Part shown: in pieces, positions 1 through 64,000 of the stretch
Position numbering within the stretch: the stretch's first letter is position 1
Layout: each line of letters starts with the position of its first letter
Assembly (NCBI GenBank): GCA_964412525.1
Contig: CAYPOX010000001.1
Coordinates: 11,356-75,355, forward strand
Origin: an uncultured Caulobacterales bacterium
GTDB taxonomy: Bacteria; Pseudomonadota; Alphaproteobacteria; Caulobacterales; CAYPOX01
Length of the DNA stretch: 64,000 nucleotides
Direction: 5' to 3'
Made by a program: the position numbers and the translations under genes
Notes under the pieces: model-generated
What the model was told of the DNA's origin: nothing
The model's input: only the letters and a program-made list of their open reading frames with translations
The model's database searches: none

Positions 1-1
1 C

Positions 2-895
2 CCGACGGCGCGGAACTTTACGCTTGGCGCGGCGGCCGACGCTCAAGCGGTCGCCGACGAATTGGCGGCCCAGGGATTTCGAGCCGGCGTCGACTTTTTT
101 TATGATCCAACCGGGGTGGCGCTGCCAGCCAACCAAATCGAGATCGACGTCGTCGCCGGCCGCTTGGAGGTCGACAATTCGATCAGCTTGCAGCGCAACG
201 TGAACGGCAATCCGGCCGTTCAAGACATCGCGGGCGCCGCGGGCGGTCCGCCAACACCGGAACCGACCCAGTCGGGCCTGTTCGTCGTGAATTTCGGCGG
301 CGTGTTTGATCCATTGGACACAGAGGGTGCGAATGCGAATTTCGGGCCCGATGCGGGAGCGTTGCAGCTGCGGGGTTTGGCCGGCTCCATCGCCGTAAAC
401 CTTCCCCAAATCGACCCGGATGCTGGCGGGAATTTTGAGAACATCCGCAATGGCGTTCAGGCGGACGGGGCGGTTGCGCCTTTCCTGGATTCTCAGGACG
501 CCACCCAGTTGCAATTGTTCGCCGACGCTCTCACCGGCGGCGATGTGAACGGCGTCTTGGCCGATCTCGACTACACGATCGGCGGCACGCTTCAGATCGC
601 GCCGGCAGCGGGGCAAGGCTTCTTCGCCCGGAATTTGCCCGTCTCGGGGACAATGCTGGAATTGGCGGACTCCATCGTGAATGTGCAGCAACTGGAGCGG
701 ACGACCATCCAGGAGACCCAGTTCGAACAACAGGCCTTCGTCGACACGCTGCAGGAGCAGCGTCTGAATGAGAACGGCGTCAATGTGGACGTCGAACTCG
801 CCAATCTGATCGAAATCGAAGAGCTCTTCGCAGCCAATTCGCGCGTCATTCAGACGATCGCGCGTCTGCTCGACGAACTGCTCGCCATTCGCTGA
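2..895 (+). CDS. flgK: Flagellar hook-associated protein 1 (FlgK), C-terminal part; 5' end lies outside the window
   Basis: The frame is open from nt 2, with no stop before the track's TTG at 62. The C-terminus NVDVELANLIEIEELFAANSRVIQTIARLLDELLAI fits the conserved FlgK C-terminal helix. flgL follows directly. Confidence 0.8.
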   Translation, partial: PTARNFTLGAAADAQAVADELAAQGFRAGVDFFYDPTGVALPANQIEIDVVAGRLEVDNSISLQRNVNGNPAVQDIAGAAGGPPTPEPTQSGLFVVNFGGVFDPLDTEGANANFGPDAGALQLRGLAGSIAVNLPQIDPDAGGNFENIRNGVQADGAVAPFLDSQDATQLQLFADALTGGDVNGVLADLDYTIGGTLQIAPAAGQGFFARNLPVSGTMLELADSIVNVQQLERTTIQETQFEQQAFVDTLQEQRLNENGVNVDVELANLIEIEELFAANSRVIQTIARLLDELLAIR

Positions 896-906
896 GGGAC
901 TTGAAT

Positions 907-2802
907 ATGGTTATGAATGTCGCCTCGCTGGTTCTCGCTCAGACATCCCGATCCAACATTCTTGGGTTGCAGCGAGACTTGGTCGACGCCAGCCGAGAGG
1001 TCGCCACGGGCTTCCAATCCGATGTCGCCGACTCGCTTCGCGCCGGCCTCAGCGTGTCGCTGTCCTTGCGCGCCGAGTTTTCCCGCTTGGAGCAGCAACA
1101 GGCGAATATCGAGTTTTTCCAGCAGCGCGCCAACATCACCCAACAGGTGCTGACGGATGTTTCCGGTTCGATCACCGATCTGGCGGCCCTTCTGGCCCCG
1201 GCCGGCGCGGATCCGGACTCGCCTCAGGACGGCTTGTTGGCCGGCACGGCGCTCGACACCCTGAACCGCGTCATCAGCAGCTTGAACACGGGCTTCGCCG
1301 GAGATTTTCTGTTCTCCGGCACGACGACCAACATTCTTCCTTTCCAGAGCCCTCAGGTCGGCAATTCTGCGGCGGGCGGCAATTCACCCTTCAGCATCGT
1401 TGAACAACAGCTGAACGGTTTCATCGCCGATCTGGAAGCTGCGGCCGGCGTCGGGCCAGGTTATGTGTTTGGCAGCGCCTATGAGGTGGAGCGCCTGATC
1501 CAAGGCGACGCGTTCTTCAGCAATGGCGGAGCTGCGCCTTCGGCGGCCGGTTTGGAAGGCTTCAACGCCATTTTCAATGATACGTCGCAAAACGCGGATC
1601 GGCTCTATTCCAACGCGTTCTACAATGGCCGTGAGAGCGCACGCGCAGCCGACGTTCTGTTGGAGATCGAGCAATCAGAGGCTGGCTTGTTGGGCGCTAC
1701 GGCTCCAATCACGGGTCTGCTCGATACGAGCGGAGACGGCGCCGTCACGACGGCGGACGGCGCGGCGGCCACCTTTCCGCCGCTTGATTCGTCACCGACG
1801 GCGCGAAAATTCGCAATGGACACGGACAACATTCAATATGTCCGCGACATCCTCTTGGCGCGTGGATTTATTGAGGGCGTGGATTTTGTCGTGAATGGCG
1901 GTCTGACGGAGATCGACGTTGACTTGAATGCCGAGGCCGCCCGACTCACGACCCGACTGAACGACACGGAAGTGCTGGAATACGGCATTGACGGAGCGGA
2001 ACAGGCGTTTCGCGACATCATGCAAGGCCTCTACATGCTGTCCGTTTATGACCTCAGCCTGTTCACCAATCCGGACGGGACAACCAATGACGCGGCGCGG
2101 CAGCGTTATCTGCTTGGCGAGGCGGCGTCTCCGGCGGGCATTCTTGACGCGATCGGAACAATCGATCCGGCCTTGGACACGAATGGCGACGGACGCCTTC
2201 GCCTTGATGACGCGGGCGTCGCTGAGGTGGGCGCTGACGTCCTCACCTTCGATATCGATACGGGCGGCGGCGCCAACGCGGCGGCGATCGCCGCGCAACT
2301 TCGCGCGCTCGGTTTCATCGAGGGTGACACGGGCGCTGGTTTGGGGGATTTGCCGCCGGGAAGTCCGGGGGTTCCCGCGGGCGGCGTTCGCGCCGATTTT
2401 GAAGCACAAGACGTGAGCTTTGTGCGGAACCCGGATGGTACCGGCGCGACGGCCAACCTTATCCGCGTCAGCGTGCGCGCCGAGGCGGCCCCAGAGGGGA
2501 CAGGTCTCGATCTTGCAAACTCGATCAGTTCACCATTGCCGGGTGCGCTTGGATTTTTAGAACGCGGTCTCGATGCGCTGCTGAACCTGCAAACGACCTT
2601 AGGGTCCCGTCAGGTCCAAGTTCAGGATGAGCTCGACACCAACATTCTCCGGCAGGATCTGATCAACACGACAATTTTGCGTGTGGAAGGCGTTGATCAG
2701 GCCGAGGCCGCGACCCGGCTCAATCTGCTGGAAGCCCAGTTGGAAGCCACCTTTGCGATCACGTCGCGGCTTCAAAGCCTTAGCCTGAGCGATTTCCTCT
2801 AA
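907..2802 (+). CDS. flgL: Flagellar hook-associated protein 3 (FlgL), unusually long at about 631 aa
   Basis: GAGGGA lies 7 nt before the ATG at 907. The N-terminus has a flagellin-like helix (LGLQRDLVDASREVATGFQSDV) and the C-terminus has RLNLLEAQLEATFAITSRLQSLSLSDFL. The gene sits after flgK. Confidence 0.8.
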   Translation: MVMNVASLVLAQTSRSNILGLQRDLVDASREVATGFQSDVADSLRAGLSVSLSLRAEFSRLEQQQANIEFFQQRANITQQVLTDVSGSITDLAALLAPAGADPDSPQDGLLAGTALDTLNRVISSLNTGFAGDFLFSGTTTNILPFQSPQVGNSAAGGNSPFSIVEQQLNGFIADLEAAAGVGPGYVFGSAYEVERLIQGDAFFSNGGAAPSAAGLEGFNAIFNDTSQNADRLYSNAFYNGRESARAADVLLEIEQSEAGLLGATAPITGLLDTSGDGAVTTADGAAATFPPLDSSPTARKFAMDTDNIQYVRDILLARGFIEGVDFVVNGGLTEIDVDLNAEAARLTTRLNDTEVLEYGIDGAEQAFRDIMQGLYMLSVYDLSLFTNPDGTTNDAARQRYLLGEAASPAGILDAIGTIDPALDTNGDGRLRLDDAGVAEVGADVLTFDIDTGGGANAAAIAAQLRALGFIEGDTGAGLGDLPPGSPGVPAGGVRADFEAQDVSFVRNPDGTGATANLIRVSVRAEAAPEGTGLDLANSISSPLPGALGFLERGLDALLNLQTTLGSRQVQVQDELDTNILRQDLINTTILRVEGVDQAEAATRLNLLEAQLEATFAITSRLQSLSLSDFL

Positions 2803-2814
2803 GTGAAAAGACAG

Positions 2815-2847
2815 GGGCCGCGCGGCAATCGTGCGCGGTCCTTTCTT
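2815..2847 (+). terminator. Rho-independent terminator after flgL
   Basis: The stem is GGGCCGCGC / GCGCGGTCC (9 bp, one G-U pair) with a 9-nt loop, followed by TTTCTT. Confidence 0.6.
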
Positions 2848-2864
2848 CACTCCGTTAGAGCTTG

Positions 2865-3596
2865 CTAAGCGGCTGTCGCGTCGGCGATATCGTCTGACGC
2901 GCCGTCGGACGTGGCCTCAACCGGCTCATCGAGCTTGTACCCGCGACCATATACGGTCTCAATATACTGGGCGCCCGCGGTGGCATTGGCGATCTTTTTG
3001 CGAAGCTTGCAGATGTAAACGTCAATTACCTTGTCGAAGGGTTGCGAATCCATCATGCCGTAAACGGCTTCATACACGGAATTCTTCGACACGACCTTGC
3101 CCGCTTGCAACGCCAAATGGGTGAAAATGGCGTGCTCGCGGTGAGAGAGTTTCAGGCGCCGGCCATCCACCTCCGGATCGCGACCGTCGAAATAGACCGT
3201 GAGGCGACCGATCCGCAGACTGGCCGTCACATGGCCGTGGCCGCGGCGGCGAATGGCCTGGATCCGGGCGACCGCTTCGCCAGGATTGATCGGTTTGACC
3301 AAAGCGTCGTCAGCCCCGGAACCCAGAAGCCGGATCACGTCGTCCGAAGACCGAAGATCCAAAAGAGCCAAAATCGGACCACGGAACTCCTCGCCGCGCA
3401 GTCGCTCCACGAATCGCGATTGATCCGCCACGCCGCCGACCAGCACCGCGCATTCTCCACCCGCTTCGCTCTGGCGCGACAACACCGCATCAATGTCCGC
3501 CTCGGACAGCGGCTCGCAACGAACCTTGCTCCGGGCGAGGGCCTTAGAAAGCGCGTCAAAGACGCTGTCTCGCGGTTCGGCCAATAAAACACGCAT
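2865..3596 (-). CDS. OmpR-family, CtrA/FtcR-like winged-helix regulator with a degenerate receiver domain
   Basis: The C-terminus KVIDVYICKLRKKI...IETVYGRGYKL resembles the CtrA DNA-binding domain as I recall it. The N-terminus MRVLLAEPRDS and the strand CAVLVGGVADQ lack the usual acidic pair and phospho-Asp. The gene is divergent from flgI. Confidence 0.75.
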   Translation of the reverse strand: MRVLLAEPRDSVFDALSKALARSKVRCEPLSEADIDAVLSRQSEAGGECAVLVGGVADQSRFVERLRGEEFRGPILALLDLRSSDDVIRLLGSGADDALVKPINPGEAVARIQAIRRRGHGHVTASLRIGRLTVYFDGRDPEVDGRRLKLSHREHAIFTHLALQAGKVVSKNSVYEAVYGMMDSQPFDKVIDVYICKLRKKIANATAGAQYIETVYGRGYKLDEPVEATSDGASDDIADATAA

Positions 3597-3615
3597 GAAG
3601 ACCCCCAGCGGTTTT

Positions 3616-3678
3616 GATTTTACGACAATACGACTGAACGCGAAAACGGTTGCCGATCCGTTACGATTTTACGACAAT
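3616..3678. promoter_or_regulatory. Two perfect 14-bp direct repeats, GATTTTACGACAAT, in the regulator/flgI divergent intergenic region
   Basis: The copies are at 3616-3629 and 3665-3678, spaced 49 bp start to start. They are AT-rich within GC-rich DNA. Confidence 0.6.
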
Positions 3679-3697
3679 CTGACGACGGCGCGCTGTG

Positions 3698-3744
3698 GCG
3701 TAGACACCTCTGTAAAGTCACCTTAACCTCGAATGCGTAGACAC
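3698..3744. promoter_or_regulatory. Two perfect 10-bp direct repeats, GCGTAGACAC, just upstream of flgI
   Basis: The copies are at 3698-3707 and 3735-3744, spaced 37 bp. The second ends 25 nt before the flgI ATG. Confidence 0.5.
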
Positions 3745-3769
3745 GCAAAACGCAAGCTTGAGGGTTTTC

Positions 3770-4888
3770 ATGGCGCGACACCTATTGGTCCTCCTCGCAT
3801 TCGCGGCCTTCTGCTTCGGGTCGCAAGCGCAGGCGCAGGCGCGCATCAAGGATTTGGTCTCGGTCGAAGGCGTCCGCGGCAACATCCTTGTGGGCTACGG
3901 TCTCGTTGTGGGCTTGAATGGCACGGGCGACCGTTTGAACAACGTCCAGTTCACCGAGGAAAGCATTCAATCCGCGTTGGATCGACTCGGCGTCACCTAT
4001 CGCGACAACGTCCAGCTCCGGACCCGGAACGCGGCCGCGGTCATGGTCACCGCCACGCTGCCGCCTTTCGCGCGCTCCGGCGAAACCATCGACGTCAATG
4101 TCGGCGCGCTTGGCGACGCGCGCGATCTTCGTGGCGGGCAACTTTTGGCGACGTCGTTGGTCGGGGCCAATCAACAGACCTACGCCGTCGCCCAGGGCAG
4201 CCTCGTCACGGGCGCTTTCGCGGCCCAGGGCCAAGGAGCCAGCGTCACCCAGGGCGTACCGACCGCCGGCCGAATCCCGAACGGCGCCATCATAGAACGT
4301 GAGGTGGATTTCGAGTTGGACGAACTGCCGATCATTCAGTTGAGCCTGCGGAACGCTGATTTCACAACCGCCGTTCGGATTGAGGACGCCATCAATGCGC
4401 GGATGGGGCGCGGGGTGGCCGTGGCGATTGATCCGGGAACCGTCGAAACCGTCGTGCCGGACGATTATCGCCGCCGTGGCGGCGCTGTCCGGTTTCTGGC
4501 TCAAGTCGAGAACATCGAAGTTCTGCCGGACGGCGTGGCGCGCGTGGTGATTGACGAGCGCACGGGCACGATCGTGATCGGCGAGGCCGTGCGCGTGAGC
4601 CGCGTGGCGGTGGCGCAGGGCAACATTACAATCCAGGTGACGGAGACGCCGCAAGTTTCTCAACCGGGCCCCTTCGCTCAGCAGGGTCAGACGGTTGTCG
4701 TTCCGCGCACGGACGTGCAAGTCGATGAGGGCGAGGACGGACGGTTCCAAATCATCGGCGACGCGGTCACGCTTCAGGAATTGATCAACGGCTTGAACGC
4801 CTTGGGCGTCGGGCCGCGGGACATCATTTCGATCCTTGACGCCGTGAAAAGTTCCGGCGCGCTGCACGCGGAGCTCGTGATTCAATGA
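3770..4888 (+). CDS. flgI: Flagellar P-ring protein FlgI
   Basis: A signal peptide (ARHLLVLLAFAAFCFGSQAQA) is followed by RIKDLVSVEGVRGNILVGYGLVVGLNGTGD. GAGGG lies 5 nt before the ATG at 3770. Confidence 0.95.
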   Translation: MARHLLVLLAFAAFCFGSQAQAQARIKDLVSVEGVRGNILVGYGLVVGLNGTGDRLNNVQFTEESIQSALDRLGVTYRDNVQLRTRNAAAVMVTATLPPFARSGETIDVNVGALGDARDLRGGQLLATSLVGANQQTYAVAQGSLVTGAFAAQGQGASVTQGVPTAGRIPNGAIIEREVDFELDELPIIQLSLRNADFTTAVRIEDAINARMGRGVAVAIDPGTVETVVPDDYRRRGGAVRFLAQVENIEVLPDGVARVVIDERTGTIVIGEAVRVSRVAVAQGNITIQVTETPQVSQPGPFAQQGQTVVVPRTDVQVDEGEDGRFQIIGDAVTLQELINGLNALGVGPRDIISILDAVKSSGALHAELVIQ

Positions 4889-5247
4889 ATGACGCCGCAC
4901 TTCCGTCTGAAGCGGTTCGTCTTTTGGATGTGGCGACACGCATCGACCGGCTCGAGAGAATGAAACGGCTCGAGGCGTTGAACGGACCCGATCGCGCCCA
5001 AGCGGCCCGCGACGCCGCGCGCGACTTTGAAGCGATGTTCGCCAATCAGATGTTGCAAGGCATGTTCCATGGCGTGGGCGAGGACGCCCTGTTCGGCGGC
5101 GGGCACGCTGCGGAGATCTGGAAAGACTTCTTGATCGAGCAGTACGCCGAAGCGATCGCCGAACGCGAAGCGTTCGGCGTGGCGGACATGATTTATGAGG
5201 GTGCGTTGTCGGCCTATGCGCAGACGGCGAACGGCGCAGTGGAGTGA
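4885..5247 (+). CDS. Rod-binding protein (FlgJ N-terminal-domain-like / CheL-like)
   Basis: It carries ARDFEAMFANQMLQGMF and FGGGHAAEIWKDFLIEQYAEAIA, which fit the rod-binding domain. Its start overlaps the flgI stop as ATGA. Confidence 0.75.
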   Translation: MNDAALPSEAVRLLDVATRIDRLERMKRLEALNGPDRAQAARDAARDFEAMFANQMLQGMFHGVGEDALFGGGHAAEIWKDFLIEQYAEAIAEREAFGVADMIYEGALSAYAQTANGAVE

Positions 5248-5696
5248 TGGCTTCGGACAGCTCGCCGCTCTATGATGACGGCGAAGCGGCCTCCGCTTTC
5301 GTCGAACTGCTGGACGCGCTCGACGCGCTCAGCGAAGCCTTCGAACTCGAAAACGCGACCATACCAACCGCGGACGTCGCAGCGCTCCAAGAGGCTGCGG
5401 CGTTGAAACAGGAACGCGTCTTTGCGCTGGAGCGCGCACGGGAGGCTTTCCACGCGATGTCGGAGCGCTTGTCCGAAGACGAACGCGGATTGATTGCGGC
5501 GAGAGCGCGCCGCCTCCAAGACGTGCTGGAACGCAATGTTCGCCTGACCCGCGGCGCGCAACGGGCCGTGACCTCGATCACCTCCGTCATCCGGCGCGCG
5601 ATCCAGCGAGACGAATCGGCCGGCCTGTACAGCCGAGACGGCGAGACGGAGCCGCCCGTCGGCGGCGGCGCGCCGAGAGTCGACGCCAAGCTTTGA
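5244..5696 (+). CDS. Hypothetical helical protein, possibly a FlgN-like flagellar export chaperone
   Basis: It is 150 aa, acidic and helical (FVELLDALDALSEAFELENATI...LKQERVFALERAREAF). It overlaps the upstream gene by 4 nt. Assignment is by position and composition only. Confidence 0.4.
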   Translation: MMASDSSPLYDDGEAASAFVELLDALDALSEAFELENATIPTADVAALQEAAALKQERVFALERAREAFHAMSERLSEDERGLIAARARRLQDVLERNVRLTRGAQRAVTSITSVIRRAIQRDESAGLYSRDGETEPPVGGGAPRVDAKL

Positions 5697-5733
5697 TTTC
5701 TTAATATTGCCCACTTCGCGAGGGGACTGATCC

Positions 5734-7293
5734 ATGGGCCAGTGGACAGGCGATTACGTCGTCGACATCGATTATTCAGCGAGCATGTATGAGTGGGTCA
5801 CGCCGCTTCGCATGCATACCCAGTTTCGGCTGGCATACTCCCAGAACGCGCCGGACCCGTTTCGGCCTGGACTTCAAATCGCGGACCTCGCATGCGGGAT
5901 GGGCGTCCACGCATGCATGCTCGCCGCGTGCTATCCGAACGCGCGCGTCTTCGCGTGCGACATCAACCCGCTCCATGTGGCCAACGCGATCGAACTCGCA
6001 CGGGACGCGGAGCTGACCAATATTGATATTGAGCTCGCAAGTTTCGCGGAGATCGCCAATAGAAAAGAAGATTTCCAGAGGCGTTTTGATTATACTTTTT
6101 TGCACGGAGTCTACTCATGGGTCAAAGATAGCATTCGAGAAGATCTTCACAATTTTATAGATTTTGCAATAGCGCCTGGAGGTCTTGTCTATCTTAATTA
6201 TGAATGCTTGCCTGGCGCCGCGGAAGTTGGCGTTTTGAACCGACTATACTCAGAGATCGTGGCCCAGTCGCGTATCGACGCTGGGGCTGATTTGGGCCAA
6301 GACAACGACTTGCTCGATCAATTGGTGGAAACTGGGGCCGGTTACTTTAACAGACTGAAAACCTCAGGCTCGTTCAACGGTTTTAAGAAGGCGACGCCAA
6401 ACTACAGGCTTCATGCGTTTGCGTCGGGCGAAGGGCTGCCGCTTTACTCCTCAAGCGTTATCCGACGGTTCGCGGCGAACGGACTGGCCTATATCGGCGG
6501 CGCAGAGCCCTTGCATGTTCTTGGAGAGTCTTACATCCCGCCGGCGCTCTCTGGCTTGTTGAAGCGGATCCGCGATCGCGCGGCGCGTGAAACCTTCTAC
6601 GACGCTATGACCAATTATGGGGGACGCGGCGACATTTTTGCATTGGGTTCGCGGCCGCTGAACAAAAACCGGATTCGTACGTGGTTCGGCCAACAACGAT
6701 TTATGGCGCGTATGGATACGATCCCCGACCCGCTCACGATCCGGTCGCCATTTGGTGCGCTGAACGTTCAAAACGAACTGTCCGTCACCCTCCATCGAAT
6801 TCTCCGAAACGGTCCGGCGCGGGTCCATGATTTGGCCCAAGCGCTCAACCTGTCCACCAACGATCCGAAACTTCTCAATGCGGTTCGCGTCGGCTATGCG
6901 TCTGGAATCATTGAGGCGGCGGCGGACGAGAAACATGTCGACGCCGCGACGGAGCCGGTCCGTCGGTTCAACCGCGTGCTGGCGGATCGTGTGGCGAACG
7001 GCCATCCGGTGTCCAGTCTCGCAAGCCCTGTGACTGCGACGGCGTCGCCGATGACGCTCGGCGACGTGACAGCGATCGTTTTGGACAGCAGTCACACGCC
7101 ATTGTCGGACAAAACGGTGACGCACGGCTTGCGCCAATTGATTAAGCGGGGCGGCCGAGATCCCGACCAGGTCTTTGACGGCTTTTCTGAAATGGTGCGC
7201 AACAGCGTGGAACGCTATGTGACCGACGGCCATGCGACGCGCTTGACGCGCCTCGGAGTCCTCGCGCCAAATTCGATTTCAACGAACGGATGA
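5734..7293 (+). CDS. Class I SAM-dependent methyltransferase with a long C-terminal (regulatory-type) domain
   Basis: It has the SAM motif I IADLACGMGVHACMLAACYPNARVFACDINP, then FDYTFLHGVYSWV and GGLVYLNYE. The remaining 300-odd residues are uncharacterised. It is the last gene before flagellin. Confidence 0.7.
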   Translation: MGQWTGDYVVDIDYSASMYEWVTPLRMHTQFRLAYSQNAPDPFRPGLQIADLACGMGVHACMLAACYPNARVFACDINPLHVANAIELARDAELTNIDIELASFAEIANRKEDFQRRFDYTFLHGVYSWVKDSIREDLHNFIDFAIAPGGLVYLNYECLPGAAEVGVLNRLYSEIVAQSRIDAGADLGQDNDLLDQLVETGAGYFNRLKTSGSFNGFKKATPNYRLHAFASGEGLPLYSSSVIRRFAANGLAYIGGAEPLHVLGESYIPPALSGLLKRIRDRAARETFYDAMTNYGGRGDIFALGSRPLNKNRIRTWFGQQRFMARMDTIPDPLTIRSPFGALNVQNELSVTLHRILRNGPARVHDLAQALNLSTNDPKLLNAVRVGYASGIIEAAADEKHVDAATEPVRRFNRVLADRVANGHPVSSLASPVTATASPMTLGDVTAIVLDSSHTPLSDKTVTHGLRQLIKRGGRDPDQVFDGFSEMVRNSVERYVTDGHATRLTRLGVLAPNSISTNG

Positions 7294-7299
7294 AAGAAT

Positions 7300-7311
7300 C
7301 GCTTTTACGCG
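7300..7311 (+). promoter_or_regulatory. 12-mer CGCTTTTACGCG upstream of the flagellin gene; shared with the fliI/flgB intergenic region
   Basis: The identical 12-mer occurs as its reverse complement at 11828-11839. The TTTTACG core also appears in the 14-bp repeats at 3616 and 3665. Confidence 0.45.
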
Positions 7312-7422
7312 GTTTTAAGTCGACCATGAGACCTTCCGCCAGCGTTTTCCAGGGTAAGCTTGGGGACGCGCGGCGTCAGAAGGCGCTTGTTCAACTCACC
7401 CAGAATCAAGGGAGCACGACAC

Positions 7423-8982
7423 ATGTCGAGCATCATCACCAACGAAAATGCGATCGTCGCGCTGCAAACGCTGCGCTCGGTCACGGCCAACCTTCAAGAG
7501 ACGCAAGACCGCATCTCCACGGGCCTGGAAGTTCGCCAAGCTTCTGACAACCCGGCCTTCTTCCTGGTCGCGAACCAGGTCGGCGGCGACCTCGCGGTCA
7601 TCACCGGCATCCGGGACAACCTGGAGCTGACGATCCAAGCGACGGCGACGGCGCAAAATGCGGCCAGCGACATCTTTGACGAGTTGGAAGCGATCCAGAC
7701 GACGAACGTGACCGCCGACTCCGGCGTTGCGCGCGACGAACTGGCCTTCTCGCTGCAAAACACGGTGTCCTTCATCGAAGGCGTCATCAACACGGCCAAC
7801 TTCGCGGGCAACAACCTGCTGGCGGGCTCCGACACGTTCACGGTCACCACGGCCGTCACGCGCGTCGGCGGCGAGTTCACGCTGTCCACCTTCACGTTGC
7901 AGCGTCAAAACCTCGACGACATCTCCATCGGCGGCGACCAGTTCCTGTCCGCCGGTGCGGGCTCGGACTTTGACTTCATGGTCGGCGCCAATGACGGCAC
8001 GCGTCAAGCGGACGAGCAGTTCTCTGCTCTGTCGCGTGCGTTCCGCGGCGAAGGCTTGGCCACGCAGTTCGACCGCAACAACAATGGCGCGGTTGAATTT
8101 ACGTCCGCTGGCGTCGCCAATGGCGGCGACTTCTTCACCTCCGCGGACGGCATCGCCGGCCTGATGGCGGGCGATCTTGCCTTTGAAGGCTCCCGCGCCG
8201 ATGCGGCGTTCCTTCTTTCGGTCGGCATTCAAGCGACCTTCATCGCGGGCGGTGCGACGGATGAAACGGGCGAAACGATCGACATCGTTTCCTTCGCTCG
8301 TTCCGGTTTGTCGGATCTCAACACACGCACGAATGGTCAAGGCGTCGCCACGTCTGAAGAGTTTGCGTCCGCTCTGGTCGACGCGAACGTCTTCACGACG
8401 GAAGTGTTTGATGCGGCGAACCGTGAAATCCTGAACGCCGACCAAGAGACGCTGTCCTTCCTGGAAATGGCGGGCTTCACGATGGCGGTCCTGACGGGCA
8501 CGACCATCACGCTCGTCTCGGAAGAGTCGCTGTTGACGCCGGCCACGATCGACTTCGCGGGTCAGACGGCGACGGCGTTTGAAACGGCCGCGCAAACCGT
8601 TCTCGAGAACTTCGTTCTCGACAGCGGCCGTTTGCTTGAGCAGGCGGACGCGTCCGGCTTCTCTGGCGTCCTGCGTCAGATCGACATCACGGCCGAAACG
8701 GGCAATGTCGGCTCCGCGATCACGATCTCGGCCAGCCTCGTTGACCGCGCCAACTTGGTCGCGTCGAATGTCGGCACGCTGCAATCCACGCTCGAAGCGC
8801 GTCAGAACTTCCTGTCTGACCTTGCTGACTCGCTCGACGTCGGCATCGCGGCGCTGATCGAAGCCAACCTGGACGAAGAGTCCACCCGTCTGCAGGCCCA
8901 GCAGGTCCAGCAGCAGTTGGCCATTCAGTCGCTCACGATCGCCAACGCTCAGCCGCAGGTTCTCCTGCAGCTGTTCGCGTAA
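7423..8982 (+). CDS. fliC: Flagellin (519 aa)
   Basis: AAGGGAG lies about 8 nt before the ATG at 7423. The N-terminus is MSSIITNENAIVALQTLRSVTANLQETQDRISTGL and the C-terminus is LDEESTRLQAQQVQQQLAIQSLTIANAQPQVLLQLF. The track's start at 7360 is rejected. Confidence 0.95.
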   Translation: MSSIITNENAIVALQTLRSVTANLQETQDRISTGLEVRQASDNPAFFLVANQVGGDLAVITGIRDNLELTIQATATAQNAASDIFDELEAIQTTNVTADSGVARDELAFSLQNTVSFIEGVINTANFAGNNLLAGSDTFTVTTAVTRVGGEFTLSTFTLQRQNLDDISIGGDQFLSAGAGSDFDFMVGANDGTRQADEQFSALSRAFRGEGLATQFDRNNNGAVEFTSAGVANGGDFFTSADGIAGLMAGDLAFEGSRADAAFLLSVGIQATFIAGGATDETGETIDIVSFARSGLSDLNTRTNGQGVATSEEFASALVDANVFTTEVFDAANREILNADQETLSFLEMAGFTMAVLTGTTITLVSEESLLTPATIDFAGQTATAFETAAQTVLENFVLDSGRLLEQADASGFSGVLRQIDITAETGNVGSAITISASLVDRANLVASNVGTLQSTLEARQNFLSDLADSLDVGIAALIEANLDEESTRLQAQQVQQQLAIQSLTIANAQPQVLLQLFA

Positions 8983-8998
8983 GATCGCTGAACAGGAT

Positions 8999-9031
8999 CG
9001 GGGCCGGCGAATGCCGGCCCCGATTTCTTTT
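8999..9031 (+). terminator. Rho-independent terminator after flagellin
   Basis: The stem is CGGGGCCGGC / GCCGGCCCCG (perfect 10 bp) with loop GAAT, followed by ATTTCTTTT. Confidence 0.85.
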
Positions 9032-9081
9032 GAACTCGGCGCAACCAATCGTTAAAATCTTTTCTTTAAGGATGGGTCATT

Positions 9082-9471
9082 ATGAGTGAAGCTTACAGCG
9101 TCGATGCGTATCGCCAGACCATCCGTGAGACCGAAGAACCGCGTAAGGCGGAACGTCGCGTCTTCTCCACCGTCACTGGACAGTTGGAGCGGTACAAGGA
9201 TGCCTTCGCAGGCCGCGATCTTGAAGCGCAAGGCCATCTTCGCGAGGCTTTGGCGAAAAACCGCACGCTCTGGAGCTTGTTGCTCAACGATGTGACCCAC
9301 AATGAGAACGCTCTGCCAAATGATTTGAAGGCGCGGATCATCTCGATCGCCATGTTCGTCGATCGGCACACGGTGAACGTGCTCAAAGGCGAAGGCGACG
9401 TTCACGTTCTCGTCGACGTCAACCGTTCCGTGATGGACGGATTGAAGGCCGCGCAGCCCTCTGAAGACTGA
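9082..9471 (+). CDS. flaF: Flagellar biosynthesis regulator FlaF
   Basis: The sequence AYRQTIRETEEPRKAERRVFSTVTGQL...NRTLWSLLLNDV is typical of FlaF. flbT is adjacent. Confidence 0.85.
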   Translation: MSEAYSVDAYRQTIRETEEPRKAERRVFSTVTGQLERYKDAFAGRDLEAQGHLREALAKNRTLWSLLLNDVTHNENALPNDLKARIISIAMFVDRHTVNVLKGEGDVHVLVDVNRSVMDGLKAAQPSED

Positions 9472-9495
9472 TTTCAAAGCCACCCGCGCGCCGGC

Positions 9496-9954
9496 ATGGG
9501 ACTGAAAATTCGGCTGCGGCCGCATGAAAAAGTCATCATCAACGGATGCGTGGTCGAAAACGGCAATCGCCGCGTCACCCTCAACGTCTACAATTACGCC
9601 CAGATCTTGCGTAGCCGTGACATCATGGCGGAGGCGGACGCCACCACCCCGCTCCGGCAATGCTATTTTCTCCTTCAACTAGTTCTCATTGATCCACGGA
9701 CCCATGACCGATGTTTGAAATGGGTCAGCGGCGTCATCTCACGCGCCTATGGCCTGTTGCGTGATGAGAGCCTGAGACGCCGATTGATCGCGACGATCGA
9801 ACGGGCTCGAGCGCATGATTACTACAAGGCGTTGACCGAACTCAAAGCCGTGATACGCTTTGAAGATGACGAAGGAGTGATTCCGGCTGGCGGCCTGGAA
9901 GCGTTTGCAAGCGTGCTTCAGTCTCTTGGTTCGCCGGCGTTAAATGAGCGGTAG
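9496..9954 (+). CDS. flbT: Flagellin synthesis repressor FlbT
   Basis: The N-terminus MGLKIRLRPHEKVIINGCVVENGNRRVTLNV is the FlbT signature. Confidence 0.85.
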   Translation: MGLKIRLRPHEKVIINGCVVENGNRRVTLNVYNYAQILRSRDIMAEADATTPLRQCYFLLQLVLIDPRTHDRCLKWVSGVISRAYGLLRDESLRRRLIATIERARAHDYYKALTELKAVIRFEDDEGVIPAGGLEAFASVLQSLGSPALNER

Positions 9955-10294
9955 AACCATGGAACCAATGTTGGGCGTAAATTCTGAGGTCACCACCCCA
10001 CAACTGTCGCCAGGCGATCGGTCTGTGGCCACCGGCGCGACGTCTTCGGAACCTTCCACCCTTGCAGGCGCCGGTGTGGTCGCCTTTGACGAGGAAATCA
10101 CAGCGGTCGATGCGGAGCTTGATCGGCCCGATCGGTTCAATCTTCAATTCGAACCGGGCTCGATCCGCATATTTACGGAAGTCTTGGATCGTGACGGCGA
10201 CATCGTCACCCGTATTCCGCCCGCATCGCTGCGGACGGCGCTCGCCGCATTCGGACTGAGCGACGGGCCGTTCAGCGTTCAATCCTTCGTTTAG
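9944..10294 (+). CDS. flaG: FlaG-like flagellar protein
   Basis: The C-terminal segment FNLQFEPGSIRIFTEVLDRDGDIVTRIPP fits the FlaG family pattern (..D..tGevirqIP). It overlaps the flbT end by 11 nt. Confidence 0.6.
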   Translation: MSGRTMEPMLGVNSEVTTPQLSPGDRSVATGATSSEPSTLAGAGVVAFDEEITAVDAELDRPDRFNLQFEPGSIRIFTEVLDRDGDIVTRIPPASLRTALAAFGLSDGPFSVQSFV

Positions 10295-11757
10295 ACCGAC
10301 GCGCCGCCGACCGGCTGGCGGATATCGATCGCTGAAGGGGACGCATCGCCGCCCTGGTCGCCGAAGACGGATTGCACGTCCGCAGTTTCATCAACCGCGC
10401 GTGGCGAGGCTTGAGCAACGCCGTCCGACCCGACGATCTGCGCAAGACGGCGAAACGCCTCGGCCGTGTCGCCGCGTTCCTCCCGGCGTTGGTCGATCAA
10501 TTGCTCCAATCCATCAAAAATTTCGATCGCCCGGTCCGTCTCCGGGTCCGATCCGCGTTTGTACGCGCCGATCCGGATGATCTCTTGCATGTTTTCGTAC
10601 AACGCTTGCGCGCGAATGGCTTTTTCCCGCGCCGCGTTCTCGGCGGGCGAATGGCATTGGGGCAAAGAGCGAGAGATGCTCTTGAGAATGTCGATGGCTG
10701 GAAAGCGACCGCGCTCGGCGATCGACCGACTCATCGCCACATGCCCGTCCAGAATGCCGCGCACCGCGTCCGAAATCGGTTCGTTCATGTCGTCGCCTTC
10801 GACCAAAACGGTGAACACGCCCGTGATGTCGCCTTCATCACCAAACCCCGGACCGGCCCGTTCCAAAAGCCGCGGCAATTCGGAGAAGACGGTCGGGGGA
10901 TAGCCCTTGGCGGTCGGCGGTTCGCCAGCGGTCAATCCAATTTCACGCTGCGCCATCGCGAAGCGCGTGATCGAGTCGATCAGGCATAGGACATGCTTGC
11001 CCAAATGCCGCTGATGCTCGGCAAGGGCAAGGGTGAGGTACGCCGCTTGGCGGCGCATGAGCGGCGGCTGATCGCCCGTGGCCACGACGACGATCGCGCG
11101 CGCGAGCCCTTCTTCACCCAAATCGTCCTGCAAAAACTCTTGAACCTCGCGACCGCGTTCGCCGATGAGGCCGATGATGATCACGTCGGCGTCCGCGTAG
11201 CGCGCGAACATGGAGAGCATCGTCGACTTGCCCACGCCCGAGCCCGAGAACACGCCCATGCGCTGGCCGCGACAGATCGGTGAAAAAAGATCAACGCCCC
11301 GAACGCCGGAACTCATACGAGGGCCGACGGGTCGGCGGTCATAGGCGTTGGGAGGCCGCGATTTCAGCGGCGTCAGATGTTCGCCCTCGGGAAGCGGGCC
11401 TTTGCCGTCGATCGGGCGGCCGAGGCCGTCAATCACGCGGCCGATCCAACGCTCGGACGACCGAATCGTGAAGCTCGTGCCGTCGTAAATCACCGGGCTG
11501 CCGACCGAGACGCCTTCGATCTCGTCCAGGGCCATGAGCAATGTGCGTCCGTTGCGCACGCCGACGGCCTCGCAGAGCACGTGGGTGCCGTCCCGCCGGA
11601 CCGCATAACACTTGTCGCCCATGGCCAGGCGACGCTCCAGCCCGCGGGCCTCAATCGTCATGCCCATGAAGCCGGCCACTTCGCCGCGCCAGCGCGGTCC
11701 TGGCACGGCGGCGACTTCGGCCGCCGCCTCTTCGAAAATGCGGTCCATCGCTGACAT
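10291..11757 (-). CDS. fliI: Flagellum-specific ATPase FliI (488 aa)
   Basis: It has Walker A GVFSGSGVGKST and Walker B DVIIIGLIGERGREV. The start is taken at MSAMDRIF (ATG at 11757). The 804-aa track ORF is an upstream run-on across flgB and flgC. Confidence 0.93.
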   Translation of the reverse strand: MSAMDRIFEEAAAEVAAVPGPRWRGEVAGFMGMTIEARGLERRLAMGDKCYAVRRDGTHVLCEAVGVRNGRTLLMALDEIEGVSVGSPVIYDGTSFTIRSSERWIGRVIDGLGRPIDGKGPLPEGEHLTPLKSRPPNAYDRRPVGPRMSSGVRGVDLFSPICRGQRMGVFSGSGVGKSTMLSMFARYADADVIIIGLIGERGREVQEFLQDDLGEEGLARAIVVVATGDQPPLMRRQAAYLTLALAEHQRHLGKHVLCLIDSITRFAMAQREIGLTAGEPPTAKGYPPTVFSELPRLLERAGPGFGDEGDITGVFTVLVEGDDMNEPISDAVRGILDGHVAMSRSIAERGRFPAIDILKSISRSLPQCHSPAENAAREKAIRAQALYENMQEIIRIGAYKRGSDPETDRAIEIFDGLEQLIDQRREERGDTAEAFRRLAQIVGSDGVAQASPRAVDETADVQSVFGDQGGDASPSAIDIRQPVGGASV

Positions 11758-11827
11758 GTGCGCCCCGTCCCCTGTTGTCCGCGTCACCAAGCCCGACGGC
11801 GACCGCCGAAGCAACCCTTTCGCCCCG

Positions 11828-11839
11828 CGCGTAAAAGCG
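11828..11839 (-). promoter_or_regulatory. Second copy of the 12-mer CGCTTTTACGCG, read on the minus strand, in the fliI/flgB divergent region
   Basis: It is a perfect match to 7300-7311. It lies 71 nt upstream of the fliI start and 60 nt upstream of the flgB start. Confidence 0.45.
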
Positions 11840-11898
11840 TGTTTAAACCATGGCGTGCCATCACGCTGATCAAACACGGGTAAGGGTCGATCGCAAGC

Positions 11899-12294
11899 AT
11901 GTTCATTCCAGGTGTTGAGGTGCTGGGGCTCGGGCGTGAATACATGCGCTATCTCGGGGTGCGCCAAAAAATTCTGGCGGAAAATGTGGCGAATGCGGAC
12001 ACGCCGCAGGCCACGCGGAAGGACTTGGTCAGTTTCACGGACGCATTGCGGACGGTGGCGACGAGTCGTCCGGCCACGACGCATCCAGCGCATTTCGCAT
12101 CCTTGCCGGGCACGCCGGAGTTTCGGGAGAATCGGCGCGCCGAGGGATATGCGCTGGAAATTTCCGAAAACGACATCGTGCTGGAACAGGAAATGGTGGC
12201 GGCGAGCGAAGTGCGCCAGGCTTACGCCATGGCGGCGCGTGTGATGCGCTCCATGACGGATATGATGGGCCGCGCATTCTCGACGCGGTCCTGA
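11899..12294 (+). CDS. flgB: Flagellar basal-body rod protein FlgB
   Basis: It carries RQKILAENVANADTPQ (the rod-protein N-terminal motif) and precedes flgC. Confidence 0.9.
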   Translation: MFIPGVEVLGLGREYMRYLGVRQKILAENVANADTPQATRKDLVSFTDALRTVATSRPATTHPAHFASLPGTPEFRENRRAEGYALEISENDIVLEQEMVAASEVRQAYAMAARVMRSMTDMMGRAFSTRS

Positions 12295-12312
12295 CGGGGA
12301 AGGTGAGCGGTT

Positions 12313-12732
12313 ATGGCGGGCTCTATCGAAGCGGTGATGCAAATCGCGGTCTCCGGGCTTGAAACTCAAAGCTCCCGGATCCGGGTGATCGCGCAAAACA
12401 TCGCGAATGCGGAATCCACCTCGCTGATCCCGGGCGGTGAGCCCTATCGGCGGCAGACCATCTCCTTCGGTGAGGAGTTTGACCGGTCTTTGAACGCGTC
12501 GCTCTCGGTCGTGGACCGGATCGGGCGAGATCAAAGCGATTACACGATCAAATATGAGCCGAGCCATCCGGCGGCCAATGAAGACGGCTATGTCCTCTAT
12601 CCGAATGTGAACCGTCTGATCGAAACGACCGACATGTCTGAAGCGACGCGGTCCTATGAGGCGAACCTTGCGATGGTGGAGAACGCGCGCGATCTCTTCA
12701 CGCAAACTTTGGACCTCATCAGCCGCTTCTAG
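12313..12732 (+). CDS. flgC: Flagellar basal-body rod protein FlgC
   Basis: It has SGLETQSSRIRVIAQNIANAEST and the C-terminal YEANLAMVENARDLFTQTLDL. Confidence 0.93.
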   Translation: MAGSIEAVMQIAVSGLETQSSRIRVIAQNIANAESTSLIPGGEPYRRQTISFGEEFDRSLNASLSVVDRIGRDQSDYTIKYEPSHPAANEDGYVLYPNVNRLIETTDMSEATRSYEANLAMVENARDLFTQTLDLISRF

Positions 12733-12752
12733 GAACTTAGGGTGACGACATC

Positions 12753-13079
12753 ATGAGCATGCTGGCCGCGCCAATTGGAGACGTTGCGAAGCTTTACCGC
12801 TCGTCGCAGGGCCTGGGCTATGACGGCCCGGGCGAGGCCGCCTTCATCGGCCGTGAGCCCACCCAGAAGTTTTCCGAGTTTCTTGCGGAGGGTGCCCAGG
12901 AAGTTCGCACGAATTTCCAGACGGCGGAGCACGCTTATGCGGCGGGCATCCGCGGCGAAGCGGGCATCCAAGAGGTGGTGACCGCGGTGATGTCGGCGAA
13001 GATGACGCTTGATGCGGTCGTGGCCGTCCGGAACCGCCTCATCGACGCCTATCAAGACATCATGCGCATGCCGATCTGA
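12753..13079 (+). CDS. fliE: Flagellar hook-basal body complex protein FliE
   Basis: The C-terminus EVVTAVMSAKMTLDAVVAVRNRLIDAYQDIMRMPI matches FliE. Confidence 0.88.
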   Translation: MSMLAAPIGDVAKLYRSSQGLGYDGPGEAAFIGREPTQKFSEFLAEGAQEVRTNFQTAEHAYAAGIRGEAGIQEVVTAVMSAKMTLDAVVAVRNRLIDAYQDIMRMPI

Positions 13080-13367
13080 TTGCAGGCGCGCGTGAACGAA
13101 GCCGACACCATCACCATCATCCGCACCGCGCTTTTCGTGACGCTGGTGATCATCGGGCCGGTTTTGCTTGCAGCCATCGTGGTCGGATTGACGATCGCCT
13201 TGTTCCAGGCGGTGACGCAGATCCAAGTAATCACGCTGACCTTCGTGCCCAAAATCGTGGTCGTGATCGTGTCGCTCTATGCGGCGGGACCGTTCATGTA
13301 TGAGCGATTGTCCACCTTTGTGGATTTGTTGGCCGACCGCATACTTTTGGCCGGAACCGCAGGCTGA
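13080..13367 (+). CDS. fliQ: Flagellar export apparatus protein FliQ
   Basis: It is a small protein with two hydrophobic helices and ALFQAVTQIQVITLTFVPKI. The start is uncertain: TTG at 13080 or GTG at 13091. Confidence 0.85.
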   Translation: MQARVNEADTITIIRTALFVTLVIIGPVLLAAIVVGLTIALFQAVTQIQVITLTFVPKIVVVIVSLYAAGPFMYERLSTFVDLLADRILLAGTAG

Positions 13368-13369
13368 GC

Positions 13370-14047
13370 GTGCCGGGCGCGGGCCTTGTCGCGTTGACGG
13401 CCGCCCTATGGGCGTCGCCGTCGCTGATATCCGATCCTCCCGAAATCGCCTGCGCGCGCGCGGCCGAACGCGCCGCTCGCGTAACGTCCGTGAATGAGGA
13501 GCTTTTGATCAGCATCGGTCTGACGGAGGCGGGGCGGTCCGTGAATGGGGCGCGCGCCGTGATTTGGCCGTGGACCGTGACAACCATCGAGGGCGGCGCC
13601 TATTTCTCGAGCCGGCGCGCGGCTCTGAACGAAGCGATAAGGCTTCGCGACGCCGGCGTCCGTTCCTTTGACCTTGGTTGCATGCAGATCAATTATCGCT
13701 GGCACGGGGACGCGTTTGACGGGCGCCTTGAACGCATGCTCGATCCCGACGCCAATGTTCGGTATGCGGCGCGCCATCTCCACAGCTTAAAAGGCGAGCA
13801 GGCCACCTGGGAAAGCGCCGTTGCGCTTTATCACACGCGCGATGCGGATCGCGGGGCCGCCTACGCTGCGCGCGTCGCGCAGAACCGCGCCTTCGTGGCG
13901 GGGGTGATGAATCCACCTCTCCAACCGGGCGGACACAATCTCTTCGCCAACATATCCCAAGCGGAACCCTTGTTGGAGCCTGCGGGTTTCCTTATGACCA
14001 AGGAATTGAAGCCTTGGCTGCCGGAGTTGGAAAGCCGCGATCTATAA
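13370..14047 (+). CDS. Lytic transglycosylase (SLT-domain) within a flagellar operon
   Basis: It has LISIGLTEAGR (candidate catalytic Glu), FDLGCMQINYRWH and VALYHT. The position is analogous to flagellum-dedicated transglycosylases. Confidence 0.7.
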   Translation: MPGAGLVALTAALWASPSLISDPPEIACARAAERAARVTSVNEELLISIGLTEAGRSVNGARAVIWPWTVTTIEGGAYFSSRRAALNEAIRLRDAGVRSFDLGCMQINYRWHGDAFDGRLERMLDPDANVRYAARHLHSLKGEQATWESAVALYHTRDADRGAAYAARVAQNRAFVAGVMNPPLQPGGHNLFANISQAEPLLEPAGFLMTKELKPWLPELESRDL

Positions 14048-14110
14048 GCGGTTTTCACGTTCGACCGCTATGCTTTCAGGTTCGAGGGGCGGACCTGCCG
14101 GAGATCATAA

Positions 14111-16186
14111 ATGTTTCGTTCGATCGATGTCCGTGAAGGCCTGAAGCACCGCGACGTCCTTTTTGCGGTCGCCATTTTGGCGATTCTCACGCTGCTGTTC
14201 GTGCCGATCGCGCCCTGGCTTCTGGACTTCGGCCTATCGATTTCGCTCGCCTTCTCCGCATTGATTCTCATGACGGCGCTGTGGGTGAACCGGCCGCTCG
14301 ATCTGTCGTCTTTCCCGACCATCCTCCTTGTGGCGACAGTTTTGCGTTTGGCGTTGAATGTCGCGTCCACCCGATTGATCCTGACGAACGGGCATGAGGG
14401 GTCAGCCGCGGCCGGCCGGGTCATCGAAGGCTTCGCCGAATTCCTCATGGGCGGCAATTTCGTCATCGGCATCGTCGTCTTCGCGATTTTGATCGTCGTC
14501 AATTTCGTCGTGATCACCCGCGGCGCAAGCCGGATCGCGGAAGTCGGCGCGCGTTTCACCTTGGACGCCATGCCCGGCAAGCAAATGGCGATCGATGCGG
14601 ATTTGTCGTCGGGCCTTATCAATGAGGAGCAAGCCCGTACGCGCCGGAAAGATCTGGAAGAGCAAAGCGCGTTTTACGGCGCGATGGACGGCGCCTCAAA
14701 GTTCGTGCGCGGGGACGCGATCGCGGGCCTGATCATCACCTTCATCAATGTCATCGGCGGTATGGTGATCGGCGTGGTCCAACAGGATCTCACCATCGGA
14801 GAGGCCGCGAACAATTACACCCTTCTGACCGTGGGCGACGGCCTCGCCACCCAGGTTCCGGCATTGATCGTTTCGCTCGCAGCCGGCTTGCTCGTCACCC
14901 GCGGCGAAAATGAAGGCGGCGCGGAACGCGCGGTCTTCGCCCAACTCGGAAACTACCCGAAAGCGCTGATACTCGTCGGCTTTATGCTTGCCGGCCTTGG
15001 CCTCCTTCCCGGTCTCCCGATTCTCGTTCTTCTCCCCTTGGCTGCTTTGGCTTTTGCGGCCGGTTACTTCCTCCCGCGTATGCGCGCGCGCGAGGCGGAG
15101 GAAGCGAAGGTCTCGGCAGCCGTGGCGAAGGAGCGCGACGCGCAGGCGCCGGCGGAGGAGAAAGTCGAAGACACCTTGCGGGTGGAGGACGTCAAGCTGG
15201 AAGTCGGCTCGCATCTGGTCACGTTGATCTCGGACCCGTCTCGCGGTCTGTCGCCAAAAGTGCGATCCCTGCGCAAGCGATTTGCGCGCGAATACGGTTT
15301 CCTGCTCCCGCCGGTGCGCATCCGTGACAACGTATATCTCAAGAACGACGAGTATGTGGTCTCGATCCAAGACGTTGAAATGGCGCGTGGGCGGGTGAAG
15401 CCCGGCATGATGCTTGTGATCAATCCCCAGGGCGGCACGGTCGACATGCCCGGCGAACAGACGAAGGAGCCCACCTTCGGCCTTCCCGCCTGTTGGATCG
15501 ACGCCAATTTGACGGAAGAAGCAGAGGCCAAATCCTATACGGTGGTGGATCCGGAAAGCGTGGTGACGACGCATTTGGCGGAGATCATCAAGGACAATCT
15601 GCCGACGCTCCTCACCTATTCCGCCCTGCAGCGGCTGCTTCAAAATCTGGATCCGGAATATTCCAAGCTTCTGGGCGATGTGGTGCCGAGCCAGATCAGC
15701 CATGTTGGGTTGCAACGCGTGCTTCAGGCGCTGTTGGGCGAGCGGATCTCCATTCGCAATCTGCCTGCGATCCTGGAAGCGGTGTCCGAGGCGGCCGGCT
15801 GGACCCGCAACGCCAGCCTGATCGCCGAACATGTGCGCTCACGCTTGGGGCCGCAAATCGTCGATCGCTTCAAAGGCCCTGACGGCTTCATTCCGGTGGT
15901 GTCGCTGACGCCGAAATGGGAGCAGGCCTTTTTGGAGAATATCGAAACGCGCGATCACAACCGGCATTTCGCCATGCCTCCAAGCCTGGTGAACGAGTTC
16001 GTTCAGACCGCGCGCCGAAAGCTCCAGCAATTCGCGGCCACCGGCACGACGCCGGCGGTCCTGGTCACGCCGGACGCGCGGCCCTTCGTCCGGTCCTTGC
16101 TTGAACGGGTCAGCCCGCAAACGCCCGTGATTTCCCACAACGAGCTTCACTCGAAAGTCCAGATTAAGTCCCTCGGTCAGATTTGA
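14111..16186 (+). CDS. flhA: Flagellar export apparatus protein FlhA
   Basis: At 691 aa it has FPTILLVATVLRLALNVASTRLIL, GASRIAEVGARFTLDAMPGKQMAIDADL and FVRGDAIAG. Confidence 0.97.
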   Translation: MFRSIDVREGLKHRDVLFAVAILAILTLLFVPIAPWLLDFGLSISLAFSALILMTALWVNRPLDLSSFPTILLVATVLRLALNVASTRLILTNGHEGSAAAGRVIEGFAEFLMGGNFVIGIVVFAILIVVNFVVITRGASRIAEVGARFTLDAMPGKQMAIDADLSSGLINEEQARTRRKDLEEQSAFYGAMDGASKFVRGDAIAGLIITFINVIGGMVIGVVQQDLTIGEAANNYTLLTVGDGLATQVPALIVSLAAGLLVTRGENEGGAERAVFAQLGNYPKALILVGFMLAGLGLLPGLPILVLLPLAALAFAAGYFLPRMRAREAEEAKVSAAVAKERDAQAPAEEKVEDTLRVEDVKLEVGSHLVTLISDPSRGLSPKVRSLRKRFAREYGFLLPPVRIRDNVYLKNDEYVVSIQDVEMARGRVKPGMMLVINPQGGTVDMPGEQTKEPTFGLPACWIDANLTEEAEAKSYTVVDPESVVTTHLAEIIKDNLPTLLTYSALQRLLQNLDPEYSKLLGDVVPSQISHVGLQRVLQALLGERISIRNLPAILEAVSEAAGWTRNASLIAEHVRSRLGPQIVDRFKGPDGFIPVVSLTPKWEQAFLENIETRDHNRHFAMPPSLVNEFVQTARRKLQQFAATGTTPAVLVTPDARPFVRSLLERVSPQTPVISHNELHSKVQIKSLGQI

Positions 16187-16199
16187 CGGTGAGGTCGCG

Positions 16200-16967
16200 A
16201 TGTATGTCGACCTCGAGACCTATCTCAACAGCGAGATTTATCGTTACTTTCTTGTTCTGACGCGCATTTCGGCGGCGCTGCTTTTCCTTCCCGCATTGGG
16301 CGAGCGCATTTTCTCCGCGCGCGTCAGGCTGGCTTTGGCGCTCGGTCTGACATGGATCTTAACGCCTCTGATCCCAAGTTTGCCCGCAACGGCGCCGTCC
16401 TCCTTCGTCGTGGTGGTCCAGGATCTGGCGTTCGAGGTCTTCGCAGGTTCGTTCTTTGGCTTGACCGCCCGCCTTTTGCACACGGCGCTCGCCATCGCGG
16501 GTCAAATGATCGGACGCGCGATCGTCCTTGCGAATATCTTCACCCTGCCGTTCAACGACAACGGCTCCGGATCGATCCTCGGCGCGTTTCTCACCCTTTC
16601 CGGGGTCATGCTCATTTTCGCGACGGACGTTCACCACCTCATGATCGCCGGCCTGATCCGAACCTATGACGTTTTGCCGTCCGCGACGCCGCCGGATGTC
16701 CGCGTCACCGGCCTCGTGATCGCGGAGTTGATGCATCGGAGCTATCGAATCGCCGCGGAGTTGTCCGCGCCGCTGCTCGTCTTGAATTTCGTTTTCTATG
16801 TCGGTCTTGGGATCATGACCCGGCTCATGCCGCGGCTTCCGATCTTTTTCATCGCCTTGCCGGCCGCCAATCTTGGCGGTCTCATCATTTTTCTCGTCGT
16901 TTCCGGCTTCATTCTCACCGGCTACGCCGAACCGCTGTCCGATTGGCTGACCACGTTGAGGCTCTGA
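16200..16967 (+). CDS. fliR: Flagellar export apparatus protein FliR
   Basis: It is a polytopic membrane protein of 255 aa (FLVLTRISAALLFLPALG) located between flhA and flhB. Confidence 0.88.
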   Translation: MYVDLETYLNSEIYRYFLVLTRISAALLFLPALGERIFSARVRLALALGLTWILTPLIPSLPATAPSSFVVVVQDLAFEVFAGSFFGLTARLLHTALAIAGQMIGRAIVLANIFTLPFNDNGSGSILGAFLTLSGVMLIFATDVHHLMIAGLIRTYDVLPSATPPDVRVTGLVIAELMHRSYRIAAELSAPLLVLNFVFYVGLGIMTRLMPRLPIFFIALPAANLGGLIIFLVVSGFILTGYAEPLSDWLTTLRL

Positions 16968-18049
16968 TGGCGGACGGACCCGAGGACTACGAAAAAACCG
17001 AAGAGCCGACGAGCCGAAAGCTCCAAAGGGCGCGGGAAGAAGGCAACCTGCCCCAATCCCAAGAAGTCGGCGTGGCCGCCATGGTCGTGATGATTCTCAT
17101 CATCCTCACCTTGTTCGCGCCGGCCGTCACGACGGAGGTCGTCGGCGCCTTGATGGTCTTGCAGACCAACGCCCATGACGTGCGAATCGGCGGCAATCAG
17201 TACGACGTCTTCGTCGGGCTGCGGGCGATCTTCTCTCAGGTCGTGGTGGTTGTCGGCGTGGTGTTCGTGCTTTTGATCGCGACGGCCATTTTCTCCGCTT
17301 TCGTCCAAGGCTCGGTAACGCTGTCGATCAAACGCATCCAACCGAAATTCTCCAAGCTGAACGTGATTGAGGGGTTCAAGCGGATCTACGGCGTCCAAGC
17401 TGTGGTCGAATTCGTGAAGGGCATCACGAAGATCGGCGTGATCAGCGTGATCGTGCTCATCATCGTCGCCAATCAATTGCAGAAGATCACGGCGGCGACG
17501 AGCTACGACATGGAGTCGATCCCGGAATTGATGCGGGATTTGGTCTTGCAACTTCTCTTAGCGAGCTTGTTCTTTCTCGTCATCGTGGCGTTTCTCGACG
17601 TGCTCTACGTCAATTGGAAGTGGCGTCGGGACCTGCGCATGACGCCGAAAGAAGTCAAAGACGAGTTTCGGCAAATGGAAGGCGATCCGCAGGTGAAGCG
17701 CCGGCTGGCTCAGCTTCGGGTCGAGCGCACCCGTCAACGCATGATGGCCAAAGTGCCCGACGCGACCGTCGTGATCACCAATCCCACGCACTTCGCCGTG
17801 GCGCTGAAGTATGAGCGTGACGAAATGGACGCGCCGGTCTGCGTGGCCAAGGGAATGGACTATGTCGCGCAACGCATTCGCGAGATCGCGGAGGAAAACG
17901 ACGTGCCGCTTGTGGAGAACGCGCCGCTCGCGCGGACGCTCTATCGTGCGGTGGAGGTCGATGAGGAAATCCCGGAAGAACACTACAAGGCTGTCGCCGA
18001 GATCATCATGTTCATCTATCGGGGCAAGGAAAAAGCGGACGCGTTCTAG
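16967..18049 (+). CDS. flhB: Flagellar export apparatus protein FlhB
   Basis: It has EKTEEPTSRKLQRAREEGNLPQS and the autocleavage region VVITNPTHFAVALKY. The ATG at 16967 overlaps the fliR TGA. Confidence 0.95.
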   Translation: MADGPEDYEKTEEPTSRKLQRAREEGNLPQSQEVGVAAMVVMILIILTLFAPAVTTEVVGALMVLQTNAHDVRIGGNQYDVFVGLRAIFSQVVVVVGVVFVLLIATAIFSAFVQGSVTLSIKRIQPKFSKLNVIEGFKRIYGVQAVVEFVKGITKIGVISVIVLIIVANQLQKITAATSYDMESIPELMRDLVLQLLLASLFFLVIVAFLDVLYVNWKWRRDLRMTPKEVKDEFRQMEGDPQVKRRLAQLRVERTRQRMMAKVPDATVVITNPTHFAVALKYERDEMDAPVCVAKGMDYVAQRIREIAEENDVPLVENAPLARTLYRAVEVDEEIPEEHYKAVAEIIMFIYRGKEKADAF

Positions 18050-18230
18050 ATTGGCCTGGAGTTGATCGACATAGATGGGCCGTCCACGTCGTGGGCCCAC
18101 CTTCGAGAGGTGAGGCGCGACGCGCATTCGGGCGACCAATTCATCAAATTATGAGGCGGCCAAACACGGGCGTCGGCCTGGTCCGGGCGGAATGGCGCGG
18201 CGAAGGGTTTCGCCGCCAGGCTGAACCTTC

Positions 18231-18923
18231 TTAGTTCATGTTCACGGCTTCCGCGGCCACGCGGCGACGCTCGCTGATGAAGAGCAGAACTTCGCGGGCC
18301 GTATCCGTGTCCATTTTGTCGATGATCTGGGCGATCTCCCGTTCCTGCATGCGGTCCAGGATGGTCACGATCAACGAGGTTTCCTGTTCGGAGAGAAGCT
18401 CGGCGGCGCGGGCCGGTTTCAGGTCGCTGTAGATTTCGACCAAGCGACGCATGTCGGCGCGCTCCATCTGCTCCAAGCTGTCGATCAAGGCCTGGATCTG
18501 GGCGCGGACATCCGAAAGGCGCTGAACCTCCGCCTGGGCCCGCAGGCGCACCGCCTCCAGCAAGGCTTCGGCGTTTTCAACCTCGGCGGCGCGCCGATCA
18601 ATGGACGCCATCTCGCGGCGGATCAAAGCGAGCGCTTGGGTCGCCTCTTTGTAATCCGTTTCGTCAAAATCGGCGGGCAAGGGCAAGACGCTGGCATCCA
18701 AGCGCTCCGGTGCGGAGGGCTCGCCCGCTTCATCCGTCCCCGAATTCGCGAGATCGCGGGCCCAAGGACGCGAATGGGGCCCAAAACCCGAGGTGTCGCG
18801 ATTGCCGGGCTCTTCGAGGACCGGACTTTGCGCCTGGGCCCGACCCGTGTTGAAGAGGTCCACGGCCTTGAGGGCGGAGGCCGCCACCAATGAGGCGATC
18901 GTCAAAGGAATGATGCGCAGCAT
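18231..18923 (-). CDS. motE: MotE-like / MgtE_N-type flagellar motility protein
   Basis: It has an N-terminal signal or anchor, a coiled coil, and the C-terminal PARAAELLSEQETSLIVTILDRMQEREIAQIIDKMDTDTAREVL. It lies downstream of fliM. Confidence 0.55.
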   Translation of the reverse strand: MLRIIPLTIASLVAASALKAVDLFNTGRAQAQSPVLEEPGNRDTSGFGPHSRPWARDLANSGTDEAGEPSAPERLDASVLPLPADFDETDYKEATQALALIRREMASIDRRAAEVENAEALLEAVRLRAQAEVQRLSDVRAQIQALIDSLEQMERADMRRLVEIYSDLKPARAAELLSEQETSLIVTILDRMQEREIAQIIDKMDTDTAREVLLFISERRRVAAEAVNMN

Positions 18924-18932
18924 GGGCCGATC

Positions 18933-19727
18933 CTATCCGCTTTGTTTCGCTCGCATGTCGGCGAGAAGTTTCTTCAACGCTTGACCTTGCTCCATGGGCG
19001 CCGCGCGCGGCGTTGCGTCAGCGGCGACCAGGGGCGCGCTTGGATCCGCACGTCGCCATTCCGGCGGACGGACAGCGGCGAGATCGGTTTCAGCTTGGAC
19101 CGGAACGGCGTCCGGTTCGGACGCTGGGAGCGCCGCGGCGGCCATCGGTACGACCTCGCGCGGGGCCGGCGCGGGCTCGGGCGCGCGCAAAGGTTCAGGC
19201 GCGCGTGCGGGCTCCTGCATGCGCGCCGGCGCTACGGACTGCGTTCGCGCCTGGGGCGGTCGGGAGCGAGCCGGGGCGGCCGGCTGTGGACGAGGCGTCG
19301 GAGCTGGGGCCGGCGCGGGCTCCGCGGTGCGGACCATGTTGCGCGCGGCGGTTTCCGCATGGCCCTGGGCGACCGCCAAACGCTCGCGTCCGTCGCTGCG
19401 CAAGGCCTCCATGCGCTTGGAGATCCCTTCGCACGCCTTCAACGCAAAGACGAGATCTTGGTGATAACGCTCGGCGGCCTCAATGTCCGCTCTCAGGGCC
19501 GCGCCGGCGGAATGGGCCACCGCCTGCAGGTCGTCCAACGCCTGACGCGAACGGTCGACTTGCTTGGTGAAGTCGTCGAGGAGCCCCTTCATTTCGGCGG
19601 AGCCGCGCTTAAGCGTCTTCAAACGTCCGTTCAATCGCCACAGATAAAACATCGCGCAAACGAGCGCGACGAGGATGACGATGTCCGCGACGCTTCCCGC
19701 GCTGATGTTAGGCGGCCAGATCGTCAT
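18933..19727 (-). CDS. Hypothetical membrane-anchored coiled-coil protein with a Pro/Ala-rich tract, in the flagellar operon
   Basis: It has one N-terminal TM helix (IVILVALVCAMFYLW), a helical region, and then PAPAPAPTPRPQPAAPARSRPP...EPARAPEPLRAPEPAPAP. It overlaps the fliM end by 20 nt. Confidence 0.55.
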   Translation of the reverse strand: MTIWPPNISAGSVADIVILVALVCAMFYLWRLNGRLKTLKRGSAEMKGLLDDFTKQVDRSRQALDDLQAVAHSAGAALRADIEAAERYHQDLVFALKACEGISKRMEALRSDGRERLAVAQGHAETAARNMVRTAEPAPAPAPTPRPQPAAPARSRPPQARTQSVAPARMQEPARAPEPLRAPEPAPAPREVVPMAAAALPASEPDAVPVQAETDLAAVRPPEWRRADPSAPLVAADATPRAAPMEQGQALKKLLADMRAKQSG

Positions 19728-20784
19728 CTTCGATGCTCATCGCCTCTTCGTCGGTCTCCATCTCTTCGAATGCGGTGTCCGTCACCCGGATCGCGATATT
19801 GCCGCGGCGCTGACCGATCTTGCCGTTGAACAAGGTGGTTTCGCCGGCGACCAATTTGGTGATGCTGTCCGGCGTGCAATCGAGTTGGATGAAGGTGCCC
19901 ACGCGCCAGTCCAAGGCCTCCGCCAGCGGAAGCTGGGTTTCGTGAAGGACCGCGTGCAAATCGATGTCGGTCCGCCGCAACTCGGTCGCGAAGTGGCTTT
20001 CCCAAATCGAGTCGCGGCCGAAGCGCTCGCCCATATACATCTGAACCAACAGGTTCCGCACCGGCTCCAGGGTCGAGTAGGGGATCAGCAATTCGATCGC
20101 GCCTTCGCGTCCCTCGACGTCGATATACATCTTGGTGCGCAAGCAAGCATTGGTTTCGCGGCTGATCGCCGCCAGGGCCGGATTGGTCTCAAGCCGTTCG
20201 ACCTCGAAGCGAACCTCGGTGAGCGGATTGAACGCTTCGCCGATATAGCGCGCCACGATCCCCATGACGCGCTCGGTCAGCCGCTGCTCAATGGAGGTGA
20301 ACGGACGTCCTTCGATCGGCGTCGCCGGGCTTTGTCGACCGCCCAACAAGATGTCGACGATCGCATAAATCAACTTCGAATCGATGACGGCGATCGCATT
20401 GGAGTCCCACTCGACCGCCCGCATGACCGCGATCAAGGACGGCAATGGAATGTTCGACATGAAATCGCCGAAGCGCACGGATGTGGCGTCGCGAATGCCG
20501 ACCTCCACATTGGCGGACATGAATTGGCGCAAATTTTCCGTCAGCAGACGCACCAGCCGGTCGAACACGACGTCGAGCATCGGCAGACGCTCGTAATTGA
20601 CGATCGTGGAGTTCGCGATCCGCTCCATGACGTTCTGTTGCCGGGTGCGATCGGCGTCCTCGCCGTTCATCAACCGGTCAATGTCGTCTTGGCTGAGCGT
20701 CGCTTTCGACGTGTCCACGCCAGCGGCGAGCGCGAGCGCTTCACCCCATTCGGAATCGCCGCTTGCGTCGTCCGTATCCGCCAT
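19708..20784 (-). CDS. fliM: Flagellar motor switch protein FliM
   Basis: It has LSQDDIDRLM, YERLPMLDVVFDRLVRLLTENLRQF and the C-terminal SpoA-like region. Confidence 0.92.
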   Translation of the reverse strand: MADTDDASGDSEWGEALALAAGVDTSKATLSQDDIDRLMNGEDADRTRQQNVMERIANSTIVNYERLPMLDVVFDRLVRLLTENLRQFMSANVEVGIRDATSVRFGDFMSNIPLPSLIAVMRAVEWDSNAIAVIDSKLIYAIVDILLGGRQSPATPIEGRPFTSIEQRLTERVMGIVARYIGEAFNPLTEVRFEVERLETNPALAAISRETNACLRTKMYIDVEGREGAIELLIPYSTLEPVRNLLVQMYMGERFGRDSIWESHFATELRRTDIDLHAVLHETQLPLAEALDWRVGTFIQLDCTPDSITKLVAGETTLFNGKIGQRRGNIAIRVTDTAFEEMETDEEAMSIEDDDLAA

Positions 20785-20817
20785 ATCTAAGCTCCGATCT
20801 CGCTGACCGCTCTTCGC

Positions 20818-21336
20818 TTACTGAATAAGCAATTCCGTGAAGAGTACATCTTGCACGTCTTCGCCGCCTTCCAAAAGGCGGATCCGACGCATCACTTCCG
20901 CGCGCACCCGAAAAATGCCCGCCGACCCCTCAAGGTCGTTCTCGTCGATCGTCATAAAGAAGTCGTTGATCTTGTCGACGATCGCCACTTCGATTCGTTG
21001 AATGTCCTCGACCGCATCGCTGGGGACCTGCACGGAAATTTGGGCGCGTGCGATCCGCGCGCCCGCTTCCCGGCGCAGAGGAACCGTGATCGCCGGAATG
21101 TCGACAAACACGGGTTGCAGGGATTGCGCACGCTGGTCCGGCCCGCTCGTCACGTTCGTCACGAGACGGACGGCCTCTTGCGGGCCGCCAAGCGACGCGG
21201 ACAACCCCACGAAAATCGCGATCATCAGGCCAAGAACGATGATGACGATGCGCGCCACCGTGTTCCGAAGAAGCTCGCCAAGAAGCGTACCGACGCCGCC
21301 CAGCAAGTTGCCCAGCATTCCGAAAAAGCCGCCCAC
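20818..21336 (-). CDS. fliL: Flagellar basal-body-associated protein FliL
   Basis: It has a single TM helix, then FVDIPAITVPL...AQISVQV...FRVRAEVMRRI...VQDVLFTELLIQ. GGGAGGGAG lies 6 nt before the GTG. Confidence 0.88.
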   Translation of the reverse strand: MGGFFGMLGNLLGGVGTLLGELLRNTVARIVIIVLGLMIAIFVGLSASLGGPQEAVRLVTNVTSGPDQRAQSLQPVFVDIPAITVPLRREAGARIARAQISVQVPSDAVEDIQRIEVAIVDKINDFFMTIDENDLEGSAGIFRVRAEVMRRIRLLEGGEDVQDVLFTELLIQ

Positions 21337-21410
21337 GCGTTTCTCCCTCCCGTCGCAAGCGACATGTCGCTCGCTTTGTCTCGCCGTCGCGGCTCAAGGT
21401 CCGCGCCGTT

Positions 21411-21498
21411 GACCGAGGTTTAAAATTTAACGTCTAAAGTTCCAACCGTCGACCGAGGCGTCGTCTAACGCGCACGCCTCTTCGCAAACGTTAAAATT
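21411..21498. promoter_or_regulatory. Repeat set in the fliL/fliF divergent region: GACCGAGG x2 and TTAAAATT x2
   Basis: GACCGAGG is at 21411-21418 and 21451-21458. TTAAAATT is at 21420-21427 and 21491-21498. A TTAAC half-site is at 21427-21431. Confidence 0.4.
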
Positions 21499-21550
21499 GA
21501 TCATAGGGTCGCGCCGCAGCGAGCACCAGCGCCGCGGATAGTGGGGGCAC

Positions 21551-23275
21551 GTGAACGAGATTCTTGAACGTCTCAGATCATTGGATCGGACGCGTTTGAT
21601 CGCGTTGGGCGGAATTTTTTTGGTCGTCCTCGCAGCGCTGATCTTATCGGCTTTCTATTTCACGCGCCCGAGCTACGAGGTGCTTTACGCCCAACTTGAG
21701 CCGGCGGAAGGCAGCCGGGTCGTCAACGCATTGGAGGAGATGGGCGTTTCGTCGCGCATTTCCGACGGCGGCGGAACCGTGCTCGTGCCCGCGGGCCGCG
21801 TCGCGCAGACGCGGATGGCGCTCGCCGCCCAGGGGCTGCCGAGTTCGGGAGGCCCCGGCTACAGCTTGTTCGACGACCAGGGCTCGCTGGGCATGACCAG
21901 CTTCATGCAGCAAATCAATCGCCTCCGGGCTCTCCAGGGCGAATTGGCGTCGACGATCGAGACTTTGGAAGGCGTTCGCGCCGCGCGCGTCATGTTGGTG
22001 CTTCCGGAGCGCGAAGCGTTCGCGCGGGAGGTCGCTCAGCCTTCCGGTTCCGTGGTCTTGCGCTTGGATGAGGGCGCAACCCTTGATCGTCAGCAAGCGC
22101 GCGCCATCCAGCATTTGGTGGCGTCATCAGTCGCCGAGTTGGAGCCGCGGCGCGTCACCGTCATGGATTCCACATTGCAGGCTTTGTTCACTGAGGAAAC
22201 CGGGGACAGCGCGCTTGCGGCCGCCGCAGGCGAGATGCGCAGCCAGGTGGAAGCGGACATCGTCCGGAAAATCGAGAGTCTTCTCTTCCCGCGTTTGGGT
22301 CGCCAAAACGTGCGCGTGCGGGTCACCGCGGAGTTGGATTTGGATCGCGAAGTCATCCGCGAGCAGCTCTTTGATCCGGACGAGCAAGTCGTGCGCTCGA
22401 GCCAAACCATTGAAGAGCGCGAATCGTCGACGGAACCGGCGGGCGGCGATGCGGTCACTGTTCAACAGAACCTTCCCGAAGAAGAGGTGGACGCGGCCGA
22501 GCAAGGTTTGGCCCTGTCGAACCTCACCCGTTCGGAAGAGGTCGTGAACTATGAAATCTCAAACGTCGCGCGGGAGACCACCCGCGAGCCTGGATCGATC
22601 GAACGCCTCACGGTCGCGGTCCTGGTCAACGGCACCTATGCGACGGACGAGGAAGGCAACCGGACCTATGTGCCGCGTCCGGACGACGAAATGAACCAAA
22701 TCTCCCAGTTGGTGCGCGCCGCCGCCGGCGTCGACGCGCGTCCCGTGGACGACGGCGGTCGCGGCGACGTCGTCACCGTCGCCAATCTGGAGTTCGTGGA
22801 ACAGGATCTCGACATCGCGCCCGTCGGTCCGACCGGCGTGACAAAGGTGTTGTCCGACAATTTGATGACGATCATCCAGTGGCTCGTGCTGCTCGCGATC
22901 GTCGCTTTGCTGGTCATTTTTGGTCTCCGCCCGGTTTTGGATCGGCTCTTGCCGCCGCCGCCGAGCATCGACGAGGCCGATGACGAGGAGCGCGCCGCCC
23001 TGGCCGCGTTGACCCAGCCGGCCTTGCAAGGTCCGGGCATTGAAGGCGGCATCCCTGGGGTGGCGCCGGCGCTCGGCGAAGGCATGCCGGGCATGGGCCC
23101 GCAAATCGTGCCTCGGGCCCCGATCGACGAGACGCTCGACCAGATGATCGAACTTCGCGCGGTGGAGGGCAAAGTGCGCGCCTCCTCGCTCCTGAAGCTC
23201 AGCCGGATCGTGGACGACAATCCGGACGAAGTGGTCGCGATTCTGCGCAGCTGGATTTATGAGGACGCCGCGTAA
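21551..23275 (+). CDS. fliF: Flagellar MS-ring protein FliF
   Basis: At 574 aa it has an N-terminal TM helix, the YscJ/FliF domain (LYAQLEPAEGSRVVNALEEMGV...) and a second TM helix near the C-terminus. Confidence 0.95.
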   Translation: MNEILERLRSLDRTRLIALGGIFLVVLAALILSAFYFTRPSYEVLYAQLEPAEGSRVVNALEEMGVSSRISDGGGTVLVPAGRVAQTRMALAAQGLPSSGGPGYSLFDDQGSLGMTSFMQQINRLRALQGELASTIETLEGVRAARVMLVLPEREAFAREVAQPSGSVVLRLDEGATLDRQQARAIQHLVASSVAELEPRRVTVMDSTLQALFTEETGDSALAAAAGEMRSQVEADIVRKIESLLFPRLGRQNVRVRVTAELDLDREVIREQLFDPDEQVVRSSQTIEERESSTEPAGGDAVTVQQNLPEEEVDAAEQGLALSNLTRSEEVVNYEISNVARETTREPGSIERLTVAVLVNGTYATDEEGNRTYVPRPDDEMNQISQLVRAAAGVDARPVDDGGRGDVVTVANLEFVEQDLDIAPVGPTGVTKVLSDNLMTIIQWLVLLAIVALLVIFGLRPVLDRLLPPPPSIDEADDEERAALAALTQPALQGPGIEGGIPGVAPALGEGMPGMGPQIVPRAPIDETLDQMIELRAVEGKVRASSLLKLSRIVDDNPDEVVAILRSWIYEDAA

Positions 23276-24108
23276 TGCACGTCCGCGCTTACGCCTTTGA
23301 CCGTCGTTTCGACGACGACGATACGACCCGAAAGGCGCCGCAGCGCGGGCGTTATGAGGCGTTCTCGGACGTGTTCGACGAGGAGGCGCCTCTGCCGGCC
23401 ATGGAGCCGGCGCCGCTGCGCGGGGACGTCGAACCGGCGCCCGCCGCGGTTGAGCCGCCCCCTGTCCCGGAAGATGATCCTGACGCCGAGGATTTGGGCT
23501 CGTTTTTCGACGATCTTCCGCCGAAATCCGAAACGGCGGTCGACGTAGAGGCGGTTCGCTCGGAGGGGTTTGAGGCCGGTCGGGACGCAGGTTACGCCCA
23601 AGGCTTCGCAGACGGCCGCCGCGAAGTGGCCGAGGGCCAAGAGGCGCGCGCCGTCGAAGCGATCGCCGCCATTGCGGAAGGGCTTCCGAGCGCCCAGTCC
23701 CAGTTGGACGCCTTGTTGGAGCGGGCGGAACGGCGCGCCACGCGTTTGGCGCTGGCGGTGATCCGTCGCGTCGCGCCCGCTTTGGATGAAGCGTTGGCGC
23801 AAGACCACGCCGCCGCCATTGTGAAAGAGGCGGTGCATGCGGGGCGTGCGGCTCCGGAACTGACGGTGCGCTTATCTCCGGAATTGGCTGCGGCACTGGA
23901 GCCGCGAATCGAATCCATACGCGACGCGGCGGCCGGCAAGACGGTTTTGCACGTCGAAGTGGAAGAGTCTGCGGGTCCTGGCGCCGTCAAGGTGTTGTGG
24001 GAGACCGGCGGTGTGGAGTACGACGTGTCCTCGGCGTCGAAAGCGATCGAAGACTTGATCGCGCACGCGGAGGAAGCGACCGCGCGTGCGGCCTGGGAAA
24101 CGCCCTAG
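23275..24108 (+). CDS. fliH: FliH-like flagellar assembly protein
   Basis: It has EAVRSEGFEAGRDAGYAQGFADGRREV, the FliH/YscL-type motif, and sits between fliF and fliN. Its ATG overlaps the fliF TAA. Confidence 0.65.
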   Translation: MHVRAYAFDRRFDDDDTTRKAPQRGRYEAFSDVFDEEAPLPAMEPAPLRGDVEPAPAAVEPPPVPEDDPDAEDLGSFFDDLPPKSETAVDVEAVRSEGFEAGRDAGYAQGFADGRREVAEGQEARAVEAIAAIAEGLPSAQSQLDALLERAERRATRLALAVIRRVAPALDEALAQDHAAAIVKEAVHAGRAAPELTVRLSPELAAALEPRIESIRDAAAGKTVLHVEVEESAGPGAVKVLWETGGVEYDVSSASKAIEDLIAHAEEATARAAWETP

Positions 24109-24152
24109 GTCGTCGTCGCGAAGGGGATTGGTAAGGGGCTAGGAGCTGTCAG

Positions 24153-24506
24153 ATGAGCGACATGCGCGACGTTCCGCTTGAGGAACTGACGCCGGATCAA
24201 GCGGCGGACTACGGCGGTGCGGATCGGGGGCAAGCCGACGACGAAACGGTGATGGCGGATCGCATGGCCGCCCTCTACAACGTTCCCGTCGACATTCAGG
24301 TCGTGCTGGGGACGGCGTCTTTGCCGGTCAATCAGCTTTTGAAGTTGGGGCGGGGCGCCGTCGTCGAGATCGACCGCAAGGTCGGCGAGGCGGTCGACAT
24401 CCATATCAACAATCATTTGGTCGCGCGGGGCGAGGTCGTGATCGTCGAGGACAATCGGCTCGGCGTGACGCTCACGGAAATCGTGCGCGCCTTGCCGCCG
24501 ACCTGA
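24153..24506 (+). CDS. fliN: Flagellar motor switch protein FliN
   Basis: It carries the SpoA domain VPVDIQVVLGTASLPVNQLLKLGRGAVVEIDRKVGEAVDIHINNHLVARGEVV. Confidence 0.93.
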   Translation: MSDMRDVPLEELTPDQAADYGGADRGQADDETVMADRMAALYNVPVDIQVVLGTASLPVNQLLKLGRGAVVEIDRKVGEAVDIHINNHLVARGEVVIVEDNRLGVTLTEIVRALPPT

Positions 24507-24537
24507 GGGCTCGCGTCGCGGAGAAGGCCGCTTGACC

Positions 24538-25368
24538 ATGATCCGCCGCGCCATTCCAATTTGCGCCGCCCTTGTCGCCGCTGCGTTTTGGCTGCTGCCT
24601 GACGTCGCTTTTGCGCAATCCCTCTCGCTCGATTTGGGCGACGAGGCGACAGGGACGTTCTCGGCGCGTTTGATCCAGATCCTGGCGTTGATGACCGTCA
24701 TCAGCGTCGCGCCAGGGATCTTGTTGATGGGCACGTCCTTTCTTCGGATCGTGGTCGTGCTGTCCATGCTGCGCGTGGCGCTCGGTCTTCAGCAAACCCC
24801 GCCCAATATGGTCATTATCGGAATGTCGCTGTTCTTGACGGCATATGTGATGGGGCCGACCTTCGAGCGCGCGTGGGTCGAGGGCGTCTCGCCTTTGATC
24901 AACGAAACGGTGACGGAGGAACAGGCCGCGGCCCGCACGATCCGTCCGTTTAAAGACTTCATGTTAAGCCAGGTGCGTGAACAAGATTTGCGCCTCTTCC
25001 AAAATCTGTCGGACGAGCCGTCTCCGAATGCGGTCACGCCAGCGGCGCCCGTGCCCGGGATCGGCCCGCCCACGGCGACCGCGCTCTTGGGAGACGAAGC
25101 GGATGCGGATCGGATCGATCCTCCGCTTCAAGTCCTGGTGCCCGCCTTCATCATCTCGGAGCTTCGGCGCGCCTTCGAGATCGGTTTTTTGTTGTTTCTT
25201 CCGTTTCTCATCATCGATATGACCATCGCCTCCTTGCTGATGTCGATGGGCATGATGATGCTGCCGCCCGTCATCATTTCACTCCCGTTTAAGGTCATCT
25301 TTTTCGTTTTGATCGAAGGATGGTATCTGGTGTCGGGAAGTCTCGTGCGTTCGTTCGGTACCGTTTGA
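24538..25368 (+). CDS. fliP: Flagellar export apparatus protein FliP
   Basis: It has a signal peptide, then LMTVISVAPGILLMGTSFLRIVVVLSMLRVALGLQQTPPN and FLLFLPFLIIDM. A Pro-rich insert of about 30 aa is present. Confidence 0.93.
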   Translation: MIRRAIPICAALVAAAFWLLPDVAFAQSLSLDLGDEATGTFSARLIQILALMTVISVAPGILLMGTSFLRIVVVLSMLRVALGLQQTPPNMVIIGMSLFLTAYVMGPTFERAWVEGVSPLINETVTEEQAAARTIRPFKDFMLSQVREQDLRLFQNLSDEPSPNAVTPAAPVPGIGPPTATALLGDEADADRIDPPLQVLVPAFIISELRRAFEIGFLLFLPFLIIDMTIASLLMSMGMMMLPPVIISLPFKVIFFVLIEGWYLVSGSLVRSFGTV

Positions 25369-25395
25369 TCCGACTGTTGGGGAGCTCGAAGCGTT

Positions 25396-26427
25396 ATGGT
25401 CGCCTCGGTCAAAATTCGTGACAACTACAACGCCCTGTCCGGGCCGGAAAAAGCCGCCGTCATGATCCTGGCGCTCGGCGAACGGCGGGGTTCGGAAATC
25501 ATGAAGCGTCTCGACGACGATGAGATCCGCGTCGTGTCCCGCGCGATGGCGTCCCTCGGCAACATCACGTCGAGCCTCTTGGAGGATTTGATCAAGGCCT
25601 TCACCGAGCGCTTCGCCAAAGGCGGCTCTTTGGTGGGCTCCTACGAATCGACCGAGCGGGTCCTGCGTCAGTTCCTGCCCGGCGACAAGGTCAATGAACT
25701 GATCTCCTATGCGCGCGGCCCGGCCGGACGCACGACCTGGGAGAAAATGTCGTCGGTCAATGAGCAATTGCTGGCCAAATATCTGCAGCAGGAATATCCG
25801 CAGACGATCGCCGTGGTGCTTTCGAAGATCCGTCCGGAGCATGCGGCCAAGGTGTTGCCGCTGCTACCGGAGCACCTGGTGCAGGATGTTTTGCGGCGCA
25901 TGATCCGTATTGAGAGCGTCCAGCAAGACGTGCTCCAAGACGTGGAGGAAATGCTCCACAAGGAACTCATGATGAATTACGCGCGGACCTATGGCGCGGA
26001 CACCCATGAGCAGCTCGCGGAGATCTTCAACCGGACGGATCCGGAAATGCTCGATTGGATTTTCAAGGATCTGGAGCAGGACAATCCGGAGGCGGTTCAG
26101 CGCATCAAATCGCTGATGTTCACCTTCGACGATTTGGTCGATCTGGATCCGGTCTCGCTTCAAACCGTCATCCGCGCATGCGACACGGATCTGCTGGTCT
26201 ACGCCCTCAAAGGCGCGAACGAAGAGGCGCGCCAGGTGTTCATTTCGAACATGTCCGAGCGGGCGGGCGCGATTTTGCGCGATTCGATCGAGTCCATGGG
26301 GCCGGTGCTGATTCGCGACGTGGAAGCGGCGAAGAACGCCGTGGTCAAAAAGGCGAAGGATCTGGCGGAAGCCGGCTCGATCATCATCCAGCGCGGCGAA
26401 GACGGCGACGTGGGCGTCTTGTACTAG
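25396..26427 (+). CDS. fliG: Flagellar motor switch protein FliG
   Basis: It has LSGPEKAAVMILALGE, EYPQTIAVVLSKI and MFTFDDLVDLD. Confidence 0.95.
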   Translation: MVASVKIRDNYNALSGPEKAAVMILALGERRGSEIMKRLDDDEIRVVSRAMASLGNITSSLLEDLIKAFTERFAKGGSLVGSYESTERVLRQFLPGDKVNELISYARGPAGRTTWEKMSSVNEQLLAKYLQQEYPQTIAVVLSKIRPEHAAKVLPLLPEHLVQDVLRRMIRIESVQQDVLQDVEEMLHKELMMNYARTYGADTHEQLAEIFNRTDPEMLDWIFKDLEQDNPEAVQRIKSLMFTFDDLVDLDPVSLQTVIRACDTDLLVYALKGANEEARQVFISNMSERAGAILRDSIESMGPVLIRDVEAAKNAVVKKAKDLAEAGSIIIQRGEDGDVGVLY

Positions 26428-26457
26428 CGCAGGAGCGTTCTCGAGATCGTCGCGGCC

Positions 26458-28161
26458 TTACGCGCCGCGGCGGCCTAGGCGCACCAATTCATCCCGAAGG
26501 CGCGGAAACACGGCGTCCCAATCGCCCAGTCGGTCGGGATGCAAAACGGTATTCTTCGTGCCGTAGAATGGGATGGAATCGGCTTTACCGAGCATTGTCC
26601 AAATCTTAAGTGCGCTGACCCAAATTGTCGGCGTCCCGACGGCCGCGCTCAATGCGCCGGCGGCGGTGTTGGCGCTCGCGACCAAGTCTAGCGACGCGCA
26701 CAGCGCCGCATTGTTATCGATATCGTTCTTCAGATCGATCTCGCTCGAAAAATCGACGATATGAAATCCGCGTTCGCGCGCGGCCACCAATTCCGCCCGG
26801 CAATCATCATATTGAAGACTGACAAATGTCGCGTCGATGTCTTTGAGAGCGTCCGCCCATGTCCCAATGGACGCATAGTGGAAGTTTCGTTTGACGCTTC
26901 GCATGCCGCTTCGCCAACAGATCCCCACATAGGGTCCGGGCCCAACCTCTTTCAGCCGCGCGGACCAACGCTCCTTTTGGGCGGCGTCGACGACCAAACG
27001 GCGGGGTTCCGCGGGGAATGCGTCAACGCTCGGGCGCAATAAGGGTAGAAACGCACCAATGAAGGCGTGGACGTCTGGGGGCGGCAGCGTTCCATCCGGG
27101 TCGTCCGGCGACAACAGAACCACCGTGCCGCGTTTCGCGACGTGACGTGGACGTACGGCGACGTCTGGAAAGGTTCGCGCAAAAAGTGACGCCAGCCGAG
27201 GTTCGCAAATCAACACCAAGGACTTACATTTCGTTTTCAGGTCTTCGATAATCGGATAAAATAATATTTCGTCTCCAAGACCTTGCTCGGTGTAAACGTA
27301 AAGCGTCTTGTCGGAGAGATCTGTTTCGACCGTCCACTCGTCGCCAGCATCGACCAATTCCATGCCAAAAGAATAGCTGCGATTCAAACGAGAATGCAGA
27401 TATGCGGGCCACCCGCGTTCCAAATCGCCAAATCCAAGAAAACATAGGCCGGCGGTGAAGCAGACGTTATGCATGTCGTCTATGGACATCCCGCCAAGTT
27501 TCATGGCCTCGACGGCGTGAGTCGACGCGTCCTTAAATTGCGCAAGCCGAAACAGGCCATCCGCATACAGGTAACGAAAAGGACCGGCGGTCGGGTGCTC
27601 CGCCATCGCCTCTTGGGATGCGGCGAGACCCGTTTCGAGATCGCCAAGATAGTAATTGATGACGATATTCATGCGCTTCGCCACCACATTCTGCGGATGG
27701 CTTTCACGCACTTCACGAATGAGGTCTCGGGCAGCCGCATATTGATGGGCTTCGACCAGCGCGGTCGCGTAGTTGAGGCGATGTTCCGCCTTGTCCGGGT
27801 CAAGTGCGATCGATTGACGAAATGGGCGATGCATTTCGTCGTATTTTTTACATTCCTGAAAAAAGGTTCCGTACAAACCAAAGGCGTACGCCTTGTCCGG
27901 CGCCAGTTCGATCAATCTCTCAAAGCTGGTCCGGGCTTCTTTCGCCCGGCCTGTGTAAAAAAATGAGTTCGCAAGCAGCGCCACAAGGTCCGCATCGTGG
28001 GCGTACTTCACCAAATATGTTGTGAGGAACTTGCTGACGTCTTCAAGGCGGTTGTCCTCATAAGCGTCGACGGCCTCCGCGTAAGCCCTATGGTACTCCT
28101 TGTCAGGATGCGGATTGACGCCGGAAAAATATCTCTCTTTGAGGAGTTCTGCGGCGCGCAT
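26458..28161 (-). CDS. TPR-repeat protein with a C-terminal GT9-like (GT-B) glycosyltransferase domain
   Basis: The N-terminal half holds TPR-type helices. The C-terminal half has YTEQGLGDEILFYPIIEDLKTKCKSLVLICEPRLASLFARTFPDV and ...LVASANTAAGALSAAVGTPT, which resemble heptosyltransferase-family motifs. The gene is visibly lower in GC than its flanks. Confidence 0.6.
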   Translation of the reverse strand: MRAAELLKERYFSGVNPHPDKEYHRAYAEAVDAYEDNRLEDVSKFLTTYLVKYAHDADLVALLANSFFYTGRAKEARTSFERLIELAPDKAYAFGLYGTFFQECKKYDEMHRPFRQSIALDPDKAEHRLNYATALVEAHQYAAARDLIREVRESHPQNVVAKRMNIVINYYLGDLETGLAASQEAMAEHPTAGPFRYLYADGLFRLAQFKDASTHAVEAMKLGGMSIDDMHNVCFTAGLCFLGFGDLERGWPAYLHSRLNRSYSFGMELVDAGDEWTVETDLSDKTLYVYTEQGLGDEILFYPIIEDLKTKCKSLVLICEPRLASLFARTFPDVAVRPRHVAKRGTVVLLSPDDPDGTLPPPDVHAFIGAFLPLLRPSVDAFPAEPRRLVVDAAQKERWSARLKEVGPGPYVGICWRSGMRSVKRNFHYASIGTWADALKDIDATFVSLQYDDCRAELVAARERGFHIVDFSSEIDLKNDIDNNAALCASLDLVASANTAAGALSAAVGTPTIWVSALKIWTMLGKADSIPFYGTKNTVLHPDRLGDWDAVFPRLRDELVRLGRRGA

Positions 28162-28285
28162 GGCGGAATTGACTCATTGCGGGGACAGGCTTGGCTAACT
28201 ATCGCTCGGGTGTTCAAGCAGGTTTAACGACTCGTAAGGATCCAAGGCAGGCGCGCCGCTTCGGTTCGCCCCAGAGGAGCCCGAG

Positions 28286-31200
28286 ATGAACAGGTCCACC
28301 AATCAGAACCCGATCGTTGACCGCAGCGCTTTAAGGCTCGCCGCCGCGGCTTCGGAAAACGAGGTGCTGAAGGAGGCCCGCGACCGTGCGGCCGTCTCTG
28401 CTGCTCAAGCCTCACGCGACTCCGTACTTGCCCGTCGTCTTGCGGAAATGCTTCGGCGGACCGGCGCAAAGCGCAGCATGGCGGAGAGCTTTCTCCACAC
28501 CTACAATTTGTCGACCGAGGAAGGCGTCATTTTGATGTGTCTCGCGGAGGCGTTGCTCCGCATTCCCGATGCGCGCACCGCCGATCAGCTCATTGAGGAT
28601 AAGCTCGGCGCTGGAGATTGGTCGGTCCCGATGCAGAGGACGTCCGGCTTCGTGACCACGGCGTCTTCTTGGGCGTTGATCATGACCGGACGATTGCTGT
28701 CCAAAAGCGAGGAAAAGCGCACCTTCGCGCCGGATCAAATCCTGAAGGCCGTGGTGGCGCGCTTGGGCGAGCCCGTCGCCCGCCAGGCGCTGCGCAGCGC
28801 AATGGAGGTGCTGGCGCGCCAATTCGTCCTCGGCGAGACGATCGCGCGGGCGGCTCAACGGGCGCAGCCGGACGATGTACGGGGCGGGCGTTTCTCCTTT
28901 GACTTGTTGGGCGATGCGGCGCGCACGGAACGCGACGCGCGCCGGTATTTCGCCGCCTATCAAGGCGCACTGCAGACCGTGGCCCAACAGATCAAGCCGG
29001 ACCAAGCCATGGAGGCGCGCGCGTCCGTCTCGATCAAATTGTCGGCTCTTCATCCGCGTTTCGAATTCGCTCAAAGCGATCGCGTGCGGACGGAATTGGC
29101 GGAGCGCGCGATCGCCTTGGCGCGCGAAGCGCGGACGCTTGGCGTTCCGATCACGATCGACGCGGAGGAAACCGATCGCCTGGAGCCCATGCTGGATGTG
29201 GTCGAGCGCCTCGGGCTTGACGACGAGTTGCGCGATTGGAACGGGCTAGGGCTCGCCTTGCAGGCCTATCAAAAACGGGTGCTGGCCTGTGTGGACTGGA
29301 CGCGCGACCTCGCGGAGCGGCGTGGCGCCCGCATGATGGCGCGTCTCGTCAAAGGCGCTTATTGGGACACGGAAATCAAACGCGCGCAGGTCTTCGGCCT
29401 TGAGGACTATCCGGTGTTCACGCGCAAACGAAACACAGATCTTGGCTATCTCGCGGCGGCGAAGGCGATGCTGGATGCGGGAGACGCGATCTTCTCCGCA
29501 TTCGCGACGCATAATGCGTTCACGATCGCGGCAGTCCTCGGTTATGCGGACGACCGCGACGATTTCGAGTTTCAGCGCTTGCACGGCATGGGCGAGGCCC
29601 TCTACGCCGCGGCTGATGAAGCGGGCGTCGGCGTTCCGCACCGCGTCTACGCTCCCGTGGGCGCGCACAAAGATCTGCTGGCCTATTTGGTGCGGCGGCT
29701 CTTGGAGAATGGCGCCAACACCTCGTTCGTGCACCTGATCGCCGAGGAAACGACCTCCATCGAAGAACTGATCGCCGATCCACGTGCGGATGATGTCGCG
29801 CTGGACGGTCCCCACCCGAACCTCATTCGTCCGCGCGCCGTGTTCGGACCCGAAAGGCGCGACTTTCATGGTGTGGATTTGGCGGAGCCGCACGAGGTCG
29901 AACCGCTGCTCGCCGCCATGGCGGCGGTCGACGCCCCGGAGACCGCCTGCTCCATCGTTCAGGGACGTCTCTCCAAGACGGGCCCGACGGCGTCGATCGT
30001 CAATCCGGCGACTGGGCTCGCCATCGGCGAGGCGGTTCTTGCGACGGAGGCCATAGTGGAGACCGCGGTCGAACACGCGGCGGCGGCCTTTTCGGCGTGG
30101 AACGCCCAGGGCGGAGAAAAACGCGCGGCGATCCTCGAGAAGGCCGCTGACCTGCTGGAGCGCCGCATGGCCGACTTCATGGCGCTCGCCGTGCGGGAGG
30201 CGGGCAAGACCGTTCCCGACGCGCTGGCCGAGGTTCGTGAGGCGGTGGATTTCCTACGTTACTACGCCCTTGAGGCCCGACGCCGATTCACCGACTCGAC
30301 TCCCCTGGCCGGTCCGACGGGGGAGCGAAACGAACTGTTGCTGGAGGGACGCGGGGTTTTCGGCTGCATCAGCCCATGGAACTTTCCGTTGGCCATCTTC
30401 ATCGGCCAAGTCTCTGCGGCGTTGGCGGCCGGGAACAGCGTCGTCGCCAAACCCGCGGAGCAGACGCCGATGATCGCCATGGCGGCGGTCAAACTCCTGC
30501 ACGAGGCCGGCGTGCCTGGCGACGTTTTGCATTTGGTCTTGGGCGACGGCCCGACGGTCGGCGCGCCTTTGACGGCGGCGCGGCGGCTGAGCGGGGTCGC
30601 GTTCACGGGATCCACGGATACGGCGAAAGCGATCTATCGCGCTTTGGCGATGAAGGACGGCCCAATACCAAGCCTCATTGCTGAAACGGGGGGCGCGAAT
30701 GCGATGATCGTCGACTCGTCCGCCTTGCCGGAACAGGTCGCACGTGACGTCTTGGCGTCGGCCTTTCAATCGGCGGGGCAACGGTGCTCGGCGCTTCGGA
30801 TCCTGTTTTTGCAGCAAGAGGTCGCGGACGAGATATTGGAGATGATCGCCGGCGCGGCGGCGGAACTTCGAATCGGCGATCCGGGTCGTTTGTCCACGGA
30901 TGTGGGCCCGGTGATCGATCCCGAGGCGCAGGCCTTGCTCGAGGCCCACGCCGCCGACATGACCGCGCACGCCCGTTTGGCGTTCCAAGCCGAACTCGGC
31001 GACGCGGATCCGAACGGCTATTTCGTGGCCCCGCGGATCTTCGAGCTAAAGCCGAGCGATTCATTACCGGAAGAAAAATTCGGCCCAATCCTGCATGTGG
31101 TCCGCTATGACGCGCGGCGGCTCGATGCGGTCATCGATCAAATCAACGCCACCGAATTCGGATTGACCCTCGGCGTGCACAGCCGAGTCGACGCGGTCAC

Positions 31201-31420
31201 CCGTCACATCGCGGCCCGCGCGAAGGTTGGGAACGTCTATGTCAACCGCAATCAGATCGGAGCGGTGGTTGGGTCGCAACCCTTTGGCGGGCGGGGGTTG
31301 TCCGGGACGGGACCGAAAGCGGGCGGGCCGAATTACCTGCCGCGTTTCGCCGCCGAGAAAGCAATCTGCACCGACACGACGGCGGCCGGGGGCAACGCCT
31401 CGCTGATGACGATGGGCTAA
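28286..31420 (+). CDS. putA: Bifunctional proline dehydrogenase / L-glutamate-gamma-semialdehyde dehydrogenase PutA
   Basis: At 1044 aa it has the PRODH barrel region (LVKGAYWD, FATHNA) and an aldehyde dehydrogenase half (FTGSTDTAK, ETGGANAMIVD, GQRCSALR). Confidence 0.93.
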   Translation: MNRSTNQNPIVDRSALRLAAAASENEVLKEARDRAAVSAAQASRDSVLARRLAEMLRRTGAKRSMAESFLHTYNLSTEEGVILMCLAEALLRIPDARTADQLIEDKLGAGDWSVPMQRTSGFVTTASSWALIMTGRLLSKSEEKRTFAPDQILKAVVARLGEPVARQALRSAMEVLARQFVLGETIARAAQRAQPDDVRGGRFSFDLLGDAARTERDARRYFAAYQGALQTVAQQIKPDQAMEARASVSIKLSALHPRFEFAQSDRVRTELAERAIALAREARTLGVPITIDAEETDRLEPMLDVVERLGLDDELRDWNGLGLALQAYQKRVLACVDWTRDLAERRGARMMARLVKGAYWDTEIKRAQVFGLEDYPVFTRKRNTDLGYLAAAKAMLDAGDAIFSAFATHNAFTIAAVLGYADDRDDFEFQRLHGMGEALYAAADEAGVGVPHRVYAPVGAHKDLLAYLVRRLLENGANTSFVHLIAEETTSIEELIADPRADDVALDGPHPNLIRPRAVFGPERRDFHGVDLAEPHEVEPLLAAMAAVDAPETACSIVQGRLSKTGPTASIVNPATGLAIGEAVLATEAIVETAVEHAAAAFSAWNAQGGEKRAAILEKAADLLERRMADFMALAVREAGKTVPDALAEVREAVDFLRYYALEARRRFTDSTPLAGPTGERNELLLEGRGVFGCISPWNFPLAIFIGQVSAALAAGNSVVAKPAEQTPMIAMAAVKLLHEAGVPGDVLHLVLGDGPTVGAPLTAARRLSGVAFTGSTDTAKAIYRALAMKDGPIPSLIAETGGANAMIVDSSALPEQVARDVLASAFQSAGQRCSALRILFLQQEVADEILEMIAGAAAELRIGDPGRLSTDVGPVIDPEAQALLEAHAADMTAHARLAFQAELGDADPNGYFVAPRIFELKPSDSLPEEKFGPILHVVRYDARRLDAVIDQINATEFGLTLGVHSRVDAVTRHIAARAKVGNVYVNRNQIGAVVGSQPFGGRGLSGTGPKAGGPNYLPRFAAEKAICTDTTAAGGNASLMTMG

Positions 31421-32292
31421 CCCGCAAGTCGGTCGAAGAACTGCAGGATCGCGGCACGCGCTTCGGGCTCATCGAGCGTCGGCGCATGGCCGACCCGCGG
31501 CAGAACGACCGCCTCGACCGTGTCGGTCTCCAACATCCTTTCGAGCGTGTCTTGGGACAGTATGTCGGACAGCCCGCCGCGCACGACCAGCACCGGTTTT
31601 TGAGCTAAGACGGCGAAGGGATCCCAGAGGTCCGGGGCCGCCTCGCTTTGCGCTTCACGAACCACGTCGCCGATCGTCGGATCATAGGCGGGCGTGGGTT
31701 TGCCGTCCTTGTCGAAAAAGAGCCGGTGCGCCAGCCGGCTCCAGTCCGAGTCGCTGAAATCCGGATAGGCGACGCCGTTGAGGTCCTTCGCCGCCTGGAT
31801 CGCATCCGCCCAGCTTTCCATCGAGGCGACGCGCCGACCCACGTCCCCGGCGATTCGTTCGACCCCGAGGGGATCAATGGCGGCGCCGATGTCATTGAGC
31901 ACACAGCCTGACCAAATCCCCGGGCGCATCGCTGCGGCGATCATCGCCACGATGCCGCCAAGCGACGTGCCGACAGGCGCGATCGGTCCGATGTCGAGCG
32001 AATCGACCAGCCCGAGAACGTCTGAAACATAGGTCGCGGGCGTGTAGCGATCCGGGATCGGATCCCAGTCCGATCGACCGCGACCGCGAAAGTCCAAAGA
32101 CAGCGCCGGCCGCCCTTGCCCTGCCAAGGCAGGGGCCAAGTCTTCGAAATCGCGCGCATTGCGGGTCAGCCCAGGCAGGAAAAGCGCCGCCGGCCGACGG
32201 ACGCCGCCGTCATAATACCGGTAACGCAGCGTCAAGCCGTCGGTCGTGCGGTGTTCGCGCCATTGGAATGCTGTCGCGCGATCTGAACTCAC
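31417..32292 (-). CDS. Alpha/beta-fold hydrolase
   Basis: It has FLPGLTRNARDFEDL and the nucleophile elbow VGTSLGG, with His near the C-terminus (VGHAP). Confidence 0.75.
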   Translation of the reverse strand: MSSDRATAFQWREHRTTDGLTLRYRYYDGGVRRPAALFLPGLTRNARDFEDLAPALAGQGRPALSLDFRGRGRSDWDPIPDRYTPATYVSDVLGLVDSLDIGPIAPVGTSLGGIVAMIAAAMRPGIWSGCVLNDIGAAIDPLGVERIAGDVGRRVASMESWADAIQAAKDLNGVAYPDFSDSDWSRLAHRLFFDKDGKPTPAYDPTIGDVVREAQSEAAPDLWDPFAVLAQKPVLVVRGGLSDILSQDTLERMLETDTVEAVVLPRVGHAPTLDEPEARAAILQFFDRLAG

Positions 32293-32951
32293 GCTGAGCG
32301 CTCCACCCGGATCGTTCGTCCAATATTCTCAAGCGTCATCCGATAACCGCCCATAAAATTTCGTTTGATGGTCACATCGAACGGAGCGTCCCCCGGATAG
32401 ACCTTGTCGCCCCCATTCTGCCGCCAAACCTGGTCGTTATCTAGGGTGACGACCACATGTCCGTAGGCGTCTCGTCGATAGGCGGTCACGGTGGCCGTCA
32501 AGCGATCCGCGCGTTCCGATTCTTCGGTGCGGCGCCGGTTTTCGCGAATATCTTCCGCGCCAAATTCGTCCTCGCGATCCGTGTCCGCTTCCGAGTCGTC
32601 GGCTTTGGTTTCCGCCTCGTCAGATCTCGCCTCTGATTCGTCGGGTCCGCTCGCCGCTTCAGCGCCATCGCTCGGCGGCGGAGAGGCGTTCGCGGCAATG
32701 CGCGGCGGTTGGCCGAGCGGCGCCGACCAAGTCGCGTCTTCTCCCATGGCGTCGGCGACCGCGCGCGCGGCGGCGTCGAAACAGGCGAGTCGCGGCCCGG
32801 CGGTCTGGAGCGATCCGCATGCGACAAGGTCGTCCAACAGCGCTTTCGGCACGGATGCGCGGCGCGCGTCTTGGGCGTTGACGGAAAACGACACGCCAGC
32901 TGCGAATAAAATAAAAACAAATTTTGAGAAAATTTTAGACAGAAATTGCAC
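32289..32951 (-). CDS. Hypothetical secreted protein with an acidic low-complexity centre
   Basis: GGAGG lies 4 nt before the GTG at 32951. The signal peptide is FLSKIFSKFVFILFAAGVSFSVNAQ. The middle is DE-rich (SDEAETKADDSEADTDREDEFGAED). The 632-aa track ORF is an upstream run-on antisense to the next gene. Confidence 0.5.
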   Translation of the reverse strand: MQFLSKIFSKFVFILFAAGVSFSVNAQDARRASVPKALLDDLVACGSLQTAGPRLACFDAAARAVADAMGEDATWSAPLGQPPRIAANASPPPSDGAEAASGPDESEARSDEAETKADDSEADTDREDEFGAEDIRENRRRTEESERADRLTATVTAYRRDAYGHVVVTLDNDQVWRQNGGDKVYPGDAPFDVTIKRNFMGGYRMTLENIGRTIRVERSA

Positions 32952-32976
32952 GCGACCTCCCCGAACTTCACAATCG

Positions 32977-33044
32977 CTTGATTTGCAAGCCTTTCGCATA
33001 ATATACAAGAGGTTAAGGAACTTGTGCGGCGCCTGCAAATCAAG
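32977..33044. promoter_or_regulatory. 11-bp perfect inverted repeat CTTGATTTGCA / TGCAAATCAAG flanking an AT-rich divergent promoter region
   Basis: The arms are at 32977-32987 and 33034-33044, separated by 46 bp. Confidence 0.4.
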
Positions 33045-33086
33045 GATGCGTGTCGGAACCATAAACAAATGCAGATAGGGCGGGTT

Positions 33087-34715
33087 ATGGCGGGAATTTC
33101 GATGCGCGTGATGGCGCTGTTTTCGGTAATCATGTTGGTGTGCGCGCCTTTGGACGCGGCGGCAGACGTTTTGCGCCGCGGCAACGAAGCGGAGCCAGGC
33201 ACTCTCGATCCGCAATTGGCGACCGCCGTTCGCGAAGCACGCATTTTGGGCGATATGTATGTCGGCTTGATGACAGAGGATGCGCGCGGCGAAGCGATTT
33301 ACGGGGCCGCCGCCAGCCATGAACTGTCGCGCGACCGAACCGAGTACACCTTCACGCTTCGCGACGACGGACGCTGGTCCGACGGGGAGCCAGTCACGGC
33401 GCAAGACTTTGTTCTCGCCTTTCGCCGCCTGATGTCGCCCGCCTTCAACGCGCCCTACGCCAGTCTTGGCGACGTGATTCGCAACGGACGTGCGGTCCGC
33501 AACGGCGATCTGCCGGTGGAGGAGCTTGGCGTCCGCGCCACAGCAGACGACACCTTGGTCGTCGCGCTGGAACAGCCGGCGGCCTATCTGCTCGAACTTC
33601 TCACCAATCCGGCCTTTTTTCCGCTTCCCGCCCATGTGGTCGCCGAACGCGACACGCCGATGGAGCCGGAACCGGGCAACGTGTCGAACGGACCGTTCGT
33701 TTTGGCGTCGTGGGATCGCAACGACCGCGTGGTCTTGGAAAAGAACCCGGAGTTTTTTGACGCTGACGCCGTGACCTTGGACGCCGTCGAATATGTCGTC
33801 ACGCAAAATGTCGGCGACGCATTCAATCGCTTTAAGGGCGGCGATTTGGACGTGAATGTCGGCTATCCGGTCAATCAAGCGGAGTGGCTGGACGACGAGT
33901 TGCCGGGCGCGCGACGCACCTCGCCGTCGCTGACGCTCACCTATGTGGCGTTCAATACGCGGCGTCCGCCTTTCGACGATGCGCGGGTGCGCAACGCCGT
34001 ATCGCTGATGATCGATCGTGAAACCCTGGTGACCAACATCCTCCAGGGCGACGCGGCCGCCGCGTGGACCGTCGTGCCCCCCGGCGTCGCCGGCTATCAG
34101 AACTTGCCCGATCCGCCCCAAGCCGATTGGAGCGACGCCCAGCGCGGAGAAGAGGCTCGGCGCCTTTTGAGCGAAGCGGGCTATCAAATCGGCGAGGTCG
34201 GCGCGAGCCTACTCACATTCAACCTTCGTCACATCATCGCCGGCGACGATCGGCGACGCGCCATGGCCTTGCGCGCCATGTGGCGGGCGAATTCGCACTC
34301 TGTGGCGCGCCCGCGATTGGAAGGCGGCGACGTCTCCGAGCACTACGCCCGGGTCGGCGAGGGCGATTTCGACGCGGCGGTCGCCCGCTGGCTGGCGGAT
34401 TACAACGAAGCGTCGAGCTTCCTGTTTCTTTTCCGCGCAGAGGCGGGGCAACTGAATTTCAGCGGCTATGACAGCCCCGCCTATGAGCAGGCGATGTCCG
34501 CCGCCGACGCCGCGGCCGACGTGGAGGCGCGCGCGGCGCTGCTTGCGGAGGCGGAACGCATCGTGCTTCTCGACGCGCCGATTGCGCCCCTGTCTTTTAA
34601 CAAAAGACGGGCTTTGGTGGGCGCGCATGTGGATGGATGGGTCGACAACGTCAAAGGCATCCAGCGGTCCCGTTGGCTGTCTTTGCAGCCGCGTTTGGCC
34701 GCCGGCGGCGAGTGA
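33087..34715 (+). CDS. ABC transporter substrate-binding protein, peptide/nickel (family 5) type
   Basis: It has a signal peptide (MRVMALFSVIMLVCAPLDAAA) and GNEAEPGTLDPQLAT...ILGDMYVGLM, typical of OppA/DppA-family binding proteins. The start is uncertain: 33069 or 33087. Confidence 0.8.
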   Translation: MAGISMRVMALFSVIMLVCAPLDAAADVLRRGNEAEPGTLDPQLATAVREARILGDMYVGLMTEDARGEAIYGAAASHELSRDRTEYTFTLRDDGRWSDGEPVTAQDFVLAFRRLMSPAFNAPYASLGDVIRNGRAVRNGDLPVEELGVRATADDTLVVALEQPAAYLLELLTNPAFFPLPAHVVAERDTPMEPEPGNVSNGPFVLASWDRNDRVVLEKNPEFFDADAVTLDAVEYVVTQNVGDAFNRFKGGDLDVNVGYPVNQAEWLDDELPGARRTSPSLTLTYVAFNTRRPPFDDARVRNAVSLMIDRETLVTNILQGDAAAAWTVVPPGVAGYQNLPDPPQADWSDAQRGEEARRLLSEAGYQIGEVGASLLTFNLRHIIAGDDRRRAMALRAMWRANSHSVARPRLEGGDVSEHYARVGEGDFDAAVARWLADYNEASSFLFLFRAEAGQLNFSGYDSPAYEQAMSAADAAADVEARAALLAEAERIVLLDAPIAPLSFNKRRALVGAHVDGWVDNVKGIQRSRWLSLQPRLAAGGE

Positions 34716-34871
34716 CGTCGCGCTCCGTGCGGGCGGAAATTGCGGCTTTTTCGCAACACCAAATTCGTTTCGCGTTCGTCAAAAAATTGTGACGGATTGA
34801 CGGCGATTTTGCGGCGAACCTAAGCTTGGCCCCGATAAGTCGTCTTGCGCTCGAAAAAGACGGCGAGTCGT

Positions 34872-34966
34872 GAAGGGGTCACATCGCCGCCAACCCATGC
34901 GTCACCAGGTGGACGCGTGGGTTGTCATGCGCCCCTTCGTGCAAATGGTCATTGAAGGGGGTCACA
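34872..34966 (+). promoter_or_regulatory. Structured leader of the TonB-dependent receptor gene, with a possible SD-sequestering switch
   Basis: There is a 12-bp hairpin at 34892-34903/34912-34923. CCCCTTC (34932-34938) is complementary to both GAAGGGG copies, at 34872-34878 and at 34954-34960. The second copy is the Shine-Dalgarno sequence for the ATG at 34969. Confidence 0.4.
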
Positions 34967-34968
34967 AC

Positions 34969-37900
34969 ATGACGCAACAACAAACGTTTCGCCGAGCTTT
35001 GCTGCGCACGACGGCTTTGGCCGGCGTCGCGGCGGTCGGCGTGGGGGCTGGCTTCGCGCAGCCCGCGGAAGGCGACGGCGACGTCGAACAAATCGTCGTC
35101 ACGGGCACGCGCCTGACGACCAACCCAAATCTCGGCTCTCCGAGCCCCGTTCTCGGCATCGATTCGGAAGAGATCGCCCTGCGCGGCACCGTCCGGGTCG
35201 AGGATTTGACGAACATCCTGCCGCAAGTCTTCGCCGGCCAGGCGACGGAAGTCTCCAACGGCGCCACCGGCACGTCGACATTGAACCTGCGCGGTCTGGG
35301 CGCAACGCGGACCTTGGTCCTGATCGACGGCCGCCGCATGCCCTATGGTTCGTCGCAGTCGTCACCCGCCAACGTTGACATGGTGCCGGCGCGGTTGATT
35401 GAGCGGATTGACATTGTGACCGGCGGCGCCTCCGCTGTGTACGGGTCGGACGCCGTTGGCGGCGTCGCCAACTTCATTTTGAAAAACGACTTCGAAGGCG
35501 TCGAATTCAACTTCCAGGGCGGCTTCAATACGGACACGAGCGGCGACGACTTCCTTGGGAACTTGCTGGACGTCAGCAACGTTCCGCAGCCGGATGGCGG
35601 GTTCGACGGTCGGGAACTGTTCGGCTCGATCTTGCTTGGCGCCAACTCGCCGGACGGTCGCGGCAACGTCACGCTGTTTGCGAGCTATCAAAATCTGAAC
35701 GCGATCACCCAAGACAATCGGGATTTCAGCGCCTGTTCGCTGGCTCCGGGTTCGGGAGAGTTCAGCGTCGAGGGTCTGCAGTGCCAAGGCTCCGCAAATT
35801 TCCGCCTGTTCGGCGGACCGGGCGGCTTCTTCTTCCAGGAAGAGGACGGCACGATCGTTCCGTTTCAGGGCGGACCTTTCCAATCGTACAATTTCGGCCC
35901 GCTCAACTACTTCCAACGTCCGACGGAGCGTTTCAACATCTATGCACGTTCGCGGTATGAGTTGACGGACGATATCGAGGTCTATCTCGACGCAAGCTTC
36001 TTCAACAACAACACCGACGCCCAGATCGCCGAAACGGCGTCCTTCGGCATCGGCGCCTACAGCATCAACTGCGACAACCCGCTCATCCAGGGTAACGGAA
36101 CCGGACCGGACGGCACTGGCGAATCATTCGCCAACATTTTCGGTTGTAATGTTCCGGACGCCGACGGAGTTCTGCCCCTTGAGGTGAGCGGCATCACGGC
36201 CTCGCACAGGAACGTGGAAGGCGGCCCGCGGAACTCCAACATCGACGTGTCGACCTGGCGCTTCGTCGGCGGTTTCCGCGGCACCTTGTTCGACAATGTC
36301 GACTGGGAACTGTTCGGCCAATACTCTCAGTTGATCGACACCAATATTGGCACGAATGATTTCGTGATCGACAACCTGCAAGACGCGTTTTTTGCGGTTG
36401 ATGACGGCGCCGGCAATGTTGTGTGCCGCTCGGGCAATTCCGGCTGCGTGCCCTACAACATCTTCCAGCGCGGTCCGAACGGCGAATCGCTTGTGACATC
36501 TGATCAGACCGACTTCATTCAAGGTGTCGGCATCACGGTCGGTGAAGTGAAGCAGCTCGTGTTCGGCGGCACTGCGCAGTCCGACCTCGGCGAGTACGGG
36601 ATCAAATCGCCCTTTGCGGAATCCGGCATCGGCTTCTTGGCCGGCTGGGAGTATCGCGAAGACGTCCTGGAATCCAATCCGGACGAGATCACGCAGGTGC
36701 CGGGCGGTGGTTTCACCGGCGTCGGCGGTGCAAACCTTCCGATTGAAGGTGAAATTCGTGTCACGGAGTTTTTCTTCGAAACGCAAATTCCGCTCGTCGA
36801 AGATCAATTCTTGGTTGAAGAATTGGCCATCGGCGGCGCATACCGCTATTCGGACTACACGACGGACGGCAACGGCCTAGAAAGCACCTTCACCACCGAC
36901 ACGTATTACGCTTATGCGACTTGGCGGCCGACTGAGGATGTCTCCTTCCGAGGACAATTCCAGCGTTCAGTCCGCGCGCCGAACGTCATTGGTCTGTTCA
37001 CAGCGCAAGACTTTGGCCTGACGGGCTTGTCTCCGGGCGACAATGGTTTCTTTGATCCATGCGCAGGGCCGACGCCGGCCGCAACGTTGGAGCAATGCGC
37101 GGGTTCTGGGGTGACGGCCGATCAGTACGGCAACATTCTGGATGCAGTCTCCGGCCAGGCAGGCACCATCACCGGCGGCAATCCGGAGCTGCAACCCGAA
37201 AGCTCCGATACGATCACCTTCGGCGCGATCTTCACGCCACGTTGGATTGACGGGTTGTCGATCTCGATCGACTATTTCGACATTGAGATCGAGGACGCCA
37301 TCGCAGGCGGCGTGCCCGCCCAAACGATCCTCGACGAGTGTGTCTTTGGCGGCAACGATCAGTTCTGCGGCTTCATCACGCGGGACGCGGGCCAATCACT
37401 CAACTCGGGCACCGGCACTGGGTTCCTCCAAACGAATGTCAATATTGCAACCCTGGCGACTGACGGCTTGGACTTCCAGGTGATCTACAATCTGGATCTG
37501 GCTCAAGTTGGATTGAGCGACTTTGGCAACATCAATTTCGATTACGCGTCCACATGGCTCCGTTCCTTGGACACCACGCCTTTCCCGGGTGGAGACGTCA
37601 TTGAATGTGCGGGGCTTTATGCGGGCTCGTGCGGCACGCCAAACCCGACCTATCGTCACCGCTTCCTTGCGACTTGGGCGACGCCCTGGCAGGTCAACGT
37701 CTCGGCCACGTGGCGTTACTTCAGCGGCACCGACTTTGACGGCAATGCCCCGACGGCGACAGACGAGCGCCTGGAAACCGTCAACTACCTTGACTTGTCG
37801 ATCGATTACCAAGTGACGGAAAATCTGAACATTCGCGGTGGTGCTTTGAACCTGCTGGGCGCGGCCCCGCCGATCTCCACGGCGACCTCGCCGCCGCTGG

Positions 37901-37974
37901 GCAACGGCAACGTGTACCCGTCGGTTTATGATATCAGCCGCTTCGTGTTCTTCGGCATTCGCGTCGACATCTGA
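34969..37974 (+). CDS. TonB-dependent outer-membrane receptor
   Basis: It has a signal peptide and a plug domain (IVVTGTRL, LIDGRRMPYG, ERIDIVTGGASAVYGSDAVGGVANFI), followed by a long beta-barrel region. Confidence 0.92.
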   Translation: MTQQQTFRRALLRTTALAGVAAVGVGAGFAQPAEGDGDVEQIVVTGTRLTTNPNLGSPSPVLGIDSEEIALRGTVRVEDLTNILPQVFAGQATEVSNGATGTSTLNLRGLGATRTLVLIDGRRMPYGSSQSSPANVDMVPARLIERIDIVTGGASAVYGSDAVGGVANFILKNDFEGVEFNFQGGFNTDTSGDDFLGNLLDVSNVPQPDGGFDGRELFGSILLGANSPDGRGNVTLFASYQNLNAITQDNRDFSACSLAPGSGEFSVEGLQCQGSANFRLFGGPGGFFFQEEDGTIVPFQGGPFQSYNFGPLNYFQRPTERFNIYARSRYELTDDIEVYLDASFFNNNTDAQIAETASFGIGAYSINCDNPLIQGNGTGPDGTGESFANIFGCNVPDADGVLPLEVSGITASHRNVEGGPRNSNIDVSTWRFVGGFRGTLFDNVDWELFGQYSQLIDTNIGTNDFVIDNLQDAFFAVDDGAGNVVCRSGNSGCVPYNIFQRGPNGESLVTSDQTDFIQGVGITVGEVKQLVFGGTAQSDLGEYGIKSPFAESGIGFLAGWEYREDVLESNPDEITQVPGGGFTGVGGANLPIEGEIRVTEFFFETQIPLVEDQFLVEELAIGGAYRYSDYTTDGNGLESTFTTDTYYAYATWRPTEDVSFRGQFQRSVRAPNVIGLFTAQDFGLTGLSPGDNGFFDPCAGPTPAATLEQCAGSGVTADQYGNILDAVSGQAGTITGGNPELQPESSDTITFGAIFTPRWIDGLSISIDYFDIEIEDAIAGGVPAQTILDECVFGGNDQFCGFITRDAGQSLNSGTGTGFLQTNVNIATLATDGLDFQVIYNLDLAQVGLSDFGNINFDYASTWLRSLDTTPFPGGDVIECAGLYAGSCGTPNPTYRHRFLATWATPWQVNVSATWRYFSGTDFDGNAPTATDERLETVNYLDLSIDYQVTENLNIRGGALNLLGAAPPISTATSPPLGNGNVYPSVYDISRFVFFGIRVDI

Positions 37975-37995
37975 CGAAGCAAGCGGCCCAAGGAT

Positions 37996-38025
37996 CGCCG
38001 CGGCGTTCTTGAGAACGTCGCGGCG
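37996..38025 (+). other. GC-rich hairpin downstream of the receptor gene
   Basis: The stem is CGCCGCGGCGTTC / GAACGTCGCGGCG (13 bp, one G-U pair) with loop TTGA. There is no U-tract. Confidence 0.5.
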
Positions 38026-38060
38026 CTTCGAGGCCAGACCAACCTTCAAGATCCAACTTG

Positions 38061-38093
38061 CCGCCGGCTTCTTCGGAAGTCGGCGGTTTTCTT
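38061..38093 (+). terminator. Rho-independent terminator of the receptor gene
   Basis: The stem is CCGCCGGCTTC / GAAGTCGGCGG (11 bp, one G-U pair) with a TTCG tetraloop, followed by TTTTCTT. Confidence 0.8.
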
Positions 38094-39234
38094 ATGGGTA
38101 GCTGGAGATGAGTTGGAACGTTCGCGCCAGGAAGGCGCGATCTCGATCGTTCAGCTCGGGGCGCCAAATGTCGAACAACAGCACGATGCGCGGCTCGTCG
38201 CTCATATTCTCCGCCTCGTGCTCAATGCTGTCGTCGAACACCGTCAATTCGCCTCGACGCCAGACATGGCGCTGATTTCCGACGCGCAGGACGCAGGCCC
38301 CGGGAACGATAAGCGGCAAATGGCAAATCAACCGCGTATTGAGCATGCCGTGATGCGGATCGATTCGCGTTTTCGGTCGCAGCATCGAGAACAGAACAGA
38401 CGGGTTTTTACCCGGCACGGTGCAGAGCGGCACGTCCTCCAGCGCCGCCATGGCGTGCGGGCAGTGTTTGGCGACGGCCTCGTTCACCGTCCCGCTCTTG
38501 ATGAGATAGGCCGCGCTCCAATCGGTATTGTCCTGAAGATGGGATTCGCGCGTCTTTGGTCCGCTCTGGACGTGGAGATATGCCTGAAACCCGTCCTCCA
38601 GCGCCATCACCGCGCGCGCCTCTTCGGCAATGGCGTCGGTCTGCGCCTCCAAGGCCGAGGCCCAGGTGAACTCGGATCGGTCGTAAAATTGCCTTTGGGG
38701 TAGGCCTGGCCAAAAAAATTGCTCCGGCTCCTGGGCGTAGATCTTGCGGCGGCCGAAGAGAATGTCGAGCGCTTCGCTGGCGGCGCCGGGCCCGTCCGGC
38801 GCGACCTCGAAGCCTTCCTCTCCCAAAGCCTTTCGAAGAAACGCTTCATACCCAGCCATCAACTCGCGTCCAAGGCGATGCGCGCGTTCCAAATGGGCTT
38901 GTATGTGCGCCGGGCGACGGTCCGGCGGCGGCGCCACAGTGATTGCGGCGTTGAAGAAGGACGCCGCTTCCGCCTTGCGGCCGAGCTTGAGCGCCGCATC
39001 GCCGCGCATCACCAGTGCGAGGAAATTGCGCGGTTGGATCTCAAGGACTCGTTCGAGCTCCGCCACCTCACCCACATGGTCGCCCGTGTCGCGGCACGCG
39101 AAAGCAAGCCCCATGCGGATCGCGGGATCGTTCGGACGCTCCGTCGCTTCCTCAGACAACAGTTCAAACGCCGCGCGAGGGTTTCCGGCCTGCAGCGCTT
39201 CAAAGCCCTCCCGGGCCCGTTGGCTCATTTCCAT
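38092..39234 (-). CDS. TPR-containing aspartyl/asparaginyl beta-hydroxylase-family protein
   Basis: It has N-terminal TPR helices. The C-terminus IDPHHGMLNTRLICHLPLIVP...VFDDSIEHEAEN fits the 2-oxoglutarate/Fe(II) Asp/Asn hydroxylase fold. Confidence 0.75.
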   Translation of the reverse strand: MEMSQRAREGFEALQAGNPRAAFELLSEEATERPNDPAIRMGLAFACRDTGDHVGEVAELERVLEIQPRNFLALVMRGDAALKLGRKAEAASFFNAAITVAPPPDRRPAHIQAHLERAHRLGRELMAGYEAFLRKALGEEGFEVAPDGPGAASEALDILFGRRKIYAQEPEQFFWPGLPQRQFYDRSEFTWASALEAQTDAIAEEARAVMALEDGFQAYLHVQSGPKTRESHLQDNTDWSAAYLIKSGTVNEAVAKHCPHAMAALEDVPLCTVPGKNPSVLFSMLRPKTRIDPHHGMLNTRLICHLPLIVPGACVLRVGNQRHVWRRGELTVFDDSIEHEAENMSDEPRIVLLFDIWRPELNDRDRAFLARTFQLISSYP

Positions 39235-39262
39235 GAAGGGATCTTTCGAGTGGGAACTTGAA

Positions 39263-41638
39263 TCAATAAGGGTCGGCGCGGCGCCGGCGGCCTTCGGCCG
39301 ACCAATGGTCCACCGTCGCGAACACCTTTTTCGGGTCGAGCGGTTTGGTGACGTAATCGTCCATCCCTTCCGCGAGAAAGCGTTCCCGGTCGCCGCGCAT
39401 GGCGTTGGCGGTGACCGCGATGATCGGCGGGGACCGCTCGCCCATCACGTCTTTGATCGTGCGCGCGGCTGTGGCCCCGTCCATGACCGGCATCTGCACG
39501 TCCATCAACACGATGTCGTATTCGCCCTGGGTGGCGCTGTCGACGGCCTGCGCCCCGTCACCGACGATGTCGATCCGATGACCTCGCTTGGCCAGGAGGG
39601 TTCGGATCAACAATTGGTTCGCCGGATTGTCCTCGGCGACGAGGATCCGCGCCGCCTCGCCATGGGACGCTTCCCGGGCGGCCGTGGTGTCCGCCGCCTG
39701 TTCGTCCGCTTCCATCGCGTCGTCGAAGGGCGTCTCGAACCAGAACAGGCTGCCCTGGCCGATTTCGCTTTCCACACCGATCTCGCCGCCCATCAGATCG
39801 ACGATCCGCTTGCAAATGGCGAGGCCGAGGCCCGTGCCGCCAAAACGGCGCGTCGTGGAGGCGTCCGCCTGATTGAACTCGCGGAAGAGCTTGTCGATGG
39901 CCGACGGGTCGATGCCGATGCCCGTGTCCTCCACTTCAAACCGCCAGACGGAGCGCCCCATGGCGTCGTCGCGATCCAATTCGATGGCCCGCACGGTGAC
40001 GCCGCCCGATTCGGTGAATTTGATGGCGTTCGAAATCAGATTGAATAGAACCTGACGTATGCGGCCGTCGTCGCCCAGAATGCGCCGGCCGGCGGCGTCC
40101 GGCGTGTCGACATTGAGCGTGATGGATTTGCTCTCGGCGTTCGGCCGAAGGATCCGGCTGACCGCCTCGATCTCGTCGCTGAGGCGGATCGGACGGCGTT
40201 CGAACTCCACCTTGCCGGATTCGAGCTTCGTCAGGTCCAAAATGTCGTTGAGCAACCGCATCAAATGCTTGCCGGAGGTTCGCGAGACCTCCACATAGCG
40301 CCGCTGCTCGTCGGTCAAATCGGTGTCCAGCAGCAATTCCGACATGCCCAAAACGGCGTTCATCGGCGTGCGGATTTCATGGCTCATCGTCGCCAAGAAG
40401 GACGACTTGGCGCGGGCGGCGGCGATGGCCTCCTCGCGCGCGCGCATCAGATCGTTCTCGCGCGCCACTTCGGCCGTCACGTCGATGCAGGTCATGAAGA
40501 CCGCCTCGTCGTCGTCCCATTCCACCAGGCGGCTGAAAACGTCCACAAAGACGGCCGATCCGTCCCGGCGCCGGTGCGCCACCCGCTTTTTGCCCTCGCC
40601 GCCATGGCCATAGACCTGCCGCCGCCAGGCGCCGTCGGGATCCGAGCGGACGGCCTCGGGCATGAGAGGCAGAAGATCCGGCAAGGCGAGCAATTCCTCC
40701 ACGCCGCTATAGCCGTGGATCTCGGCGAAGGCGTCATTCAGCAGGATGGGACGAAAGCGGCGATGGATGCAGTGGCCGGCATAGGCGCCGTGGAACAAAT
40801 CTCGAAAGCGCCGTTCGCTTTCCACCAAGCGCGATTCGCTGCGCTTGCGCTCGGTGACATCTGAATAAGTGCCCACCACGCGGATCGGCGCGCCCCGATC
40901 GTCGCGGGCCACCGCCTGGCCCCGGGCCAAAAGCCACCGCCATCCGCGACGGCCGCGCACCCGCACCTCCATCATGAAGGTGTCGATCGCGCCGCTCAGA
41001 TGGGCTTCGATTTCCGCGCTGGCCAAATCCCGGTCGTCCGGGTGGATCAGTCGGAATAGATCGCTGCGCGCGATTTCAAGCGATTTGGCGCGCGTCGCAG
41101 GGAAGTCGAGGATCGCCGCCCAGTGATGGCTGATATGAACGAGGCCCGCGCCCGCGCGCCAATCCCAATAGCCCTCGCGCGCGCCGGAAAAGACGAACTC
41201 CAACTGCGTCTGAAGCTTGAGGAGCTCCGCTTCGGCGATCTGCGCCTTCGCCGCGTCGTCGCCTTCCGGCGCATCTTTGGCGCGTTGGCGGCGCGGCGGG
41301 CGCAAATGGAGCACGGCCCCGCCGCCAGGCAGCGACTCGCCGATTCCCATCACCGTGTGGTTGCGGTCGTCCGCGCGCACCAATGGCAGGCCGGGCGCGC
41401 GCAAATCGTCGTCGAACAACGCGGTGATCGAGCGCCCGTCCGCGGTTTTGACGACCTCGACAAGCAAAAGGCCGCCCAAACTGCTCTCCGCCAAGTCCAA
41501 CAGAAGGCCGGCCCCGCCCGACGCCTCGACAATGCGCGCGGTATCGTCCGCGCCGTCCAACAGCAGCATGCATAGCTGCTGCGACCGGGCGAGGGCGCCG
41601 AGACCGACCTCCAACGGTTGCAGAACCGCGCTCACCAT
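39263..41638 (-). CDS. Hybrid sensor histidine kinase / response regulator with PAS domains
   Basis: It has the H-box [18 protein letters not shown], ATPase motifs ([14 protein letters not shown]) and a C-terminal receiver ([11 protein letters not shown]...[13 protein letters not shown]...KP). Confidence 0.92.
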
Positions 41639-41713
41639 AGACCCAATGTCTGCTCCTCGCCTTTGGAAGACGATACCGACACGGGGCGCAAGCGTGCAAG
41701 CGACGCGCCGAAA

Positions 41714-42250
41714 TCAGGCGGGTTGGAGCGCGCTTTCTCCGTCCAGAATGCTCGCGGCGGCATGCACGACGCTCGCGATCCGAACCGCCGCCTGAATCTG
41801 CTCGGCGCGAAGCCCGCCTTTGCGCAAAACCGCTTCGTGGCTGTCGATGCACATGCCGCATCCGTTCACGGCGGACACGGCGAGCGACCAGAGTTCAAAG
41901 TCGAGTTTGTCCACGCCTGGATTGGCGATCACGTTCATACGCAGCTTCGCCGGCAACGTCTTGTATTCGGAAGCGGAGGCGAGGTGCACGAAGCGATAAT
42001 AGATGTTGTTCATGCCCATAATGCCTGCCGCGGCCTTCGCCGCATTGGCCGCGTCCGGGCTCAGTTTCGCCTCAGCCTCGGCGTTGGCGGCCCGAATCAC
42101 GTCCGAATTCCGCGACGCGAGCGCGCAAGCGAGCAAGCAGCCGAAGCGCTGTTGTTCCGTCAGCGTCTCGTCGGATAGCACCGACGAGAGGTTGAGTTTG
42201 ATGTCTTTGGCGTAGTCCGGCAACGTCGCCCGAAGGCTTTCAATGCTCAT
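41714..42250 (-). CDS. ahpD: Alkyl hydroperoxide reductase AhpD
   Basis: It has the CxxC motif in [11 protein letters not shown] and lies immediately downstream of ahpC. Confidence 0.9.
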
Positions 42251-42326
42251 GCGTCTCTCCCCGTCGGTTCGTTAAAGCATTGAGGAAGCGACGAAAACGC
42301 CGCCTCCCCAATCGTCGCGTGCGCGA

Positions 42327-42878
42327 TCAAACCGCCAGCGTTTCGCCGCCGACTTCGCGGTTGCAGGGGCACAATTCGTCGGTTTGCAGACCGTCGAGGA
42401 TGCGGAGCGTTTCACGCGGGCTGCGGCCCACATTCAGCCCGTTGACCGACACGTGCTGGATCGTGTTGTCGGGATCGATGATGAAGGTCGCGCGGAGCGC
42501 CACGCCATCGCCGGACCGCACGCCCAATCCGTCCACCAGCTCGCCGGTCGGGTCCGCAAAGGACCAGTGGTTGAGCTTGTCGAGATCCGGGTGGCTGCGA
42601 CGCCAGGCGAGCTTGCAGAATTCGTTGTCCGTCGAACCGCCTAACACCACCGCGTCGCGATCGTCGAATTCCGCGTTCAGCGCCGCAAACTCCGCAATCT
42701 CGGTGGGGCAAACGAAGGTGAAGTCCTTGGGGTAGAAATAAATGACCTTCCACTTGCCCTTAAAGCTGTCTTGAGAAACGTCTTCAAAGGCGCTCTGGCC
42801 ATTTTCTTCGTGATTGTTGAAACCCGGCTTCACGCCGATGACTTTGAATTCTGGAAGTTTGTCGCCGATGCCCAGCAT
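42327..42878 (-). CDS. ahpC: Peroxiredoxin AhpC
   Basis: It has YFYPKDFTFVCPTEI (peroxidatic Cys). GAAGGAG lies before the ATG at 42878. The track's start at 42920 is rejected. Confidence 0.93.
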   Translation of the reverse strand: MLGIGDKLPEFKVIGVKPGFNNHEENGQSAFEDVSQDSFKGKWKVIYFYPKDFTFVCPTEIAEFAALNAEFDDRDAVVLGGSTDNEFCKLAWRRSHPDLDKLNHWSFADPTGELVDGLGVRSGDGVALRATFIIDPDNTIQHVSVNGLNVGRSPRETLRILDGLQTDELCPCNREVGGETLAV

Positions 42879-42966
42879 GTCGTGCTCCTTCAAATGTGAA
42901 TGATGCGCCACCCAGCGCAATGCGGTCGGACCTTGGCGACCCCGCCGCCAACGATCAAGTGAATAA

Positions 42967-42978
42967 AATCCATGGATT
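42967..42978. promoter_or_regulatory. Perfect 12-bp palindrome AATCCATGGATT in the ahpC/oxyR divergent region; candidate OxyR/LysR operator
   Basis: The palindrome is flanked by further ATC/GAT elements (GATCAAGTGAAT..., GATTGAATC, AAATCGAT). Confidence 0.4.
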
Positions 42979-42993
42979 GAATCGGTAAAATCG

Positions 42994-43935
42994 ATGACCG
43001 CCGCTTTGCCCAGCCTTCGCCAGCTCAGCTATTTGTGCGCTCTAGAGGAGACCGGCTCGTTCACGGCCGCCGCCGAGCGCACGAACGTTTCGCAGTCCAC
43101 GCTCAGCAGCGGATTGCGGGAATTGGAACGTCGGCTCGGCATCGATTTGATTGATCGCACGCGCCGCGATTTCGCGCTCACGGCCGCAGGACGTGAGACG
43201 GTCGCGCGCGCCCGTGAAATTCTGGTGCGTGCGCGCGATCTCACAGAGGCGGTCCGTTCTGTGGGCGAGCCCTTGTCCGGTCCGTTCTCCCTCGGCGTCA
43301 TTCCAACCATTGCGCCCTTTCTCCTGCCGCGGTGGGCGCCCGTTTTGGCGCAGTCCCATCCGAGATTGGAGTTGAAGCTGCAGGAGGACGTGTCTTCCGC
43401 GCTCGTGCGCCGTCTGCGGGACGGCGCGTTGGACGCTGCGGTGTTGGCGTTTCCCTATCACGCGCCCGGTTTGGAGACGGCGATGATCGGTTTCGATCGA
43501 TTTTACTGTCTCATGCCGGCGAATGATCCTCTCGCGAATCAAGCCTCGGTGGATGAAGCCGCCTTGTCGGACCGCACGGTTCTTCTGCTCGAGGACGGAC
43601 ACTGTCTGCGGGACCATGCGTTGGACGCATGCCGTTCGCTGCGGAGCCGCGATCCCAGCGACTTCACGGCGAAGAGCCTTCACACGCTCGCCCAAATGGT
43701 CGCCACAGGAGCCGGCGTGACCTTGGCTCCGGCTCTCGCCCTAGAGGCGGGCCTCCATCGCGATCCCAATCTTGCGGTGCGCCCCTTGGAAGAGGAAAGC
43801 GTGGGGCGTCATATCGGTCTCGCCTGGCGGCGCGGCGCGCCCCAGGAGCGTCACATTCCGCCGCTCCTTTCGAGTCTACACGCCGCCTTAGGGAATGTGG
43901 TATCGTCGAATGCGTCTAAAGGCCGCTCGGCGTAA
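42994..43935 (+). CDS. oxyR: LysR-family hydrogen peroxide sensor OxyR
   Basis: It has the HTH region LRQLSYLCALEETGSFTAAAERTNVSQSTLS and the redox motif LLLEDGHCLRDHALDAC. It is divergent from ahpCD. Confidence 0.88.
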   Translation: MTAALPSLRQLSYLCALEETGSFTAAAERTNVSQSTLSSGLRELERRLGIDLIDRTRRDFALTAAGRETVARAREILVRARDLTEAVRSVGEPLSGPFSLGVIPTIAPFLLPRWAPVLAQSHPRLELKLQEDVSSALVRRLRDGALDAAVLAFPYHAPGLETAMIGFDRFYCLMPANDPLANQASVDEAALSDRTVLLLEDGHCLRDHALDACRSLRSRDPSDFTAKSLHTLAQMVATGAGVTLAPALALEAGLHRDPNLAVRPLEEESVGRHIGLAWRRGAPQERHIPPLLSSLHAALGNVVSSNASKGRSA

Positions 43936-43976
43936 GAATTTGCGCCGCGGACGGACGTTTGGCGACGGAGGCGTTC

Positions 43977-44099
43977 TTGGGAATATTGCTGACCTTAACC
44001 GTTTTGCTGCTGGTTATTGTCGTCGGCAGCCTTCTGCTTGGCTTTTCCAGCATTATCTTCGCGCGCCGGCGCCAATCGCATCGGGACGGCGGCGACTGA
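43977..44099 (+). CDS. Possible small hydrophobic protein (40 aa), not in the ORF track
   Basis: GGAGG lies 7 nt before the TTG at 43977. The translation is (M)GILLTLTVLLLVIVVGSLLLGFSSIIFARRRQSHRDGGD, one TM helix plus a basic tail. Codon usage is atypical for this window. Confidence 0.3.
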   Translation: MGILLTLTVLLLVIVVGSLLLGFSSIIFARRRQSHRDGGD

Positions 44100-44207
44100 C
44101 GGCGCGCACAAGGCCCGACCTGAGCCAATTCGGCCGCTCTTGAGCTTGCGCGACCGCCGAAAAACAGACATCCTTACGGAACCGAAACAGTTGCGCTCGG
44201 ATGGACT

Positions 44208-44564
44208 ATGGAGGGGTTGTCGCCACGGCGCGCGTTGGAGCTCTGGCGCGACGCTTTGATCGAGTCCGTCCGAAGAGACGCGCCGGACCTTTCGGCGCGG
44301 CAAATGGCCATTCTGATGATCGTGTACACCGAAGCGCCGCCGCACACCGTGCGCGGGCTGGCCGCCAAGCTCAACATCGCCAAGCCCGCCGTGACCCGCG
44401 CCCTCGACACGATGAGCGTTCTCGGTCTTTTGAAACGCAAGCGGGACGAGAACGACAAACGCAGCGTCTTGGTGCAACGCACGGTCAAGGGATCCGTGTT
44501 TCTGCGCGAGTTCGGCGACATCATCGCCGACAAAAGCCGCGTGACGGCGCTCGACGTCGCGTGA
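44208..44564 (+). CDS. MarR-family transcriptional regulator
   Basis: The winged-helix region is LSARQMAILMIVYTEAPPHTVRGLAAKLNIAKPAVTRALDTMSVLGLLKRKRDENDKRSVLV. Confidence 0.8.
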   Translation: MEGLSPRRALELWRDALIESVRRDAPDLSARQMAILMIVYTEAPPHTVRGLAAKLNIAKPAVTRALDTMSVLGLLKRKRDENDKRSVLVQRTVKGSVFLREFGDIIADKSRVTALDVA

Positions 44565-45337
44565 GCGACCGCCTTCAAGTGACGGCGTGGGTGACGGCGG
44601 TGCGCCGAACCCCCGAGCCCGACGGGCCCATGGACACTCAAGCTCTTTATGGCGAGGCCTTCGCCGCCGAGGAGGAGCGAAACGGTTGGATTCGCGGCCG
44701 GACGGAGATCGACGGTTATCCAGGCTGGATCGACGCGGAGACGGCGGCGCAGCCCGTGCGGCCTGTCACGCATCGGGTCTCCGTCTTGCGGACCTATGCG
44801 TTTTCCGCACCAGACGTGAAGTCGGCGCCGGTCGCGCTGCTGTCGCGGAACGCGAAGCTGTCTCTGTGCGAGGATCGCGACGGGCGCTTTCGTCGCGAGG
44901 CGCGACTGGGCTGGTTCGTCGATCGTCATGTCGCGCCGCTCGCCGCGGCGGCGCCGGATTGGGTGGCGGTGGCGGAGGAATTCTTGCATGCGCCCTATCT
45001 GTGGGGCGGCAAGGAAAGCCTCGGTCTTGATTGTTCCGGCTTGATCCAGACGGCGCTTGAGGCGGCGGGCGTCGCGTCGCCGCGAGACTCCGAAGACCAG
45101 GAACAGGCTTTGGGCCGACCCCTATCCGATCAGGAACGCCTTGAACTCAAGCGTGGCGATCTCGTGTTTTGGCGGGGCCATGTGGGCGTCATGACCGATG
45201 CGACGAATCTGCTCCACGCCAATGCGCGCGCCATGGCGGTCACGAAGGAGCCGCTGGCCACATATGTGGACGCGATACGAGCCGACGCAGGTCCGATCAC
45301 GTCCATCCGTCGTCTGCCGGGCGGGTCAGCCCTGTGA
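44561..45337 (+). CDS. NlpC/P60 (C40) family peptidase with an N-terminal SH3-like region
   Basis: It has PYLWGGKESLGLDCSGLIQTAL (catalytic Cys) and GDLVFWRGHVGVM (His). The GTG at 44561 overlaps the marR stop. The earlier part of the track ORF is rejected. Confidence 0.8.
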   Translation: MSDRLQVTAWVTAVRRTPEPDGPMDTQALYGEAFAAEEERNGWIRGRTEIDGYPGWIDAETAAQPVRPVTHRVSVLRTYAFSAPDVKSAPVALLSRNAKLSLCEDRDGRFRREARLGWFVDRHVAPLAAAAPDWVAVAEEFLHAPYLWGGKESLGLDCSGLIQTALEAAGVASPRDSEDQEQALGRPLSDQERLELKRGDLVFWRGHVGVMTDATNLLHANARAMAVTKEPLATYVDAIRADAGPITSIRRLPGGSAL

Positions 45338-45898
45338 CGCCGTCTCCGGTTGAGGGTCCGGCAACGGCGCCGGCGCGTCGGAAAGCGACCGCAGATAGGC
45401 CAGAATGGCGATGCGGTCGTTGCGACGGTTCAGGCCGGCGAAGGCCATCTTCGTGCCTTCGAGATAGCTGCGCGGATTTTCGAGAAAGCGATAGAGCGCT
45501 TCATAGGTCCAGGGTTCGCCATAGGCGCCCATGGCGTTGGAATAGGGATAACCGTCGGCGACGCCGATGTCCCGGCCGACGATATCCCACAGATTGGGAC
45601 CTGTTTGATGGCGGCCGCCCTTGTTGAAGCTATGACAGGACGTGCATTTGCGAGCGACGCTTTCGCCGTCGGTCGGATCCGCGGAGGCGAGGACGATTCC
45701 GAAGTCCGGCAAGGGTTCTTCCACCGCGACCGAAGCTTCGGCGACTTGCGTGGTCTCTTCGGGAATCTCGATAAGATAGCCCGCGGTCTCCAGGGGCTCT
45801 TTGTGAAACACGAACGCGCCCAGCTCGCGGCACGCGAAGAGGATCAACAACGCCACCAGGGTCGCCCCCGCGATCTTGTTGAATTGGAAGGAATCCAT
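45326..45898 (-). CDS. Membrane-anchored c-type cytochrome
   Basis: It has an N-terminal TM helix, the heme motif CTSCHSF, GPNLWDIVGR and the distal Met region KMAFAGL. Confidence 0.88.
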   Translation of the reverse strand: MDSFQFNKIAGATLVALLILFACRELGAFVFHKEPLETAGYLIEIPEETTQVAEASVAVEEPLPDFGIVLASADPTDGESVARKCTSCHSFNKGGRHQTGPNLWDIVGRDIGVADGYPYSNAMGAYGEPWTYEALYRFLENPRSYLEGTKMAFAGLNRRNDRIAILAYLRSLSDAPAPLPDPQPETASQG

Positions 45899-46011
45899 GC
45901 GCGCCGCTCCGTCATTTCGCCGGTTCGATGTGGTTGGATTGGGAGATACGCGGTGACGCCCATGTGGACAAGGCGTGCGCGACAGGACGCGCGGTCGCGC
46001 TTGCGCAGGTC

Positions 46012-46380
46012 ATGAACCGACGCGCGCCGCCGACGGTTCTCATCGCAAGCCGGGATCCGGCCGCGTCCGAACGGCTGATGGTGAAAGCGGCCGGCGCCGG
46101 GATCCGGGCGCTTCGCATGTCTGAGTTCGGCGGCGCGGCGTTGAAGGAGGCCTTGGGCGGGATCGACGCCTGCGTCATTGACTTGGCCTTCGACGCGGGG
46201 GCGGGGCTCGGCCTGGCGGAGGCGGTGCGTAAGGCGGGTCCTCGCCCGCCGCCGGTCATTTTTGTCGGCTATGGATTTCTACGCACGCAGGATGAGCGTT
46301 GGCGCGCGGAGGCGCTGGGACGCATCCCGGCCGGCGATGATTTCACCACCGCGATGCCGCGTCTGAGCCGAAGGCGCTGA
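46012..46380 (+). CDS. Hypothetical protein with a receiver-domain-like pattern
   Basis: The pattern is TVLIASRD...IDACVIDLAFDAGAGLGLAEAVRKA...PPVIFVG. The start is uncertain and the call is weak. Confidence 0.35.
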   Translation: MNRRAPPTVLIASRDPAASERLMVKAAGAGIRALRMSEFGGAALKEALGGIDACVIDLAFDAGAGLGLAEAVRKAGPRPPPVIFVGYGFLRTQDERWRAEALGRIPAGDDFTTAMPRLSRRR

Positions 46381-46482
46381 TCGACGTCTTTCCACGCCTT
46401 GAATTTCGACGTAAAGTTTTGCTGCGGTTGCCGGATGCGCGCGCGTGTTCGGCAAGCCCGAGATGCGAACACGGAGGGGCGC

Positions 46483-47142
46483 ATGTCGAACATCGCGGGC
46501 AAAGCCTATGCGATGAATGTATTGACCCCCGTCAAGCCATGGCGGACCGGGATCAACCGCTTGATCTTCATGGTGTCGCGCGCATGGCCGGCCACCCTTT
46601 ACGGCCTTCTCGGCCTTCGGCTGATCCATTTCGCGCGTTGGGTCATCATCAAGCGCGACGCCTGGCCCGATTTCGGCCAAGGGCGGGAGACGCTGCGCAA
46701 TGATTACGTGCTGTTCTGCTCCAATTTCAACGGCACATGGGACCAATATATCGACGCGTTTTCGGACGGGATCCCGAACGGCCTGAACCTGTTCTGGTAC
46801 TCCAGCACCAAATATCCGCAATCGATTCCGATCACGCCGTTCAAACGATACATCACCCACAACCAAATCGAGACCGACTATTACTACAACGCCACGCCCG
46901 GCGCGGCCCAACGGGGCGTCAAAAACGCCATCGCGGTGCGAGAGGGCCTGGCGGTTTTGGCGAAGGCGCACCGCACCGAGGAGCCCGAGGCGTTCGCCAA
47001 GACCTACGCGAAAGTCCTGACTCAACTGCAAAACAAGCTCGGACGTCAGGGTTTCGCGCCCGCAGCGAGCAACGCCACGCTGCGCGCCGAAGCCCTGACC
47101 CAATCCAAGATCGATGCTCGATGGAGCGGCGGCGATGCCTAA
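46483..47142 (+). CDS. Uncharacterised protein A (219 aa); paralogue of the N-terminal domain of the next gene
   Basis: GGAGGGG lies 3 nt before the ATG at 46483. Motifs are AYAMNVLTPV, IHFARWVII and YVLFCSNFNGTWDQYIDAF. I can name no family. Confidence 0.7.
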   Translation: MSNIAGKAYAMNVLTPVKPWRTGINRLIFMVSRAWPATLYGLLGLRLIHFARWVIIKRDAWPDFGQGRETLRNDYVLFCSNFNGTWDQYIDAFSDGIPNGLNLFWYSSTKYPQSIPITPFKRYITHNQIETDYYYNATPGAAQRGVKNAIAVREGLAVLAKAHRTEEPEAFAKTYAKVLTQLQNKLGRQGFAPAASNATLRAEALTQSKIDARWSGGDA

Positions 47143-48325
47143 CTTCGACGGCGGCCAATACTTTTTGACGGCGCTCTTTCCAATTCGTGACGGCGTCGTC
47201 GCCGAGGAAGGCGGACCACCACGCTCTCACTTGCAGGCCTTGCGCGAAGAGCTCGACCTTCTGCCCAAGGCGCGGCAATCGGAAGCGACGGTCGGCGCCA
47301 AGGTCGCCAGTCCGTTCGCGCGTTCCAACCGAACGCATTTCGCCCGCTTCGTCATCATCGACGACACGATCTTCAACGGTCGCGATTCCCAGGACGCTCT
47401 GGTGAACGCCGCGCGCGCAACGCCTCTCACCGAGCCCCGGCCGGTGGACCATCTTCGCCGTCCCTATCTCGCCTTTGTCGCCGACTTCGACGCGCCGGAC
47501 GGCGCGCCGACCAATCTGGACGCTTATTTGAAGCACCTTTGGGAGGTGATGGAGCCGGAGCTGCGCGCCGTGTTCCGCCATTGTTTGGGCTTCGTGGACG
47601 TGGCGAACGCGGCAAGCTTCGCGGCCTTCGTCCGCCGCGGCCAGATTGAAACCACCATGTCCTACAATGACTATTGGACTGGGACGCCGCCGCTCAAACC
47701 GGCTCCGATCCCCATGGCGGCGGCGCCCGTCGCGCTGTTTGGGTTGGGGTTTCTCGTGGGGCTCGTGGCTCTGTTCGGCCGCGTCTTGGGAGATGCGGCG
47801 GCCGCCGCGCCCTGGGGCCTGATCACGCCCCTGGGCTTGGGCGCGGTGGCGGGCGGTCTGGCGCCTTGGGCCCTCAAAGCCATCATGGCGAAACCGGCCA
47901 TGGCTGAACCGGATTGGGACCCCGCCCCGCCTTGGCTCACCAGGGCGCGCCCCTTCCTGTTGATCGGCGGGGGCCTCGCCGTGACGCTGGCCATCCTGTG
48001 GCGGTGGAAGGCCGACGCGCCCTGGCTCGCCATCACGCTGTGGATGCTATTTTTAACGGTCGCCGCGCTTGCAGGCTTTGTGGCCTTCGTCACTTGGCGC
48101 GGTCGGCGCCCCTTTCCGCGGGCCCCCGGTTCAGATTTGCCGAGCGTTTTGAAGGCGCTTTATCTGCAGCGGACATTTGGCGACTTCGCCGTGGCCCACC
48201 AAGGCGCCTCGCCTGAGGCGTTGCACGCCGCCTTCGGCGCTTTCCTCGAAACGCACAAGCCGGACAATGTCGGCGAGCCGACCCAGCCGCCGGGCGTCGT
48301 GCCGCAGGAAGGCGTTTCGTCATGA
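47135..48325 (+). CDS. Uncharacterised protein B (396 aa): an A-like soluble domain plus about four hydrophobic helices
   Basis: The ATG at 47135 overlaps the end of gene A by 8 nt. Motifs are QYFLTALFPI, THFARFVII and YLAFVADFD...LDAYLKHLW. The hydrophobic stretch spans about 47710-48100. Confidence 0.7.
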   Translation: MPNFDGGQYFLTALFPIRDGVVAEEGGPPRSHLQALREELDLLPKARQSEATVGAKVASPFARSNRTHFARFVIIDDTIFNGRDSQDALVNAARATPLTEPRPVDHLRRPYLAFVADFDAPDGAPTNLDAYLKHLWEVMEPELRAVFRHCLGFVDVANAASFAAFVRRGQIETTMSYNDYWTGTPPLKPAPIPMAAAPVALFGLGFLVGLVALFGRVLGDAAAAAPWGLITPLGLGAVAGGLAPWALKAIMAKPAMAEPDWDPAPPWLTRARPFLLIGGGLAVTLAILWRWKADAPWLAITLWMLFLTVAALAGFVAFVTWRGRRPFPRAPGSDLPSVLKALYLQRTFGDFAVAHQGASPEALHAAFGAFLETHKPDNVGEPTQPPGVVPQEGVSS

Positions 48326-49962
48326 CCGTGCGGCTCGATCTGGACGACATTCAGGGCAATGTGGTTCGGGCCTATTCGGCCTACAACTATCCCTACGCCC
48401 GATATCTTTGTCTCAACATCGCTGAGGCGGACGCCGGACGCGCCTTTGTGGAGACCGTTCGCCTAGAGGTCACGGACGCCCAGCGTTGGGCGCGGGGCTC
48501 AAAAAATCTCTTCGGCGAGCAGGCGATCCCGCGCCCGCCGGCGTCGGTCAACATGGCCTTCACGTTTCGGGGCTTGGTGCGGCTCGGCCTGCCCACGCGG
48601 ACGTTACGCGCCATGCCGGACGCGTTCATCGACGGTATGGCGCGGCGCGCCCACCTCTTGGGCGATACGGGCGTCAGCGCTCCCTCCGCATGGGACCCGG
48701 TGTGGCGTCGCGGATCGACCGGCGATCTGACCGCCGACGCGCCTGGCTCCGAGGATGACGTGCACATCCTCATCCTGATCAATGGGGAGGCGGACGCCGA
48801 TGGCCATCCGGTCGACGCCCTGGAGGATCGCACCCAGTGGATCCGCGAGGCCTGCGACCGGCTGCAAGGCGGGGTCCGTCTTCTCAGCGGCCATGGCGCC
48901 GGAGGCGCGGATTTCCAACCCGCCGGCGCCTTGCTTGCGCATGGACCGAACGGTTGGCGGATCACCGGCAAGGAACATTTTGGCTTCACCGACGGGATCG
49001 GCAATCCCGTGTTCGAAGGCCAGTACGCGCCGGAAGTTGAGGCCCGGCGGGTCATCGGGCGCGGCAAACTCACGCCGGACGGCCGATGGGCGCCCCTGGC
49101 CGCCGGCGAGTTCATCCTTGGGCTTCCCGATGAATCGCAAGAACTGCCGCCGGCGGCGCCGCCATGGAGCTTCTCCCGGAACGGTTCGTTCCTGGTGTTT
49201 CGAAAACTCCATCAAAACGTGCGCCGTTTCCGCACCTTCATCGACGAGACCGCGGAGACCTATGCGCACGCCATGGGTCTTCAACCGGATGTCGCGCGCG
49301 AGACCCTGATGGCGAAAATCGTCGGGCGATGGCCCGACGGTACGCCTTTGATGGCCGCGCCGGACTATGCGGCGCTCCAGGCGTTCCGCGCGAAGCACGC
49401 GGACGCGGCGAACGACGCGGCGGCGCGGGCCGCCTTGATGCGCGAATTGTCCGATTTCGCCTTTCGGGACGATCCGGAGGGCGTGAAATGCCCGCTAGGG
49501 GCGCATTTGCGACGCGCCAACACCCGCGACATGCTCGATCCCTCCGTGCTCAACCCGGACGCGCCGCGATCCGGCTCCGCGTTGAACAAGCGGCGGCGCA
49601 TTCTTCGCCGCGGTCTTCCCTATGGCGCCTTCGACGACGACGCGAAGGATGATTCGAATGAGCACGGGATCATCTTCATGGCGCTTTGCGCGGACATTTT
49701 TCGCCAGTTTGAATTCGTTCAGCAGCAATGGATGGAATACGGCATGGATTTCGAGGCCGGCAATGAGGCCTGTCCTTTGGTGGGAATCCACGAAGACCGC
49801 CGTGCGCGCCACGTCATCCCGTCCGACCCTCGGTCGGGGAAACCACCTTTTTTCTGTTCTGATCTTCCGCAATTCGTCGAGACGCGGGGCGGGGATTACT
49901 TTTTCTTGCCGAGCTTGACGGCGCTGCGCGCCCTGGCGGAAGGCGCCGTCGACCCGACCTGA
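48322..49962 (+). CDS. DyP-type heme peroxidase, long form (546 aa)
   Basis: It has LDDIQGNVVRAY, GKEHFGFTDGIGNPVFEG, GAHLRRANTRD (proximal His region), RRGLPYG and GIIFMALCADIFRQFEFVQQQW. It overlaps gene B as ATGA. No signal peptide is visible. Confidence 0.85.
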   Translation: MTVRLDLDDIQGNVVRAYSAYNYPYARYLCLNIAEADAGRAFVETVRLEVTDAQRWARGSKNLFGEQAIPRPPASVNMAFTFRGLVRLGLPTRTLRAMPDAFIDGMARRAHLLGDTGVSAPSAWDPVWRRGSTGDLTADAPGSEDDVHILILINGEADADGHPVDALEDRTQWIREACDRLQGGVRLLSGHGAGGADFQPAGALLAHGPNGWRITGKEHFGFTDGIGNPVFEGQYAPEVEARRVIGRGKLTPDGRWAPLAAGEFILGLPDESQELPPAAPPWSFSRNGSFLVFRKLHQNVRRFRTFIDETAETYAHAMGLQPDVARETLMAKIVGRWPDGTPLMAAPDYAALQAFRAKHADAANDAAARAALMRELSDFAFRDDPEGVKCPLGAHLRRANTRDMLDPSVLNPDAPRSGSALNKRRRILRRGLPYGAFDDDAKDDSNEHGIIFMALCADIFRQFEFVQQQWMEYGMDFEAGNEACPLVGIHEDRRARHVIPSDPRSGKPPFFCSDLPQFVETRGGDYFFLPSLTALRALAEGAVDPT

Positions 49963-49997
49963 ACGATGCGTCTGTCCGGCGCGATAGAGGAGACGTC

Positions 49998-51374
49998 GTG
50001 AACACCGCATTCAGCTTGGCCATGGGCTTGCCCCGGCGCATATTCGCGCTCGTCGTGGCGATTTGGCGTGTTCTTCTGGAAATCGGCGACGCCCAGATGG
50101 GCCTTTGGCGGCTGTTCTCCATGTGGCGGCGATCGCGCAAGGGCGATCCGATCGATCCGCTCTCCGCCGACGTGATGCGGCCAGCTTTCGCGGTCGCGCG
50201 AGTCTTCGCGCCGGTCGTCGAAATCCCGCGCGTCTTTGTGAAAGCCTACACCAACGACGCCACCGCCTTGGTCACCCGGTACGACGACGTGGTCGACATT
50301 TTGAGCCGGGACGCTGAGTTTGAATCCGTTTACGGCCCGCGCATGCGCGAATTGACCGACGGCCCGGACTTCATATTGGCCCTGCCGAACAATGCGCAAT
50401 ATGCCCGCGACATGGCCAACTCCGGGGCCGCCATGCGTCGAACCGATGTGGCCGAACGGATCGCGCCCCTCGTCGCCCGGGAGAGCGAGTCCGTGACGGC
50501 CGGATTCCCCGATGGCCTCGACGTGCCCGCAGATTTGACGACGCGCGTGCCTGCACGGCTCGCCAAAGCTTATTTCGGGCTGACGGCGGACGTGTCCGAA
50601 GATTTCCTCATCCGCATCGCCACCGATTGTTTTTGGTACATCTTTTTCGATCTGGGCGCGGACCCGGAGGTGCGCGCCCGCGCGACGTCCGCGTCGTCGG
50701 AGTTTCGGGCCTTTCTCGATCGGGAGATCGCGGCGGCGCATGAAAGGCCGCCCAATGACGAGACGGTTCTGGATCGCTTCATCGCGCTGCAACGCGCCGG
50801 CGTGCCGGGCAATGACGACGCGATGATCCGCACCAATCTCCTCGGCTTCATTTCCGCGACGATCCCGACCATGTCCCGCTTGGCCGTTTTGGCCTTGGAC
50901 GAGTTGATGCGGCGGCCGGACATGCTGGCGGGCGTCCAAGCCGCGGCCCGGGCGGGCGACGACGGGCGTTACGCCCAGGGCGTGTTCGAGGCGTCCCGGT
51001 TCAACACTTTCACCCCGATGGTCTACCGACGCGCCACGCGGGACGCCGTGGTCGGGCGCAGCACCTTGCGCGCGCGGACGATCAAAAAGGGCGCGCTCGT
51101 GTTTTGCGCCACCCAATCCGCCATGTTCGACCGGCGCGAGATCGCGGCGCCGACGCAATTCCGGTTCGATCGCCCCTGGCGGCACTACATGCTTTGGGGC
51201 GAGGGTTTTCATGTCTGCATCGGGGAGCACATCAACAGAGCGGTGGTTCCCGCCATGCTGAAGCCATTGATGAAGAAACGAAATCTGCGACGAGCCGAGG
51301 GCGAGGCTGGACAAATCGACGATGCGGGTTCGCCGTTTCCGCGCCATTGGCGCGTGCTTTACGATCCGGATTGA
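49998..51374 (+). CDS. Cytochrome P450
   Basis: It has the Cys-ligand loop WGEGFHVCIGEH and an ExxR in FEASRF. AGAGGAG lies 5 nt before the GTG at 49998. Confidence 0.85.
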   Translation: MNTAFSLAMGLPRRIFALVVAIWRVLLEIGDAQMGLWRLFSMWRRSRKGDPIDPLSADVMRPAFAVARVFAPVVEIPRVFVKAYTNDATALVTRYDDVVDILSRDAEFESVYGPRMRELTDGPDFILALPNNAQYARDMANSGAAMRRTDVAERIAPLVARESESVTAGFPDGLDVPADLTTRVPARLAKAYFGLTADVSEDFLIRIATDCFWYIFFDLGADPEVRARATSASSEFRAFLDREIAAAHERPPNDETVLDRFIALQRAGVPGNDDAMIRTNLLGFISATIPTMSRLAVLALDELMRRPDMLAGVQAAARAGDDGRYAQGVFEASRFNTFTPMVYRRATRDAVVGRSTLRARTIKKGALVFCATQSAMFDRREIAAPTQFRFDRPWRHYMLWGEGFHVCIGEHINRAVVPAMLKPLMKKRNLRRAEGEAGQIDDAGSPFPRHWRVLYDPD

Positions 51375-51378
51375 CCGG

Positions 51379-51972
51379 TTACGTCAAGGCGTATCGAAAA
51401 GCATTGCGGGCGATCATAACCAAGAGGACGCCCCCGAGCAGCAGTGCGGCCGACAGCAAACGGTCGGCCCCAAGCACCGCTCGAAGCGCCCGCCAGCGGG
51501 CGTAGATCGCTAAAGCAAGCGCCGCCAGGAAACCCGCGAGGGCCGCTTCCAACGGCGCGGCGTCCATCAAGTACAAGCCAAACGGGATGGCCTGAAGGAC
51601 GTTCAGCAACAATACGGTCCAATTGTGTATGATGATGTAGGAAAACTCGCGCCCTGCGGTTCGAAAAACGTCCGCAAAGGCGATGATCACCCCCACATAA
51701 AGAAAAAATCCGACGAAGAAGCTTGCATAGGTGACTTGAAGCGCCTGCGCCAGCGGTTCGATCGCGTCGGCGCCGCCCATTCGCGAGGCGTTGTCCGACA
51801 TGACTCGGTGATAACCCGCCAAGCTGACCGCGATCGCGGGCGTGGCGAGGATCGGCGCGAGAAACGAGGCGCGCAGTTCCGATCGGGTGATGCGTAAATC
51901 GTCCGCCCAATCGGAACGCCCGGCGATCAAGCGGGCGGCCGCCTTCAATCCGGTGAAGTTCGCCGCGGTCAT
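51379..51972 (-). CDS. Hypothetical integral membrane protein
   Basis: It has four to five hydrophobic helices. It overlaps the dapE stop by 4 nt, so it is probably co-transcribed with dapDE. Confidence 0.6.
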   Translation of the reverse strand: MTAANFTGLKAAARLIAGRSDWADDLRITRSELRASFLAPILATPAIAVSLAGYHRVMSDNASRMGGADAIEPLAQALQVTYASFFVGFFLYVGVIIAFADVFRTAGREFSYIIIHNWTVLLLNVLQAIPFGLYLMDAAPLEAALAGFLAALALAIYARWRALRAVLGADRLLSAALLLGGVLLVMIARNAFRYALT

Positions 51973-53141
51973 CGTCCGCGCGTCAAATAGGCGCGAAGCA
52001 CCCGTGCATAAATCGCGGACAACGACCGAATATCGGAGACGGCGGCCCGTTCGTCGACCTTATGCATGGTCGCCCCAACCAAGCCGAATTCAAGCGTCGG
52101 CGCGAGGCGGGAGACGAACCGCGCGTCGGACGAGCCGCCGCTGGTCGAAACCTCCGGCACGAGGCCGATCTCCGCCTCGACCGCCTCCATGACCAAATCC
52201 ACGAACCAATCCGGCTCCGAATAATACGGCTCCGCAGGCGTGCGGGCGTCGACCGCAATCTCGACGTTCCAATCGTCGGACACGGCGTTCGCCTCGCGGC
52301 GCACCCAAGCCTCCAAGCTTTCGCCGTCATGGCGAATGTTGAAGCGCACATTGAGCATGACCCGCGCCGTACGCGGGATCACGTTGTGGGACGGGTTGCC
52401 CACATCAATGGACGTGATCTCCAAGTTGGAAGGCTGGAATGGTCCGATTCCTTCGTCCAGGGGGCGGGCGCGGAGCCTTTGCAGAAGATCGAGCAACGGC
52501 GGGAGCGGATTGCGCGCCAGATGAGGATAGGCGACGTGGCCTTCTTGGCAGATCACGTCGCTCTTGCAGTTGAAGCTGCCGCGGCGACCGACTTTCAGGG
52601 CTTCGCCCATGCGCTGTGGATTGGTGGGCTCGCCGACAAGGGCGTGATCGATCCGCACGCCCTCTCGCTCCAGGGTTTCGACGACCTTACGCACGCCGTT
52701 CACGGCGTCGCCCTCTTCATCGTCGGTCAAAATCACCATGACCGATCCACCGCGCAGCCCGCCGTCCAGGATCACGGCGTCGACAGCGGCCATGAAGGCG
52801 GCGACCGCGCCCTTCATGTCGGCGACGCCGCGCCCGACGACCTCCCCGTCCTGGATCTCGGCGCCGAACGGCGTCGCGCGCCAGGCGTCTTCATCCACCA
52901 CGGGCACCACGTCGACATGTCCGACGAAAGCGAGGCGCGGCCCGCCATCCCCAAGGACGCCGACCAGATTGTCGGCCGGTTGTCCGGCCGGGTCGTCATA
53001 ACGCAGGCGGCGGCACGAAAAGCCGAGCTCGACCAGGCGTTCCTGGCACCAATCCAAGGCTTCGACCGCGTCGCCGACCACCGACGGAATGCGCACCAGC
53101 GCTTGGGTCAATTCGAGCGGATCCAAACGGTCGCTCATCAA
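51969..53141 (-). CDS. dapE: Succinyl-diaminopimelate desuccinylase DapE
   Basis: It has M20 peptidase motifs ([24 protein letters not shown]) and lies downstream of dapD with an ATGA overlap. Confidence 0.9.
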
Positions 53142-53980
53142 TCCGCCTCCCGAAGCAATTCATTGATCGCGGTCTTCGCGCGCGTCCGCTCGTCGACGCG
53201 TTTCACGATGACCGCGCAGGCCAGCGACGGCTCGCCGTCCCGGCGCGGGGGCAACGCGCCCGGCGCCACCACCGCATAGGGCGGCACCTCGCCGCGCCAT
53301 ATCTCGCCCGTATCCCGATCGACGATCTTCGTCGATGCGCCTAGATACACGCCCATCGCAATGACCGCGCCGCGACGGATGATCATGCCCTCCGCGACCT
53401 CGGCGCGCGCGCCGATGAAGCAATCGTCTTCGATCACCACCGGGCGCGCCTGTAGCGGCTCCAGCACGCCGCCAACGCCGGCCCCGCCGGAGATGTGGCA
53501 ACGCGCGCCGATTTGGGCGCAAGAGCCCACCGTCGCCCAGGTGTCGATCATCGTGTTCTCGCCCACATAGGCCCCGACATTCACGAAGCTGGGCATCAGG
53601 ACCGCGCTCGGCGCCACGAATGCGGAACGGCGGACGATCGCGCCCGGCGCCATGCGAAAGCCGGCTTCGATGAACGGCTCCTCCGTCCACCCTTCCGTCT
53701 TCAAAGGAATCTTGTCCCACCAGCGCGCGTCGTCCGCCCCGCCCTTCATGACGCGGTTCTGGGACAGGCGAAAACTCAACAGCACCGCCTGTTTGGCGAA
53801 TGCGTTGACCCGCCAGCCGGTCTCGTCCTCCGGATCCGGTTCGCAGACGCGCAGGCGTCCGGCGTCCATGAGCTCCAAAGCGCGCCGAACCGGAGGCGCG
53901 TCGTCGCCTGGTTTGAGGCTCGACCGCTTGGACCAAAGCAATTCGATTTCTGCGGCGATCTTCTCGATTTCGTCGTTCAT
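53138..53980 (-). CDS. dapD: 2,3,4,5-tetrahydropyridine-2,6-dicarboxylate N-succinyltransferase DapD
   Basis: It has a hexapeptide-repeat region ([40 protein letters not shown]) and a DapD-type N-terminus. Confidence 0.9.
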
Positions 53981-54017
53981 GGGCGGTCCCGTAGCACAGT
54001 CATTGGGAAAGGGCTTT

Positions 54018-54701
54018 TCAATCGTCCGCCGCCAAGGCCTCGGCGACGCGATGCAGCATCAGCCGCACATTTTCGGCCGCATGGCCGATATGGTCGGCGC
54101 GCGCCTCGCCGCCGCCGATCAATGCGGTCGCCATGCCGAGGGCGTGCGGTTCGCGCAGATTGTCCGGCTTGTCTTCGAACATCATCGCCGCGGCGGGGTC
54201 CACCGCCATGGCGTCGAGAAACCGAGCATAGGCGGGAGCCTGCGGTTTCGGCGTCCAGGCCGCGTCTTCAATGCCGAAAAAGGCGTCAAAGAGGTGGCTG
54301 ACCCCCAAGGCGTCCGTGACTCGTTCGGCGTGGCGTCGCGAGCCGTTGGTGAACACGCATTTGCGTCCGGGCAGCTCGGCGATCAACGAGGCCAGCAGGG
54401 CGTCGCGGGTGAGCGCATCGAGCGGAATATCGTGGACGAAGTCGGTGAAGGCGTGGGGATCGACGTCGTGTTCTAGGATCAGGCCGCTCAAGGTGGCTCC
54501 ATAGCGGTGATAGTAAAGCTTCTGAATCCGATAGGCCTCCTCGGCTCCGACGCCGAGGGCCTCAGATATGAACGCCTTCATCCGGCGATCGACATGACGG
54601 AACACATGGGTGTCCGCGTCATAGAGGGTGTTGTCCAAGTCGAAAACACAGACAAGGGTGAGGCGGGCGTCTAAGGCTAGCGAGGGCTCTGTCCGCGTCA
54701 T
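54018..54701 (-). CDS. HAD-superfamily pyrimidine 5'-nucleotidase-like hydrolase
   Basis: It has motif [10 protein letters not shown] and FTNGSRRHA. The ATG at 54701 forms an ATGA overlap with the upstream gene's stop. The track's start at 54818 is rejected. Confidence 0.75.
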
Positions 54702-55732
54702 CCGGCCGCCTCCGCCGTCTGAAAGTCTTGATCGCGAAGCCTGATGACCAATCCTTCGCCGTCCTCCGGCGGCGGGAGGCTCCGAAACGCCGCCGTGCGA
54801 CGCCCGCGCGCGGCGCAATCGACGGAGGCTTCGTCGAACGCCAACACGTCAAGACAGAAGATCGCCGCGTCCTCACGCGCCACTAGGATCTGAACGCCCT
54901 CCGGCGCGCGCGTCTCCGCATGCAGATGGCGGCTCACGGCTGGATCCAGCGGACCGGCCTCGACCACCCGGCAGGCCCCGGGCGGGATCCGCCACCAGCC
55001 GCGCGACCGCCGAAGGACCTCTCCATCGTCGGTCTGGGTTTCCCCAAGCGCGGCCCAAATCGTCGGACCCGCGTCATTGCAGACGGACAAGCCGATCGCC
55101 GTCGCCCGCGCCGTCGACGCCTCCAAAAGCGTTCGGAGCAAGGGCTCGTCGATATCCGCGGACCAGCGATCCACGTCTAGGAATGCGGCCACTGCGTCTC
55201 GGGTTTGGCCGCCCACGAGACCATCCGCGCCGCCTTCTAAAAATCCCAATTCGATCAGAAGCCGCTGAGCCCCCGCGGCGCGCGCTTGGGGGCGATTGAA
55301 TTCGGCGGGTTCGGTGAACGCCACGGTGCGCGGCCCCCCCGGACCGGATCGCGGCTTGACCGGCGCGAACCCGCGCATCTCGTCGGTGTCGTCTTGGCAG
55401 CTTCGCGCGTCCTCCATGGCGAACGCGCCCTCATGGGCGACGCAGAGGTCGGTCTGGCCGCCCCAAATCCGTCGCCCTTCGCCATAGGCCGGACGCGACT
55501 CCGCGAAGGCGTAGAGCGCGGCCCGGCGCGGCGTCTCGGGCAGCGCTTCGGCGCAGGCGCCCGGCAGCAGGTCAAACCAGCCGCGCGTCTCGATTTCGCC
55601 GCGCCGCGTCACCGCGGCGGCCGCCCGAACGGCGTAGCTGGTGAGATTGCACAACGCCAAAGGGGGTTCGGCCGCATGCGCCGTCGCGCCGCCGATTCCG
55701 ACCACAAGCATGATGAGCAGATGGATGCGCAT
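54698..55732 (-). CDS. Secreted protein with two DUF1036-like modules flanking a peptidoglycan-binding-like segment
   Basis: It has a signal peptide and LALCNLTSYAVRAA...RGWFDLLPGAC. The middle is GADGLVGGQTRDAVAAFL. The second module is LSVCNDAGP...RGWWRIPPGAC. Confidence 0.6.
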   Translation of the reverse strand: MRIHLLIMLVVGIGGATAHAAEPPLALCNLTSYAVRAAAAVTRRGEIETRGWFDLLPGACAEALPETPRRAALYAFAESRPAYGEGRRIWGGQTDLCVAHEGAFAMEDARSCQDDTDEMRGFAPVKPRSGPGGPRTVAFTEPAEFNRPQARAAGAQRLLIELGFLEGGADGLVGGQTRDAVAAFLDVDRWSADIDEPLLRTLLEASTARATAIGLSVCNDAGPTIWAALGETQTDDGEVLRRSRGWWRIPPGACRVVEAGPLDPAVSRHLHAETRAPEGVQILVAREDAAIFCLDVLAFDEASVDCAARGRRTAAFRSLPPPEDGEGLVIRLRDQDFQTAEAAG

Positions 55733-55759
55733 GTCGCCTCCCAGCCTATAGAGGTTGCA

Positions 55760-56410
55760 TCAGCCGACCGCCAGCGCGGCGAGGTCGGCGCGCAGCTCCG
55801 CCACCCCTTCGCGCGCATTGGCGGAGGTGGCGCGCACCGTCGGGTGCGCCGCAGGACGACGATGGAGCGCCTCAGCGGTGGCGTCGGCGACCGTCTGAAG
55901 ATCCGCGGCGCTGATCTTGTCGATTTTGGTGAGCACCGCTTGGTAGGAGACCGCGGCGGAATCGAGTTCGTCGGCGATCTCCAAATCCGAAGGTTTGAGC
56001 CCATGGCGAGAGTCGACCAGGAGCAACACGCGGCGCAAATTGGGGCGGCCGCGCAGATAGGCCCGCGTGGCCTTCGTCCAACGGGCGATGTCCGTCTTCG
56101 GCGCGCGGGCGTAGCCATAGCCGGGCAGGTCCACCAGATAGAGCGCCTCCCCAAGCAGGAAGAAATTCAGCAAACGGGTTCGTCCTGGCGTGCCCGACGT
56201 CTTGGCGAGAGTTTTTCGGCCCGTGAGCGCATTGACGAGGCTGGACTTTCCCACATTCGACCGGCCGGCGAACGCCACTTCCGGTCGATCCGCGGGCGGA
56301 ACCGTCTCCAGACCCGCCGCCGATATTAAGAACTGGCACTCCTGCGCGAATAGGAGACGGCCGCGCTCCCGCGCGTGCGCCTCCTCCTCGTCGTCTTCGG
56401 CGTGGCTCAC
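55760..56410 (-). CDS. yihA: Ribosome-biogenesis GTPase YihA/EngB
   Basis: It has G1 GRSNVGKSSLVNAL, G3 DLPGYGY and G4 TKIDK. The GTG at 56410 overlaps the yidC TGA. The longer track ORF is rejected. Confidence 0.9.
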   Translation of the reverse strand: MSHAEDDEEEAHARERGRLLFAQECQFLISAAGLETVPPADRPEVAFAGRSNVGKSSLVNALTGRKTLAKTSGTPGRTRLLNFFLLGEALYLVDLPGYGYARAPKTDIARWTKATRAYLRGRPNLRRVLLLVDSRHGLKPSDLEIADELDSAAVSYQAVLTKIDKISAADLQTVADATAEALHRRPAAHPTVRATSANAREGVAELRADLAALAVG

Positions 56411-58197
56411 TCCTGATTCGGCTTGAGCCGCTTCAGCAAGGGAATATTGCTGAAAATCTGCGGCTTCACGCCCATCCGGCGCATGATGACATATTGCTGA
56501 AGGATGGTGAGCGCGTTGGTCCACGTCCAATAGATCACCAGACCCGCCGAAAAGCCCGCCAGGATGATCGTGAACATGAAGGGCAGGATCGCGAAAATCC
56601 GTTGCTGCATGGGATCGGTCGGCGGCGGGTTCAGGGACTGCTGAAGCCACATGGTGACGCCCATGATCATCGGCCAAGCGCCGATCGCGAAGACCTGGCC
56701 GACCAGCGGGATCGAGGTCATGGCGTCGACTGAGAAGGGCAGCAGCCCGAAGAGGTTCACCCAAGCGGTCGGATCCGGAGCCGACAAATCGCGGATCCAA
56801 CCGAAAAACGGCGCGTGGCGCATTTCGATCGTGACGAAGAGAACCTTGTAAAATGCGAAAAAGACCGGAATTTGCGGCAGTATAAGTAAACAGCCCGCGA
56901 GCGGATTGACTTTTTCTTTCTTGTAAAGCGCCATCAGCTCTTGCTGCATCTTCATTCGGTCGTCTTTGAAGCGCTCTTGGAGCTTTTGCATCTCCGGCTG
57001 CACTTTGCGCATCTTCGCCATGGACTCGAAGGATTTGTGCGCGAGAGGGAAAAAGACGGCCCGCACCATCAATGTGACGATCAGGATCGCCAGGCCGAAA
57101 TTGCCGACCAGGGATTCGGATTTCTGCAGCAGAAAGAAGAAGGTCCGCGTCAGCGGAAACAGATGCCCCCAATCGATCGCCTGGTCGAAATTGGCCACCT
57201 CCAGCTCGCGTTCATACCGATCAAGCAGCACCTTTCGCTTCGCGCCGGCGAAGAGACGTTGGGTGATTTCCGTCGCCTGTCCCGGCGCCAGCTCAAGCGC
57301 GTTCGCCACATACTCCGCGCGAAAGACGGGGGCGCCTTCCTCGCCGAGATCTTGAAAGCTGGCGTCGAAGGCGCCGGCGCCCGCCGGGATCACTGCGGCG
57401 AGCCAATACTTGTCCGTGATGCCCAGCCATCCGTCTTGGGCGGTCATGGCGAAGGGCCCGTCTTTGATGACTTTTTTGTATTTTCGCTGGGTGAGGGCCC
57501 CGTCGAACACGCCGAGCGGACCGGTGAACAGGGGGCCGATCATGCCGTTTCGCTCCGGCATGCCGTAACGCTGCACAAAGCCATAGGGGTTCAAGGCGAC
57601 GGTTTCGCCGGTTTGGTTCTCGACCCGATCGGTGATCGTGAACATGTAGTCGTCGTCCACGCTGATCGTGCGGGTGATCCGGATGCCGTCGTCGGTCTCG
57701 GCTTGGAGCGTCACCGGCGCGTTCGCCGATAGGCTCTCGCCGGAGATGACGCGCCATTCGGTTCGTGGTCCAGGAAGGCTTTCGCGCAGATCGAGGTCCG
57801 CGGACGTCCATCCGAACAGAGCGAAAAACGCGTTCCTCTCCCGGCGCGGTCGCAGCAACGTCACCGTCGGACTGTTCGGATCCAAAGTCTCGCGATAGCC
57901 GGTCAAATGGAGATCGTCGATCCGCGCCCCGCGGAGCGAAATCGACCCGGTGATGCTGCCCGTCTCGATCGGAATGCGCGGCGCGTCCTCCGCACGCGGC
58001 GCGTCGCGATCCGATGCGACCGCCGCCGCCGGCGCGGACGGCGCGCGCTCATCGACGATCCGCTCCGCTTGCGCGGCTTCAGAGGGGCGGCCGTCGGACT
58101 GCGCCGGCAGGAAACGCGGCGCGATGACGCCATAATAGACAAGGATGATGGCGGCGATCAAAAGACCGGCCACCAGGGCGCGTTGGTTGTCGCTCAT
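56407..58197 (-). CDS. yidC: Membrane protein insertase YidC
   Basis: At 596 aa it has an N-terminal TM helix, a large periplasmic domain and the conserved core (NFGLAILIVTLMVRAVFFPL, KVNPLAGCLLILPQIPVFFAFY). Confidence 0.95.
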   Translation of the reverse strand: MSDNQRALVAGLLIAAIILVYYGVIAPRFLPAQSDGRPSEAAQAERIVDERAPSAPAAAVASDRDAPRAEDAPRIPIETGSITGSISLRGARIDDLHLTGYRETLDPNSPTVTLLRPRRERNAFFALFGWTSADLDLRESLPGPRTEWRVISGESLSANAPVTLQAETDDGIRITRTISVDDDYMFTITDRVENQTGETVALNPYGFVQRYGMPERNGMIGPLFTGPLGVFDGALTQRKYKKVIKDGPFAMTAQDGWLGITDKYWLAAVIPAGAGAFDASFQDLGEEGAPVFRAEYVANALELAPGQATEITQRLFAGAKRKVLLDRYERELEVANFDQAIDWGHLFPLTRTFFFLLQKSESLVGNFGLAILIVTLMVRAVFFPLAHKSFESMAKMRKVQPEMQKLQERFKDDRMKMQQELMALYKKEKVNPLAGCLLILPQIPVFFAFYKVLFVTIEMRHAPFFGWIRDLSAPDPTAWVNLFGLLPFSVDAMTSIPLVGQVFAIGAWPMIMGVTMWLQQSLNPPPTDPMQQRIFAILPFMFTIILAGFSAGLVIYWTWTNALTILQQYVIMRRMGVKPQIFSNIPLLKRLKPNQE

Positions 58198-58556
58198 GAA
58201 TCTCGCTTTCCGCGGCGTGCGGGAGTTGGACGTCGGGCCCCTGCAGCGCTGTGGAGGGATAGAAGCGCGGCCTCCAAATCGTCAAGCAAGGCGGCGAAGG
58301 GGCGGGTCAAGCCGTCGCGCCGACCGACCAGGACATAGCGCCACCCGGCCGCGCCGCACCGCGCCACGACGTCTCGCGCCACCGCGCGCAACCGGCGCTT
58401 CAACCGGTTGCGGACCACGGCGCCGCCGATCTTTTTGGTGACGGTGAAGCCGACGGCGATGTCGTCGGCGTCCGCCTGGCGAAATCCTTCAAGCGCGAAG
58501 CCAGGCCTGCCGACCCGGTGTCGTCGCGCGGCCAAAAAGTCGCGTCGCTTCGTCAG
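58194..58556 (-). CDS. rnpA: RNase P protein component RnpA; start codon uncertain
   Basis: It has LTKRRDFLAARR...GFTVTKKIGGAVVRNRLKRRLR (the RNR motif). No in-frame ATG or GTG lies between the rpmH stop and the conserved region, so CTG at 58556 is the nearest candidate. Confidence 0.75.
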   Translation of the reverse strand: MTKRRDFLAARRHRVGRPGFALEGFRQADADDIAVGFTVTKKIGGAVVRNRLKRRLRAVARDVVARCGAAGWRYVLVGRRDGLTRPFAALLDDLEAALLSLHSAAGARRPTPARRGKRDS

Positions 58557-58576
58557 CGTCCGAAGACGCGGACGGC

Positions 58577-58711
58577 TTACGCCGACAGCCTTTTCCGCCC
58601 GCGGGCGCGCCGCGCATTCAGAATTTTCCGCCCATTTTTCGTCGCCATGCGCGCACGGAAGCCGTGCCGGCGCTTGCGCACGAGATTGCTTGGTTGATAA
58701 GTCCGCTTCAC
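58577..58711 (-). CDS. rpmH: 50S ribosomal protein L34; absent from the ORF track because it is under 60 aa
   Basis: My own translation gives (M)[43 protein letters not shown]. It starts at a GTG, with GAGGAG 7 nt upstream. Confidence 0.95.
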
Positions 58712-58868
58712 GAGCCACTCCTCGCCTCGACCAATGCGGCGGCCCGCGCCCCGCCGGTGAGGCGCGGGCGTTAGCGCAAGCAGGGGGCCCCGTCAAGCGG
58801 GGACACGCGCTTTGCGCGCCGGCGCGGGCTTGCGGCGGGGGGCCGGGCAAGGCGGAAAGGGCGCAGGG

Positions 58869-59618
58869 GTGGCGACCGAAAAAAAAGAGAAAAAGGGGCC
58901 GTTGGCGCGCCTGTTTCCAATTTTGGTGGTGGCGGCCCTGTTGGCCGGATTTTATCTCGCAGGCCTCCACCGCTATTTCACCCTCGACTCCATCCAAGAC
59001 AACCATGAGGCGATCGACTCGTTCTGCCGAACCCATTTCGGCGCGACGCTTTTCGTTTTCGTGGCCGCCTACGCCGCCGCCGTGGCGATCTCGTTTCCAG
59101 GCGCGTCCATCATGACGATTTTGGGCGGCTATCTGTTCGGCGTCGTGATCGGCTCCGTCGCGGTGGTGATCGCCGCGACGACGGGCGCGGTGATCGTCTT
59201 CTTGGTGGCGCGTTCGGCGGCTGGCGACAATTTGAGCCGCCGCCTTGGCGGTTTCGCCGCGAAGTTGGAGGACGGCTTTCGGAAGGACGCCTTCTCTTAC
59301 CTACTCACGCTTCGTTTGATCCCCCTCGTGCCGTTCTGGGCGCTGAACATCGCGCCCGCTTTGTTCGGGACGCCGCTTCGTTCATTCGCCGTCGCTACGG
59401 CGATCGGCATCATTCCTGGCACGATCGTGTTCGTCAGCATCGGCAATGGTCTCGGCGCGGCGATCGAAGCGGGCGAGGATCTCGCCTTGGACGGCATTTT
59501 GACGAAGCCCGAGATCCTGTTGCCGATCGTCGGACTCGCGGCGCTCTCCCTGTTGCCGGTGCTCTACAAAAGGTTCGTTCGGAAGTCGGACGGGTCCGCG
59601 GCCGAGTCCCAGGCTTGA
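58869..59618 (+). CDS. TVP38/TMEM64 (DedA-related) family membrane protein
   Basis: It has SFPGASIMTILGGYLFG and LRLIPLVPFWALNIAPALFG across five to six TM segments. The GTG at 58869 is preferred over the track's start. Confidence 0.75.
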   Translation: MATEKKEKKGPLARLFPILVVAALLAGFYLAGLHRYFTLDSIQDNHEAIDSFCRTHFGATLFVFVAAYAAAVAISFPGASIMTILGGYLFGVVIGSVAVVIAATTGAVIVFLVARSAAGDNLSRRLGGFAAKLEDGFRKDAFSYLLTLRLIPLVPFWALNIAPALFGTPLRSFAVATAIGIIPGTIVFVSIGNGLGAAIEAGEDLALDGILTKPEILLPIVGLAALSLLPVLYKRFVRKSDGSAAESQA

Positions 59619-59620
59619 AC

Positions 59621-61057
59621 ATGGCGGACAAGAAACTTCTGACGCCGGATTTGTGCGTGATCGGGGCCGGCTCGGCGGGACTGACCGTCACGTCAGGCGC
59701 CGCTCAACTGGGCTTGAACGTGGTTTTGATCGAAGCTGGCGAGATGGGCGGCGATTGCCTCAATGTGGGCTGCGTGCCGTCAAAGGCGCTTCTGCACGCC
59801 GCGTCGCTCGCCCATACGCGCCGCGCTGCGCCGGGCGCCGGCGCGTCGTCCTCCGACGTGGCGGTCGATTTCAAGCGCGTGATGGACCACGTCCGCGGGG
59901 CCATCGCCGCAATCGCGCCCCATGACAGCCAAGAACGCTTTGAGGGGCTTGGGGCGACCGTGCTGCGCGAGCGGGCCGAGTTCGTGGATCCGAAGACGGT
60001 GGAAACGCCAAGCACCCGCGTCCGCGCCCGCAAATTCATCCTTGCGACCGGGTCCCGCCCCGCCGTCCCAGGGATTCAAGGGCTTTCCGACGGACCTTAT
60101 CTCACAAGCGACACGATCTGGGCGTTGGACACGCTTCCGCGTCGCCTTCTTGTGCTGGGCGGCGGCGCGATCGGGGTCGAGCTGGCGCAAGCGTTCCGGC
60201 GGCTGGGGGCGGAAGTCGTGATCGTGGAGGCTGCGGGCTTGCTCGGCCGGGAGGACCCGGACGCCGTGGCCTTGCTGCGCGCTCGGCTGAAGGCGGAGGG
60301 CGTGGTCGTCCATGAACGGGCCAAGGCCATGTCCGTGGCCCATGGCAAGGATGAAGTTTCGTTGACCCTCGACACGGACGATGCGCCGGCGTCGGTGTCG
60401 GGCAGTCACCTGCTCGTCGCCGTCGGGCGCGCGCCGACCGTCTCCGGTTTGGGGTTGGAGGCGGCGGGCGTCCGATATGAGACCCGCGGGGTGGTGACGG
60501 ACGCGCGGCTCCGCACCAGCAACAAACGGGTGCTCGCGATCGGGGACGTGCGCGGCATGCCCATGTTCACGCATAAGGCGGGCGACGACGGCGCGGTCGC
60601 CATCCGCAATCTGCTTTTCAAGGCGCCGGCCAAGGCTCGCGACGCCCTTGTGCCGCGCGCGACCTACACCGATCCTGAGATCGCCAGCGTCGGGCTCACC
60701 ATGCAGGAAGCGCGCGATCGCCATGGCGACAAAGCGCGCATCCTGATGGTGGAGACGAAAGGGAATGACCGCGCCATCGCCGAAGACGACCGCGACGGAT
60801 TTCTGTCGGTCGCGGTCGACCCGAAGGGCGACATTCTCGGCGCCGTCTGCGTCGGAACGGGCGCGGGCGACATGATCTTCCCCTGGTGCTTCGCCATCGC
60901 GAACAAGTTGAAGATCCGCGCCTTCACCAATGTGCTGGCGGCCTATCCGACACGCAGCGAAATGTCGAAACGGGCGGCGAGCGCGTATTACGAGCCGATC
61001 GTGTTCAATGAACGGACGCGCGCCTTGGTGCGGGTCCTGTTCAATCTGCCCTTCTAG
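59621..61057 (+). CDS. FAD-dependent pyridine nucleotide-disulfide oxidoreductase (dihydrolipoamide dehydrogenase / mercuric reductase-like)
   Basis: It has GAGSAGL, the redox-active GGDCLNVGCVPSK, an NAD site VLGGGAIGVELA, and a C-terminal dimerisation domain. Confidence 0.85.
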   Translation: MADKKLLTPDLCVIGAGSAGLTVTSGAAQLGLNVVLIEAGEMGGDCLNVGCVPSKALLHAASLAHTRRAAPGAGASSSDVAVDFKRVMDHVRGAIAAIAPHDSQERFEGLGATVLRERAEFVDPKTVETPSTRVRARKFILATGSRPAVPGIQGLSDGPYLTSDTIWALDTLPRRLLVLGGGAIGVELAQAFRRLGAEVVIVEAAGLLGREDPDAVALLRARLKAEGVVVHERAKAMSVAHGKDEVSLTLDTDDAPASVSGSHLLVAVGRAPTVSGLGLEAAGVRYETRGVVTDARLRTSNKRVLAIGDVRGMPMFTHKAGDDGAVAIRNLLFKAPAKARDALVPRATYTDPEIASVGLTMQEARDRHGDKARILMVETKGNDRAIAEDDRDGFLSVAVDPKGDILGAVCVGTGAGDMIFPWCFAIANKLKIRAFTNVLAAYPTRSEMSKRAASAYYEPIVFNERTRALVRVLFNLPF

Positions 61058-61088
61058 CGGCGGGCTCTAGGGGAATGGAGCGCTGACG

Positions 61089-62558
61089 ATGCCGCGCCTT
61101 CTTCGCGGATTGTCCGCCCGGCTGCTGCTGCTGACCGTGGCCTTCGTGCTGATCGCGGAAGCTTTCATCTTCGTGCCGTCGGCGGCGAACGCCTATCGGC
61201 GTTGGGTGCGCGCACGCCTTGATCAGGCGGAGATCGCGGCTCTGGCGGCCTTGGCGGCCCCGGATCGGATCGTTGAGTTTGGCCTGGAGCAAGATTTGAC
61301 CGCGGCCGCCGGCGTTTTGGCGATCGAATACGATTTGAACCAAGGCGGGATGTTGGCGCTGCAGGCCCAGAACGTGGAAGGACCGCCGCGCATCGTCCAC
61401 GATCTCCGCATTGACGGCGCCGCGCATTGGATCGCCGCGGCGTCGCGGGCGATGTGGCCGGGACCCGAGCGCCTGATCGAGGCGCGCGGCGCGCCGCGGT
61501 TCGACGCGGGTTTCCAGATCATGGTGGTGGCCCGGGAGTCCGAGGCGCGGCGGGTTCTCTACGCCTATTCCCGCAACATCCTTTCTCTGTCCCTGGTGAT
61601 CTCTCTGTTCACGGGCGGCTTGGTCTATGCGACTCTCCGGGCGGCCTTCGTGCGGCCGCTGACCCGGCTGGCGGCCTCCATGTCGTCCTTTAAGGAGAAT
61701 CCGCGCGATCCGAGCCGGATCGTCGAGTCCACGGGGCGGGTCGACGAGATCGGCGCCCTCGAAGCGAGCCTCAATGAGATGCAGACGGCGCTGCAACGCG
61801 GCATCGAACAGCGCGAGCGTTTGGCGCAACTCGGCGAGGCGGTCGCCAAGATCAATCATGATCTCCGCAACATTCTCGCCAGCGCGCAATTGATATCCGA
61901 TCGATTGCGTCGCAGCGACGACCCTCTGGTGCGCCGGCTGGCCCCCAAACTGTTCGCGTCCATCGATCGCGCGCAACGGCTCTGCGAAGACACTTTGCGC
62001 TACGGACGTCCGCGCGCCGAGCAGGTTCGCCCGACCGCGACGCCGCTCCGCGCCGTCGCGGATGACGCCGCGGAGACGGCGCGTTTGGGGGCGGCGGGGT
62101 CCTATCCGGTCGAAGTGGCTTTGGCCCCGGATCTCGTCGTCCATGCGGACCCTGACCAACTGAACCGCATACTTTTGAACCTGATCCGCAACGCCATCCA
62201 GGCCTTGGAGCGAAGCGGCAAGCAAGCAGGGCGGGTGCGGGTGACCGCATCCCGCTTGGACGAGCCGCCGCGCATCGCCATTGACGTGGAGGATGACGGC
62301 CCCGGCGTGCCCGTCGACGCCCAAGCGAACTTGTTTGAAGTCTACGCTTCCGGCGCGCGTGGGTCCGGCCTCGGCTTGGCCATCGCCCGGGACCTGGCGC
62401 GGGGCCATGGCGGCGACGTGGTCCTATGGCGCTCCGATGAGCACGGCGCGGTGTTCCGCACTGTGCTTCCGGACGCCCTTGCGGACGACGTTCAGCCCCC
62501 CTCGACGTCCCCCGTCAACGAGACGCCTTCGCGCCGCGGATCCGCCGCGGCTTCATAG
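61089..62558 (+). CDS. Membrane sensor histidine kinase
   Basis: It has an N-terminal TM helix, a HAMP-like region, the H-box AKINHDLRNILASAQLISD and ATPase motifs (DDGPGVP, GSGLGLAIARDL). Confidence 0.9.
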   Translation: MPRLLRGLSARLLLLTVAFVLIAEAFIFVPSAANAYRRWVRARLDQAEIAALAALAAPDRIVEFGLEQDLTAAAGVLAIEYDLNQGGMLALQAQNVEGPPRIVHDLRIDGAAHWIAAASRAMWPGPERLIEARGAPRFDAGFQIMVVARESEARRVLYAYSRNILSLSLVISLFTGGLVYATLRAAFVRPLTRLAASMSSFKENPRDPSRIVESTGRVDEIGALEASLNEMQTALQRGIEQRERLAQLGEAVAKINHDLRNILASAQLISDRLRRSDDPLVRRLAPKLFASIDRAQRLCEDTLRYGRPRAEQVRPTATPLRAVADDAAETARLGAAGSYPVEVALAPDLVVHADPDQLNRILLNLIRNAIQALERSGKQAGRVRVTASRLDEPPRIAIDVEDDGPGVPVDAQANLFEVYASGARGSGLGLAIARDLARGHGGDVVLWRSDEHGAVFRTVLPDALADDVQPPSTSPVNETPSRRGSAAAS

Positions 62559-64000
62559 CCCGCCTCCGTACGGCCGACCGCATGCACGCCGCTGGTGAGC
62601 GCCCGCTCGCGCACGGCGTGCCCGCGCGCGGACATCGCCGCGCGCATCGGTTCGGGAAATCGCCCCTCCTCCAGGACCAGCGCCCCGCCGCGGGCGTAGA
62701 CATTGGGCGCGGCGATCGCCTCGGCGAGGCTGTCGCCCCATTCCAAATGGGCCAGCAGCACCTTCGCGACATAGTCGATGATCGCCGTGCCGCCGGGCGA
62801 GCCGAGCGCGGCGACCATTTCGCCCTTCGCGTCGAAGACGAGAACGGGGCTCATGGAGGACCGCGGCTTCTTCCCGGGCGCGACCGCGTTGGCGACCGGC
62901 TGGCCGCCGATCTCCGGGCGGAAGGAGAAATCGGTCAGCTGATTGTTGAGGATGAATCCGCCCGCCATGACATGGCTTCCGAACGGAAACTCGACGGTGG
63001 TCGTCATGGTCACCACATCGCCGCGGCCGTCCACGATGGTGAAATGGCTGGTCGAGGGCGGTTTATCCGCAGCGTCCGGGGCGAGTCGCGCCTCGCCGGG
63101 CGGGTCGCCGGGGCCGACGGAGGGCGCCGCACGGTCGCCGATCTCGCTCGCCCGCGCGTCGAGATAGCTTGGATCGATCAATCCCTCCACCGGAACAGGA
63201 ACGACGCGATCATCCGCCATGAACCCGTCGCGATCCGCATAGGCGCGGCGAGAGGCCTCTGCGAAGAGGTGGAGCGCGCGTTCGGTCCAGCCCTGCTCGG
63301 CGCGCAGGTCCAGCCGCTCGAGCAAGCCCATCAATTGAAGCATGATGACGCCGGAAGAGGGCGGCGGCGCGGCGCAAAGACGGTAGGTTCGGAACGGCGC
63401 GCAAACCGGCGCGTTGCGTCGCGCCTCATAGCCGGCCAGATCTTCCGGCGTCATGGTGGATGGAAAGGTGGTCGTCTCCGTGGCGGCTGCGACGATCGCT
63501 TCGGCCAGCGATCCCTCGTAAAAACTCTCCGGCCCTTCCGCCGCCAATACGCGCAAGGACGCGCCGAGCTTCGGATTGCGCAGCGTCGCGCCAACGGGCA
63601 AGGGTGCGCCGTCTTCAGTGAAAAACATGCTGCGCGTATCCGGCATGTCGTCAAGGCGCGGGATCCGCGTGATCATCCGATGCAGCCGCGGCGTGACTTG
63701 AAAGCCGTCCTCTGCATGGCGGATGGCGTCGACGAACAGATCCGACCATGGCAGAGCGCCGTGATCCGCATGGGCCGCGGCCAAGGCCGCCACCACCCCC
63801 GGCACGCCGATGGAGTGGCCGCCGACCACGGCGTCGAGCAAGCCGAGCGGCTCGCCGTCCTCACGCAAAAACAGGTCCGGACCGACCGCGGCGGGCGCGG
63901 TCTCGCGCCCGTCATAATGGTGCACCTGCCCCGTCTTTGCGTCGAGATGCAAAAGAAAGGCGCCGCCGCCGATCCCCGAGGACTGAGGCTCCACCAAGGT
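62492..64000 (-). CDS. ggt: Gamma-glutamyltransferase; N-terminus lies outside the window
   Basis: It has GIGGGAFLL, TSHFTIVD (autocleavage Thr region), PGKKPRSSMSP and AAADPRREG. The ORF runs off the window edge. Confidence 0.9.
   Translation of the reverse strand, partial: TLVEPQSSGIGGGAFLLHLDAKTGQVHHYDGRETAPAAVGPDLFLREDGEPLGLLDAVVGGHSIGVPGVVAALAAAHADHGALPWSDLFVDAIRHAEDGFQVTPRLHRMITRIPRLDDMPDTRSMFFTEDGAPLPVGATLRNPKLGASLRVLAAEGPESFYEGSLAEAIVAAATETTTFPSTMTPEDLAGYEARRNAPVCAPFRTYRLCAAPPPSSGVIMLQLMGLLERLDLRAEQGWTERALHLFAEASRRAYADRDGFMADDRVVPVPVEGLIDPSYLDARASEIGDRAAPSVGPGDPPGEARLAPDAADKPPSTSHFTIVDGRGDVVTMTTTVEFPFGSHVMAGGFILNNQLTDFSFRPEIGGQPVANAVAPGKKPRSSMSPVLVFDAKGEMVAALGSPGGTAIIDYVAKVLLAHLEWGDSLAEAIAAPNVYARGGALVLEEGRFPEPMRAAMSARGHAVRERALTSGVHAVGRTEAGYEAAADPRREGVSLTGDVEGG

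Follow-up and report, generated by a model that had tools for sequence, protein, structure and literature searches.

A repeated 12-mer in flagellar promoter regions of an uncultured Caulobacterales bacterium: probable distal half-sites of CtrA-type boxes in a cluster that encodes a CtrA paralogue

CtrA of Caulobacter is essential and cell-cycle controlled, and the flagellin genes of this organism depend on sigma-54 and FlbD. At CtrA-activated promoters a TTAA box overlaps the −35 position and is followed by a −10 element of the GCTAnn type, the half-site being TTAACC(AT). For the class II flagellar promoters of Caulobacter crescentus, papers by Quon, Reisenauer and Laub are said to define the CtrA box as TTAA-N7-TTAAC.

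The divergent promoter pairs flgB2p-fliI2p and fliL2p-fliF2p of Rhodobacter (Cereibacter) sphaeroides are CtrA-dependent (Rivera-Osorio et al. 2018, PMC6180460). Near −35 they have either one CtrA site or a pair of sites, the spacing of the half-sites is atypical and position −11 is an A; the binder, shown by ChIP, is the phosphorylatable CtrA, the cluster having no regulator of its own (PMC6180460). The orphan OmpR-family proteins Rem, FtcR and LafR are flagellar master regulators of Rhizobiales; they activate class II promoters via direct repeats about one helical turn apart, and their target motifs include CAAG direct repeats for Rem and, as reported, TGTGGGCA for Brucella FtcR (bioRxiv 10.1101/2021.06.24.449765; PMC9456535; PMC8639532). 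In published maps of fla2-type clusters, a gene for a response regulator (given the label cheY) and one for a sigma-70 factor have fixed positions; these descriptions characterise neither the regulator nor a cis element (PMC12363192, PMC12843797).

The window, that is, the whole stretch of 64,000 nucleotides analysed here, opens with an alphaproteobacterial flagellar cluster (1–28161), the gene coordinates of which were verified with Pfam and NCBIfam. The genes lie in the order flgK', flgL, an OmpR-family regulator (minus strand), flgI, flgJ, flgN, a methyltransferase gene, fliC, flaF and flbT; then fliI (minus strand), flgB, flgC, fliE, fliQ, flhA, fliR and flhB; and finally motE, a DUF6468 gene, fliM and fliL (all on the minus strand), followed by fliF, fliH, fliN, fliP, fliG and a gene for a TPR protein. 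A second flagellar cluster is located on the same contig. The GTDB species set contains no near relative (best FliI identity 59%); the best FliI matches, at 58–59% identity, come from Iodidimonas and Azospirillum, and synteny is common to both and the window.

The OmpR-family regulator (243 amino acids; 2865–3596, minus strand) is encoded divergently from flgI and, judged by its sequence, is a CtrA paralogue with an Asp-less receiver and not a CtrA orthologue. Its best NCBIfam family is CtrA (NF045991), matched with 151.9 bits, below the cut-off of 350. When the protein is aligned with true CtrA from four sources, it shows EPR where CtrA has EDD and VLVG-G where CtrA has ILLDLN, such that the acceptor Asp (D51) gives way to Gly with a one-residue gap beside it, and Pfam finds no Response_reg domain in the protein. 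The OmpR/PhoB winged helix is matched by Trans_reg_C (4e-19), and the recognition helix, IDVYICKLRKK, differs from the IDVFICKLRKK of CtrA in a single Phe/Tyr exchange; 10 of its 11 residues do not vary among the paralogues and true CtrA proteins. A PDB sequence search with the regulator returned generic OmpR/PhoB relatives only (BasR and PrrA among them) and no CtrA-DNA complex.

The regulator family is conserved in its position divergent from flgI (loci L166–L174), beside flgL-flgK-flgE, and regulator and cluster occur together on plasmids or chromids of Azospirillum, Sulfitobacter, Marinovum, Salipiger and others. Homologues 42–53% identical to the window's regulator are encoded in flagellar clusters on plasmids of Sulfitobacter, Marinovum, Salipiger, Alloyangia and Roseivivax, a likeness shared with the Rhodobacterales fla2-type clusters of the Marinovum algicola pMaD5 type, and the plasmid- and chromid-borne clusters with the regulator correspond to this fla2 type. 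Unlike these, the window's cluster has no sigma gene in its visible part, and its best FliI identity is the 59% given above. The regulator resembles Rem, FtcR and LafR in being of the OmpR/PhoB type, in its place within the cluster near flgE-flgK-flgL, in its Asp-less receiver and in having no cognate kinase, but its DNA-binding domain, unlike that of Rem and FtcR, is CtrA-like, and the boxes described below are of the TTAA type. Neither the Rem CAAG repeat nor the FtcR motif occurs in the flagellar cluster (each occurs once in the window, at about 52 kb and at chance frequency), and a Rem- or FtcR-type target motif was rejected as the shared element.

Motif discovery in relatives, a check that had been proposed with the sequence-only reading, was carried out by unseeded Gibbs sampling of 19 flagellin upstream regions from regulator-containing clusters and recovered an 18-bp box located at −107 to −139 from the ATG. 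The consensus of the 19 flagellin sites is T-T-(T/A)-n-A-C, C-C-(C/G)-G-n-(C/T), T-T-A-A-(A/T)-C, or, in short form, TTnnAC-(GC-rich N6)-TTAAnC; positions A5, T13, T14, A15 and A16 are invariant (19/19) and C6 is kept in 16 of the 19. Across cluster promoters the proximal half-site reads TTAA(A/T/C)C, and the form seen most often in family boxes, TTAACC, equals the Caulobacter half-site. The distal hexamer of orthologous promoters appears as TTTTAC, TTAAAC, TTTAAC, TTTGAC, TTTCAC, GTTAAC or CGAAAC. Wherever GTTAAC or TTTAAC fills the first hexamer the box reads TTAA-N7-TTAA, which makes TTTTAC the TTTA variant of the distal half-site. We are confident, short of certainty, in reading the element as a CtrA-type bipartite box, TTAA-N7-TTAA, with a degenerate distal half. 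Both N7 and N8 occur as the distance from TTAA to TTAA in relatives, and the distal register is loose. A description of the element as TTTTAC-N4-TTTAA, with 10-bp spacing and separate from CtrA, was dropped once re-indexing on the GTTAAC and TTTAAC variants had given TTAA-N7-TTAA. The CtrA-type box is already a known kind of element, of which the present boxes are new instances.

Four promoter-bearing regions of the window contain such a box. In the fliC promoter, TTTTACGCGGTTTTAAGT (7303–7320, plus strand; TTTA-N7-TTAA, invariant TTAA at 7315–7318) starts 120 nt before the flagellin ATG and scores 16.5 bits with a matrix from which the window's own site was left out. The divergent fliI/flgB region has a single quasi-symmetric box (11829–11848, unstranded; TAAA-N7-TTAA, invariant TTAA at 11843–11846): its plus-strand reading, GTAAAAGCGTGTTTAAAC (14.8 bits), begins 68 nt upstream of the flgB ATG, and its minus-strand reading, TTAAACACGCTTTTACGC (13.9 bits), begins 89 nt upstream of the fliI ATG. 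The flgI box, TGTAAAGTCACCTTAACC (3711–3728, plus strand; GTAA-N7-TTAA, invariant TTAA at 3723–3726), starts 60 nt before the flgI ATG (3771) and has CGTAGA, which resembles a −10 element, 7 nt downstream, and the box of the divergent fliL/fliF region, GTTGACCGAGGTTTAAAA (21408–21425, plus strand; TTGA-N7-TTAA), contains no TTTTAC and has TCTAAA 7 nt downstream. Each of these four boxes has one mismatch to TTAA-N7-TTAA, in the distal half every time. A candidate internal box, TTTCACTCCCGTTTAAGG (25277–25294, plus strand), lies within the 3'-terminal part of fliP, 119 nt upstream of the fliG ATG, and shows no conservation in relatives.

Two exact copies of the 12-mer CGCTTTTACGCG, no more, occur in the window, as the sequence-only reading had observed: one at 7300–7311 on the plus strand, 112 nt upstream of the flagellin ATG (7423), and one at 11828–11839 on the minus strand (CGCGTAAAAGCG in plus-strand reading), within the 141-bp fliI-flgB intergenic region, 71 nt from the fliI ATG (11757, minus strand) and 60 nt from the flgB ATG (11899). 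On the plus strand the two sites are built as CGC-TTTTAC-GCG-G-TTTTAAG at fliC and CGC-GTAAAA-GCG-TG-TTTAAAC at flgB. Both copies of the 12-mer thus consist of three bases on the 5' side, the distal hexamer (TTTTAC in copy 1, flipped to GTAAAA in copy 2) and the first three bases of the spacer, GCG, and in both the half-site core occupies positions 5–8 of the 12-mer (TTTA at 7304–7307, TAAA at 11832–11835). Read in this way, the 12-mer represents the predicted weak, promoter-distal half-sites of two CtrA-type boxes, and its copies match exactly as reverse complements because one promoter carries the hexamer in the opposite orientation to the other and the flanks, CGC and GCG, are complementary to each other. 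Richness of the spacer in G and C is conserved across the 19 flagellin sites and would account for the GCG; the CGC flank is unconserved and is left unexplained by the box, so the full 12-bp identity appears to be coincidental in part. The sequence-only reading had seen here a locus-wide cis element with TTTTACG as its core: a shared flagellar element does exist, and both 12-mer copies lie within it, but its unit is the 18-bp bipartite box, and the invariant part is the TTAA, which that reading had not flagged (within TTTTAAG at 7313–7319 and TTTAAAC at 11842–11848).

The length of the repeat carries little of the argument. Identical 12-mers form 1,673 pairs in the window (both strands counted), and a 12-mer common to two different intergenic regions of the flagellar cluster (1,364 nt) arises in about 20% of composition-preserving shuffles, or in about 5% when the test is limited to the five promoter-bearing regions (757 nt). 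Since sharing is this frequent in shuffles, the exact match on its own is statistically borderline (p ~0.05–0.2). The earlier judgement that a chance second copy is improbable does not hold, as the estimate behind it treats the 12-mer as fixed beforehand. TTTTACG occurs 7 times in the window against 2.9 expected, a count reached by 2 of 100 shuffles, at 3618, 3667, 7303, 11830 (minus strand), 14672 (within flhA), 38682 (minus strand) and 63517 (minus strand); beyond the intergenic sites only the copy in flhA had been reported previously, and it is real, but the last two had been missed. Repeats of 12 nucleotides being common in 64 kb, the case for the element rests on comparative evidence and not on repeat length.

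For the scan of the window, the matrix was built from the flagellin sites of other organisms only, with the window's own site excluded, and matches of at least 13 bits were counted. The 64 kb yielded 5 such matches, against 0.89 ± 1.03 in shuffles, every one of them within the flagellar cluster: at flgI, at fliC, at fliI/flgB, at fliL/fliF and before fliG. Of the five intergenic regions with promoters, four are matched, and none of 2,000 region shuffles reached even three. A matrix-free search for TTAA-N7-TTAA with at most one mismatch found 7 occurrences where 1.69 were expected (0 of 100 shuffles reach 7): at 3712 (flgI), 7304 (fliC), 11832 (fliI/flgB), 21409 (fliL/fliF), 25278 (before fliG), 28213 (at the cluster edge) and 42760 (elsewhere). 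Five of the seven are in the cluster and one is at its edge, and in these six the perfect TTAA half is the one nearest the plus-strand gene, with the mismatch in the distal half. Additional loci with regulator homologues were gathered from plasmids, metagenomes and assemblies; a search of metagenomes with the family alignment found true CtrA loci for the most part; only L084–L087 of its results belong to the family, and the remainder served as controls. In 19 family loci (447 kb) there are 109 matches, or 2.44 per 10 kb, vs 2 in shuffled copies, and in the control loci, where a true ctrA adjoins polar flagellar genes, 0.40 per 10 kb vs 0.21 after shuffling. What began as an odd repeated word becomes a promoter map, with five predicted activator-dependent promoters at base resolution.

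The position of the box is conserved at flagellin genes (19 promoters), at flgI and, in four genera, between fliI and flgB. At flgI promoters it lies at about −60 to −71 in the window and in loci L166, L167, L168, L172 and L084, and it is recognisable in L173. In the fliI/flgB region, Azospirillum has the near-palindromic box TTAAAACCGGATTTAAAT (25–27 bits), Indioceanicola has two boxes, one of them TTAAACACCGCTTTTACC, and Iodidimonas has CTTAAACACGATTTAAAG. The hexamer TTTTAC is itself rare in the syntenic loci of Azospirillum, Indioceanicola and Iodidimonas (3–6 copies per 21–41 kb); in the loci of Azospirillum and Indioceanicola it precedes the flagellin ATG by about 125–135 nt and points the same way as the gene; it is found also in the fliI/flgB region of A. 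oryzae, Indioceanicola and Iodidimonas, and in Indioceanicola falls in flagellar promoter regions in 4 of 4 copies (40.7 kb). The box is restricted to flagellar promoters, enriched there and kept in position. Boxes with a TTTTACC proximal half and a good −10 element precede flhA in Azospirillum and Indioceanicola, and one quasi-symmetric box may therefore serve both fliI and flgB; the fliI/flgB module of Indioceanicola is inverted relative to its genes, unlike that of the window and Iodidimonas, which makes the target gene of the window's single box uncertain.

Compared with R. sphaeroides, the window's promoters, known from sequence alone, have in common the divergent fliI/flgB and fliL/fliF pairs with short intergenic regions, a bipartite box of the TTAA type, the use of one shared site or two sites for paired promoters, and an atypical or variable spacing. 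They differ in that the window encodes an Asp-less paralogue, the distal half is far more degenerate, the spacer is GC-rich and flagellin has a box. A box at flagellin also sets the window apart from Caulobacter, as does a second CtrA-like protein dedicated to the cluster.

Many family boxes are followed, 7 nt downstream, by CCTAGC, GCTAGG, TCTATG or GCTAAC (CTAG/CTAT type), and in many related promoters such −10-like elements stand at a fixed 7–8 nt after the box; they fit the alphaproteobacterial GCTAnn, with the A falling 13 nt past the TTAA. Given this spacing, the box would span about −38 to −24 and could take the place of the −35 element, as at CtrA-activated class II flagellar promoters, a predicted layout that agrees with the one established by experiment for flgB2p-fliI2p and fliL2p-fliF2p of R. 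sphaeroides (PMC6180460); a winged-helix dimer of the CtrA family would bind it and recruit RNA polymerase. A CTA is present at the expected place in only 24% of family matches, the sequences at the −10-like position downstream of the fliC, flgB and fliI boxes in the window (GAGACC, TGCCAT and GAAAGG) are weak, and flagellin promoters have a −10 region (GTCAT or GCCAC) other than the CTAG type. At fliC, the predicted −11 A would be 7331 and transcription would start near 7341; with starts expected 38–42 nt downstream of the first base of a box, those of flgI, flgB and fliF would fall at about 3749, 11869 and 21446, these promoter coordinates being derived from spacing alone; activation, like the start sites and the binder proposed below, is a prediction. 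No ordinary sigma-70 promoter with −35 and −10 elements was found in the fliC, flgI and fliI/flgB regions, and flaF has one of the sigma-70 type, TTGAAC-17-TAAAAT (9030–9058). An Rfam search of the window gave no matches.

Several other accounts of the 12-mer can be weighed against the box. That a dedicated factor should have a site of its own, apart from the TTAA box, in the 12-mer or in an 11-bp TTTTACG consensus covering the flgI repeats as well, is very unlikely: the 12-bp identity is exact, the two identical 14-bp repeats near flgI and the regulator both centre on TTTTACG, and TTTTAC followed by G or C recurs among relatives, but relatives also fill the position with TTAAAC, TTTAAC, TTTGAC, TTTCAC, GTTAAC or CGAAAC and do not conserve the CGC flank, an exact 12-mer is shared between regions in 5–20% of shuffles, the closest relatives lack the 14-bp repeats, no TTTTAC is present in the boxes of fliL/fliF and flgI, and only 16 of the 83 TTTTAC copies in family loci fall in boxes, the remainder having no consistent position. 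That TTTTAC is instead a −35 element for an alternative sigma factor encoded in this type of cluster seems very unlikely as well, even though sigma-70-family genes adjoin the regulator or sit in the cluster in L081 and L083 (Azospirillum and Sulfitobacter clusters), the distal variants TTTGAC and TTGAAC resemble TTGACA, and the flagellin −10 region is unlike the CTAG type. The invariant TTAA, 6–7 bp past the hexamer, is too close for a −10 element and too conserved for a spacer; the hexamer itself, about 20 nt from the −10-like element, is too far from it for a −35/−10 pair and flips (GTAAAA at flgB) while keeping its register; and neither the window nor the adjoining 11 kb of the contig contains a homologue of those sigma genes. 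Mere coincidence, with no function at either copy, would agree with the abundance of identical 12-mer pairs and the borderline match between regions, yet we give it almost no credence, as both copies lie inside boxes that are positionally conserved in orthologous promoters of several genera and both score high with a matrix trained on other organisms; coincidence probably extends only to the additional flanking bases of the 12-mer.

The likeliest candidate for binding the boxes is the flgI-adjacent CtrA paralogue. Having no phospho-acceptor Asp, it would act without phosphorylation and be controlled via its own expression; the regulator gene has a TTGAC-type promoter and no box in most relatives, which fits an activator at the top of the hierarchy. 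Housekeeping CtrA could bind the same boxes. The earlier proposal of the CtrA-like regulator or CtrA as binder is likely to be right, but the two proteins are indistinguishable by this evidence, since a shared helix means that DNA specificity cannot separate them. If the housekeeping, phosphorylatable CtrA alone bound and activated the boxes, in the manner of class II promoters in Caulobacter and fla2 promoters in R. sphaeroides, the Asp-less paralogue might, for example, compete, repress or use another site, and the conclusion on the cis element would be unchanged. The fit of the box to the CtrA consensus with one mismatch, the widespread control of flagellar promoters by CtrA (PMC6180460, PMC12363192) and the recognition helix common to both proteins speak for this account, which we nevertheless hold to be rather unlikely: nearly every such cluster retains the paralogue and the two travel together on plasmids, enrichment of the box is about 50-fold in paralogue loci vs about 2-fold in polar-flagellar loci with a true ctrA, and the paralogue's own gene mostly has the TTGAC-type promoter expected at the top of a hierarchy. 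In the clusters of the Rhodobacterales fla2 type, the Azospirillum chromids and the present MAG, it is quite conceivable, and we suggest it tentatively, that the paralogue is a dedicated, phosphorylation-independent master activator that reads boxes with a relaxed distal half at every promoter, flagellin included, and that regulator and boxes make up a self-contained cassette. Once transferred horizontally, such a cluster could be expressed with no connection to the CckA-ChpT-CtrA phosphorelay of the host, and the paralogue might cross-talk with host sites of CtrA, a cell-cycle regulator. Binding by the paralogue would explain how flagellar systems on plasmids come to be activated in hosts new to them. 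The paralogue is widespread and uncharacterised, and accompanies a horizontally mobile flagellar cluster in Azospirillaceae, roseobacters and other alphaproteobacteria.

The direct repeat GATTTTACGACAAT between the regulator and flgI (14 bp; 3616–3629 and 3665–3678, plus strand) contains no TTAA half. In the sequence-only reading it was pooled with the 12-mer under the four-site consensus (G/C)(A/C)TTTTACG(A/C)(C/G), which fails, as the repeats share only the TTTTACG core and score below 8 bits against the box model. Nothing corresponds to them in the two closest relatives, which have regulators of 67% and 64% identity on contigs of 3 kb and 1.4 kb that cover the flgI/regulator region only. 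The repeats are lineage-specific and no full boxes, and are not to be pooled with the 12-mer. Half-site arrays and tandem −10 elements (TAAAAT) of regulator promoters were considered for them and set aside, there being no convincing −35 element, no conservation and an inconsistent orientation in relatives. Read on the regulator strand as ATTGTCGTAAAATC, they stand 19 and 68 nt before the regulator ATG, and they could be −10-like elements or sites of another factor.

The regulator encoded in the window, a CtrA paralogue with an aspartate-less receiver domain (2865–3596, minus strand), belongs to a large and apparently uncharacterized family of such paralogues; more than 100 clusters at 44–67% identity were recovered in the first search. 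Genes of this family are always located within flagellar clusters of the window's type and are often borne on plasmids or chromids. Two CtrA homologues, RC1_0209 and RC1_1752, have been reported in Rhodospirillum centenum, and one of the pair may be a regulator of the aspartate-less kind. A second, paralogous flagellar gene set, comprising flgI, flgJ, fliC, flaF, flbT, flhB, fliR, and flhA, is found just beyond the window on the same contig (locus L164; CAZMSO010000013.1, 1–11110). This set includes its own aspartate-less CtrA paralogue (P0097; 47% identity to the window regulator), and its flagellin promoter contains the 18-bp bipartite CtrA-type box, which reads TTTGACATGCGCTTAAAA; the MAG thus carries two regulator-plus-box systems, approximately 12 kb apart.

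In the divergent region between fliI and flgB, the box and approximately 15 bp of flanking sequence (GCnCTGAC-TTAAACAC...) are recognizably kept in three genera, as determined by comparing the Indioceanicola locus (L082, 8597–8667) with the window (11790–11860) and locus L001 (9890–9965). The conserved module is inverted with respect to both genes in Indioceanicola, where an additional box serves fliI; judged from these sequence comparisons, such differences indicate that the arrangement of sites in this region is evolutionarily fluid. Two further box-like sites are present in the window, one inside the 3′ end of fliP (25277–25294; 15 bits), 119 nt before fliG, and a weaker one, TTCA-N7-TTAA (28212–28229; 10.7 bits), at the cluster edge, in the divergent region between putA and the gene for a TPR protein; the relatives examined have no conserved counterpart of either. 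The region that separates the regulator gene from flgI holds two exact copies of a 14-bp direct repeat, GATTTTACGACAAT, spaced 49 bp apart (3616–3629 and 3665–3678) within an imperfect repeat of approximately 24 bp; the copies include TAAAAT when read on the regulator's strand. These repeats do not constitute boxes, nor do the closest relatives conserve them.

The flagellin gene is preceded by a conserved element, GCGTCAGAA(A)GGCGC (7373–7386), which forms a CAGAAG loop closed by a short GC stem within the predicted 5′ UTR. This element is present 41–47 nt 5′ of the start codon in approximately 20 flagellin genes of the window's cluster type (the window and all flagellin 5′ regions of the regulator-homologue loci L001–L004, L082, L085, L086, L164, and L167–L172); 14 genes match CAGAA[G/T][G/A] and six carry the variant CAGAAAG. 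No Rfam match to the element was found, and it is a candidate site of translational control by FlbT/FlaF given that flaF and flbT follow shortly downstream. Directly 3′ of the flagellin stop codon, a GC-rich hairpin with a trailing T run (8997–9024) is a likely terminator, and 3′ of the hairpin is a σ70-type promoter for flaF-flbT (TTGAAC-17-TAAAAT; 9030–9058); therefore, transcription of flaF-flbT seems to be independent of the box system.

Two genes of the cluster are missing at the corresponding positions in most related clusters: one, inserted between flgN and fliC (5734–7293), for a SAM-dependent methyltransferase of 519 aa that also carries a regulatory domain, and the last gene of the cluster, which encodes the 567-aa TPR protein (26458–28161). 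Both products may be flagellin-modifying enzymes.
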